A stretch of DNA of 64,000 nucleotides from Ylistrum balloti (Eukaryota): positions 124,001 through 188,000 of the forward strand of contig NW_026782200.1 in assembly GCF_031769215.1 (NCBI RefSeq), written 5' to 3'. Shown here piece by piece: positions 1 to 64,000 of the stretch. The number at the start of each line of letters is the position of its first letter. Position 1 is the first letter of the stretch. Made by a program: the position numbers and the translations under genes. Below the pieces are notes generated by a model. The model worked only from the letters and a program-made list of their open reading frames with translations, did no database searches and was not told the origin of the DNA.

Positions 1-718
1 TCCGATGTGCATTATCAAATATCACTAACTTTACAATTATTTCGGATTTTAATTCGCTACTATCCGATGTGCATTATCCAATATCACTAACTTTACAATT
101 ATTTCGGATTTTAATTCGCTACTATCCGATGTGCATTATCCAATAATACTAACTTTACAATTATTTCGGATTTGAATTCGCTACTATCCGATGTGCATTA
201 TCCAATAATACTAACTTTACAATTATTTCGGATTTGAATTCGCTACTATCCGATGTGCATTATCCAATAATACTAACTTTACAATTATTTCGGATTTTAA
301 TTCGCTACTATCCGATGTGCATTATCCAATAATACTAACTTTACAATTATTTCGGATTTAAATTCGCTACTATCCGATGTGCATTTTCCAATATCACTAA
401 CTTTACAATTATTTCGGATTTTAATTTGCTACTATCCGATGTGCATTTTCCAATATCACTAACTTTACAATTATTTCGGATTTTAATTCGCTACTATCCG
501 ATGTGCATTTTCCAATATCACTAACTTTACAATTATTTCGGATTTTAATTCGCTACTATCCGATGTGCATTATCCAATAATACTAACTTTACAATTATTT
601 CGGATTTTAATTCGCTACTATCCGATGTGCATTATCCAATAATACTAACTTTACAATTATTTCGGATTTTAATTTGCTACTATCCGATGTGCATTTTCCA
701 ATATCACTAACTTTAAAA
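1..718 (+). repeat. 62-bp tandem minisatellite, ~11.5 copies, open at the window start; unit derived from LINE endonuclease coding sequence
   Basis: TCCGATGTGCATT recurs at 1, 63, 125, 187 ... 683. The last unit runs directly into the LINE reading frame (ISDFNLLLSDVHFPISLTLKFQR). Confidence 0.97.
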
Positions 719-2888
719 TTTCAACGAGTTGAAAGTTTGTATACAACAAATAGTAACATGTCGCAACCTGAAGAGAGAGGAAATAAGTGGAAAACAGATA
801 AATCTTATGATTATATATGTAATATTGATGAGAATTTAATACAAAAATGTTTCTGATGATTGCCAATTGTATTGATCCAAATGAATTGAATGTTGGTGAA
901 CATGTCGATACCTGCATTAATATATTATTAAATGCTGCCAACAAAAACGGTCGATACCACATGTACGTCGTATACTAAAGGTAATCGTTGGAATTCAGTA
1001 GCTTCAAAGAAACTCTGGTTTGATGCAAACTGTCGACAAGACAGTAAAAAGTATCGCAGATGTAAAGCGCAGTATAGACGTCATCGAAACGAGTATTCTT
1101 ATAATAGATACAAAGAATCTGAAAAGACTTATAAAAATACAATGAATAAAAGTATTAAAATGTATAATTTGAAGAAAATATTAAAGGAAATGAAAAGTAA
1201 AAATCCAAGGGATTATTGGAAGCTACTGAAATCTTGTGGGAGTAAAAAAACTACAGTAAAAATACGAATGCAGTCACTTTTTTAATTTTATAAAGATTTA
1301 AAATGCTACTAGCAATAATTGTACTGCTATTATTATACCCCCTGATAATGTTTTCCCTATAAATGATGTTTTAAATTGTAAAATTTCATAGGATGAAGTT
1401 TTAAAAGATATTAAGTCGTTGAAAAATAACAAGGCATGTTCACATGATAAAATTCTTAAAGAATATATTAAGCAGTCAGCAACAAAAAGACCAATATGTT
1501 AAAATTTTTAATATCATATTTAATAGCGGAATGTTTCCCTCCAACTGACTTACTGGATCTATTGTTCCAATTTTTAAAAATAAAAGTTCACCATTGGAAG
1601 CTAAAAACTATAGGCCTATTACAATCGCTAGTTGCTTTTGAAAATGATTCACTAGTATGTTAAATAATAGATTACAAATCTATTCTGAAGACATTAGTTT
1701 AATCAAAGAAAATCAGGTTGGATTCCGTAAAAAATATTCAACTCTTGATAACATTTTCATACTTACCTCTTTGATAAATTTAACAAAGCTGTTGGAAAGT
1801 AAATTATAATGTGTGTTTATCGATTTCGAAAACGTTTTCGATGAAATTTGGCGTACTGTATTATGGAATAAAATGTTAATTAATGGAATTACTGGGGAAA
1901 TGTTTAAAATCATCTATAATATGTACCAAGGCATTAAGTCTAATATTTCTTTTAATGGTGAATTTTCAAATTATTTCGCCTGTGAAAATGGTTTGAGACA
2001 AGGTGAAAATCTATCTAGAATACATGGCTCAAAATAATATAAATTATTACTAATAATAAATAATATAAAGGGGTTAACTTGTCTTAGTGCCAAACTGGAA
2101 ATTGAGTTACTTTATATAAAATTGTTTATTTTACTATATGCCGATGATACTTTACTTTTCTCTAGTTGTCCAGATGATTCACAATTACAATTTAATGTTT
2201 TAATGAATATTGTAAACAATGGAAATTAAAAGTAAATATGCGTTAACATTTAATCCTAAGTGGTTAACGAACACTGTGAAACAAAGACTTGTTGACCAAT
2301 ATTTACAAAAATGGAATAGTGATGTTACAATTCTTCAAAAGTTATATGTTTTCAAAACGAAATGTAATTTCGAATATCATTTGGATAATTTAAATGAAAA
2401 AGAATTACTCTTTGTAAATTTCGTACTACTCTCCATAAGTGTATTGTTGTAACCGGGAGATGGCACGGTATTGCGTATGAAGAAAGGTAAGATCAATATT
2501 GCGATCTAGGGGATATTGGTGTTGAATTTTATTACCTACTCCAATGTCCTTTTTTCTTTAATAACAGAGTTTTATATATTGATAAATACTTCTGGTTCAG
2601 GCCTAACACTACCAAGTTTAATAGATTAATGAATATTACTGATGTTAAAACATTAATGAAGCTGTGTAGTTTTATAAGAATGATTAATATCACTATTTGT
2701 CCTCCCTAATGTACTACTTTACCTATTGTACTTTATTAGACAATAGACATCACTTGTGTTATATTAACAGCATTATTAACAAAATATCATATATTGACTT
2801 GGAACAATACTCTGTTTGTAAATATTATTGTAAATATGTTTCTCTGTACAATTTATTTTGTGAAAGAAAATAAAATTGAATTGAATTG
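640..2888 (+). mobile_element. Decayed CR1/L2-group non-LTR retrotransposon (ORF2: APE endonuclease C-end plus reverse transcriptase) with stops, frameshifts and internal deletions
   Basis: Motifs across frames: SDVHFPI (endonuclease end), IVPIFK...NYRPITI, QVGFRK, FIDFENVFD, GLRQGENLS, LFILLYADDT (YADD at 2137-2148), C-terminal GRW...GDIGVEFYYLLQCPFF. AATAAA at 2869 is followed by an (ATTGA)n tail at 2875-2888. Confidence 0.9.
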
Positions 2889-4559
2889 TTACTTTACTCA
2901 AACTGGTCAATGAAGCATTACGAACATCAAGCAGAATCCTTGTTGGGTTTTAGATTATATACATTTCTGAGGGTTATTGACATCCATGCGATTGTATCCA
3001 CTTTGCGCGGCAATTCAGAGGCGAAAATATCGTGCTATATACGTCTCCCTGACAAAATGTAGAAATTAAACGAAGCTAATGATAAATAGCCTATGCTGTC
3101 TTGCAATGATTAATGAATTTCCTTACTCGTCGAAGTTCAAAGTGATTCAATAAGTTAATTATTCCTATGTTAGATATGTTAGATAATTAGACATAACAGG
3201 GATGAGCAGATGATAGTAGGTTTATATACGGGTAGTTATTGATAATTCTTATTGATAACACTTCTTTATATTTAGTAATCATCAAAGCAAGTGGCATTTT
3301 GTTTCAATTATATATGTATAAAAAACGTGTCTTGGTTTATTGACAATAGAGCATGTATCTAAATCCATAGTTTATAAAGTTTTAGTTTAATCACTCTGCC
3401 TGCCTGTGAGTCGCACAAGTAGGTCTACAGGTCAACACTGTATATCGAGTATCAAACAGCCATTAGAAAAATCCACGGGATTTCAAATCATTGATGAAAC
3501 GAGTTCAGTTATTAATTAGCTACCTTTATATTCGTGAAAATGTAAAAGACACGTAAAGATACATATCACGAACTAAAACATATTATCACTTAATCAAAAA
3601 AAAAAAAAAAAAAAAGGGTTTGGATGTCATTCAAATTAGTAAGCAGCAGATGCAAATAATTTACTTAATACTAATAACTTACAAACGACCTTCGAGTTAG
3701 CTGGTGGACAGCTCTAGTGTTGGGTGAATCTAACAAGCAATCTAGCGGCTTTGACGATCACCTGAGGTATGCAATATTGAATGTAAAGATTATAGGGCAA
3801 ATAAGTTTCAAGTGTAATGAAAACGAAATTGTGACATTAAAGCCCTTGTGGCTCAGTCAGTGTCAATATATGCATATCAAAAGTGCCTTCCGATACTTAT
3901 AATCTTACTTAGTTTTTCCCAATAGAAATCAAGCAAATGATGCTCAAAATGTACTTTACCCCTTCCACACGTGGAATTGTGAAAGTTATCGCAATAGGTC
4001 ATAAGTTGTCTCAATTGGTGGATACCCAGATATACTTTGAAACCAAAGGTTATGTATATCATGTAACAGATGAGACGTTGAAGATGAAACTCTTTGTTAT
4101 ATTAATATGTCCTGCTTACTCAGATTTCCCAGTAAAAATATACAAAAAAACTTTGGGAAATGTTAGTAAATACTTAATCCAAGCCTGGAATGTTTGAAAT
4201 TACGTTATTTTTATTTTAGTATATTGTTACTGTGCCTGTGCTAACAGTTAGGTTTATCAGTGTTTTCGTACATATTACATGTATTAGTATGCATCAGAAT
4301 TGCTTCGTATGAATGTTATTATGGTAGTCGAAGCAAACATCAGAAGTCACGCTCCATCGACTCGTTTTTCTCGCCATCGTAACCAACATTGTACTGTGAC
4401 GCCTTAGTACTTTACATATTAACAAAGTTTAGCACAGCAATGATCTCCACGAAGAAGGTGTAAAAATCACAAGTCTGTAAAATCAACACTTATACACTAC
4501 ATCGTAACAATACGCATTTACCCCTGCGATATCTTTGCTGACGAAAGTCCATTTCGTGA

Positions 4560-5430
4560 TCGACATTGTATTGGCGAGTCATAGCATCACAATTGCTTCA
4601 GATACCAGTTATGGCAACTTCCGAAAAAGGGCAGCAGATTAAAAAACCATTACTTTTATCGATTTCTCGAATCCGTGGAAATTCTTTGCATTGTTTTCAC
4701 TTGGGAAAAAGAAATGGCGTGCTCTTAGCAAATCTCCAAAATGCAACTCTGAATGATTCATGCGACAAAGTAGAGGCATGATGTGGCAGTGCAAAACCAA
4801 CAATAGGCACGAATTATCCAACAGGAAGTTTTCCTTTTTTTGAGCAATCCAAGTTAGACATCAGAGATATCGGAAAATATTTAGATAGCCAAACGTTATT
4901 CCCATCCGCCACCATTGGTGGATTAAATTACTAACGTACGGCGGTTAACTGGGCTTCCTCTATCAGGGAACTTTTTCAAGGATATGCGTGTAGGCAGATG
5001 TGTAACATGAAGTTGGAAGGAATAGTTGAACCTGTCCAGTTGGAAGAGCGGGGCTCCCACAGATTAATACTCTATCCTGTCTTTGATAGAACTGCCAAAA
5101 CGATGGAAACTATTATACTGAGACATGTAGACATAGATTCGTCCCCCTATACCGATAGTTGGAGAGGGTACGATCACTCGAACAGTATCGGCTACAACCA
5201 TTGTTCATTGGTGTACAAAATTCAATTCCGTAAGTCTTAAAAAATGTCCTAACTGGTGAAATAGTAGACGTCAATACAAACACTGTTGAGGGGTCTTCGA
5301 AACACGGAGAAACCACCACCGCCATGAAAACAAATATTCCTCGTTCTTCAGGCTCCTTAAATCCGTTCATACCCTTGAGAAAACCAAAGAGTTTCTCTAT
5401 ACTACACCGTCATTTGACACCTGGTTGACA
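4560..5430 (+). mobile_element. Decayed Merlin / IS1595 (ISXO2-like) DDE transposase
   Basis: FFEQSKLDIRDI; AVNWASSIRELF; RLILYPVFDRTAKTMETIILRHV...YTDSWRGY..NSIGYNHCSLV; after a frameshift KNVLTGEIVDVNTNTVEG. This fits the ISXO2-like pattern VPDRT..TL..II...V.PGS.I.TD.W..Y...L...GY.H..VNH...F....TG..TN.IEG. TIRs were not identified. Confidence 0.8.
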
Positions 5431-8400
5431 GCATCACAGGATAACGAAAATAAAAATATATCTCGATTCGATGACGAAATCGATGTTACAGATTTTTGCA
5501 TCTGAAGTTCCAAAATCCGCAACTTAGTGGCTTATAGCTACCAATCACGCGCAACAGAGTAAAAAGCCTCCAGCTCGGTCGTCTACTTCATGTGCACGTC
5601 CCAAGTCTACCAGGGGAAGGCCTAGAAAGAAAAAAACAGAAAATTTCGAGTCTGTGGCAGAACAGGGTCAATCGACGTCAAAAAAGTTCTGTGGGTCTAA
5701 ATCATCAACCCCTAAAAATATGTGTGTTAACCGTGGTAAACGCACTGTAAAGCCTAACACAATGCAATCCTATTTGCAGTGGTCGTCATTTGACGACGAT
5801 TTTGCCATGATGCAGAACATTTTAAAATATACATAACATTGCGTCATTATATACAATATACTTTGAAATGAAAACATCTATCGACATTTCTTTCCAAAAA
5901 CATCTTTTCTTATTCAAAAAATATCAAAAATAATCAAGTATTATTAAATGGATGTGACCTACTTACCTCCTCCTTTTGTGCCATTCCTTCCTCTCGTCAC
6001 CCAACAGTGGTGGCCAGGGCGCGAATCAAATATCATGCGGAGAACGCTGTTGATACGGAACACGATACTACTTGCAATGATGTATAGCGTCAATGGTAGC
6101 GCCAATTATCCATATTGCAAAGATCATATTATCATCTTTATCATATTTTTTTTAATGTAGTGTTGTCAGTGAAGTATTTCAAGCAATTTCTAATAATGTA
6201 TTTTCAGTATTTAAGTAATTAAATGTAGCTAAGCGACTCTCACAGCCCCTATTCATAATAATGGTATGTCTCGGTATGCGCAATAAATTGCGTGTCGTCG
6301 TCAAATCAAGTGTACCGCAATCCTTTCTCTCCATATTTTGAATATTGAATATTGTAAGTACTATGTGTAATGACATACAGATGAGTTAATATAAACTTTA
6401 TTTTTATTCCATAACAACATGTAACAACATGCGAAAAATACATAGCAAAGTATACAGAGGAATTGAGCTGAAGATGCAGTTAATTTATAACTTTAATTTC
6501 GCGACGAAATGATGATAAAAAACATGTTTCTCCCTCTATGTATGTACTACTCCGACCAATGTCCCACAAAAATCTCAATCAAACCAGAGACGTATATAAC
6601 ACATATATGTCTCTGATCAGACATTCTGTGAAAAGTATGCAGATTAATTAGAAATGGAATCATTAAAAAACATGATGATAAAATAAGTGTAAAGAGTGAA
6701 AACACGACTTTATTTAATGTTCAAAACGAGTTTCATTCCGTGAACTTTACCATGAATGGTCGTCGCTCTATATACTACTACGACAATTGTCAAAACCTTT
6801 ATTTCTGTATCTTTCCCCTAAAAAATGTTCTTATCCCCCTTGTCCTTTATTCATTTCCACAAAGAAATCCCTTTAAAAAATTGAATTATAACGAAACTAT
6901 GCAAGTGTATCATACTATAGAATGAACAAATATACAATGAATTATCGTCGCTCTATATATTACTCGGACCCACCATTGTCCCACTAAAAATATAATTTCT
7001 TTAAATAATTTTCTTAAGTATAATTTATAACGCTCATCGTGCATGTTGTTCATTAATTGTCAATAATTATCGTACAATTAAGCCATAATAGTAATTGAAT
7101 TATAACAACAAAGCAGCAAAGTTTCATTCAGATAATCTCTCTAGTCCTGTCTTTTTAGGCTTAACGTACTCAGACAAAATTTACCGATCCTGGCCTTCTC
7201 ATTGGCTAAAATATCGAAAAGAGTTAGAGCCCTCTAGTGGCAATTTTCTGCGTAAATAATGCCGCGATCTTTCAAATCGGTATTTTAAAAGCATCCTAAA
7301 TTAGTTTATTTTTTAATAACAATACGATTACTATATATTTAAAAAAAGAAGCACAGTGTGGTTGAACTATTGATAAATTTTGAACAATATATTTTACGGA
7401 ATTCTCGACATGACGTAAGCGTACAGAACACTGTACGTGCGAGTTGATAAGAAGCTAGTCTGGGCGCTTGGTTTGAATTATCAACTAACAGCACTTATAA
7501 ACAATCAAAACTTACAAACAGAACATCAATTTTGTTTTAATCCTTGTCGCTGTGACAAGACCGTCTTAATATATAACATCACTTTACCTCATTAGACGTC
7601 ACCGAATTGGACTGTTCGTCCCACGCGCACACCCGCCGATATGACACTTTTTCAGGTTTTTCACACCCACCGTCATGACACTTTTTCAAGTTTTTGAAGA
7701 TAAAAAGTTTGCGCTTCGTCGGCAAGGTACAATTGGTGCTCATGATTTATGAATGGTATATTTTTAATACTGTACTGATCATGATGTTGACTTTGTTATA
7801 ACTTATATTTTTTGCCTTTTAGTTTTATTTGATGAAGGTTGATTGTGCTGATTTCTCAAGGTTTGTTAATGTGTATCAAAGTTCCTTGAAATGAAAATAT
7901 TCCTTCAAACAAAGCGCGTATAAAAAACCCCAAAATATTCATGTTTATAATTATCAATTAACTAGAACTAAATATTTCCATAACATATTCATTCATTTAG
8001 CGTGTCATGGTGACATTATCTAATGCATTGGAGATCAGAAATAGTAGTAGCTATAGTGAAAATATTGTAAATTTTGTATATATATGGAAGTCTGGTTTAA
8101 TCTCAAAGAACTATGTCTTTATAGACATAATTACTGCAAGAAAAGTCTAACCATGATACTTCAAGGAAGATAGGCATGTAAATACATTTAATGTAATTAC
8201 TTACACTTTAATCTATCTGAAATGCTGTGTACACCTTATTTACTTTCCTCAACTACAAATATAATTATAATAAGTAAGGGCTATTACTTTGCAGTACATT
8301 TAAAATAAAGAAGTAGGTATAAAGTCCTTTCGATTTGTCTAAATCCTCATATTGATAGGAGAGTAATTGCAACATCTTGGGTATTTCAAAGGTTTTATTT

Positions 8401-11400
8401 AGTCAACTTCATCATAGAGCTATTTATCATTTGGCTTGATGGCGATAAATACATGGTTGTGTGTATTTTGTTATTTTTTTTACCTATTTTGATTTGTTCA
8501 CATTATTATCGTCAAATTTGAAATAAGAATTGAAGAAGATATAAAATCGCTTAAAATTAAGAAAAATAGCCTCTGGTTCTCTTATTTTAGTAATTTTTGC
8601 ATTCCAAAGTGTAGGAGTATGGGGAAAGTAATATAGCTTTGCGGTTATTTGTGAACATTTTTCAATACGTTTAGCCTCTCAGTACTTTCAGTACTTTGAT
8701 TGTTATTGTAACCATATAGGAGTCCCTTCCAACCTTCATAAAATTAGGATGGAACACTCCGAGAGGCTCCGAATGAAAAATGAACTGACATAGTTTAGCA
8801 TTTTCAACGTCTGGTTGAAATTCTCCCAAACCGGACGATGCTAAGATATAGCCGATTTTACAGTTCTAAAGCAGTTATGTAATAAATATATATTTCCTCT
8901 ATCTTCGCCCAAATCGTAATTGTTGTCTAACAGGAAGTTTGTAAATGGAATTAGTTACGTAATACCAAAATGGACCCGGACCCAAATTCAGGAATGATTT
9001 TTTTTTTTTTTACACATCTTCGGTTAAAATTTTTTTTTTCAGTATGATTTAGACAAAATTATCACAAAAAAAATAATTACTCCAAGTTAATATTTTGTAC
9101 GGAAAATATTTGAGTTTTTAGTAAACGACGTACAATACCATGAACACTCTATAAATAAAAGTCTGCACAATAATCAAGAACACACACATATTTTAAATGC
9201 GTTGATATCAATTTTGAAATTAATATCTGCTATTCTTATTCCCAGTAATTAATATTATTTAAAGATTATTTTTAACTCATCCATATTTGGATCCCAAATA
9301 CCTAATTTGGCGGAAAAATTATCAAGTTTGGCGAAACTTTTGGCGCAAGATTCATAGTGGAAAGCTGGTGACCCCTGGTAAAACATCCTTCATTTGTGAA
9401 TAGATCTTACTTCATTTGGAATTCAATTTTGTTTTTATATTTCATCAAAGTAAGAATAGAAAGAGAAAAAAAATACCGAATACAGAGCACGGGATAGATT
9501 GTCGAGGGTAAGAATGATGTGGATAAAGGATATAGAGTACAGAGTACGGGGAAAAAGGTACAGTGCACAGGGTAGAGATTACCGGTTGAAATGTTCGGGA
9601 TACAGAGTACGCCATCTTGTATTTCCTTAGCAACGGAAATCCAAGTTGGCGTACCTAGCAACCCCCTAAACCTACGGCCCCTCCTCGTCGTCTGCTCATC
9701 ATGAACCATTATAAGTTATTTTTGCCGCTAAAACAACTTACAATGGTTCAAAATGTGTGGTCTCCATGATATGTTGAATAAAAATGAAATTGAAAATCTT
9801 TGTAAGATAACACACAAATTTGATAATATGATAACATTTAGTTGGTAAACATAACACTAAACGTTTTGAATTGATAAAATAGGTGCACATATTCAACTTC
9901 CTAGTCCGAATTTCCTCCGGACATTGAACGGTGTAAGGCGGTTTGACATGCATATATTTTGTGAGTTTGTGTCCAGATTTTCCTTTGTCTCCAATACCGG
10001 GCGTGCAATATTTTTATGAACTTTCGAAATCTATTTCTTTTACCAAGTTTTTCAAGCTCTTAAACCCGATGTTGGACATTTTGATGGTCAGACATAGACG
10101 CAGTCCACTGACAACTATATAACAAGAGGTCAATGAGCCTGAATGGCTACCTGAACTTCTGTTGTAGAAATGGCTTCAATTGATATGCTGATCAAATATT
10201 AAACAACATTTGTACTAGTTGAAGATTGCCTTATTAACGGTTATGTTGCTTGAACCGATGCCTACGATTTAGTAAATGGCAGGTCCTTTGTATACACATA
10301 TCAATATGTGTATACAAAAGACCTGCTATTTCCGAAATGATTAGCCATTTCATGGCCAGCGTTTTATGATGTGCTGTCTGTTTTTTCAAACATTCTGACA
10401 GGATATAAAAAGCAGACAATTCATCATGAAACTTGGACTTGCCTTTCCCGGAATGCGTTTTAATCGTTATGACCAGGTAAATTTTAAAACTACAAAGGTC
10501 ATAACTGTAAGCAACATCGGTCTGTACTCATTAGAGATCTTATTGATAAAAGGCTGAATAAGAAGCTTCTTTATTATCCGTTTGTACTTATTCAAGTGAC
10601 CATACTTATAAGGAAACATCAGCGCACGATGGACAAAGGACGATCTAAATAGGTCATCATAATCTATGATCAGCTGACCGGTGTAAGAAGTCCGGCGTAG
10701 GAGACTGGGGAAACTCGGCCAAGATAATTCCAAGCGTTTTGTGTAAAGTATAAATTTGACAATAAATGAATCTACGGGTTTCCAATCGCCATTTCGGAAG
10801 GTAATATTACCATTTTATACAGTAGTTAAACAACGCAATAAGTGAAATTGTCAATGTGTTGAAATCATATCGATCAAATCGGAGTCCTCTGTTAAAACAG
10901 TTTCACAATAAATGTATGGGTACCTGCTAAACTACATAAAGCTTTAAATATCGTTGAACATAAGGACCATGTCATAACGACTTTTTCACATGTCAGGGTG
11001 TAGGATACATGTCCCCCGAGACGTGCACTAGAGTTCATCGAAGATCACAATCATTTGTATTCTTGAATGTAAAAAAAAAAAAGATATGGAAGAAGTTCAT
11101 CAAACATCACTAATAGAAAAATCAATTTATATTACGAGAATATTTCTAGAACTGTGTTCTTTGGATTTATATAAACAAAAAGCGTGATATAATAATTTCA
11201 TATAAAAACACTTAATACAACACGTGTATGTTTATATATATAAACACACACAAGACTAAAATAAATATATAAATAAATTAACTTATATAATAGATAGATA
11301 AGAATTGTTAGAGACACTATCGACTTGTATTTCCATGAAGTCCAAGTTTCCCTGTCCCCTATACCGAATCTTAGACATTATATATACATTATATATCAAA

Positions 11401-12289
11401 ATGTCTGGTGAGAAACAAGATGAACCCGATGTTCTTTATGGTTACGTGAACAGGGTGATTAACCTGTTGGTATCAGTGTCATAGGAGAAAGTGAGGAGGA
11501 GTACTGTCACTCAATATGGCATGGTGGTATGCGACAGGATATGACGTAATGAAGAAATTATCTAGCATGATAATGAAACAAGAGACAAAGTGGCGTCTTC
11601 CCACCAACCATCCACCGGGGGAAAAATGCACTCTTAATAGGAACCAATATATAATTGATTTGCAATTGTTTCCTGAAACAACACCTTCCCTATTGTCCAA
11701 AGAAAATGTTGGCATTCAAAGAACACCCCTTGAAAGCATTGAGAGCGTCAACAAAGAAGGGTAGATAATTTAAGTGGACTCTGATTGGCTACCTATCAAC
11801 CACAGATACATGGTTATAATCAATTTTCTTGAGAAACTATTTAATTCAATATTAAACAACAGACTTGTGGAATTTATATCTGAATAGTTTGATAAACAGC
11901 AATGTCGTTCCAAGAAGAAGAAGAAAAAAATGACGCCATGTCAGATAGTTTAATAATTTTATGTAAATAAATGTGTTGAGAAATTACCAATACGTGAGGA
12001 TAATTGCTGTTTTGTGGATTCTTCTTCATTTTTGTTAATTATATCATCAGTATAGACGATTATTTCTATGTGATAATATTACGAGTTGTGATGTACATAA
12101 CGCAAATATATAAAGGATGGTATCATTGTTTTTAATTAAAAACTTTGTTTCCCATATGATATAAAGAATGTGGGGAAAGGAGGAGTAGGTATATTTTGGT
12201 GTTTGTAGATGTCAACCAGGATGTCGTGTATTCTTTAAGAAGGAAATTTGTGACAAAATATACTGTTATGTTTTAACTACATTTTTTAT

Positions 12290-12660
12290 GCCACCGGATC
12301 CCACTTTTATCCGGAAATGTAACAGTTACGAGTACAGTATGTTTTTGGAAACCATCCTGTATACATGTCTTTGCGACAACACAACCCATTACTTCTATTT
12401 TTTATTCCTTCATTACTTTATGATTAAAAAGATATTTTCTACAATCTAAATGTGTTCCCGTACACCTTCAAATTTCCATGAAATGTTTGAATAAAATCCG
12501 GTTAGTTCCTTTTCCGGTGATTGTTTCTGCATTAGGTTTCACATGCGCCATTTGCAAAACGTAAACAAATAACATTTGATGACTAACCATCACAGGATTT
12601 TGAACTGAATTATTACATTTGAATTCGAAAATATCTTAGTGTCCAACTGGTACAAAGAAC
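12290..12660 (+). promoter_or_regulatory. Probable SERINC promoter / 5' UTR with housekeeping-type motifs
   Basis: ETS-like CCGGAAAT at 12311-12318 and TTCCGG at 12512-12517; YY1-like GCGCCATTT at 12545-12553; all just upstream of the ATG at 12661. Confidence 0.45.
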
Positions 12661-12681
12661 ATGGGGTGTATAGTAGGCTCG
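12661..12681 (+). CDS. SERINC: SERINC exon 1 (MGCIVGS)
   Basis: ATG, 21 nt, donor GTGAGT, phase 0. Confidence 0.85.
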
Positions 12682-15600
12682 GTGAGTATTGATTTAGGTT
12701 GATAAGTAATGATGATTATTTGATTAAGTATTTTTGCGTCATAACTTAGTATAGTATTATGGGTAAATTATATATATACATATATATAGCCTGATACGGT
12801 GTATTTTGATTAACTTCCTAGTTTTATATGTATGGTGTGTTTCTTTTCATAGTATAGTGTCATATTCAGGAACTGTTTACATATGATCTAATAAAATTCG
12901 ATGTGACTTAATTTCAATATGTCAAGTTCTTGGAATGACATATTAAAATTTAAAAAAAATGCAGATATTTCATGAATTGTAGACTAAGTAGTTTTTTAAT
13001 CATACGTAGCCATGGTATCCCATAAAGTATGAAGTATAATCCTGTTAATTACTTGAACTTGTTCTTGTCACAATTCAATGACTTTCTGTTTTTAACACAT
13101 CCATTTATATATATATCCTACAATGGTGATACGGTTTAGACAGTTAAGATTTAGATGCTTTGAAACTAAGCTCATTGAAGATTCTCAATAAATCAAGTAA
13201 GTAAAAGGTACCCAGGGTTACATTGGTCAGTGTAAGTGATAATGTGTTATTGTATGTAGTTAACTTGTATTGCTGGATGCAGTCTGTGGATCACTGCTGT
13301 CTGTATGATATTGTCCGATACTGTATAACATTTCTGTTATTTTTTCTCAGCTTGCCTGCTGCTGTGGAAGTGCTGCTTGCAGTCTGTGCTGTGCTGCCTG
13401 TCCATCATGCAAGAATTCAACTGCTACCCGGATTGGTTACTCTCTTGTTCTAATTGTTGGAAGCATTATCGCCTGTATTTTCTTGGCTCCAGGTCTTCGA
13501 GGAGCACTAGATAAGGTCAGTATATAACAAAGTCATCTTCATTTTTAAGTGCCAGATATATATATGTGTGTGTCCTTTATAATTTTTGGGATTCGGATAT
13601 CAGAGGCCTAGACCCATGATCATGTAGGACTCATCCAAATTTTGACAACCCACTATATCTCTTCAGTAAATAATGGATTCTAATGGACAAACTTCCAAAA
13701 TGGCCACCATCTTGAAAAACATATTTTAAACTTCTCATGTTCCACTGGTGCTAAAAATTGGTGGAAATGTTAAGGGAAGGTATCCAACAAAGTGTTGTTA
13801 TTTTTCAACATTGTTCAAACTTCAATACAGCAGTCAGAGAGGCCATTTTGTAACATGATTGCACAGTCATGGTTTTCCTATGCAGCACCTATTTCAAACT
13901 TCTTCACAAGTATTAATAGTTGGATTAATCTCCAACTTAATTGTCAAAAAATAGGTAACACTTGTTACAGTTACCTAATCCTCACCAAACTACCATCTGC
14001 ATTTAACCTTCTAAGTAAGATTTTGTTCAAAGTAGAAAAATTAACCCTTCTCCATGTTCAAGTTTTTGTAGTCAGATGACTGTTATGATCTGTGGCTCTC
14101 TTGTTTCAATTGAGTATAGAAGACCATTTCCAAATGTTTGATGAGACCCAATACTAAGTGATATGTTTGTAACAGAGGTCATTTTTCATCTCAATGCCTC
14201 CGCTAGGAATCGAACCCGGGACCCCTGGCTTACTAGTCTGACGCTCAACCAATCGAGCTAAAGAGAAGTTCTCTCTAGCCGAGTGGTATATTGCGGCTAG
14301 TATTTTACCAGGGTTACATACTCCCCCTCCAGGAAATAACTCGTCCTCGAGTTTCCAGGGGTTACAGCGATGCCGATGGGGCATGGCTAAGTACTAATCC
14401 CGGGTCCCTACATGGGCGCCAATGTAACAGAGGTAATTTTTCATCTCAATGCCTCCGCTAGGAATCGAACCTGGGACCCCTGGCTTACTAGTCTGACGCT
14501 CAACCAATCGAGCTAAAGAGAAGTTCTCTCTAGCCGAGTGGTATATTGCGGCTAGTATTTTACCAGGGTTACATGTTGGTTTCTCAAAATTTCTGTGAGT
14601 CCCACAGGAAAAGCATAAGTCCAGGACTCAAATATTTGAAAACCAAAAGTTACTGATAGAGTATTTTGGATTTGCTTGTATTTCAGGCAAACACATTACA
14701 CCTTATCCATATACCAAAGATTTCTTTCGTAAAATGAAATAAAAAATTACTTGGATTTCTTCTTTTGCCCGGAGATCCTTTGGAAGATGTAATAACATTC
14801 ACAATTGTGTTATTTGTAAAGGTAACTTTCACTATATTGAGATGTGTTTTCATGTTAGATAATATAATAACGTTATGACATACCAACACATTATCATTTT
14901 CTGTATGTTTCTGGTTCATTGTGATCGCCTTTGGTTTGACTACATTTACCTCCATTTCTAGAAGTACAGATTGGTGGTATATTAGTTTGTACTATATATA
15001 GATTATCTATTCTATTTATAGGAAAGTTTGAGAGGATTGGATGCATTCCTTGGCCTGTCTTACGTATACATCTAGTTTCTTTTCCTATTATAGATACCTG
15101 GGCTATGTAAGGACTATTTCACTTATGACATTTTCGCGGCGGATCACGCCGACGACAAGGCGTCCATGTGCGATGATATCGTTGGCTACCTGTCTGTATA
15201 CAGAATCTGCTTTGCTATGGCTGCATTCTTCTTACTCTTTGCCATCATCATGATCAATGTGAAATCCTCCAAGGATCCAAGGGCTGGTATACAGAATGGG
15301 TGAGTAGCTGATGATGAAGATGATCAAAGACCTTAACCACTAGGCTGTCATATGTCTAATGATGGCAATTTGTCAACATTTGATCTGTTTTTTTCGTCGG
15401 AAGTGTGTGTGTGCCAGTCTGACTTATTGGATAACAATATGTTAGAATTTTGTTGGGGAAAAAGAAGGTTAACAGATCTGAGTTTTTTATTTTGTTTTTT
15501 CTCATTTTTTTTTGCGGTGAGGTAATCTTAAGAAAATTATGATCAACAATCAACTTCTGTAGGAAATTGCTGCATTTATCTTGTTTTCAGTGCTGTTATT

Positions 15601-18600
15601 AGTAACAGTGAATTACAGATCAGGATATATATATATATATATTAGCAAAGGAATCAATGATCATATAAATCATGTGACTATAATTTTTTTAGCCATTTCT
15701 GGAGATCTCCAGCGTAAAAGTCTTGTACCTAAAGGATATTATCACTGTTATGTAATGTTGATCCAATTCCTTCATTGTTTATGATTAAACACAACCTCAT
15801 GCATGGTACGGTACATGCTCGATACTCCAGGGGTAGCAGTTACTATCGCTCTCTACAACCCTGGAACCATTCTTGATACCTGAAGGGTTACAATCGCTAC
15901 TTCCTCGATACTTGAGGGGTAACAATCTATTCATCCTTGATACTCAAGGGATTACAATTACCACATTCTCGTTATTTCAGGAGTTACGATCACTACATCC
16001 TCGATACTCCAAGGGTAACAATCACTATTGCTCTCTGTACCCCTGGAACAGGTCATGGCAAAATTAAAGTTACAAGTGAAGTAATTTGATTGGTTCCAGG
16101 AGGAAAAAACTGACCAATCACTGGCTGATATACTCCTTTTGAAGATTACAAACAAACAACACTCAATTTCAAACCCATGACAAGCATACTGTTATGTGAC
16201 TTCAAGATTTGTTTGATGTACATCAAAGGATCAAACTAGTATTTCCATCTTGTCCACAACGTGTCACACATAGAACTTCTATTTTTACCATGACATATTC
16301 CAGGGGTGCAAAGAGCAAAAGTGGTTTTAACCGCTGGAGTATCGAGGATGGGTACAGTATTTATCAACACATTGTATAAAGTAGGGAGAAAAACCCAGCA
16401 ATTTTCATATTTTCAAAAATCACTAGTTTGGGACAATAATATTTATGGAAATAAACTTTCAAAAACTTGCGACTTGACAGGTGTTGTATCGTATGTAGAT
16501 TTAAGGGTCTATTTACATAATTCCATATCTTAGGAAAATTCTTCATTTTACAATGCTTAGCAATAAAGAAAATGTAATATACTTGATGATCTGTAAAAAA
16601 TCTGCACTTAAGTATCATATGATGTATTGAAACAAGGTAGAGTATACTTACTTCCATTCCAGTTTCTGGGCCATAAAGATTCTTGTTCTTGTTGCTATTT
16701 GTGTTGGAGCATTCTTCATCCCAAGAGGAGAGTTTGGACAAGGTAAGGTTGAAAAATAAAATTTAGTGAGGAAAAATCTTGTAAAGGTAGAATAAGGCCA
16801 TTTAAAACAAATGTTTAAACAGGGTATGGTCAGATGAAAAAAATAAATGCTGTTTTAGTTACATGATGATGTATATTAATGGTTCACCTATTCAGTGATC
16901 ATATCAGCAGTGTTGTTCATCTCAAAATTGCTTTTTATCCTAAGAGCATTTCAATGCTCTTCAGCATGTTGCTGTCGCCCCTGGCCCCGAGTATCAGTAC
17001 ATCGTTTTCATTGGTTCATAAATCGAAAGTTTACTCCTACTCCATCTGCCGGACATTACCGTAATCATTGGATTATCGCCCCTACAAGTTGCTGATGCTA
17101 GTCATTAAATGAAACAACCTTATCGACATTTTCTTCATTACTTGTACATCAAGAAAACGTTTTGTGTTGTGTATTAATGATAATAAGACACCGAAATTTG
17201 TAAATACAATGACAAAGACTCACGTTTTATGGTGGTAAATTTTGCGAGGCGATGCCAATATTGCGGCTTAACTTTCTCTTCCGCGCGATGCATTGTGGGT
17301 GTCATATATCCTTCTTTTTTTTCTTGTTCGAAAATTTTCATCCCGTTTAATACTGTTGAAAACTTTTGAAAATACTGAAATATGTAGTTGAAAATAAGAA
17401 TGAAACTAAAATAAGAATGATTTAGAGTAGCATAAAATTTTGACGGAAACAGCCGGGGTGCTCTTTGCTGCTGGACCCTGAAAGAAGACGGCGGCAGAAA
17501 GAAGATGGCGGGTATTTTATGTAGGTAAGTATCACTATATATATAAGCTGAATCTAAAGTCAATACTTATACTGAACTAGCAATTGCATTTTTTGCAAAA
17601 ATTCATTTGAAATGAGCTATCGCATGTATTGAATTTAGGCTCGACGGCGAAGCGCAAGCTGGGCACTGCCGCCATGGCACTTTTTTCAAAATATTTTCAA
17701 GACTTTTCCTTTGAAGCAGTATGCATTTGAAAAATGCTATGTAAGCATCTAACACATTTTTGTTGCTTCCGTAAAGTATTTCAGTGTTTTGAAATGAATT
17801 GTCCGTGCTAGCTCTTTCAAATTTCTGATCGGAGATAATTTAGAAGTACCTCAAGGCCAGGGTATGAAATCTTACGGGAACTCTACAGCTATGCTAATTG
17901 TAAGGTTTACAAGTGAAGTTATAGTTTTAGTTTAAATTTAGTTTTTGTCTTTCTGACATGATGTCTCGTTGATTCTGTTGAAGAGTGATGCATGTGAACG
18001 ATTGCAATATAAAGATTGGGAATAATGAAGATGTCAATTGACATCTGAATCCCGGAAAGTGTTTTAATAAAGATTAGGATAAACCTAGCAAAGTGTTAGG
18101 TCCCAGTGTGAATACGTAAAGTGTTAGGTCCCAGTGTGAATGTGTAAAGTGTAATTGGTACAATTCTTATTATGCCTGAACTTTTGATATATGTACTGTA
18201 TTTGTTCATCTCAGAAATTTCAGTATTATGTCAACTGCTTCCACTTTCAGTTCAACACTTGATTCATCAATTCTATACAGCCCTAGACTCAATATTTGTC
18301 ATAAATTGTCGACTGTTTTTAAGCGTTTTAGAGTTTTGTTTCCATGGTGAATGGAATGAAATGGGATAAATAGTCTAACCAATACCCCTCGAGAGCTTAT
18401 TAAGACATTGCAGTATTATCACTTTGGGCCTTATTAAAAGTCAAATTGAAACTTTAAGAAACTCAAGTGACTGTAAGTACAACAATAAGATGTCAATAAT
18501 CAATGAAATTGATTAATTGAGAAGACATTTTCTTAGTACAGTTAACCAGGCTTTGTAGTGGTTTGTTCAGAACTGTAGTTCTGGTTAAGTAACCATTAAT

Positions 18601-21600
18601 TATGTCCTTTCAGCTACAATGACGTACATTTTTGAAATACCTCTACTGTAGCTAAATGTGGCATTTGTAATGGACATAGCCAAAGTTAATTTTGTGATAG
18701 ATGTAGCCAAAGTTAATTTTAGGATCAGTTAGGACAGCTACTGTTTGTAACAGGTATGGGTTCAATTACATGATGATGTAATTAATTAAATTACAATTAC
18801 ATTATGAAAATGGCATTGCCATTACAGGTATTTTCAAAGTAATTAAATAACCATTACATGACGGTCCAATGTAATTAATTAAATTACACATTACTTTTCA
18901 AGTCAAAATGATTTTTGAAATACAAACGTCAAAATAAATTATCATACTGCACAGATTTATCACACAAATTTAATTTTATGATTCAATCTCTGTATGACCA
19001 TGGTCAAGATATTATCATTTTGCTAGCTGTCCATCGCTTAATAATTTGACAGTATATTTAATATAGACTCCTATTGGGAAGACTATAAGCTTATACAGAA
19101 GTGTATATTTCTTGCACATAATCATAGCAATAATGAAATATAGTTATTTATTTCCCTTACTCTCTTTCAGCAAGTGGATGTCCCTGAAGAAATGAAATCT
19201 GGAATGGTAGAAGGTATCTCTATTGATTCTTCTAAGTTGGAATTGGCTATGGTGACCAACAATGGATTTGAGGACCTTATGGTGGAGAAAAACGTCCTTC
19301 TTTCCGGCCTCCAATTAGATGTTGAGGATGATTAATCACTTGAGGAGATGCTAACAACCATGTTGCCTTTTAATGTCACAGTACTTTCTAAAGGCGGCAA
19401 TATATTTACCATCACAAAAGAAGAAACAACAAATCGTGGAAACTAAAAAAATGTGGAAAAGATCATTGTATACTGCATTTGTAGTAAATTTGTATACAAT
19501 CTTCAATTTACTTGAGTAGAAAGATTCACTAGTTACACCAAGTTTGTGTAGAAAGGATCACTGTATACTGAGTTCGTAGTGTACATAGAAAGGTTTACTT
19601 ATTTATTTTTAGTTTAGTGTATACAATATATAAAAAAAAACTTTTTGTAGAAAAGATCACCGCATACTGAGTTTGTTGTTTACAAATGTGTAGAAAAGAT
19701 CGCTGTATACTGAAATAATATGACTTCTGTTTAAAACCTTCATTTAAACTTAGGCATGTATTTTTTTTATGTATCTTAATAGTGTACCTACAACAATTTT
19801 GTGTATGAAATCTTGTACTAGGATATTGACATGACAAGATTTACATTGCTGATCAAAGCATGGAAAGAATACTGTATCTAAAAACTGAATAAAACAAGAT
19901 ATAAGCATCTGTATCATGTTTTTTTTTAAAATTATTATTATTATTTTTCCATAATGTCTGTCCACATGGAATTTGTAAGCACTCTTGTGCATTCTTATAC
20001 CACCAAAAGGGTGGGTAAACTGGAATCAGGTTGTCTATCAGTCCATCCATCTGTTTGTCTGTCTGTAGACACATCTTGTCTGGACAACTCCAATGAAACA
20101 TTTCAGTAATATTCAGGACAATGTGTAGATGTGCATGCACCATTTTCCCTCGAAATATTGATTGCCATGGCAACTGGTCAATATAGACGGGTTTTGCTTG
20201 TCAGTCAACTTCTAAACCTGTGGACCAATTTCAACAAAACTTTGCAGGAATGTTAGGGAACGTGCACATGCCGCTGTGTTTCAGAGGATGTTTCTGTGCA
20301 AAAGGTCACCATGGAGAGATAACTAAGGCTGTGGGTGTTGGGGGGTATTAGTTATCATTTGGATTACAGTTTCAGTTATCCCTGGGCAATGTGGAGAGGA
20401 TATAGTAATGATTTTGAGGATTGAATGTAGAGGTCACAGTACTTGCATAAGTACTATATGATTACCTTGTAAATGCATTGAGACTAAGACAGTATACCTT
20501 AATCAAATTTGGAACATGTATCCCTTATGAGGAGAAGTCAGTTTCTTTAGAAATTCAGGGTCAGATGTCAAAGATCAAGGTCACAGTCAAAAAACGGATA
20601 GATGCATGGGGATGTTCTTTGCATTACCCTCATTTTTCTATCAAATTTCACAACCTAAAAGATATTCACATCTTGCAAATTTCAAGATCACTGTAAGGAT
20701 GTTAAAAAATGATAATACAAGAGGAATAAAATATCTTGCGACAAGTTTTAGAGAACAAAGAATATATAAACATGTCAACAGAATTGTAGAACCAGCAAAA
20801 CAAGTGTAAAATTGAAACAAAGACAATATCTACTCAAGATTCCCTGAAAAAGTACAAGGAGAATAAGACCAGGTGTTCCGGAAGAATAGGCATCTTCTAT
20901 TTTAAGTTATGGTGACATATATTTGTTTTAGAAAATTGGCACTCTTATGCAGTCGTTTACAAACAATCTGGAAAATGAAGCTGCCCAATATTTGTATGTA
21001 GCATGTTACTTGCATGATGGTCTAACTAATGGTCTTAAACCAACAAGATACACAGTCTTTAAAGTGATAATATGGTGTCCAAGATCAACATTTCCTACAG
21101 TGTATCCAAAGAAATGGACAACTTCCCTATCATTGCATCTTTGAGCCTACTTGGGACATGTATTGCATAAGTAATACTACTATGCTTGTTATTTCTGATA
21201 TCTGCTGGTCATTTTTTATGGGCTGCAATGATTTACTGCTTGCATATAGTTGGTTTCAGTATATAGCAAGCTAATAACAAAGAACTTATTTTTTCAATGG
21301 TCTTAGCATACCAGTACTTTCAGTACTTTGATTCAGTTTATTATGGTGTCTGCGATGTTATAATTTATGAAAAACTGAGGATGATAAGCAGGTTCCACTG
21401 TATTTACACCTTAAAAGATACTGTGTGCGTTTATCAATATTTAAGTTCAGTGATTAGGTATACTGTCTTGTTTTAACTTATACTGGTTGTAAATACAGTG
21501 TCTGCTGACATTTCTAGATTTTATGTAAATGTGTTTAAAATATTAAGAGACATCTAGATGTAATGTTACATGATATATTTATGTATTTGTAATTAATACT

Positions 21601-24600
21601 TGAAAACTTTGGGAATTGTTTTGTTGTCGTGATATTGTCAATGACGCCTGAGGGATTCCACCTACTGCTTCTAGTACCTGTGCAATTTATCATTGTTCTA
21701 AAGATCTGTTAAAGTAATTTGTTTTTTTTTTTTTAAATTTTTAAAAAAATATCTGTGGATGTCCAAGTAAATAAATAAAGTAAATAGAAAGATTATTCAT
21801 TTTCTGTGATAAAAGAAAATCCTGGAACCTTTTTTTTAGTGTGGATGGTCATCGGTATGATTGGAGCTTTCCTGTTTATACTCATCCAACTGATTCTCAT
21901 CATTGACTTTGCGCATGGATGGGCGGAGAGCTGGGTGGAAAAATATGAGGAAACTGAATCCAAATGCTATTACTTCGGTATGAGAAAATGGTTCACACAG
22001 ATCTTATCAAAGTTACTGAAGCTGTTTATCACAATTGATCATCATCATTAAAAACAAGTCTACTGAACTTGAATAAATCAGAAGTGTGTTTTCCAGTAAA
22101 ATGTTTACTACAGTTTGAAGGTATATGAAAATCTGAAATGAGTATGTTTGTAAATATATGTGTACATTTCTTTTTTGATATACAGAAATAAATTAACAAG
22201 TGTTTAAATTTTTTTCAGGACTGCTGTTTTTTACCATCATCTTCTACATTCTCGCTCTTGTGGCCATCATACTGTTCTATGTGTATTATGCCAAGGTAAA
22301 TTCCTTATATTTAAGTTACCGTAATTTCTCTAGTAGAGTTTTTTTGTAACACCGGTGTACCATAATGTCTCTAGTAGAGTTTTTTTGTAACACCGGTTTA
22401 CCATAATGTCTCTAGTATAGGTTTTTCTATTACGCCGGTGTGCCATAATGTCTCTAGTAGAGGTTTTTTGTAACACCGGTGTACCATAATGTCTCTAGTA
22501 GAGGTTTTTCTGTTACACCTGTGTACCATAATGTCTCTAGTAGAGGCTATTCTGTTACTCCAGTGTGCCATAATGTCTCTAGTAGAGGTTTTTCTATTAC
22601 ACCGGTGTGCCATAATGTCTCTTGTAGAGGTTATTCTGTTACACCAGTGTACCATAACGTCTCTAGTAGAGGTTATTCTGTTACACTGGTGTACCATAAT
22701 GTCTCTTGTAGAGGCTATTCAGTTACACCAGTGTACCATAATGTCTCTAGTAGAGGTTTTTCTGTTACACAGGTGTACCATAATGTCTCTAGTAGAGTTT
22801 TTTTTGTTAACCGGTGTACCATAACATCTCTAGTAGAGGTTATTCTGTTACACTGGTGTACCATAATGTCTCTTGTAGAGGTTTTTCTGTTACACTGGTG
22901 TACCATAATGTCTCTAGTAGAGGCTATTCTGTTACTCTGGTGTACCATAATGTCTCTAGTAGAGGTTTTTCTGTTATACAGGTGTACCATAATGTCTCTA
23001 GTAGAGGTTTTTCTGTTACACTGGTGTACCATAATGTCTCTAGTAGAGGTTTTTCTGTTATACAGGTGTACCATAATGTCTCTAGTAGAGGTTTTTCTGT
23101 TACTCTGGTGTACCATAATGTCTCTAGTAGAGGTTTTTCTGTTACATCGGTGTACCATAATGTCTCTAGTAGAGGTTATTCTGTTACACCAGTGTACCAT
23201 AACATCTCTAGTAGAGGTTATTCTGTTACACTGGTGTACCATAATGTTTCTTGTAGAGGCTATTCAGTTACACCAGTGTACCATAATGTCTCTAGTAGAG
23301 GTTTTTTGTAACACCAGTGTACCATAATGTCTCTAGTAGAGGTTTTTCTGTTACACAGGTGTATCATAATGTCTCTAGTAGAGGTTTTTCTGTTAACCGG
23401 TGTACCATAATGTCTCTAGTAGAGGCTATTCTGTTACTCTGGTGTACCATAATGTCTCTAGTAGAGGTTTTTCTGTTACACCGGTGTACCATAATGTCTC
23501 TAGTAGAGGTTTTTCTGTTACATCGGTGTACCATAATGTCTCTAGTAGAGGCTATTCTGTTACTCTGGTGTACCATAATGTCTCTAGTAGAGGTTTTTCT
23601 ATTACACCGGTGTGCCATAATGTCTCTAGTAGAGGTTTTTCTATTACACCGGTGTGCCATAATGTCTCTAGTAGAGGTTTTTCTATTACACCGGTGTGCC
23701 ATAATGTCTCTAGTAGAGGTTTTTCTGTTACACTGGTGTACCATAATGTCTCTAGTAGAGGCTATTCTGTTACACTGGTGTACCATAATGTCTCTAGTAG
23801 AGGCTATTCTGTTACATCGGTGTACCATAATGTCTCTAGTAGAGGCTATTCTGTTACTCTGGTATACCATAATGTCTCTAGTAGAGATTTTTCTGTTACA
23901 CAGGTGCAGAGCTCCAAATTGGGACCAAAATGGTCGCATTTGCGCCTAAAATTTAGAAATGGCGACTAAAACTCATTTGCTGTCGCCATTTGGCGACCTA
24001 TTTTCAAAATCCAGACAATTCCATTTCTTCTTTTACAATCGCCGCATCTTGGTCTTCTCGGCGCTTAACACTTTGAATCAGATACTATAAAGCGTTTAAG
24101 TAAACTGACTACGATATTGTGTGCTATCCAAAATGGCGTCCAAACGCACGTTGGATCACTTCTGTGGACAAGTTCAGTGCCAAGCCATGCATAGATTTGT
24201 GGTTTGCTACAGCAAGAAAAGCAAAGAAACCTTGTCAATATACTGGTTGGCCAGTTGAGACACATGACACTGCATAAACTTCAGGAAAATAAAAATAGCA
24301 AACACTGACTGAATTTCTTCTTTATCTCGCAATATGAAAGAAATAATGATGTTTTAAACACAACACCAATGAAACTAAATGTAAAAAACAACAAATATTT
24401 TCTGCTTAACATTAAGGCGACTAAAATTTTTAGAATGGCGACTAAAATTTGAACATGGTCACCAAATGGTGACCAAATCTGATGTGCCACTTGGAGCCCT
24501 GCGGTGTACCATAATGTCTCTAGTAGAGGTTTTTCTGTTACACCGGTGTACCATAATGTCTCTAGTAGAAGCTATTCTGTTACACCGGTGTACCATAATG

Positions 24601-27600
24601 TCTCTTGTAGAGACTATTCTGTTACACCTGTGTACCATAATGTCTCTAGTAGAGGTTTTTCTGTTACACCGGTGTACCATAATGTCTCTAGTAGAGGCTA
24701 TTCTGTTACACCGGTGTACCATAATGTCTCTTGTAGAGACTATTCTGTTACACCGGTGTACCATAATGTCTCTAGTAGAGGTTTTTTGTAACACCGGTGT
24801 ACCATAATGTCTCTAGTAGAGGCTATTCTGTTACACAGGTGTACTCACTTTTGATGTTAACAGATATTATAGTTTTTCATGGTCAGTAAACACATATTTT
24901 TATGGTCAGTAATAAAAAAAATCCAAAAAAAGCAGTAATAATTAGTGGAATGAGTGCTGTCGGAATCAAATCCATATTCAGTTTGTTGTAATCCATTATG
25001 GGTTAAATTTTTGAATGCACATGAATTAAAACAGTTAGCATAGAACATTAGAATTTATAGAGATTCAGCATAGAAGCAATATCGGATCATGAATCCATAT
25101 GAATTCAGTTTGGAATCTGTATGAACTGAGAATCTATATGAATATATTTAGTATAGAACCACTATGGATTACAAATTTTCAGTATAAATGGTATGGATTG
25201 AGACTCAGAGAATGCTGTCAATACAATTTTGTAGGGTTTATAAATTCATTGATAATGGATATTTACAGGGAGACTGCAGCCTACACAAGTTCTTTGTGAG
25301 TTTTAACTTGATCCTGTGTGCAGCTGTGTCTGTCCTTGCCATCTTACCAATGGTCCAGGAAGGTAAGCAAACTCTTATTTTATAAAGCTAAGATACTGTG
25401 AATACTTACTGCAGTAGTAATGATTCAGAAACGTCGGTCAAACAACGTTAGACTGATCAAGAAACATCAATGGAATCCAACACTATGATGATCTTGAGGA
25501 TTCCTAGGTCTAGTCTGTTGTATAAATATTGTGTATTTCTACTCTGCAGTGAACCCCAGATCTGGCTTGTTGCAGTCAGCGGTCATCACACTCTATGTCC
25601 AGTATCTGACCTGGTCAGCCATGTCAAACAACCCAGGTATGATTTGATTGTAAATTGATTGTTAGCCATGAAATTAATATTTTTTTTTTTTGAAGCTTTG
25701 TGAGATTGTCAGTTTTGCTGTTTTTGACATTTTGTAAAGTTAAGTAAAAAGAAGGAAGTGTAACAAACATTTAAATATTGGAATAGTTGTTCAGTAAGAC
25801 AGGATACAAACCAGAATTTTTAACATTCATTAATTATTACAGATCGCTCATGTAACCCAAGTCTGCCTGAGATATTTAGTGGAAACATTACATCCTCACC
25901 GTCTTCATCTGCTTCAAGTGGCTCCATGGTGTTTGGACAATTTGACTACCAGAGTTTGTTGGCTCTCCTTCTCTGGCTCTTTGCTGTCCTTTACTCCAGG
26001 TAAGACTTCTGGGTACCTACCTAGGACATCTGACCACAGGTCCTAAACTATAGGTTAGAATTCCAGGTACTTGCCTTAAACATCAGACCAACAGGTAATA
26101 ATGTTCTCGGCATTCTTCACCATTTCAGACAAAGCCTGGACTTTCCTTGAAAAATTTGGGTGCTGACAGGCCTTTCCTCGACACCATTAAGTTATTACTG
26201 TTACCAGGCTATAAGCAGCACCAGTAAATGAACAGCAGGGCCTTTTTTAGCGATTTTTTCTCATATGTTCTACATATAAGCTGCACCAGAATATAAGTCA
26301 TGCATTTTCTTATGATATGGTGACCACTATGTTGGTGTTTGATATACTGTTAACATTTAATGGAAGGCAGCTCTTACAAAGTATTAACTGATACATGGAC
26401 CAAAGTTTGTTGATATAACGGACAACAGGGGACAATGTATAAAGATTGTTAGTGAAACATTTAATCAAGTTTGCAAATGAATTACAGGGTATATACTGAT
26501 AATCCTTTATTTTATTGATGTATTTCAAAAAGGTAAATTGCAAAGATCAAACTTGGTTGGCTTGAGTGCCTTCACTGATTGTCTACATACAGAAGTAGGG
26601 CCTGACCTTACATACGTTTAGTAAACAAATTCTTATAATCCTGTATTATTTCTTCTTGTAAGTTACACAAAGCCATTCATATTGTAAACAAGCATGGCGG
26701 TCGCTCTAGAATTAGACAAATAACCCCATGACCTATCGATCCCAGGATGTGAAAGGTTTCCGCTATGGCTTCAAAGTAACCGTGAAAGTCCAGAAGATAT
26801 TATTGTGATTCAAATGATTTAGATGAATGGTTTATCAGAAACTTGTGCCAAACATGTAAAATGTATGGTCAGCGACTGATTGCTTTCAGAGTGCCTTATG
26901 GAATATGAAAGAAACAGATTTTAATACATTTTCATTTTGAATATTTTAGCATCAGAACCTCCACTAATAGCCAAGTGGGCAAGTTGACCATGTCTGAAAA
27001 AACAATCCTGCAGTCTGACACAGGTAGGTAGTAGAGGTCGGTCAGTTCCTGTGACCGAAAATATTATGACAAGATGTCATGGAGGATATGATTCACATGG
27101 ATATTGAACAAATGGAAATTTAGTGCTGATTAACCAAAGATACATATGAAAATATAAATTTAGAATCTTTAAAGATTGAAAAAATCTCATGAAGTCCTAG
27201 AAAGGATGAAACAGCTGTATGATGCAGTTTAAATTATTGTTTAACTCTACTGTATCACACTCTGAATTTGTGTTTAAAGGTGCTATTCATTTGTGTGTCG
27301 TTTGTACAATATTTTACAACAACCATTCAAAATTTTTTGGTTATTATTTAGAAAATTTTCCCTTTAATTCACCATTCAAAAATGTGAAAAACAGATTTAT
27401 ACTAAACTTGTCTTTATTTATCAACATAGGCATGCAATTTTATTCTAAATCTATTCAAGTAAATAATACATGTAAGGAATTAATTTTACTAATATGATTT
27501 GCATGTTATGAAAGTTGACCTGATCTACAGTACTGTTCAGAATTATGTCCCTTTAACAACTCTTCAGGGGAAAGTCTTCTATGTAAGTGATCTTGGATGT

Positions 27601-30600
27601 TTACTTCTATGTGGTTGGAACTGTCGTTCATTTCTCAATAATTTTGATTTGTATTTGTAATGCTTTAGCCACCTTTGAAGCATTTTTACTTTTATGTGGT
27701 TGGAACAGTTCATTCAGCTCATTTTACTTGTAAAGGATGGAACTTTTTAATTTCTACAAAGTAAATGATGACATTTTTCGTTACTTGTATAAGTATAATA
27801 CAAGGAATTCTGATCCAACAGTTCCAGCCATAGAAAGTAAAAGCAAGCTAGTTTGTTTTATAAAACTCACTCCCTTTTAATTAGTTCAGTACATCTGAAA
27901 TGCTATATTGGACCAAATGATTTATTTATTACAGTATACCTACTAAACACAGTTCACCTTTAATAGGTAACTTTCAACGTAAATGAACGGTATATACAAA
28001 ACAATTTCTAATTCTATCGAATAGAAGTTCCTACGTGAAAGAAAATTATGTTTGATGTTCCGATATTTTCACCACCTTCATCAGACAAGGTAATCATTGA
28101 AATGTCAAACATAATTTTCTTATTGGTTGTGTTATAAGAACTTGTAGGCAATAGACGTTAGCAACCAGAGAAAAATGTTCTGAGATGTTAGGTATGTCTT
28201 AATTCCTGAATTGTTTAATATTAAATTGATATGATCAATACCTAACTATAATGCTATTAATAGGACAATGATTTAGCGTTTGTAAGCATTATTTGTAAGC
28301 ATTTCTCTAAACATCAGTACATGTGGGTGAGCTTATTACCAGATATATGCTTCTTGCAAAATTGACAAATTTAAAAGAAAACCTAAAACAAAACAAGGAA
28401 ATTGTTTATATGTCAGATTGTAGACGTCATTGCAAGGCATTCAACAAAAATGAACTTTAAAAATAATTTAGAGATTGCATTAAAAAACTGAAATCTATGG
28501 ATTTAGAATTTGGATGATAAATATAACATTCTTTACCAGATATGACTTATTGTTTTGCAAAAAATTCTGTGTCAGCTACAGTATTAGTTGTACTGCTTCA
28601 GAGCTCAATCCTGTATGGCTAGTGCATGCTTTTTTTTTTTTTTACATAGAGTTTTGCTCGCCCCCTATTACATGACATAGTATTTATAAACTATTGTGAG
28701 TTATTGATATCCAAGGTTTTTATATGATTTTAAATGAATATTGCCAAATCTCTGAATAGTATTAATTGCTGCGGGAAAAACAGTCGCCCTGTCAGGTTTT
28801 TCAACTAGTGTTCTTTAGTAATTTTATTTCATACACCAAATGTATTGCATATCAGGTAATTTTTTTTATTTTTGCATGACGTGCATTGCTATTTTGTTAT
28901 TGTTTACAGCTGATTATCAAGGTGTGTATAGTGTTGCTGTGTTTATGTTTGTAGTCATATTAACCAAATCTTGTAGTGTTTTGTAGTGAAGATAACCAGA
29001 TATGATATTTTGTAGTCATGGTAACCAGATTTGATTACATTTTGTAGTCATGGTAACCAGATTTCATTGTGTGATTCTCTGTAATCTACTCATTTCCTCT
29101 GTCACTTATTCCTAGATCTTATGTACATTTGTAAAGGTGACACATTCATCCTCTTCTTCCTTTGAGTGTTAGCTGTTCCAGGACTATCATTGCATCTCAC
29201 CTCCATTTACAACAGGAGGCAGCTGTGTACTTTCTTCGTATGAGTTTGTCTGTTTTCTGTCCTTTCATCCATTTGTCTACTAAAAGGGAGTTTGTGAGGT
29301 ACATGTACTTCTTTCCCGATTGGTTAATTGGTTTCTTTGTGTCAACTTTGATTAATGTCGATAAATTCTAAGGGAACTCAGTTAACAAATTCGTCTTTTA
29401 GCCAGATTCTAGCTGCATATGAATTAACTATTGAAAGTGGTGTGATATGAATTGAAAAAAATATTCTAGTTAATCACTTTATCTATCCATTCGTCCATGG
29501 TTAGTAAAGGTGGGTATATAGCCACATTTTTGTCTGTCCTTTGGTCCTAGTATGAATTTTCTCTCTTTGTCGCTATGTCCAGAATGAACCTAAAGATAAA
29601 TGTACATTGTATTTACATTATCAAGTCATGTTGGGCTTCACTTCTCTTGAGATATTCAATAAAAGTTCTATCAGTCAATAATAGTCTCTAGTAAACTGAA
29701 ATTCAAGGTAACTAGGCTACACCTGACTTGTAATTTAAGGTAACCAGGCTACATCTGACTTGTAATTTAAGGTAACCAGGCTACACCTGACTTGTAATTT
29801 AAGGTAACTAGTCTACACCTGACTTGAAATTTAAGGTAACTAGGCTACACCTGACTTGTAATTTAAGGTAACTAGGCTACACCTGACTTGTAATTTAAGG
29901 TAACCAGGCTACACCTGACTTGTAATTTAAGGTAACTAGGCTACACCTGACTTGTAATTTAAGGTAACTAGGCTACACCTGACTTGTAATTTAAGGTAAC
30001 TAGGCTACACCTGACTTGTAATTTAAGGTAACCAGGCTACACCTGACTTGTAATTTAAGGTAACCAGGCTACACCTGACTTGTAATTTAAGGTAACTAGG
30101 TTACACCTGACTTGTAATTTAAGGTAACTAGGCTACACCTGACTTGTAATTTAAGGTAACCAGGCTACACCTGACTTGTAATTTAAGGTAACCAGGCTAC
30201 ACCTGACTTGTAATTTAAGGTAACTAGGTTACACCTGACTTGTAATTTAAGGTAACTAGGCTACACCTGACTTGTAATTTAAGGTAACTAGGCTACACCT
30301 GACTTGTAATTTAAGGTAACCAGGCTACACCTGACTTGTAATTTAAGGTAACCAGGCTACACCTGACTTGTAATTTAAGGTAACTAGGCTACACCTGACT
30401 TGTAATTTAAGGTAACCAGGCTACACCTGACTTGTAATTTAAGGTAACCAGGCTACACCTGACTTGTAATTTAAGGTAACCAGGCTACACCTGACTTGTA
30501 ATTTAAGGTAACTAGGCTACACCTGACTTGTAATTTAAGGTAACTAGGCTACACCTGACTTGTAATTTAAGGTAACTATGCTACACCTGACTTGTAATTT

Positions 30601-33600
30601 AAGGTAACTATGCTACACCTGACTTGTAATTTAAGGTAACCAGGCTACACCTGACTTGTAATTTAAGGTAACTAGGCTACACCTGACTTGTAATTTAAGG
30701 TAACCAGGCTACACCTGACTTGTAATTTAAGGTAACTAGGCTACACCTGACTTGTAATTTAAGGTAACTAGGCTACACCTGACTTGTAATTTAAGGTAAC
30801 TAGGCTACACCTGACTTGTAATTTAAGGTAACTAGGTTACACCTGACTTGTAATTTAAGGTAACTAGGCTACACCTGACTTGTAATTTAAGGTAGCTGGG
30901 CTACACCTGACTTGTAATTTAAGGTAACCAGGCTACACCTGACTTGTAATTTAAGGTAACTAGGCTACACCTGCCTTGTAATTTAAGGTAATTAGGCTAC
31001 ACCTGACTTGTAATTTAAGGTAGCTGTGCAACACCTGACCTGTAATCTAAGGTCGGACGTCGCCTGACTTATAATTTAAGGTAACTGGGCTACACCTGAC
31101 TTGTAATTTTAGGTAGCTTGGCTATGCCTGATGTTACTTGATGTTGTTTATTTTTTTTCAAGTTCTAACTTAAATTTACTTTATCCACATTAAATTTTTC
31201 ATATTCCTTAAATTCTCATGATAATTTTTCTTGCATATTTTTTTTTCTGTCAGTACAATGATCAATTTTTAATATCCACCCAAGGGTATTTTAGATAAGA
31301 CATAGAGTTCCTGAATCATTGCTTCAGAAAAAGCATGGTTCATTGACCTTATGATTCAAATTGTACACTGTAGTTTCTGGCATATGTTGAAAAAATTTTT
31401 GTTTCAGATTTTACTGAATATTACTCGCTATGCTGCTTCTCTTTGACAGATATGATATTAAAATATAAGTTGAATATAATAAAAATCTTACCACTGATCT
31501 GTGAAATAAAAAAACGACATTAAGATGAAGTAATTTTTTTCTCTCTTATCTTAAATGCTCTGGTTTCAGATCCTAATGAAAAATTTGGGTGAAAATTTAC
31601 TGAGAACTGAATTGAACATTTAATGATTTTTAAATTAAATGGAAATCTCTTGTTTATCAACCAGTGATTAAACATAACTTTTCATACTCACCAAAGCTCA
31701 GAAGGACTGACTGTGCTTGTGTTAAAGAATTTGTTATTGTAAACAATATGGTGTCTTTCATGAAGCAGTGGCTAAAAAAAGTTATTTTATCAGCTACAAA
31801 GTCAAGAGTTCCCAAATTGTGGAAAGAAAATCTTAGGATCAGGAAAGTAAACTAAGTGGAAATGTAAATGTGCTTTTCAAAGGGGGCCGCAAGGGGGAAA
31901 TAGTGATTGTGAAATAACAAATGTTTTAAATAGCTACACAATTTATAGTGTAACCTGTTGTGGACACTGGAATGTTTAGAAATTTTATTTTCCTAGAAAA
32001 CAAGTGTTTTAATTCTTTATCACTGCTGTTGATGTAAATTAATTAGAAAGTCACAAACAAATGTGACAGCCCCATTTTATAATTTGTTAATCACTATTTA
32101 TACTGTAAGTGCTATAACAAACCTGAAAAAATTGAGTGGAGAAACAGGAAGTGAAGTAGCATCTAGATATAGGTGTAAACAACATACCCTTTTAATTTCT
32201 ATTGATGCTATGGTGATGTCCCTTTAAGCTTTAAAATAATTCAGAAACAAAACTTTTTTCAGGCCATCAGATACAAGTCCTAGCTGAAAAGCAATGTGCC
32301 AGATTGATTTTGTCTGAAGCTTTGCATTTTTTACTAACCTGTACTAATGCTTTTACCATCACTTTCTCATTAATTGCTTGTGAGTTGGACACTTTACCTC
32401 TTCGAGTGGACACTGAACATGTTTAGAATAATCTACCGTTACACAATGGATATTGTCTGAAAGGTCATGCTTTTCTGTGCATTGTTGGACAACTTTTACC
32501 ATATAACAATTAAGTAAACTTGTAAAAATAAATATTGACTGATATTATTTGTCCTGACTATTGACCAATTCAAGGAAATGGCTGGTGATTATTGTGACAT
32601 TCTGAGAGGATGTATATAGTTATTGGTGGATTCAGAACCAAAGGGATGGGAGTAACCTTACCATTGTTCAGCAACCAAATCATCTTCTCGTCTATGTAAA
32701 TGCAAACTGGGATGCAATTTAATTCTTTCTTGTTGGAGGAATATGACTTCAATCTTCAAACTGAGTCTTTAAAAACTTGCCATATGTCTTTAACTGTCCA
32801 ATATTTTGATTATTCACCATATTATCACACTCTTTTGTGTGTAGTATTAGCTAGAAAGTGTCCGACTTGAGATCAAATAAGCCATTTTACTTTTGCCTCA
32901 AAATTGGTTCAGGGCTTGGCATTTACTTTTAAAAAGGAATCTTCTCAATCATTATCAGAACGACAGACAAAGTTTAATATTCCATTTCGACATGTTTTTT
33001 TTTTTTTCAGTTGACTTTGATGCCAAATTACAGTTGTGTCATTACATTTAAATGCTCTATAAAAAATCCCTTTATCAGCTAAGATTTACCAGATGATGGG
33101 ATTTTGTTTTGCCAAATGCCAGAAAAGACCATATATAGGGCAAGATTGGATAATCATAAAATATAATAGAAATTGGCTGACTTAGATTGTGTCCAACTCA
33201 ATACCATTTAGTCAAGTGTGATTTAATTTCTGCAGTGCTTTTCCCTAGTTTTAAGTAACATCTTGATTTTGAATTTCTTTTAAAGATACGTTTATGTTAT
33301 CATGAAATATCCACAGAATATATATGACTGAAGTTTGAATTTCCATTTAAAGCTTATTAATACCAATTGGTTCATCATGAAAAATATACCAAGATAATGT
33401 CTGTCTGCTGGACACTGACAGTGATATAAAAACATAAAGTTCTCAGTGAGCAGATGTGAAAGTTTTACTTTTATAAGCCTGAATGATGTCTTGTGAATTT
33501 TTGCCACAAATTTTTTTAGTCTGTGATGCTCTTGGATTTTGTCCAATGTAAAAGCTATATTATAGAACCTGCTGAACAAACTGTGTTCCTTGTAATAGAC

Positions 33601-36600
33601 TGACAGTAATTTTCTAGCATGTTCAAAGCTACATTAAATACCCAGTAAAATAACATTTTTACATGGACACTAACTTTTCCCATTACATGTTTGTGGCAAT
33701 TAACAACTGCAAAAAACCAACAACATATATCTGGACTCCACTATGTTATTATTTATTAACATGTAATTCACACTGATTGACTGTCATATGTTTGTTTAAA
33801 TCATCAGATTTATATTTGAAAAGCTTATTATTACAAAACAAAATAGATTTATTGTTTAAATTCTGGTATGCCAGAGTTGGCTTCAATGCCAAGCAGACAT
33901 CATTGTGCTTGACAAAGTAATGCAGTCTTACATTAATTTTTTACAGCTTCATCAGAATCTGACAAGGATGAAGAGAAAGGTGGTCAAAACGTCTGGGACA
34001 ATGAAGAAGATAGTGTAGCTTACAGTTATAGTTTCTTCCACTTCATGTTGTGTCTGGGTGCCCTGTATGTCATGATGACTCTCACCAACTGGTACAGGTA
34101 GGTACAGTTTCTTCCACTTCATGTTGTGTCTGGGTGCCCTGTATGTCATGATGACTCTCACCAACTGGTACAGGTAGGTACAGTTTCTTCCACTTCATGT
34201 TGTGTCTGGGTGCCCTGTATGTCATGATGACTCTCACCAACTGGTACAGGTAGGTACAGTTTCTTCCACTTCATGTTGTGTCTGGGTGCCCTGTATGTCA
34301 TGATGACTCTCACCAACTGGTACAGGTAGGTACAGTTTCTTCCACTTCATGTTGTGTCTGGGTGCCCTGTATGTCATGATGACTCTCACCAACTGGTACA
34401 GGTAGGTACAGTTTCTTCCACTTCATGTTGTGTCTGGGTGCCCTGTATGTCATGATGACTCTCACCAACTGGTACAGGTAGGTACAGTTTCTTCCACTTC
34501 ATGTTGTGTCTGGGTGCCCTGTATGTCATGATGACTCTCACCAACTGGTACAGGTAGGTACAGTTTCTTCCACTTCATGTTGTGTCTGGGTGCCCTGTAT
34601 GTCATGATGACTCTCACCAACTGGTACAGGTAGGTACAGTTTCTTCCACTTCATGTTGTGTCTGGGTGCCCTGTATGTCATGATGACTCTCACCAACTGG
34701 TACAGGTAGGTACAGTTTCTTCCACTTCATGTTGTGTCTGGGTGCCCTGTATGTCATGATGACTCTCACCAACTGGTACAGGTAGGTACAGTTTCTTCCA
34801 CTTCATGTTGTGTCTGGGTGCCCTGTATGTCATGATGACTCTCACCAACTGGTACAGGTAGGTACAGTTTCTTCCACTTCATGTTGTGTCTGGGTGCCCT
34901 GTATGTCATGATGACTCTCACCAACTGGTACAGGTAGGTACAGTTTCTTCCACTTCATGTTGTGTCTGGGTGCCCTGTATGTCATGATGACTCTCACCAA
35001 CTGGTACAGGTAGGTACAGTTTCTTCCACTTCATGTTGTGTCTGGGTGCCCTGTATGTCATGATGACTCTCACCAACTGGTACAGGTAGGTACAGTTTCT
35101 TCCACTTCATGTTGTGTCTGGGTGCCCTGTATGTCATGATGACTCTCACCAACTGGTACAGGTAGGTACAGTTTCTTCCACTTCATGTTGTGTCTGGGTG
35201 CCCTGTATGTCATGATGACTCTCACCAACTGGTACAGGTAGGTACAGTTTCTTCCACTTCATGTTGTGTCTGGGTGCCCTGTATGTCATGATGACTCTCA
35301 CCAACTGGTACAGGTAGGTACAGTTTCTTCCACTTCATGTTGTGTCTGGGTGCCCTGTATGTCATGATGACTCTCACCAACTGGTACAGGTAGGTACAGT
35401 TTCTTCCACTTCATGTTGTGTCTGGGTGCCCTGTATGTCATGATGACTCTCACCAACTGGTACAGGTAGGTACAGTTTCTTCCACTTCATGTTGTGTCTG
35501 GGTGCCCTGTATGTCATGATGACTCTCACCAACTGGTACAGGTAGGTACAGTTTCTTCCACTTCATGTTGTGTCTGGGTGCCCTGTATGTCATGATGACT
35601 CTCACCAACTGGTACAGGTAGGTACAGTTTCTTCCACTTCATGTTGTGTCTGGGTGCCCTGTATGTCATGATGACTCTCACCAACTGGTACAGGTAGGTA
35701 CAGTTTCTTCCACTTCATGTTGTGTCTGGGCGCCCTGTATGTCATGATGACTCTCACCAACTGGTACAGGTAGGTACAGTTTCTTCCACTTCATGTTGTG
35801 TATGGGTGCCCTGTATGTCATGATGACTCTCACCAACTGGTACAGGTAGGTACAGTTTCTTCCACTTCATGTTGTGTCTGGGTGCCCTGTATGTCATGAT
35901 GACTCTCACCAACTGGTACAGGTAGGTACATTTCTTCCACTTTATGTTGTGTCTGGGTGCCCTGTATGTCATGATGACTCTCACCAACTGGTACAGGTAG
36001 GTACAGTTTCTTCCACTTCATGTTGTGTCTGGGCGCCCTGTATGTCATGATGACACCAACTGGTACATGTAGGTAATTTCTTCCACTTCATGTTGTATCT
36101 GGGCGCCCTGTATGTCATGATGACTTGGGTTCATTAGAGTAGTGTCCTCAGGTGGATCCAGTTAGGGTTCATTAGAGAACATCCTCAGGTGGATCCAGTT
36201 AGGGTTCATTAGAGAACATCCTCAGGTGGATCCAGTTAGGGTTCATTAGAGAACATCCTCAGGTGGATCCAGTTGGGATTCATTAGAGAACGTCCTCAGG
36301 TGGATCCGTATAGAATTCATTAGAGTAGCGTCCTCGAGTGGATCCAGTAAGGATTCAATAGAGATCCCTAACAAAAAAACGTAATAATGTTCCGAATGTC
36401 TATAGCGGATGACATATTCCACAAAATGTCCTTGTAGTTTTGAGTTTCCTTTTTTGCTTTACTAGGTCGAAATAATGAAATTTTTATCTGCTGTCTCTTT
36501 GCAGCCCGAGTTCTGACTTTAACACTCTGAACTTCAACATGCCTGCGCTGTGGGTAAAGATCTCCTCGACCTGGGTTTGCTTAACCCTTTATGTCTGGAC

Positions 36601-36643
36601 GCTGGTAGCACCTCTGATCCTCCGCAACCGAGAATTCAGCTAA
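12661..36643 (+). CDS. SERINC: Serine incorporator (SERINC/TDE family) membrane protein, 12 coding exons, 1389 nt, 462 aa
   Basis: Exons 12661-12681, 13351-13515, 15094-15299, 16663-16742, 21840-21977, 22219-22295, 25269-25362, 25550-25636, 25843-25999, 26950-27023, 33947-34097, 36505-36643 join in frame with GT-AG introns. Family motifs: [114 protein letters not shown]. Confidence 0.96.
13351..13515 (+). CDS. SERINC: SERINC exon 2 ([10 protein letters not shown]...GALDK)
   Basis: tttttctcAG acceptor, GTCAGT donor, 165 nt. Confidence 0.95.
13560..13900. mobile_element. Degenerate non-autonomous interspersed repeat (HINE/Helentron-like)
   Basis: (TG)n/GTCC start and AAAATGGCCACCATCTTGAAAA motif, also seen at 40290-40750; typical of mollusc HINE-type repeats. 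Boundaries are approximate. Confidence 0.4.
14195..14267 (-). pseudogene. tRNA-Thr(AGT)-derived segment in the 3' LTR of the TRIM; not a functional tRNA
   Basis: A box TAGCTCGATTGG, intact D stem GCTC/GAGC, loop CT-AGT-AA, B box GGTTCGATTCC. The anticodon stem is broken and the acceptor stem is partly mispaired. Confidence 0.85.
14450..14522 (-). pseudogene. tRNA-Thr(AGT)-derived segment in the 5' LTR of the TRIM
   Basis: Same sequence as 14195-14267 with one T-stem difference. Confidence 0.85.
15094..15299 (+). CDS. SERINC: SERINC exon 3 (IPGLCKDY...RAGIQNG)
   Basis: AG acceptor, GTGAGT donor, 206 nt. Confidence 0.95.
15809..16357. mobile_element. TA-flanked non-autonomous TIR element (MITE/foldback-like) whose arms are built from the 53-bp satellite unit
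   Basis: Left end TA|CGGTACATGCTCGATACTCCAG; right end CTGGAGTATCGAGGATGGGTACAG|TA. Left arm has ~4 degenerate reverse units (15815-16050), right arm has 1 forward unit (16296-16352). Confidence 0.65.
16663..16742 (+). CDS. SERINC: SERINC exon 4 (FWAIKIL...GEFGQ)
   Basis: ttccAG acceptor, GTAAGG donor, 80 nt. Confidence 0.95.
19990..20640 (+). mobile_element. HINE/DINE-1-like (Helentron-associated) non-autonomous element fragments
   Basis: TTATAC-CACC-AAAAG-GGTGG-GTA subterminal hairpin, then a GTCC/GTCT microsatellite, then core motif TCAAAGATCAAGGTCAC (~20567-20583). Confidence 0.55.
21840..21977 (+). CDS. SERINC: SERINC exon 5 (VWMVIGMIG...KCYYF)
   Basis: tttttAG acceptor, GTATGA donor, 138 nt. 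Confidence 0.95.
22219..22295 (+). CDS. SERINC: SERINC exon 6 (GLLFFT...VYYAK)
   Basis: tttcAG acceptor, GTAAAT donor, 77 nt. Confidence 0.95.
22321..23906 (+). repeat. 42-bp tandem minisatellite, ~38 copies, starting 25 nt after the exon 6 donor
   Basis: Unit GGTGTACCATAATGTCTCTAGTAGAGGTTTTTCTGTTACACC; gives the 14-aa periodic pseudo-ORFs in the track. Confidence 0.97.
23907..24501. mobile_element. 595-bp non-autonomous TIR element (hAT-like termini) inserted into the 42-bp array
   Basis: Ends CAGAGCTCCAA and TTGGAGCCCTG; subterminal GGCGACTAAAA repeats; the array resumes in register on both sides. Confidence 0.8.
24502..24843 (+). repeat. Continuation of the 42-bp array, ~8 copies
   Basis: Same unit as 22321-23906. 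Confidence 0.97.
25269..25362 (+). CDS. SERINC: SERINC exon 7 (GDCSLHKFF...PMVQE)
   Basis: ttacAG acceptor, GTAAGC donor, 94 nt. Confidence 0.95.
25550..25636 (+). CDS. SERINC: SERINC exon 8 ([10 protein letters not shown]...SNNP)
   Basis: ctgcAG acceptor, GTATGA donor, 87 nt. Confidence 0.95.
25843..25999 (+). CDS. SERINC: SERINC exon 9 (DRSCNPS...AVLYS)
   Basis: ttacAG acceptor, GTAAGA donor, 157 nt. Confidence 0.95.
26950..27023 (+). CDS. SERINC: SERINC exon 10 ([13 protein letters not shown]...QSDT)
   Basis: ttttAG acceptor, GTAGGT donor, 74 nt. Confidence 0.93.
29705..31125 (+). repeat. 32-bp tandem minisatellite, ~44 copies, in SERINC intron 10
   Basis: Unit AAGGTAAC(T/C)AGGCTACACCTGACTTGTAATTT; period 32 (29705, 29737 ...); degenerates at the 3' end. 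Confidence 0.98.
33947..34097 (+). CDS. SERINC: SERINC exon 11 (ASSESDK...MMTLTNWY)
   Basis: ttacAG acceptor, GTAGGT donor at 34098, 151 nt. Confidence 0.95.
34030..36125 (+). repeat. 76-bp tandem array of the SERINC exon 11 3' end plus splice donor, ~27.6 copies
   Basis: Unit AGTTTCTTCCACTTCATGTTGTGTCTGGGTGCCCTGTATGTCATGATGACTCTCACCAACTGGTACAG|GTAGGTAC; donors at 34098+76n up to 35997 (26 intact). Confidence 0.98.
36125..36362 (+). repeat. 37-bp tandem repeat, ~6 copies, abutting the 76-bp array
   Basis: Unit AGGGTTCATTAGAGAACATCCTCAGGTGGATCCAGTT; period 37. Confidence 0.9.
36505..36643 (+). CDS. SERINC: SERINC exon 12, terminal (SPSSDF...NREFS*)
   Basis: ttgcAG acceptor, TAA at 36641-36643. 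Confidence 0.95.
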
Positions 36644-39600
36644 AGAACACAACTCATAAGGGAGGATTTAAGAAGGCAGGCCCTTTTAAGGAGTCATTAA
36701 GTTTATGTAACTGTCAGTGATAAAATTCTCCATGAGGCAAGGTTGGAAAACATGAACGACTTTTTGAGCAGTTCTCTCAAGAGTTGTGATGATGTTCAGA
36801 CTGATGTGATATTCCAGATATGTGTTGGCAGAAGAACACTTACTATTCTATTTCATTTGTCCTGTTTTTTATCTTGTTTGATTTAGCTTTACTTCTAGTT
36901 CAGTGTGCGGCCAAGATAGTCAAGGCCAAAGAAAAAGGAAAAAAATTACTTCCCTGAATTTCTGAATTGTAGAATATTTAGCAAAATATGTCTTGATGTC
37001 TGAATGTAAACACAAAACCAAACTTGGATTGTGTTGATATTTCATGGAAATTGTCACACAGTGGTTACATCGTCCTACATACTAGTCTATACCAGGTAGG
37101 TGTTGTGTATAAATATTAAAAACAGAAATTTGTTTTTTTTAATGTTTTCTTCTCATTAGACCAATGAATTATTCATCAATATTGATCTATTTTACATATA
37201 TTAGATTGAAAATGGAGTTAGGTAGCCTTGTCTTCATGCATGATATGTTCCTTTTGAAAAGAACATATATTATGAATAAACATTATCCCTCAGTAATTCT
37301 GAAATTACTTGGGACTGTGTCAAAAGTATTAGAGAATAACTTCTTTCTGTAAAACTTGCTTTTTTTGTTATGATGTGTTTTTGTATTATCGCTATTTTTA
37401 TTGATGCTATTTGTATTTATTACACTGAAACTTCATGAAACTCAACCTATCTGTCTAGTGTAACACAGATTAAACAATATAGAAAAGAATACACAAGGCA
37501 AACTCTGAAAGAATTTAGAGACAAGGTGGTCATATTTTATAAAAGAATGGTTTACTGTGAACTGATATATCTGTGTACTTCAGAATTTACATGTTTGTTT
37601 GATAACAGATAGAACAAAGAATTTACTGTGGCATTATACTCTTTAACTTTGTAAACTGTAAGTTTTGCCTCCTTCATTGTTATACTTGAAGAGATATGTT
37701 GAAAGTTACTTGGGGGAAAGTTCGTTCATCTCAAAGAATTTTGATTTAAGTAGGCTTCTTCAGTTTGTTTCCTGATTAGAAAGCTTGGTAATCAGATGAT
37801 GCTGTGGATACAGTATTTATCTATCACCATGACAACTGAGGTTTGATTCCCTCAATTAAACATGAAATTATTGGGTTTTGTGATTGACCAGTAGGGCGTT
37901 CTCTTTGTACTCTGATATTCACAGAGATTCCATGTAATGTGATAGATCCACTGAGGCAAACAAAAATGATAAATATAAGACATTTTAATTCACATTTGTT
38001 ATTGATGTTTTATAAATGAATTAAAATGAAAAAATTGATTCAATCTGGAATATTGGAAAAGATAGGAGTTTATTTGTAATTTCCTGTCTTCAGAGTCGTC
38101 ATTAACAAGTTGATACAGTAAGTAATATTACTAACATGATGGTATTGATAAGTGTAGGTTTTCCCACCTGTGTCAATTGTAAATCATCTCGCATTATAAT
38201 CATCAGTCACTTTCGTATTTCTTTTAGAATAATATATTGTTGTCTCTTACTTCTATTTCTAAGGCAGTGTAGGTACATTGCACATTACACATCAAATAAA
38301 TAAATGATGTCAGACTTACTGCTTCAATGTTATCATTCTATATTGATATTTATCCTTTCTGCCTTTTGCCTTTTGTCAGTAGTTTCTACTTGGCCCATAT
38401 ACTAATACATTGATCGAAAAAATTAGAATCAAAAGTCCTTAGTATTTTGACAGTGTTATAGATGTACTGGTAATTCTATTATTGCCTTATATATCCTCAT
38501 GAAAAAGACTCATCTTAATTAAAAATTCAGATAAATACACCAATAATTTACGAATGTATTTATTTTCTTAAAATTAAATCTTTCAATGAATAAATACCTG
38601 ATTAAGAATATTCCAAATTATCCTCAAATATACGTACCCCATAAATCATTTATCGGTCTACATATGGCCTGGCTGTTCTAAATTTACAAAAAATGAGTCG
38701 ATATGTCATATATCAACCAGCAGGTAAATATCACTAAAATCAAAACAAGGGAAAATTGACAAATTTAATATTTATGGAATTATTTTAAGATTTCAGACAA
38801 TTCTCTCTTGAATCCTGATCTGTAAATTTGACAGATTGTTTTTCAATTACTCTATTACTGATGTATATATAATTAGATCAAACATTGAAAATATAGTGAC
38901 AGTTGAGCTTAAACGTGATTATCTCAAAAACTAATTTGATGGTAAAAGTCTCATACCAGAGATAAAATATCTATAAGTGTGGGAAACAAGATTTTGAACA
39001 TCCAACTTCTTGCTATTTTGTTATAATGCTATGTGTTGTTGTGTACATGCCAGAACATAGTGTTGTGTGTATATATGTATGTATATATAATCGTAATAGT
39101 TATTGTCAGGGTAGAAATTTTACATTTCGTAATTTTCTTCGCGAGCTGTTAAGTCACATTTGATAATTTTGTCTGAAAATAAAATAGAGGTATTTGTATG
39201 CAGGAAAATATTTTGGTGGCATTGGTGAGATGAATTCGTTCAAAAGGAGACGAAGAAGAAGAAAAGCTCTATGTATGATAGGAATTGTTCAAAATGGCAT
39301 TCTGGGTGAAGTGTATAATAATTTCTATAATATGTTTCCAAATGTGCTGTGAACTGATTTCTGTACAGAAATGGACAGCGTGGTCAATAATTCAGAATGT
39401 TTTAGACAATGTTGTAGACTGTATTTAGCAGGGAATGCTCTGATTTGTGTAATAAAGTTTATTATTCTAGTTGACAGCCTGTAACTGCTAACATCAAAAC
39501 ATCCTTGTGACTGTGTTTAGGTAGAAAAAATCTGGAAGTGTACTGCCTAGTTTACTTCAGGGGGAGTATGAAAGCAATATTTTCCCTTTCTTTTTCTGAT

Positions 39601-39860
39601 GTTTTTGAAAATATTGGAACTTTGAATTTGAAAAACATTAATCTAATGTTAATATTTGAGTTTCATGAAAATGTCAAAATTTGATAAATTACCGAAATGA
39701 TTATTAATTTTAGATAAAAAAGATGTCGGTCTTGATGAAGAAGTGTAAATACACTACCTGTATATTGTTCTTCTCAGATTCTGTCATAAAATCATGATGA
39801 TAAATCTGATGTGTTTGTGTTGTAATTATTGGTCAATAAAAGGAGACATAACCTATAACG
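36644..39860 (+). terminator. Probable long SERINC 3' UTR with alternative poly(A) signals
   Basis: AATAAA at 38295, 38589, 39178, 39451 and 39835 in TE-poor, UG-rich sequence after the stop codon. The true end cannot be fixed from sequence alone. Confidence 0.4.
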
Positions 39861-40224
39861 GGGTAGTCTGTCCATTTGTGTTAAATCATATACACTTTGT
39901 CAGAACTTAAGTACATGGTTCAAACTATGATGTTTTTTTTTACATATTAGGAAATGATTTCCAGTTACTGTGATGTCCTGTGTGTCGTATTGCACTTCAG
40001 TTTGTCAAGTACATGCGAAGGGCTACATAATGTCGGATACTTTTACTATAATGCGGTATTTGTACAGAAGCATGTAAATCATCAGCGTCTCCAGGTTTTA
40101 GTGGTAGGCATTCATTTAACTGAATGAGAATGGCGAGATCGGATAACATCAGTTGAAGGGAAAACTGTTTGCACAAGGCACGTTGTCGGGGTCTTTGTCT
40201 CATAGACTAGGATCAGTGTTATTG

Positions 40225-40915
40225 TTGCGGTTAGCTTTCCACCAACCTTGTGGTAGGTGTTCTTGTTTCACCGATGATTACGAATATCAATATACATGGC
40301 CATCTTGGATTTCAACAGTGAAAGTTTTGTTATCACTATATTTTGAGAATTACTTGATGAAATTTTCAAACATTTCATATCTAGATTCCTCTTGGTACCT
40401 CTTGGTAGTTATGCCCTTCTGGTTTCGGGCTGGTAGAGAAAGAAATGGCTGACAAGCAGCCATCTTTAATTTTGACAATGAAAGAGTTCTTTCTCAAATG
40501 TCGTATGTAAATCTTTATTCCAAGTTATGCCCGTTTCAGTTTCGGACTAATCAGAAAATCTAAATTACTGATTGCCGTCCATCTTGGATTTTGACAATGA
40601 AAGATTGTCATCGCAATTTTTTAAGAAATACTACTTGGATCTTTCTTAAACTTCATATGTTAATTCCCATTGTCCTCTTGTTGCGCTCTTCTGATTTTGG
40701 AATTGATCGGAAAATAAAATGGCCGACAGACGACCATCTTGGATTTAATAGTTTAAGAATAAAATAATTGCTTTTAAGAAGAATTTTCAAATTTCATGTA
40801 GTTAAGAAAAAAAACCGAAGAGAGAGTTTAGAAGTGAAAGATCCAATTTTTAAAGAGCAACAAATAAAGATCTAACAATGGAGGGTGTCAGTATCCCTTT
40901 GGAATCTCTTGTTCC
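40225..40915. mobile_element. Degenerate HINE-like non-autonomous element with a GCCATCTTGGATTT core repeat
   Basis: Hairpin CCACCAACCTTGTGG followed by TCTTGTT; repeated ATGGC...CCATCTTGGATTT(T)GACAA cores about every 140-150 bp. Confidence 0.5.
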
Positions 40916-41149
40916 TCCTTGTACTTCTCCAATTTTGAGTTTTATTATTTGTTGAGAGCAAGCTTAACGAGAACCCAGATTAAACTGGGACACCCCGAAC
41001 TCTAACAGAATACAAGTTTCTGGTGACGATGTAATGAATGATGACTAAGTTATTTATATAAACATCTGACAGATTATATTCATTAAATATACAGAGATTG
41101 CATGCTACTTTTGATAAGGTATTGATATCTAAGTCCTTCAAGTCGGCTC

Positions 41150-41460
41150 TGAAAAATTATTCCTTGTATTAGATATAATGATCATCTCTGTTGTACGATA
41201 TATATATTATACACATTAGAATTAAAGGACAAGAAATACTACATCAGCCACTTACTTCGATCTTTTCCTACAACCGAACCAACTGCGGAAGCTTTTTATT
41301 AAGCTATGTGATGCTATCCATTTCTGAATAGCAACAACCATGCATCCCCGATTTATGGTGTTTTCGTGTCGGTGTTGATCCGAAATACAATGGATTGTCT
41401 TCAATTTCGAGATTTCCATGCAAGATTTCGACAATTGACAGAAAAAACACTCGATCTCGT
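41150..41460 (+). mobile_element. Penelope-like element reverse transcriptase C-terminal fragment, decayed
   Basis: ELKD...TTSATYFDL (frameshifted) and PFLNSNNHASPIYGVFVSVLIR...DFHARFRQLTEK, resembling the PLE motif PFLCSNIPASPAYGVYISQLIRYAR. Confidence 0.65.
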
Positions 41461-42999
41461 TTAGCAATGTTTTATTTCCTTGAGTTCATATGTGAACATC
41501 TGTGTTCAATGCTCTATTGTTTGTTTTAGGGTTACTATTTTCTCAGGCATTGCCTACTTTGATTATAATTCACAATCAATGACGCCTTTAATCCGTTGAT
41601 TATTTCGTGGATATATAAATTCAACGACTTAGAGTACCCACGAAAATGAAAATCCCACGGCAATTAAATATTTCTACTGTATGACTGATCGTTATATGGC
41701 CTCAACTCTAGCATGGTAGCATGATGCTGACTTCCGCACACATCTGGCTATTGTATCTACGCCTCCTTGCTTTCTTTAACAGATATCTTCATCTGTAGGG
41801 AAACACAAATGTAGTCATTGTGATCCGATGACGAATGTGCTAATGGACGAGGTGCACCATTCAAAAAGGCATACATTATGAGCAGTGAAGCAATGCCAAA
41901 GCAAGGCAAACATGTGTTAACCTTATGCTTAAGAGAAGATCTTATGACTGAGCGACCACCCAACTGACCATCACTGTTCATGTGTGAAACACCAACATAA
42001 CACTGGTACATCACCCTTGCGTCGTCCATTATGACTGAAGTCCCATTCCAGCCACATCTCGACACGCTGATTGCCTCAAAACATGCAGTTATATCATGCT
42101 CAATCTTAAATGGAATGCCAAAGTCAATTATTTCTTTTCCTCTTGAGGCAACGCATAGCAAGAACTTCTCTCCTTCATATGCTGACAGTAAAAAGAAGGG
42201 AAACAGGAATGGTCGTAAACTAGGCGACTTGCACCCATGAACTTGATTCCTTTGATAATGGTCGCGCCAAACACCTTCAGTGTCGTCAGTCTCAACCCAA
42301 TTCGAAACTTACCTAGCGAACAGCATCAGTTAAAATAAACCCCCAAAACGGGGGTCTCGCGGAGACAAACCAGGTGAAGGTAAATGGATACCTATATGTC
42401 CCTCACCCTCCAACACAATGAGCAGGAATGTACAAAGGCAAGCGAGAGATCCGGGACCCAATCCGATAAGGCAACCGAACACAATAATGTGATTAAAATC
42501 ACACAACGCAGTGTGCAGTGATCACCATGGGGAAAATAGTGAGAGTAAGTCGCGCTACCTAATATATCAACACGGATGTCGATAGATACTACACACAGTT
42601 GATAATTAAAGAAATTTGAAGAACTGAAAGTGCTGTATAATTTCATAAAGACATGCTCAAAAGGCATTCCTGAAGTCTAGAATAAATTGATTAAAACTGT
42701 CTCTAATTAATAGCAGACATCATTAAATCACCAAGATATGTAACATGATCTAGAAGATGCTGCTTTAGGTGGCAAAGCAAGCTTTTAATTGCGTACGTAA
42801 TATCCCGGACTATCGTTAACTTGGATGAACCAGGATGTTTTGAAACCTTGTATTGATAAATTACGACTTTCATCACATCAATCCTATAACGGTTAGAGAT
42901 GATAGTCTTCTGTGACATCGTGATAAGGTATTCGCTTGAGGGTGACGAATTCTGAAGTCTAAGCTGGATTAGTTATCTATCTTGAAAGTTAGGTATGGT

Positions 43000-45900
43000 G
43001 AGAAATAGATCTATTAAAGTTAGGACAACACATACCTACCATTTCTATTAGAGAATCACCAGTGTCAGCTAGGTCTATTATAGGTAGGACAACATGTACC
43101 TAACATTTATATTAGAGAGTCATTAGTGTGAGGTCTATTATACTTAGGACAACATGTACCTACCATTTATGTTAGTCACCAATGTGAGTTAGATCTATTT
43201 TAGTTAGGACAACACGCACCTACAATTTATGTTAGAGAGTCACCAGTGTGAGTTAGGTCTATTAAAATTAGGACAACACGTAATTACCATTTCTATAAAA
43301 GAGTCACCAGTGTGAGGACTATTATAGGTAGGACGACACGTATCTACCATAAATATTAGAGAGTCATCAGTGTGAGGTCTATTATAGGTAGGCAACACGT
43401 ACTTACTATTTATGTTAGAGTCACCAATGTGAGCTAGGTCTATCATGGTTAGTACAACACGTACCTACCATTTATATTAGAGAGTCACCAGTGTGAGGTC
43501 CATTTTAGTTAGGACAACACATACCTACCATTTATATTAGAGAGTCACCAGTGTGAGGTCTATTATAGTTAGGACAACATATACCTACCATTTATATTAG
43601 AAAGTCACCAGTGTGAGGTCTATTATAGTTAGGACAACACGTACCTACAATTTATATAAGAGAGTCACCTGTGTGAGGTCTATTATAATTAGGACAACAT
43701 ATACCTACCATTTATATTAGAAAGTCACCGGTGTGAGTTAGGTCTATTAAAATTAGGACAACACGTACTTACTATTTATGTTAGAGAGTTACCAGTGTGA
43801 GTTAGATCTATTTTAGTTAGGAAAACATGTACCTACCATTTATATTAAAGAGTCACCACTGTGAGGTCTATTATAGCTAGGACAACACGTACCTACAATT
43901 TATATTAGAGAGTCACCTGTGTGAGGTCTATTATAGTTAGGACAACGCGTACCTACCATTCATATTAGTGCGTCACCAGTGTGAGTTAGGTCTATTATAG
44001 GTAGGCAACACGTACTTACCTACCCATTTATATTAGAGAGTCACCAGTGTTCCATTTTATGTAGAGAGTCACCAGTGTGAGGTCAATTTATATTATAGTT
44101 AGGACAACACGTACCAACCATTTATGTTAAAGAGTCACCAGTGTGAGTTAGGTCTATTATAGGTAGGACAACACGTACCTACCATTTATATTAGTGAGTC
44201 ACCAGTGTGATTATTAGGACAACACGTACCTACAATTTATATTAGAGAGTCACCTGTGTGAGGTCTATTATAGTGTGAGGTCTATTATAGTTAGGACAAC
44301 ACGTACTTACCCTTTATATTAGGGAGTCACCAGTGTGAGGTCTATTATAGTTAGGACAACATATACCTACCATTTATATTAGAAAGTCACCAGTGTGAGG
44401 TCTATTATAGTTAGGACAACACGTACCTACAATTTATATTAGAGAGTCACCTGTGTGAGGTCTATCATAATTAGGACAACATATACCTACCATTTATATT
44501 AGAAAGTCACCGGTGTGAGTTAGGTCTATTAAAATCAGGACAACACGTACTTACTATTTATGTTAGAGAGTTACCAGTGTGAGTTAGATCTATTTTAGTT
44601 AGGAAAACATGTACCTACAGTTTATATTAGAGAGTCACCAGTGTGAGGTCTATTATAGTTAGGACAACGCGTACCTACCTTTTATGTAAGAGAGTCACCG
44701 GTGTGAGCTAAGTCTATTATAGTTAGGACAACACGTACCTACCATTCATATTAGTGCGTCACCAGTGTAAGTTAGGTCTATTAAAGGTAGGACAACACGT
44801 ACCTACCATTTATGTTAGAGAGCCACCAGCGTGAGATAGGTCTATTATAGGTAGGACAACACGTACCTACCATTTATATTAGGGAGTCACCAGTGTGAGG
44901 TCCAATTTAGTTAGGACAACGCGTACCTACCTTTTATGTAAGAGAGTCACCGGTGTGAGCTAAGTCTATTATAGTTAGGACAACACGTACTTACCATTCA
45001 TATTAGTGCGTCACCAGTGTAAGTTAGGTCTATTAAAGGTAGGACAACACGTACCTACCATTTATGTTAGAGAGCCACCAGCGTGAGATAGGTCTATTAT
45101 AGGTAGGACAACACGTACCTACCATTTATATTAGGGAGTCACCAGTGTGAGGTCCAATTTAGTTAGGACAACGCGTACCTACCTTTTATGTAAGAGAGTC
45201 ACCGGTGTGAGCTAAGTCTATTATAGTTAGGACAACACGTACCTACCATTCATATTAGTGCGTCACCAGTGTGAGTTAGGTCTATTAAAGGTAGGACAAC
45301 ACGTACCTACCATTTATGTTAGAGAGCCACCAGCGTGAGATAGGTCTATTATAGGTAGGACAACACGTACCTACCATTTATATTAGGGAGTCACCAGTGT
45401 GAGGTCCAATTTAGTTAGGACAACGCGTACCTACCTTTTATGTAAGAGAGTCACCGGTGTGAGCTAAGTCTATTATAGTTAGGACAACACGTACCTACCA
45501 TTCATATTAGTGCGTCACCAGTGTGAGTTAGGTATATTAAAGGTAGGACAACACGTACCTACCATTTATATTAGGGAGTCACCAGTGTGAGGTCCAATTT
45601 AGTTAGGACAACACGTATCTACCATTCATATTAGTGCGTCACCAGTGTGAGTTAGGTCTATTAAAGGAAGGACAACACGTACCTACCATTTATGTTAGAG
45701 AGCCACCAGCGTGAGTTAGGTCTATTATAGTTAGGACAACACGTACCTACCCTTTATATTAGGGAGTCACCAGTGTGAGTTAGGTCTATTATAGTTAGGA
45801 CAACATATATCTACCATTTATGTTAGAGAGTCACCAGCGTGAGTTAGGCCTATTATAGATTGGGCAACACGTACCTACCATTTATGTTAGAGAGTCACCA

Positions 45901-46050
45901 GTGTGAGCTTGATCTATTATAGTTAGGACAACACGTACCTACCATTTATGTAAGAGAGTCACCAGTGTGAGGTCTATTATAGTTAGGACAACACGTACCT
46001 ACCATTTATATGAGAGAGTCACCAGTGTGAGTTAGGGCTATCATAGTTAG
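43000..46050 (+). repeat. 60/65-bp tandem satellite, ~48 units, with a 252-bp higher-order repeat in the 3' part
   Basis: Unit GAGAGTCACCAGTGTGAG(TTAG)GTCTATTATAGTTAGGACAACACGTACCTACCATTTATATTA; variant TCCAAT recurs at 44901, 45153, 45405. Confidence 0.95.
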
Positions 46051-46394
46051 GACTTCACGTCCAGAGAAAACTATGCTTGATCTGGAATGAACATGTATCG
46101 ATACAGTGTGTTTTAGCACTTCTTTATTTGAATGCCGGAAAAAACCGCGAAAAGTCAGCCATTCTTGTCCATATCATGTTGAGCAGATGTTAAGGCGAGG
46201 GTTCTTGCATAGGCATAGGCACACTTGGTCCAGCATCTTCGTGATTTATGACCATTAACAACACTAATCATGAAATGGTAATACGTTATAACCCTTGTTA
46301 ATGTAGGTATTTTATAAATGTACATCAAGGTAATCCATTGTCTACTGACTACCTTTGTTAACAAAAAGCTAAGGGACCTTAACTATCATCTGAC

Positions 46395-47262
46395 TATGAG
46401 GATGGTCCAAGCGGTACAGAGAGTGAAAGTGATGTAACCCCTGTAGTATCGAGGACGGTCCGAGCGGAACAGAGCGTGAAAGTGATGTAACCCCTGTAGT
46501 ATCGAGGACGGTCCAAGCGGTACAGAGAGTGAAAGTGATGTAACCCCTGTAGTATCGAGAACGGTCCGAGCGGAACAGAGCATGAAAGTGATGTAACCCC
46601 TGTAGTATCGAGGACGGTCCGAGCGGAACAGAGCATGAAAGTGAGGTAACCCCTGTAGTATCGAGGACGGTCCGAGCGGTACAGAGAGTGAAAGTGATGT
46701 AACCCCTGTAGTATCGAGGACGGTCCGAGCGGAACAGAGCGTGAAAGCGATGTAACCCCTGTAGTATTAAGGGTGGTTCAAGGTTTACAGTACGTAAAAG
46801 TGATGTAATCTCTGTAGTATCGAGAATGGTTCCAGGAGTACAGAGAGCGAACGCGATGTAGCCCCTGTAGTATGCCCCTGTAGTATCGAGGATGGTTGTA
46901 TGGGTACGGAGCGTGAAAGTAATGTAACCACTGGAGTATCGCGGATGGTTGTAGGGGTACAGAGAGTGAAAGTGATGTAACCCCTGGACTATCGAGGATG
47001 GTTGTAGGGGTACAGAAAGTGAAAGTGATGTAACCCCTGGAGTATTGAAGATGGTCTAAGCGGTACAGAGAGTGAAAGTGAATTTAACTCCTGTAATATC
47101 GAGGATGGTCCAAGGGCTACAAAGAATGAAAGTGCTTGTAACTCATTTAATATCGAGGATTGTTCCAGACGTACAGAGAGTGAAAGTGATGTAACCCCTG
47201 TATTATCGAGAATGGTTCCAGGGTACAGAGAGTGAAAGTCATGTAATCCTGTAATATCAAGG
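46395..47262 (+). repeat. 53-bp satellite array, left part, interrupted by the Gypsy insertion
   Basis: Unit GTATCGAGGACGGTCCGAGCGGAACAGAGCGTGAAAGTGATGTAACCCCTGTA; period 53 (46446, 46499). Confidence 0.95.
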
Positions 47263-48533
47263 TGTAACCTAACCGAGACGATGGATTGCAACACAAGAGA
47301 GAACAACAGTTTACACTATTTACATTTATTACAATTTACAAAACTACTGTCCAAAATGTACATATGGCATACCTAACATGATGAAATCTCTCACTCCACA
47401 GATTCATACTGCCAATAATGATATTTCACACCAGTCTACACACTATTATGAAGATGCTACACACAAATAACTACTACCTAAACCTATAAACTATAAACCC
47501 TAACCTACTCCTGGTATTCACATCCTATATACACCATATACACCCTACAGTTCATATATGAGCACAATCCGGCGACTGGTTCCCCTGCATAGCCCACACA
47601 ACAGAGTTTGTAGATCCTGACGTAGAGATGCTTCCTCCGTCATTCCATAGAGTGACTGTAAGTGTCCATATCTCCTGACTGTAGCACAGGACCGTATATG
47701 GCACAGTTCCACCAAATGAAAACACAATCTCGTAGTACGAGGTATATGAAGTCATCAGACAAATGGAGACGATCTCACCAAAAGATCACTGAAGATCACT
47801 AAAGAATTGACCGTAATATCGCCACAACACGCAGCTGGGCCTCCATAGCATCCATGCACTAATAGCGTTCAATATGACCGCAAAAACATGTCAACACAAC
47901 ACTCCTGCATCGCTCAACCGAATGCAGTACAACAACGACAGGAATAATCAACAACAAGACAACGAAGTGTCCATTCCGGTAACAATCATATGGCTGTTAC
48001 GGGCTTCCATACATGAAATTTCGCCGTCAGCTCATGATATGGTTCGGGCATGACATGGAGCTACAATATACAAATAATACCCTATAAGGCTATATTCTAC
48101 ACATTATAACTAATAAAGAAATGATTATATTTATTTCTATTACTGTAATCTATCTTAAGTAAACACGGCAATACACATCACCGCTCTCGATAACGCGTTC
48201 GCTCACCCTTTACCTGTATACTGATATAACTCGCTACGCACGGGCTAATACACCTATACGTTCACGAACGCTATCATACACGACTTATATATTCTTAATA
48301 AACATGATATAACTTACCGTGGCTGTATTTCACGCTCCCAAAGCTTTCCCGATGTTTCACACCTGTCAACACATCAAGATGTCCGCCCGAATACCTTACC
48401 CGTCGTCCTTTGCCCATGCGCGATAACTTTTAAAAGTTTCGCACGAGATTAAGGCGCAAAATTCAAACAATAAAATATAAATTCAACATACTTACAACCA
48501 GCCTGTATATAAGCTCATAATTCGTATGTGACA
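47263..48533 (-). repeat. Gypsy LTR A (3' LTR of the dimer), 1271 bp
   Basis: TGTAACCTAACC...CGTATGTGACA; adjacent purine-rich PPT GAGACCGGGGCGTG (48534-48547, minus strand). Confidence 0.95.
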
Positions 48534-48667
48534 CACGCCCCGGTCTCGAGAAATAAAATTGGGGAACAATTTTCATTTCCTTTTACATCACATACGCTGA
48601 TCCTTAGAATTCAGTTCAAAATGTCTCTAATTGATACCACTTAAGCAGAATCACATATGTTCACAAG

Positions 48668-51600
48668 TCACAGTCTACTTAAGCAATCCGCTCCCACGTT
48701 CTCCCTTCCTCGAATCGCCCTGATGGTGAATCTGTAGGGTTGTAATAACAGAGCCCATCTCATTAGACGAGAATTGGTACCCTTCAACTTGTTTAGGTAT
48801 AACAGCGGTTGATGGTCCGTCTCAAGAACAAATTGACGTCCATAGAGATAACGCTGGAATTTGAGCACTCCCCATACAACGGCCAAGCACTCCTTTTCAA
48901 CTACAGCGTAGGCAGTCTCAGCACCCTTGAGTTTCCTACTAGCGTAAGCGATGGGAAGACGATCTCCAGCCTCTTCCTGAAGAAGTACTGCACCAAGGCC
49001 ATAATCAGAGGCATCCGTCTGTAGGATAAATTCGTCCCCTAAACTTGGCAACTTCAGGATAGGACTTGAAGACAGAAGTTTCTTCAACGTTTCAAACGCT
49101 ATTTCTTGTGCTTCGCCCCAGACGATCTTGTGCGGTTGGCCCTTTCTCGTGAGGTCCGTCAAAGGTACAGATATGGCTGCGAAATCAGGGATAAACTTCC
49201 TATAATATCCAGCCATACCCATGAATGAACGTACCTGCTTCTTTGACTCAGGTCTTGGAACGCTCAAGATAGCCTTCACCTTATCTGGATGGGGTAGTAA
49301 CCGCTGATCTCCGATGATGTGTCCAAGACACTCTAAACTTCCATATACAAGTGCACATTTCGTAGGTCTGGCTGTGAGTCCAGCCTTCCGTAGACGAGTA
49401 AATAAATCTCTAAGAATTCGCATATGATCCTCCCAGCTCTTGGAGTAGACAAGAATATCGTCTATGAAGCTTTCAACACCTGACATACCTTTAAGTAGTT
49501 TCCTCATGATGCGGCAAAACGTCGCCGGTGCATTCACAAGGCCAAATGGCATCACTGAAAACTGAAAAAGTCCAAATGGTGTGGTAAATGCTGTCTTTTC
49601 CCGCGCATACTCTGACATTGGCACCTGCCAGTACCCTTTACTCAAATCTAGACGTGAAAAGTATCTGTGTCCAGAGAGTCTTGCAAAAATGTCGTCTGCA
49701 TTGGGCATTGGTTTGGCGTCAAATATTGTAACGCGGTTCAGTTGGCGGAAATCGATGCAAAACCGGTTTGTCCCGTCTTTCTTCCGTACAATCACAACCG
49801 GTGCTGCATATGGCGACTCCGACGGCTCAATGACACCCATATGTAACATCTTATCCAGCTCCTCCTTAATGGTGTTCTTCATACTGAATGGAACACTAGG
49901 GCTTCGGCCTCTAACAGGCTCGCTGGTTGTTGTTCGAATGTCATGTTTTCCAAGGTTAGTCCTTCCAGGCACATCCGTGAGTACGTCATCGAATTCCTCT
50001 AAGAGCGTCTTTACCTCCGTTGCTTGATCTGGTGTCAAAACCTCCGATATTGCGACGTCATCTATTGCTTCAGTCCTGGTCGGTGGAGGAATGGTAACAA
50101 TGTTCCCCGGAGAAAAATCTTTGCCGTCATTCTCATCCTCGTCTGTTACCATGGCAACACAAACGACTGAAAATATTCCTACATCCAGTCCAACAACTAC
50201 ATTGCTCTCCCGCTCAACGTACAACTTCAAGAGGTTAGCATGCAACGTCTTCTTCCCTTCAATGTTTACCCTGTAGTCCATAGACCCTCTTTTCTCTTCA
50301 ATTACGTATGGTCCTCTCCATTGCATTAAGAGCTTATTCCTCTTGGTCGGTAGAAGAACCAATACCTTCTGTCCAGGTTTCATATCACGAGCTCTTGCCT
50401 TCTTGTTGTAATACCTTGCTTGACGTCTCTTGGCTGATCTGAGTTGCTCTTGTGCAAGCTGACATGTTTCTTCTAACTTATCCTTCAGGTCCACTAAGTA
50501 CTGATAGGTGGTCTTTGTGTCTGGGTCAGGAACCTCCTTCGTCCAAAGCTCTCTGAGAATCATCATTGGTCCCCTTACTGTCCTGCCATACAACAACTCA
50601 AACGGCGAATATCCGAGGCTTTCCTGGGGTACCTCGCGGTAGGCGAATAACAGCGCACTCAGGTACTTATCCCAGTCTCGCGGACGCTCAGCACACATCT
50701 TCTTCAACATTCCCTTCAACGTTCCATTGAATCGTTCCACTAAGCCATTGCACATAGGGTGGTATGGAGAAGTGGACAACTGGCGAATGGACAACAATCT
50801 GCTAACTTCTTGCATCAGCTCCGAGGTAAACTGAGTTCCACAATCAGTGAGTACCTCACGGGGTATTCCAACTCGACTGTAAACATCTACCAGGGCCTCA
50901 GCTACACGTTCGGTCTCTATGCCTCTTAAAGCGACTGCCTCTGGGTAACGGGTAGCATAATCCACTATTGTGAGGATGTAACGATTACCACGATCGGTGA
51001 CTGGCTGCAATGGACCTACCAAATCGATCGCAACACGCTGGAATGGGGTATCGATTAAAGGCATCTGTCCCAAAGGTAGCTTGCTTACCCTTCCTTTAGG
51101 AATTGTCCTCTGGCATATATCGCATGACCTACAAAATCTGGTGACATCTGATGCCATACCCGGCCAAAAGAACTCTGTTCGAATCCTCTCCATTGTCCTC
51201 TTTGCCCCAAGATGTCCAGCCATCATTGTGTCGTGAGCAAGTTTCAACACAGTTGAACGCAACTCTTCGGGTATCACCAGCTGCTTGAACACTCGTCCAT
51301 TTCCAACTCCTGGACTCTGAAACTCTCTATAAAGCAGTCCTCGACTCACATAAAATCGCGATGTTCCACCATCTGATCTGTCCTTTACACCACCTTCCCT
51401 TGCCAAACTCCAGTACTTCGTCAGTGATCCATCAGTTTTCTGTGTCTCCCTGATCTCTTCAGGCGTTCCCATAACTTGCATGACCTTCGGCACCTTTAGA
51501 GGATGATATTGCTGATTGTCCTTCTTTACTTGGGCCCTTGTCTGAACTGCTTGTACCACATCCGCTGGCTTCCAGTCTAAGTCTGGGTCGTTGGCGTGTC

Positions 51601-52180
51601 TAACTCCCGGAATATTTCCCAATATCAAATCGTACACGGGATTATCCATGCACCAAGCACATACACTTCCTGTAAAATAAGGAGAATCCACAGATAATCT
51701 AGCAATAGGTACAGTAAGCTTATCACCATTAGCCAATAGACAGGACTGCGTCTCACCGGTCACCTCTTCTTCGGATACAAGACTCCTCCGGATAACACCT
51801 CCTGAACAGCCAGTGTCTCTAAGCACCATCACAGGTCGATTACCAACGCGTCCCTTCACCACAGGCATATCACCGCTCATCGGTCGTTCACATGAAGTCG
51901 TCAGTATATTGGTCTCTGTCGTATCCATTTCCTTCTTAACTTTCTCGTCATCACAGTTCTTCACACGAAAAGTACCAGCCTTATTAACCTTGGAGGAAAC
52001 ACATTGGACCTGGCCCTTCTTTGACTTCCTTGGACAGTTATAGGATAAATGGTCGGCCTTGTTACATATGAAGCAATGCTTACTTGACCCTGAGCCCGTC
52101 TGCTTATTCTTATAACCTGATTCCGAACTTGGCTGCTTCAATGTAGAGACATCCCCACTCTTTCCATTAGCTCCGACCAT
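48668..52180 (-). CDS. pol: Gypsy copy 1 pol, open 1170-aa frame: zinc knuckle, aspartic protease, integrase, RT, RNase H
   Basis: CFICNKADHLSYNC; LRDTGCS; HDTMMAGHLG...CRSCDICQ; IDLVG / LTDCG / VERFN (DDE); RFCIDFRQLN, LDLSKGYWQ, MPFGLVNAPATF, FIDDILV; LQTDASDYGLGAVL, EKECLAVVW, ETDHQPL, ADCLSR. Confidence 0.95.
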   Translation of the reverse strand: MVGANGKSGDVSTLKQPSSESGYKNKQTGSGSSKHCFICNKADHLSYNCPRKSKKGQVQCVSSKVNKAGTFRVKNCDDEKVKKEMDTTETNILTTSCERPMSGDMPVVKGRVGNRPVMVLRDTGCSGGVIRRSLVSEEEVTGETQSCLLANGDKLTVPIARLSVDSPYFTGSVCAWCMDNPVYDLILGNIPGVRHANDPDLDWKPADVVQAVQTRAQVKKDNQQYHPLKVPKVMQVMGTPEEIRETQKTDGSLTKYWSLAREGGVKDRSDGGTSRFYVSRGLLYREFQSPGVGNGRVFKQLVIPEELRSTVLKLAHDTMMAGHLGAKRTMERIRTEFFWPGMASDVTRFCRSCDICQRTIPKGRVSKLPLGQMPLIDTPFQRVAIDLVGPLQPVTDRGNRYILTIVDYATRYPEAVALRGIETERVAEALVDVYSRVGIPREVLTDCGTQFTSELMQEVSRLLSIRQLSTSPYHPMCNGLVERFNGTLKGMLKKMCAERPRDWDKYLSALLFAYREVPQESLGYSPFELLYGRTVRGPMMILRELWTKEVPDPDTKTTYQYLVDLKDKLEETCQLAQEQLRSAKRRQARYYNKKARARDMKPGQKVLVLLPTKRNKLLMQWRGPYVIEEKRGSMDYRVNIEGKKTLHANLLKLYVERESNVVVGLDVGIFSVVCVAMVTDEDENDGKDFSPGNIVTIPPPTRTEAIDDVAISEVLTPDQATEVKTLLEEFDDVLTDVPGRTNLGKHDIRTTTSEPVRGRSPSVPFSMKNTIKEELDKMLHMGVIEPSESPYAAPVVIVRKKDGTNRFCIDFRQLNRVTIFDAKPMPNADDIFARLSGHRYFSRLDLSKGYWQVPMSEYAREKTAFTTPFGLFQFSVMPFGLVNAPATFCRIMRKLLKGMSGVESFIDDILVYSKSWEDHMRILRDLFTRLRKAGLTARPTKCALVYGSLECLGHIIGDQRLLPHPDKVKAILSVPRPESKKQVRSFMGMAGYYRKFIPDFAAISVPLTDLTRKGQPHKIVWGEAQEIAFETLKKLLSSSPILKLPSLGDEFILQTDASDYGLGAVLLQEEAGDRLPIAYASRKLKGAETAYAVVEKECLAVVWGVLKFQRYLYGRQFVLETDHQPLLYLNKLKGTNSRLMRWALLLQPYRFTIRAIRGRENVGADCLSRL

Positions 52181-53041
52181 CTGGGCGAAACTTCAGTAGA
52201 TTCGCAGTGTGTCCCCTGGCATCTGCAAACTGGTCCGCAAGTTTAGCCATCTCGCCAACTGTTGCTGGTATGCGCTCCTTCAGGAACAATGTCAACTCGT
52301 TCCCACAGGCTTGGATGAACTGGTCCCGAATGATCAAATCCTTTAAGCCTTCAAATGTCTTTGGTGTCTTTGCCATTTCCAGCCATCTCATGAAATAGCT
52401 GTCGAGCCTTACAGCAAACTGCGTAAAAGTTTCTCCCGCTTCCGGTCGTCCAGTCTTGAATTTCTTCCTAAAGCCTTGCGCAGTTGTCTCAAATCTCTTC
52501 AACAATGAGTCCTTCAGTACATTATAATCTAGGCTCTGCTCCACGGGAAGTCTGCTGAACACATCTAAAGCTCTGCCTTTCAGAAGTACGCTTAAGTTAG
52601 AAGCCCACTGTTTCTCCATATCCCATCCTTGAGTAGTCGCAAACCTCTCGAATCTCTGTAGATACGAGTCAATATTATCTTTGCCCTCCTCAAACGCTGG
52701 AAGTTTAGGTCCCCTCAAGTCACTTCCGGTCACATTTGGCTTCACGTCCTGCTTACCTGTCAGTTGTAAGACTTCTACCTGTCGTTGATGTTCCCTCATA
52801 GCCATCTCTTCTTTCTCCTTTATAAGTGCTAACTGTATTTCCATTTCCTTCTCAGCTGCTCTGGACTTCTCCTGAATCATCTGTAAATCATGCTGCCTCT
52901 CGGCCTCTATCTTCCTTGCTTCTCTTTCCCGTTCCCGCTCATCTCTTTCCTTGGCTTGCTCTGATGAATAAACTGTTGTAGTTCCTTTCCTTCTAAACCA
53001 ATATCTATTCCAATTTCCTTCAACTCCTTCAACGACGTCAT
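52167..53041 (-). pseudogene. gag: Gypsy copy 1 gag (SCAN-like capsid), with a 1-bp frameshift near 52965
   Basis: The true start MTSLKELKEIG (ATG at 53041) is out of frame with EQAKERDER because CTCTGATGAA replaces the CTCTGACAGAA of copy 2. The rest reads KLPAFEEGKDNIDSYLQRFERFA...ETFTQFAVRLDSYFMRWL. Confidence 0.85.
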
Positions 53042-53461
53042 GGTATACACACAACGATACAAGTACTATGCACAAAACAATTGGAATAAAAACAGAACAG
53101 ATCTAGGAATCTTTTACACTAGTGAACTATCGCCAATAGTCCTGAAATACGCATGTAACAACAATGTAACATGTACACAAAGCACAAACACCATAAATGT
53201 TGCAAGAGATATTCGTACCTGAAACGTAAATTCAGTCCCTGAAATGCTCTGCTTGAAAACAAAGAAAATCCACTTACCTTTATTATAGGCTCTCTTCCTT
53301 ACTTGAATGACGACAGTGGCTTTCCAGGGTGTACTATACTGATCATTAAACCAACACACTCATATTTGCTCCACCACAACACACAAGACACTTATACAGA
53401 AATATTTCAGACTGCAAAGTGTAATAATTTCAATACAAAATGTCAAACATGTGCGCAATCC

Positions 53462-53479
53462 ATCCCACCGCTGCCACCA
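53462..53479 (-). promoter_or_regulatory. Primer-binding site complementary to the tRNA-Leu 3' end; repeated at 59553-59570
   Basis: TGGTGGCAGCGGTGGGAT, the complement of the Leu(AAG/TAG)-type 3' end ATCCCACCGCTGCCACCA, separated from the LTR by 5 nt. Confidence 0.85.
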
Positions 53480-53484
53480 AAAAT

Positions 53485-54732
53485 TGTAACCTAACCGAGA
53501 CGATGGATTGCAACACAAGAGAGAACAACAGTTTACACTATTTACATTTAATACAATTTACAAAACTACTCTCCAAAATGTACATTTGGCATACCTAACA
53601 TGATGAAATCTCTCACTCCACAGATTCATACTGCCATAATGATATTTCACACCAGTCTACACACTATTATGAAGATGCTACACACAAATAACTACTACCT
53701 AAACCTATAAACTATAAACCCTAACCTACTCCTGGTATTCACATCCTATATACACCATATACACCCTACAGTTCATATATGAGCACAATCCGGCGACTGG
53801 TTCCCCTGCATAGCCCACACAACAAAGTTTGTAGATCCTGACGTAGATATGCCTCCTCCGTCATTCCATAGAGTGACTGTAAGTGTCCATATCTCCTGAC
53901 TGTAGCACAGGACCGTATATGGCACAGTTCCACCAAATGAAAACACAATCTCGTAGTACGAGGTATATGAAGTCATCAGACAAATGGAGACAATCTCACC
54001 AAAAGATCACTGAAGATCACTAAAGAATTGACCATAATATCGCCACAACACGCAGCTGGACCTCCATAGCATCCATGCACTAATAGCGTTCAATATGACC
54101 GCAAAGACATGTCAACACAACACTCCTGCATCGCTCAACCGAATGCAGTACAACAACTACAGGAATAATCAACAACAAGACAACGAAGTGTCCATTCTGG
54201 CCATATGGCTGTTACGGGCTTCCATACATGAAATTTCGCCGTCAGCTCATGATATGGTTCGGGCATGACATGGAGCTACAATATACAAATAATACCCTAT
54301 AAGGCTATATTCTACACATTATAACTAATAAAGAAATGAATATATTTATTTCTATCTTAAGTAAACACGGCAATACACATCACCGCTCTCGATAACGCGT
54401 TCGCTCACCCTTTACCTGTATACTGATATAACTCGCTACGCACGGGCTAATACACCTATACGTTCACGGACGCTATCATACACGACTTATATCTTAATAA
54501 ACATGATATAACTTACCGTGGCTGTATTTCACGCTCCCAAAGCTTTCCCGATGTTTCACACCTGTCAACACATCAAGATGTCCGCCCGAATACCTTACCC
54601 GTCGTCCTTTGCCCATGCGCGATAACTTTTAAAAGTTTCGCACGAGATTAAGGCGCAAAATTCAAACAATAAAATATAAATTCAACATACTTACAACCAG
54701 CCTGTATATAAGCTCATAATTCGTATGTGACA
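53485..54732 (-). repeat. Gypsy LTR B (shared middle LTR), 1248 bp
   Basis: Same termini as LTR A; carries private 6-, 13- and 3-bp deletions. Confidence 0.95.
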
Positions 54733-54866
54733 CACGCCCCGGTCTCGAGAAATAAAATTGGGGAACAATTTTCATTTCCTTTTACATCACATACGCTGAT
54801 CCTTAGAATTCAGTTCAAAATGTCTCTAATTGATACCACTTAAGCAGAATCACATATGTTCACAAG

Positions 54867-57800
54867 TCACAGTCTACTTAAGCAATCCGCTCCCACGTTC
54901 TCCCTTCCTCGAATCGCCCTGATGGTGAATCTGTAGGGTTGTAATAACAGAGCCCATCTCATTAGACGAGAATTGGTACCCTTCAACTTGTTTAGGTATA
55001 ACAGCGGTTGATGGTCCGTCTCAAGAACAAATTGACGTCCATAGAGATAACGCTGGAATTTGAGCACTCCCCATACAACGGCCAAGCACTCCTTTTCAAC
55101 TACAGCGTAGGCAGTCTCAGCACCCTTGAGTTTCCTACTAGCGTAAGCGATGGGAAGACGATCTCCAGCCTCTTCCTGAAGAAGTACTGCACCAAGGCCA
55201 TAATCAGAGGCATCCGTCTGTAGGATAAATTCGTCCCCTAAACTTGGCAACTTCAGGATAGGACTTGAAGACAGAAGTTTCTTCAACGTTTCAAACGCTA
55301 TTTCTTGTGCTTCGCCCCAGACGATCTTGTGCGGTTGGCCCTTTCTCGTGAGGTCCGTCAAAGGTACAGATATGGCTGCGAAATCAGGGATAAACTTCCT
55401 ATAATATCCAGCCATACCCATGAATGAACGTACCTTCTTCTTTGACTCAGGTCTTGGAACGCTCAAGATAGCCTTCACCTTATCTGGATGGGGTAGTAAC
55501 CGCTGATCTCCGATGATGTGTCCAAGACACTCTAAACTTCCATATACAAGTGCACATTTCGTAGGTCTGGCTGTGAGTCCAGCCTTCCGTAGACGAGTAA
55601 ATAAATCTCTAAGAATTCGCATATGATCCTCCCAGCTCTTGGAGTAGACAAGAATATCGTCTATGAAGCTTTCAACACCTGACATACCTTTAAGTAGTTT
55701 CCTCATGATGCGGCAAAACGTCGCCGGTGCATTCACAAGGCCAAATGGCATCACTGAAAACTGAAAAAGTCCAAATGGTGTGGTAAATGCTGTCTTTTCC
55801 CGCGTATACTCTGACATCGGCACCTGCCAGTACCCTTTACTCAAATCTAGACGTGAAAAGTATCTGTGTCCAGAGAGTCTTGCAAAAATGTCGTCTGCAT
55901 TGGGCATTGGTTTGGCGTCAAATATTGTAACGCGGTTCAGTTGGCGGAAATCGATGCAAAACCGGTTTGTCCCGTCTTTCTTCCGTACAATCACAACCGG
56001 TGCTGCATATGGCGACTTCGACGGCTCAATGACACCCATATGTAACATCTTATCCAGCTCCTCCTTAATGGTGTTCTTCATACTGAATGGAACACTAGGG
56101 CTTCGGCCTCTAACAGGCTCGCTGGTTGTTGTTCGAATGTCATGTTTTCCAAGGTTAGTCCTTCCAGGCACATCCGTGAGTACGTCATCGAATTCCTCTA
56201 AGAGCGTCTTTACCTCCGTTGCTTGATCTGGTGTCAAAACCTCCGATATTGCGACGTCATCTATTGCTTCAGTCCTGGTCGGTGGAGGAATGGTAACAAT
56301 GTTCCCCGAAGAAAAATCTTTGCCGTCATTCTCATCCTCGTCTGTTACCATGGCAACACAAACGACTGACAATATTCCTACATCCAGTCCAACAACTACA
56401 TTGCTCTCCCGCTCAACGTACAACTTCAAGAGGTTAGCATGCAACGTCTTCTTCTTCCCTTCAATGTTTACCCTGTAGTCCATAGACCCTCTTTTCTCTT
56501 CAATTACGTATGGTCCTCTCCATTGCATTAAGAGCTTGTTCCTCTTGGTCGGTAGAAGAACCAATACCTTCTGTCCAGGTTTCATATCACGAGCTCTTGC
56601 CTTCTTGTTGTAATACCTTGCTTGACGTCTCTTGGCTGATCTGAGTTGCTCTTGTGCAAGCTGACATGTTTCTTCTAACTTATCCTTCAGGTCCACTAAG
56701 TACTGATAGGTGGTCTTTGTGTCTGGGTCAGGAACCTCCTTCGTCCAAAGCTCTCTGAGAATCATCATTGGTCCCCTTACTGTCCTGCCATACAACAACT
56801 CAAACGGCGAATATCCGAGGCTTTCCTGGGGTACCTCGCGGTAGGCGAATAACACGCACTCAGGTACTTATCCCAGTCTCGCGGACGCTCAGCACACATC
56901 TTCTTCAACATTCCCTTCAACGTTCCATTGAATCGTTCCACTAAGCCATTGCACATAGGGTGGTATGGAGAAGTGGACAACATCTACCAGGGCCTCAGCT
57001 ACACGTTCGGTCTCTATGCCTCTTAAAGCGACTGCCTCTGGGTAACGGGTAGCATAATCCACTATTGTGAGGATGTAACGATTACCACGATCGGTGACTG
57101 GCTGCAATGGACCTACCAAATCGATCGCAACACGCTGGAATGGGGTATCGATTAAAGGCATCTGTCCCAAAGGTAGCTTGCTTACCCTTCCTTTAGGAAT
57201 TGTCCTCTGGCATATATCGCATGACCTACAAAATCTGGTGACATCTGATGCCATACCCGGCCAAAAGAACTCTGTTCGAATCCTCTCCATTGTCCTCTTT
57301 GCCCCAAGATGTCCAGCCATCATTGAGTCGTGAGCAAGTTTCAACACAGTTGAACGCAACTCTTCGGGTATCACCAGCTGCTTGAACACTCGTCCATTTC
57401 CAACTCCTGGACTCTGAAACTCTCTATAAAGCAGTCCTCGACTCACATAAAATCGCGATGTTCCACCATCTGATCTGTCCTTTACACCACCTTCCCTTGC
57501 CAAACTCCAGTACTTCGTCAGTGATCCATCAGTTTTCTGTGTCTCCCTGATCTCTTCAGGCGTTCCCATAACTTGCATGACCTTCGGCACCTTTAGAGGA
57601 TGATATTGCTGATTGTCCTTCTTTACTTGGGCCCTTGTCTGAACTGCTTGTACCACATCCGCTGGCTTCCAGTCTAAGTCTGGGTCGTTGGCGTGTCTAA
57701 CTCCCGGAATATTTCCCAATATCAAATCGTACACGAAATTATCCATGCACCAAGCACATACACTTCCTGTAAAATAAGGAGAATCCACAGATAATCTAGC

Positions 57801-58277
57801 AATAGGTACAGTAATCTTATCACCATTAGCCAATACACAGGACTGCGTCTCACCGGTCATCTCTTCTTCGGATACAAGACTCCTCCGGATAACAGCTCCT
57901 GAACAGCCAGTGTCTCTAAGCACCATCACAGGTCGATTACCAACGCGTCCCTTCACCACAGGCATATCACCTCTCATCGGTCGTTCACATGAAGTCGTCA
58001 GTATATTGGTCTCTGTCGTATCCATTTCCTTCTTAACTTTCTCGTCATCACAGTTCTTCACACGAAAAGTACCAGCCTTATTAACCTTGGAGGAAACACA
58101 TTGGACCTGGCCCTTCTTTGACTTCCTTGGACAGTTATAGGATAAATGGTCGGCCTTGTTACATATGAAGCAATGCTTACCTGACCCTGAGCCCGTCTGC
58201 TTATTCTTATAACCTGATTCCGAACTTGGCTGCTTCAATGTAGAGACATCCCCACTCTTTCCATTAGCTCCGACCAT
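54867..58277 (-). pseudogene. pol: Gypsy copy 2 pol, disrupted in integrase
   Basis: 104-bp deletion at 56981/56982 removes YSRVGIP...LTDCG...QL (second catalytic Asp); 1-bp deletion near 56855; the RT-RNase H part (54867-56855) is still open. Confidence 0.92.
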
Positions 58278-59128
58278 CTGGGCGAAACTTCAGTAGATTC
58301 GCAGTGTGTCCCCTGGCATCTGCAAACTGGTCCGCAAGTTTAGCCATCTCGCCAACTGTTGCTGGTATGCGCTCCTTCAAGAACAATGTCAACTCGTTCC
58401 CACAGGCTTGGATGAACTGGTCCCGAATGATCAAATCCTTTAAGCCTTCAAATGTCTTTGGTGTCTTTGCCATTTCCAGCCATCTCATGAAATAGCTGTC
58501 GAGCCTTACAGCAAACTGCGTAAAAGTTTCTCCCGCTTCCGGTCGTCCAGTCTTGAATTTCTTGCTCAGTTGTCTCAAATCTCTTCAACAATGAGTCCTT
58601 CAGTACATTATAATCTAGGCTCTGCTCCACGGGAAGTCTGCTGAACACATCTAAAGCTCTGCCTTTCAGAAGTACGCTTAAGTTAGAAGCCCACTGTTTC
58701 TCCATATCCCATCCTTGAGTAGTCGCAAACCTCTCGAATCTCTGTAGATACGAGTCAATATTATCTTTGCCCTCCTCAAACGCTGGAAGTTTAGGTCCCC
58801 TCAAGTCACTTCCGGTCACATTTGGCTTCACGTCCTGCTTACCTGTCAGTTGTAAGACTTCTACCTGTCGTTGATGCTCCCTCATAGCCATCTCTTCTTT
58901 CTTCTTTATAAGTGCTAACTGTATTTCCATTTCCTTCTCAGCTGCTCTGGACTTCTCCTGAATCATCTGTAAATCATGCTGCCTCTCGGCCTCTATCTTC
59001 CTTGCTTCTCTTTCCCGTTCCCGCTCATCTCTTTCCTTGGCTTGCTCTGACAGAATAAACTGTTGTAGTTCCTTTCCTTCTAAACCAATATCTATTCCAA
59101 TTTCCTTCAACTCCTTCAACGACGTCAT
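58264..59128 (-). pseudogene. gag: Gypsy copy 2 gag with an 11-bp frameshifting deletion
   Basis: Intact N-terminus MTSLKELKEIGIDIGLEGKELQQFILSEQAK; CCTAAAGCCTT of copy 1 is missing at 58563/58564. Confidence 0.9.
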
Positions 59129-59575
59129 GGTATACACAAAACAATACAAGTACTATGCACAAAACAATTGGAATAAAAACAGTCAGAACAGATCTAGTAA
59201 TCTTTTACACTAGTGAACTATCGCCAATAGTCCTGAAATACGCATGTAACAACAATGTAACATGTACACAAAGCACAAACACCATAAATGTTGCAAGAGA
59301 TATTCGTACCTGAAACGTAAATTCAGTCCCTGAAATGCTCTGCTTGAAAACAAAGAAAATCCACTTACCTTTATTATAGGCTCTCTTCCTTACTTGAATG
59401 ACGACAGTGGCTTTCCAGGGTGTACTATACTGATCATTAAAGCAACACACTCATATTTGCTCCACCACAACACACAAGACACTTATACAGAAATATTTCA
59501 GACTGCAAAGTGTAATAATTTCAATACAAAATGTCAAACATGTGCGCAATCCATCCCACCGCTGCCACCAAAAAT

Positions 59576-60836
59576 TGTAACCTAACCGAGACGATGGATT
59601 GCAACACAAGAGAGAACAACAGTTTACACTATTTACATTTATTACAATTTACAAAACTACTGTCCAAAATGTACATATGGCATACCTAACATGATGAAAT
59701 CTCTCACTCCACAGATTCATACTGCCATAATGATATTTCACACCAGTCTACACACTATTATGAAGATGCTACACACAAATAACTACTACCTAAACCTATA
59801 AACTTTAAACCCTAACCTACTCCTGGTATTCACATCCTATATACACCCTACAGTTCATATATGAGCACAATCCGGCGACTGGTTCCCCTGCATAGCCCAC
59901 ACAACAAAGTTTGTAGATCCTGACGTAGAGATGCCTCCTCCGTCATTCCATAGAGTGACTGTAAGTGTCCATATCTCCTGACTGTAGCACAGGACCGTAT
60001 ATGGCACAGTTCCACCAAATGAAAACACAATCTCGTAGTACGAGGTATATGAAGTCATCAGACAAATGGAGACGATCTCACCAAAAGATCACTGAAGATC
60101 ACTAAAGAATTGACCATAATATCGCCACAACACGCAGCTGGGCCTCCATAGCATCCATGCACTAATAGCGTTCAATATGACCGCAAAAACATGTCAACAC
60201 AACACTCCTGCATCGCTCAACCGAATGCAGTACAACAACGACAGGAATAATCAACAACAAGACAACGAAGTGTCCATTCCGGTAACAATCATATGGCTGT
60301 TACGGGCTTCCATACATGAAATTTCGCCGTCAGCTCATGATATGGTTCGGGCATGACATGGAGCTACAATATACAAATAATACCCTATAAGGCTATATTC
60401 TACACAATATAACTAATAAAGAAATGATTATATTTATTTCTATTACTGTAATCTATCTTAAGTAAACACGGCAATACACATAACCGCTCTCGATAACGCG
60501 TTCGCTCACCCTTTACCTGTATACTGATATAACTCGCTACGCACGGGCTAATACACCTATACGTTCACGAACGCTATCATACACGACTTATATATTCTTA
60601 ATAAACATGATATAACTTACCGTGGCTGTATTTCACGCTCCCAAAGCTTTCCCGATGTTTCACACCTGTCAACACATCAAGATGTCCGCCCGAATACCTT
60701 ACCCGTCGTCCTTTGCCCATGCGCGATAACTTTTAAAAGTTTCGCACGAGATTAAGGCGCAAAATTCAAACAATAAAATATAAATTCAACATACTTACAA
60801 CCAGCCTGTATATAAGCTCATAATTCGTATGTGACA
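59576..60836 (-). repeat. Gypsy LTR C (5' LTR of the dimer), 1261 bp
   Basis: Same termini; followed by TSD CAAGG and resumption of the 53-bp satellite. Confidence 0.95.
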
Positions 60837-61371
60837 CAAGGATGGTCTCAGCGGAACAGAGAGTGAAATTGATGGTAACCCCTGGAGTATTGAGGATGGT
60901 TCAAGGGGTACAGTTAGTGAAAGTGATGTAATCTCTGTAGTATCGAGAATAATTCCAAGAGTACAGAGAGCAAACGTGATGTAACCCCTGGAGTATCGTG
61001 GATGGTCCCAGGAGTACAGTGAGTGAACTTGATGTAACCTCTGTAATATCGAGGATGGTCCAAGCGGTACAGAGAGTGAAAGTGAATTTAACTCCTGTAA
61101 TATCGAGGACGGTCCCAACGGAACAGAGCGTGAAAGTGATCGTAATCCCTGGAGTATCGTGGATGGTCCCAGGAGTACAGTGAGTGAACTTGATGTAACC
61201 TCTGTAATATCGAGGATGGTCCAAGCGGTACAGAGAGTGAAAGTGAATTTAACTCCTGTAATATCGAGGACGGTCCCAACGGAACAGAGCGTGAAAGTGA
61301 TCGTAATCCCTGGAGTATTGAGGATGGTCCCAGGAGTACAGAGAGTTAACGGGATGTAACCTCTGTAATAT
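60837..61371 (+). repeat. 53-bp satellite array, right part
   Basis: Resumes in register (ATCAAGG|ATGGT) after the insertion. Confidence 0.93.
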
Positions 61372-63215
61372 ACGAAAAGGATTCACGATATCGACTTATT
61401 GCAGGAAATGTAAACTTATTGTATGATATCATTTCGAGGGAAAAAAGTGTTATTACTTGTGGCAAGTCCTCCTATTTCTGGAATTTACATTTGAAAATTT
61501 CAAATATTCTTTATTAATTTTTCATTTATCACGTGTAATGAATTAAAGTTCACTTGAGCATGAAAAACACTCGGGATGGAAGTATTTAAAAGGTGTTGGT
61601 CACTACTGTTTTACGTTATTAAATTACCGATTTTTTGTTTGAATTACTGTGGGTTTTTAAATATTGTTTCAGACCATGTCGACAACCTTCAGTGAGTTTT
61701 CCCCCTCTGTATGAGTACGATGGCGAACTATTGGCATCAGTTACTGGTGTCATGCTAGCTTTTGCAGGCAAGTCTTAAGAATGCATTTTTTATTCCATCC
61801 TGTTTGATTACTTCTCAGTGTGGTGTATTGTCGATTCATTGGATTGTATTTTATGAATTTCCAATTTAAAACTGATTTCAGTCCTCAGCACACACAAGTG
61901 AACATTAGTGTTTCTCTGTATCTCCGTTTTTCAATAAATTCTTTACTTATGGAGAGGACACAAGGAGAAGACGGAAGAAAGAAATAGGGCGATGCATAGG
62001 GAAGGGGGCGGGACATGACAGGAGATGGGTCGGACAGGTGTAACGGTGTTTGACTGTACAGACATGATCGTTGGGACAGACGATTGGGGGCGGGACAGAG
62101 GAAGGGATGGAACAACTGAAAGGGTGTTGGACAGAGGTATAGGGTGAGGAAACAATGGGGATGCGGCAGACGACTGGGGTCGGGACAGAGGAAAGGGAGT
62201 TGGACTTGACAGAGGTCGGAAAGGGACCTAAGAGAAGGGATGGATCAGGGGAAAGTTGTAATTGCAGAAACGTATTATTTTTTAGAGTTTTTATTTCAAT
62301 CTAGTTATATTGGTCAGAGTGATAATTTTTAGTTTTAAAAACGTTTTATGTTTAATGACCGTAGCCAATTTACAACTATTCTAAGTACATCATTACTTAG
62401 ATTAAATGATCTGACCTCCAGGGACATTGTACAAGGTTTACTTTCCGAAGTATAAACTACTGAATCTTTTAAGACGTCTGCTCGTCAATTAGCCTCTGTT
62501 GTTTTTCTAATCTCAATTGAAAATAGCAATCATTTATCGGCTAATTTTTCCTTAGAAAGCAAGCTACATCCTGATAACTTCATGGTACCGTAATTGTATA
62601 CATTTTGTGGTTTAAGCAATGAACCTTGAAAACACCATGAATTTAGCGACTAGTTTTTTTTCAGTAAGTATGTTTCCGGGTTATTTATAGGTTAATTGCT
62701 TATGTACTGTTCAACAAACAGTCGATAAAACCATCGCTCGATTTCTACAAAATGTATAAGTAACGCCTATACTTAACTAAAGATCTAGGATCGGCTAAAC
62801 TAAAGCTGTTTCAATGCATAATGTATGCTGACAATAAAGTACATACATCTTTAGGGACTATGATGACCTATAGCCATCATTTTTGTCCCTTGTCGTAATA
62901 AACAAAAAGGCTCATGGTACTGATATTAGGTCTATAGCATGCTTAAATAAAGAGCTATCAAGTCTGTTCGATGAATGACATTGACACTCAATTTCACTGG
63001 GCTTAAATCGTCAATTACATTTTCTCAGTATGCAAATGGCCAAGAGTTTTGATATCAGACTTGCAACATGCTGTGTTTATTGCGATAATTACTATGAACT
63101 TTTCAAAATTATTATTGACCTTCACCCGATTTCACAGAGGTCACACATCTTAATAGTTTCAAACAACTTCTTCTCAATACGCAAACTGTCTAATTAGCTG
63201 AGATTGGGCCTGTGC

Positions 63216-64000
63216 CTGGAATAATCCTCGATACTTCAGGGATTACATCACTTTCACTCTCCGTACTCCTGGAACCATTCGCGATACTACTGGTGTTACA
63301 TCACTTTCACTCTCGGTACCCTCTGAACCATCCTCAATACTCCAGGGGTTACATCAATTTCACTCTCTGCACTGCTGGTACCATCCTCGATACTACATGG
63401 GTAACATCACTTTCACTCTCGGTACCGTTGTTACCATCCCCGATACTCCAGGAGTTACAATCACTTTCACTCTCTGTACCGCTTGGACCATCCTCGATAT
63501 TACAGAGGTTACATCAAGTTCACTCACTGTACTCCTGGGACCATCCACGATACTACAATGGTTACATCACTTTCAATTTCTGTACCGATGGGACCATCCT
63601 CGATACTATAGGGGTTACATCACGTCCACTCTCTGTACCGCTGGGACCATCCTCGATATTACAGGGGTTACATCAAGGTTACATCACGTTACGATCACTT
63701 TCTCTCTGGGACCATCCTCGATATTACAGGGGTTACATCACGTTTACTCTCTGTACTCCTGGAACCATTCTTGATATTACAAGGGTTATATCACTTTCAC
63801 TCTCTTTACCCCTTGAACCATCCTCAATACTACAGTGGTTACATCACTTTCACTCTCTGTACCCCTGGAACCATCCTCGATACTACATGGGTTACATCAC
63901 TTTCACTCTATGTAGCGCTGGGACCATCCTCGATATTGCAGGGGTTACATTACTTTCACTCTCTGTATCGCTGGAACCATCCCCGATACTCCAGGAGTTA
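63216..64000 (-). repeat. 53-bp satellite array in inverted orientation, open at the window end
   Basis: Units CCATCCTCGATACTCCAGGGGTTACATCACTTTCACTCTCTGTACCCCTGGAA are the reverse complement of the 46.4-61.4 kb units. Confidence 0.93.

Follow-up and report, generated by a model that had tools for sequence, protein, structure and literature searches.

At positions 14168-14573 of the window (the whole 64,000-nucleotide stretch of Ylistrum balloti DNA that was analysed) lies a miniature LTR retrotransposon, or TRIM, whose assignment to the Helenus type we regard as close to certain. As a whole account, we consider it likely that this is a complete, recently inserted Helenus-type TRIM lying antisense in a SERINC intron, with a proposed mechanism in which RNA polymerase III (Pol III) supplies the transcript and a Gypsy element acts in trans. 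In itself the element is ordinary, being one more species-specific family in a group described in 2024. As many of its copies are young, the family in the window is a good test case for the Pol III origin of Helenus. In annotation, tRNA-like LTRs present by the thousand can lead to too many tRNA genes being counted, and they place possible Pol III entry sites within genes, as the window copy does in SERINC. A modest new lead comes from chimeric copies joined at the primer-binding site (PBS), which could give a direct link from a TRIM to its helper.

Build, setting and relatives of the element

Repeat detection in the window returned direct repeats at 14168-14319 and 14423-14574, 255 bp apart and 99% identical. 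Read on the minus strand, they resolve into two LTRs that differ at LTR positions 102 and 139 (Table 1). Element sense is the minus strand, because the order of LTR, PBS and polypurine tract (PPT) and the flanking AACA all read that way. The PBS, TGGCGCCCATGTAGGGAC, is exactly complementary over its 18 nt to the 3' end of the genome's tRNA-Lys(UUU), CCA included. Ten genomic loci, identified by sequence pattern, read CTTTTAATC...GGGTTCGAGTCCCTACATGGGCG and carry the Lys(UUU) anticodon loop, T arm and acceptor end; the last 18 nt of these loci, with CCA added, are the exact complement of the PBS. The original prediction of two 151-bp LTRs with two differences was borne out by both the repeat detection and the minus-strand reading, and the PBS, the PPT and the 4-bp target site duplication (TSD) that it had named were all located at the expected edges of the element. 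Two differences in 151 bp also make its description of the insertion as young a fair one. The predicted RNA fold of the interior was no more stable than that of shuffled sequences (z = -0.5).

Table 1. Positions of the element, its parts and the adjoining SERINC exons in the window
Feature	Position	Strand	Description
SERINC exon upstream of insertion	13354..13524	+	Pfam Serinc positions 1-57
TSD, 3' side in element sense	14164..14167	.	TGTT on + strand
TRIM, complete	14168-14573	-	406 bp, non-coding, LTR + interior + LTR
3' LTR	14168..14318	-	151 nt, 2 differences vs 5' LTR
tRNA-Thr(AGT)-like segment, 3' LTR	14195..14267	-	same register as 14450-14522, shift 255
7-bp inverted repeat, 3' LTR counterpart	14275-14300	-	same feature as 14530-14555
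Interior	14319..14422	-	104 nt, non-coding
PPT	14321..14330	-	GGAGGGGGAG, then TA, then 3' LTR
PBS	14404..14421	-	TGGCGCCCATGTAGGGAC, preceded by single T at interior start
5' LTR	14423..14573	-	151 nt, TGTAAC...GTTACA
tRNA-Thr(AGT)-like segment, 5' LTR	14450..14522	-	A box TAGCTCGATTGG, B box GGTTCGATTCC; Rfam RF00005 alignment
7-bp inverted repeat CTAGCCG/CGGCTAG, 5' LTR	14530..14555	-	arms 14549-14555 / 14530-14536; 12-nt loop
TSD, 5' side in element sense	14574..14577	.	TGTT on +, AACA in sense
SERINC exon downstream of insertion	15127..15300	+	Pfam Serinc positions 58-111

The element sits between two exons that match consecutive parts of the Pfam Serinc family and is antisense to the gene, in agreement with the intronic position that had been proposed for it.

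A search of the 648.5-Mb assembly with the element gave 2,310 first-look candidates. All 40 of the 40 candidates that were scored matched, and near full-length copies of 95-100% identity were found at 43 places. Thirty loci were fetched, 27 of which are independent (two pairs were refetched places and one pair was a 2-kb segmental duplicate). A perfect 4-bp TSD flanks 25 of the 27 independent copies, the duplicated sequences being varied and AT-rich. The original prediction had staked its case on there being other genomic copies with paired LTRs and 4-bp TSDs, and these proved to be numerous. LTR-interior-LTR-interior-LTR forms occur at three places (C653, C181 and C173); the two that are readable measure 661 bp and have a single TSD each. 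The LTR pairs of the copies differ at 0-12 sites. Since three fetched copies have identical LTRs, the family was active later than the insertion in the window. Exact-word counts across the genome came to 85 LTR/PBS junctions and 218 T-arm words. In contigs of four DNA runs, the summed depth of the LTR was thousands-fold above that of the single-copy flank, a ratio that does not represent a copy number, and Logan contigs were broken at the repeat edges across the window insertion. The single diverged solo LTR examined (L004:830-979) had no intact TSD.

Variation among the copies was counted against a majority sequence derived from the 30 non-coding TRIM copies, which was used for that purpose only. 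The least variable parts were the 5' end of the LTR and the last 43 nt of the interior, with 0.8% non-majority cells, and the most variable was the middle of the interior, with 6.2%.

The name Helenus ('TRIMp3') was given by Kojima in 2024 to TRIMs with tRNA-like LTRs, 51 families of which were found in pteriomorph bivalves (PMC10886601). Animal Helenus have 4-bp TSDs and include tRNA-Lys among their primers, and those of bivalves carry tRNA-Thr relics, with tandem arrays also reported (PMC10886601). The element in the window has the same build: it is short and non-coding, and its two LTRs enclose an interior that has a PBS at one edge and a PPT at the other. Among the published families are three from scallops: Helenus-1_PeMa of Pecten maximus, Helenus-2_ArIr of Argopecten irradians and Helenus-3_MiYe of Mizuhopecten yessoensis (PMC10886601). 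In an alignment made by eye, the element shares with all three the LTR start TGTAACCCTGG, the CTAGCCG/CGGCTAG repeat, the LTR end CTCTGTTACA, the tRNA-Thr(AGT) relic, the PBS and the 4-bp TSD. Near-identity extends over the final ~55 nt of the interior, PPT included, and there are about 8 differences from Helenus-1_PeMa in the first ~128 nt of the LTR. In contrast, the LTR is 151 nt long as opposed to 159-160 nt in the scallop families, and both a ~25-nt stretch ahead of the LTR end and the middle of the interior are unlike theirs. The lengths 151/104/406 are matched by no family listed in PMC10886601, and words specific to the window family are absent from the sequence file of that study. Given these shared parts, the distinct lengths and the absence of its words from that file, the element looks, by its sequence, like a further and apparently species-specific family of the known scallop lineage. 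The homology to the three scallop families upholds the assignment to Helenus that had been suggested, and the absence of the specific motifs from the published data set fits the accompanying suggestion that the family may be unannotated.

More distant likenesses were also considered. The animal Helenus LTR-11_DR (zebrafish) and Helenus-2C_CGi (oyster) share the TRIM build, the tRNA-like LTR and the 4-bp TSD, and Helenus of this type also share the use of a tRNA-Lys primer, tandem LTR-interior arrays and copy numbers of hundreds to thousands. Outside the tRNA motifs, however, they have no useful similarity to the element, and their relics are of other tRNA origin. Cassandra, a plant TRIM, is likewise non-autonomous, and its LTR contains a small-RNA gene whose Pol III promoter is internal; according to Kojima, there is experimental support for its Pol III transcripts (PMC10886601). 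Cassandra, however, carries 5S rRNA, whereas the element carries a tRNA: the 5S rRNA-derived LTR sequence typical of Cassandra and Ajax was not found in it, Rfam scans of the element giving no 5S rRNA match at E up to 10. Finally, biv-TRIM (Satovic et al. 2019) is, like the element, a TRIM of bivalves, and it too occurs as solo repeats and in tandem arrays. It lacks a canonical PBS, and its interior contains a conserved motif, TGATCCCAAAGGAC (PMC6934838), whereas the element has a perfect PBS and lacks TGATCCCAAAGGAC in its 104-nt interior.

The tRNA-like segment and transcription

When the LTR alone was scanned, the Rfam tRNA model aligned over its full length (1-71 of 71) to 14450-14522, with a score of 15.4 bits, which is below the threshold of 29. 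In this alignment the D arm and the T loop are intact and AGU stands at the anticodon position, while 3 of the 5 anticodon stem pairs are broken and 2 of the 7 acceptor stem pairs are mismatched. The motifs TRGCY, YGG and GGTTC reported for Helenus (PMC10886601) are matched by box A, TAGCT...TGG, and box B, GGTTCGATTCC. ARAGORN called no tRNA at the element, and an Rfam scan of 1.1 kb gave no tRNA match at E up to 1. A pattern search for the genome's own tRNA-Thr(AGT) gene returned Helenus variants only; the basis for the label Thr(AGT) is therefore where AGU falls in the Rfam alignment, together with what tRNAscan gave for bivalve families in Kojima's study. The original prediction of a 73-nt tRNA-Thr(AGT)-like segment in each LTR is supported by the end-to-end alignment despite the score, as is its description of the A box, B box and D stem as kept and the anticodon stem as broken. 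The start it gave for the tRNA part, 14522, coincides with the edge of the alignment and corresponds to LTR position 52.

The arms of the inverted repeat ahead of the tRNA-like segment occupy LTR positions 19-25 and 38-44. The loop between them contains AATATA at about -25 to -20 from the tRNA-like start, which could, from general knowledge of tRNA promoters, act as a TATA-like aid to Pol III. The predicted RNA fold of the LTR is stable (z = -4.3), and its minimum-energy form pairs the bases of CTAGCCG/CGGCTAG with other partners. No covariation in the repeat was seen across the scallop Helenus families. Since the repeat is kept without compensating change and the fold pairs it otherwise, there is no structural support for a hairpin. 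Of the 7-bp hairpin originally described at this place, the inverted repeat is retained and the folding is not.

TTTT is absent from the sense strand of the window copy over all 406 bp, as had been reported for it, and from that of 28 of the 30 other copies. AAAA, by comparison, is present in every one of the 30, usually six times counting overlaps. Inspection by eye found no TTTT in Helenus-1_PeMa, Helenus-2_ArIr or Helenus-3_MiYe either. Beyond the 3' LTR of the window copy the first T4 lies 128 nt downstream; the median over the copies is ~115 nt, which does not differ from the opposite-side control.

In the mechanism that we propose, Pol III would start at the tRNA relic of the 5' LTR, near LTR position 52, and read the interior and the entire 3' LTR. 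As T4 stops are absent from the sense strand, the polymerase would continue past the 3' LTR, and the transcript would end at a T-run in the flank, the first of which the window copy offers at the distance given above. With no terminator inside the LTR, the 3' end of the RNA is undefined, a point that we counted against the Pol III explanation. LTR positions 1-51 would act as U3 and positions 52-151 as R plus U5. tRNA-Lys(UUU) would prime minus-strand DNA and the PPT plus-strand DNA, and a Ty3/Gypsy integrase acting in trans would insert the copy with a 4-bp duplication.

That Pol III drives the element is, on these sequence features, probable. The same TRIM build could instead carry the tRNA relic as the mere remnant of a SINE or tRNA that long ago inserted into an LTR, its RNA coming from Pol II through an LTR promoter or host read-through. 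Such a fossil would be in keeping with the variation among copies, where the rest of the LTR is at least as well conserved as the tRNA part (2.3-2.4% as opposed to 2.6% non-majority cells), and with the sub-threshold Rfam score; we counted both, along with the rejection by ARAGORN, against the Pol III explanation. Kojima, too, presents Pol III transcription of Helenus as proposed, without experimental validation (PMC10886601). We nonetheless regard Pol II as an unlikely source. Bivalve families of different orders have retained the A and B box motifs while other parts of the tRNA decay, T4 is lacking on the sense strand only, in the window family and its three relatives alike, and every Helenus is short, in line with transcription by Pol III (PMC10886601). 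Moreover, because the window copy is antisense to SERINC, read-through from the host gene would produce the wrong strand and cannot supply element-sense RNA. It is improbable, in our view, that the tRNA-like module serves mainly, or additionally, as a signal in the RNA, directing RNase P/RNase Z cutting of the genomic RNA ends or acting as a packaging handle. tRNA-processing enzymes recognize the acceptor, D and T arms, which are largely kept in the Rfam alignment, and the LTR has no T-run terminator. Cutting, however, would also remove the 5' LTR copy and thereby destroy the repeat needed for strand transfer, and the mismatched acceptor pairs also speak against it. We give practically no credence to a local duplication of a tRNA-derived SINE in place of an LTR element. 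The presence of a tRNA-like repeat is the one feature pointing that way; instead of the build of a tRNA-derived SINE (SINE2), the element has an LTR pair, a TSD fixed at 4 bp, and a tRNA-Lys PBS and a PPT that stand precisely at the edges of the LTRs. This alternative is refuted by these edges together with the many paired-LTR copies, 25 of the 27 dispersed ones having the same ends and 4-bp TSDs.

A candidate helper and its chimeras with Helenus

We know of no autonomous partner of an animal Helenus beyond similarity of the PBS. The Gypsy dimer present in the window (47263-60836) was rejected as a helper, as the window has no second tRNA-Lys PBS. The genome was then scanned for the PBS beside an LTR end unlike that of Helenus, in a census that left out LTR ends with C at -8 or -11, and 17 places were obtained. 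Six are other Helenus families (five distinct sites and a probable duplicate), 4 are an element that we call G, and 7 are a Helenus interior behind foreign DNA. Among these 17 other users of the exact PBS there was no further Gypsy-like family besides G.

The LTR of G is 338-415 nt long, reads TGTCACAGGGTAAA...GGTGTGACA with the ends TGTCAC...GTGACA, and is followed by a TT spacer. G and Helenus have 21 identical nt at the PBS, and the 5' ends of their LTRs are similar (TGTCACAGGGTAAA in G and TGTAACCCTGGTAAAA in Helenus). A Gypsy or BEL partner had been anticipated with TGTAAC ends and a tRNA-Lys PBS; G has the PBS, and its ends are similar, with TGTCAC in place of TGTAAC.

At C854, three tandem G copies have a ~5.2-kb interior with one ORF of ~240 codons, which is gag-like by an Atlas feature search (score 0.89, to be taken as a lead only). 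These copies contain no other ORF of at least 150 codons. The Gypsy pol of the window, used as a tblastn query, had no hit in them, and no Pfam family of retroelements matched, a weak sub-threshold match to TMEM249 being the only one returned. As they are without pol, they were rejected as the autonomous partner. A further locus, L057 (C1132), aligns to positions 893-2486 of the G interior at 89-90%, and the aligned part is followed by a reverse transcriptase (RVT_1, E 2.4e-26) with 41% identity to the Gypsy pol of the window; from the gag-like ORF to the reverse transcriptase the sequence is split among frames. On the same strand, 3.3 kb further downstream, there is a G-type LTR. The reverse transcriptase DNA of L057 recurs at C834 (96%) and C844 (91%), with a G LTR 9.1 kb and 0.4 kb downstream, respectively, again on the same strand. 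Judged by sequence, G is a low-copy Ty3/Gypsy family with pol-bearing and pol-less members.

A G LTR joined to a Helenus interior at the PBS was found at three loci. L039 (C520) consists of a complete G LTR followed, from the PBS onward, by the Helenus interior and the Helenus 3' LTR. It is flanked by a TATA TSD, the 5' copy of which coincides with the LTR start that other G loci had established. L037 (C465), built in the same way, is older, with a G LTR cut at its 5' end, the G-type TT spacer and a Helenus 3' LTR. In the third, C250:858078-858118, just the junction itself was read. The 4-bp TSD occurs in one chimera only, that of C520, and a chance match of TATA has a frequency of ~1/100 in AT-rich DNA. 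No reciprocal chimera, with a Helenus LTR and a G interior, was found within 2 mismatches. At L038 and L042, the upstream DNA was considered as a short foreign LTR with a TSD and rejected after a longer-query control showed that the repeats extend beyond the predicted LTR start.

Reverse transcription in its normal course yields two LTRs that are alike. In the chimeras, the plus-strand strong-stop DNA of G would have landed on the PBS of the Helenus minus strand in an intermolecular transfer, a step taken from the standard scheme of retroviral replication. A hybrid with its joint inside the PBS is the product expected of such a transfer, for which both templates are needed in one particle. It is a real possibility, which we put slightly short of even, that the chimeras are the footprint of plus-strand transfer between molecules at the shared 18-nt PBS and that Helenus and G RNA were present in the same particle. 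If this is true, G would be the first autonomous element to be named concretely as the partner of an animal Helenus, and TRIMs could be matched to their helpers from sequence alone.

Whether G is the helper of Helenus in this genome we judge to be evenly balanced, and we refer to it as a candidate. Helenus could conceivably be mobilized by a Gypsy family other than G, with the chimeras reflecting shared third-party machinery or recombination of DNA; we hold this to be a serious, if not the leading, possibility. The C854 copies of G, being without pol, would themselves be dependants, and in five more Helenus copies of the form interior plus 3' LTR, the DNA on the other side of the joint at the PBS belongs to neither G nor Helenus. 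The PBS census would also have missed a family among the LTR ends that it left out. On the other hand, pol-bearing relatives of G do exist, and G is the one Gypsy-like family among the 17 other users of the exact PBS.

Hybrid elements and replaced 5' LTRs

Three loci in the Ylistrum balloti assembly contained hybrid LTR elements, in which the 5' LTR of G, a low-copy Ty3/Gypsy family, was joined to the interior of the miniature LTR retrotransposon Helenus exactly at the tRNA-Lys PBS (see the table). One hybrid, L039, was flanked on both sides by a 4-bp TSD (TATA). Five Helenus copies (L033, L038, L041, L042, and L046) consisted of the interior and the 3' LTR, with unrelated DNA in place of the 5' LTR and the switch located exactly at the PBS. 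At the two of these five loci that were tested, the replacing DNA belonged to other repeats, present in 8-18 copies.

The LTRs of family G have the termini TGTCAC...GTGACA, and its PBS, tRNA-Lys(UUU), is the same as that of Helenus. On the 5' side, the pol-bearing relative of G (L057) is adjoined by an array resembling a satellite, with units of ~26 nt (ATCACCCATCACACATCCTATCATCC-like), at L057:1-1500 (G000:C1132:19406-20905). This array is guanine-poor (<5% G) and gives rise to spurious long ORFs in three frames.

Features mapped in the assembly (contig:positions)
Feature	Location	Remarks
Hybrid L039	G000:C520:731475-734501	G 5' LTR, Helenus interior, Helenus 3' LTR
Hybrid L037	C465:56928-59954	G 5' LTR, Helenus interior, Helenus 3' LTR
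Hybrid junction	C250:858078-858118	G LTR/Helenus interior; only the junction read
G copies L048, L051, L049	G000:C854:13000-39999	three in tandem, without pol; gag-like ORF
G relative L057	C1132:19406-23177	reverse transcriptase present
Helenus copies L018, L025	G000:C31:942900-943305 and 944969-945374	2,069 bp apart
Second SERINC gene, first Serinc-matching exon	C333:757447-757602	

Other Helenus copies and the host repeat

At least five further diverged Helenus families or copies (L032/L047, L034, L035, L036, L040; L004:830-979) share the tRNA-Lys PBS and a CTTTAGCTCGAT...GGTTCGAATCC core. The flanks and TSD of L018 and L025 are identical. This pair reflects a segmental duplication at the locus, in which Helenus was copied along with its surroundings, rather than two insertions.

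The Helenus copy of the window is nested in another repeat (window 13620-14609), which may be a MITE-like element. Inverted repeats of 33 nt, imperfectly matched, occupy 13620-13652 and 14577-14609, the right arm beginning just past the Helenus TSD. In the contig runs, the depth of the flanks at 13704-14067 and 14588-14639 exceeded that of single-copy DNA by a factor of ~100-200.

SERINC-related sequences

A Helenus-like LTR core at G000:C333:757153-757199 precedes the second SERINC gene's first Serinc-matching exon by ~250 bp. Separately, Serinc Pfam positions 366-392 are matched ~24 times in tandem, with a spacing of 76 nt, in window 34100-35922 (G000:C343:158100-159922), and the majority of these matches include a TAG.
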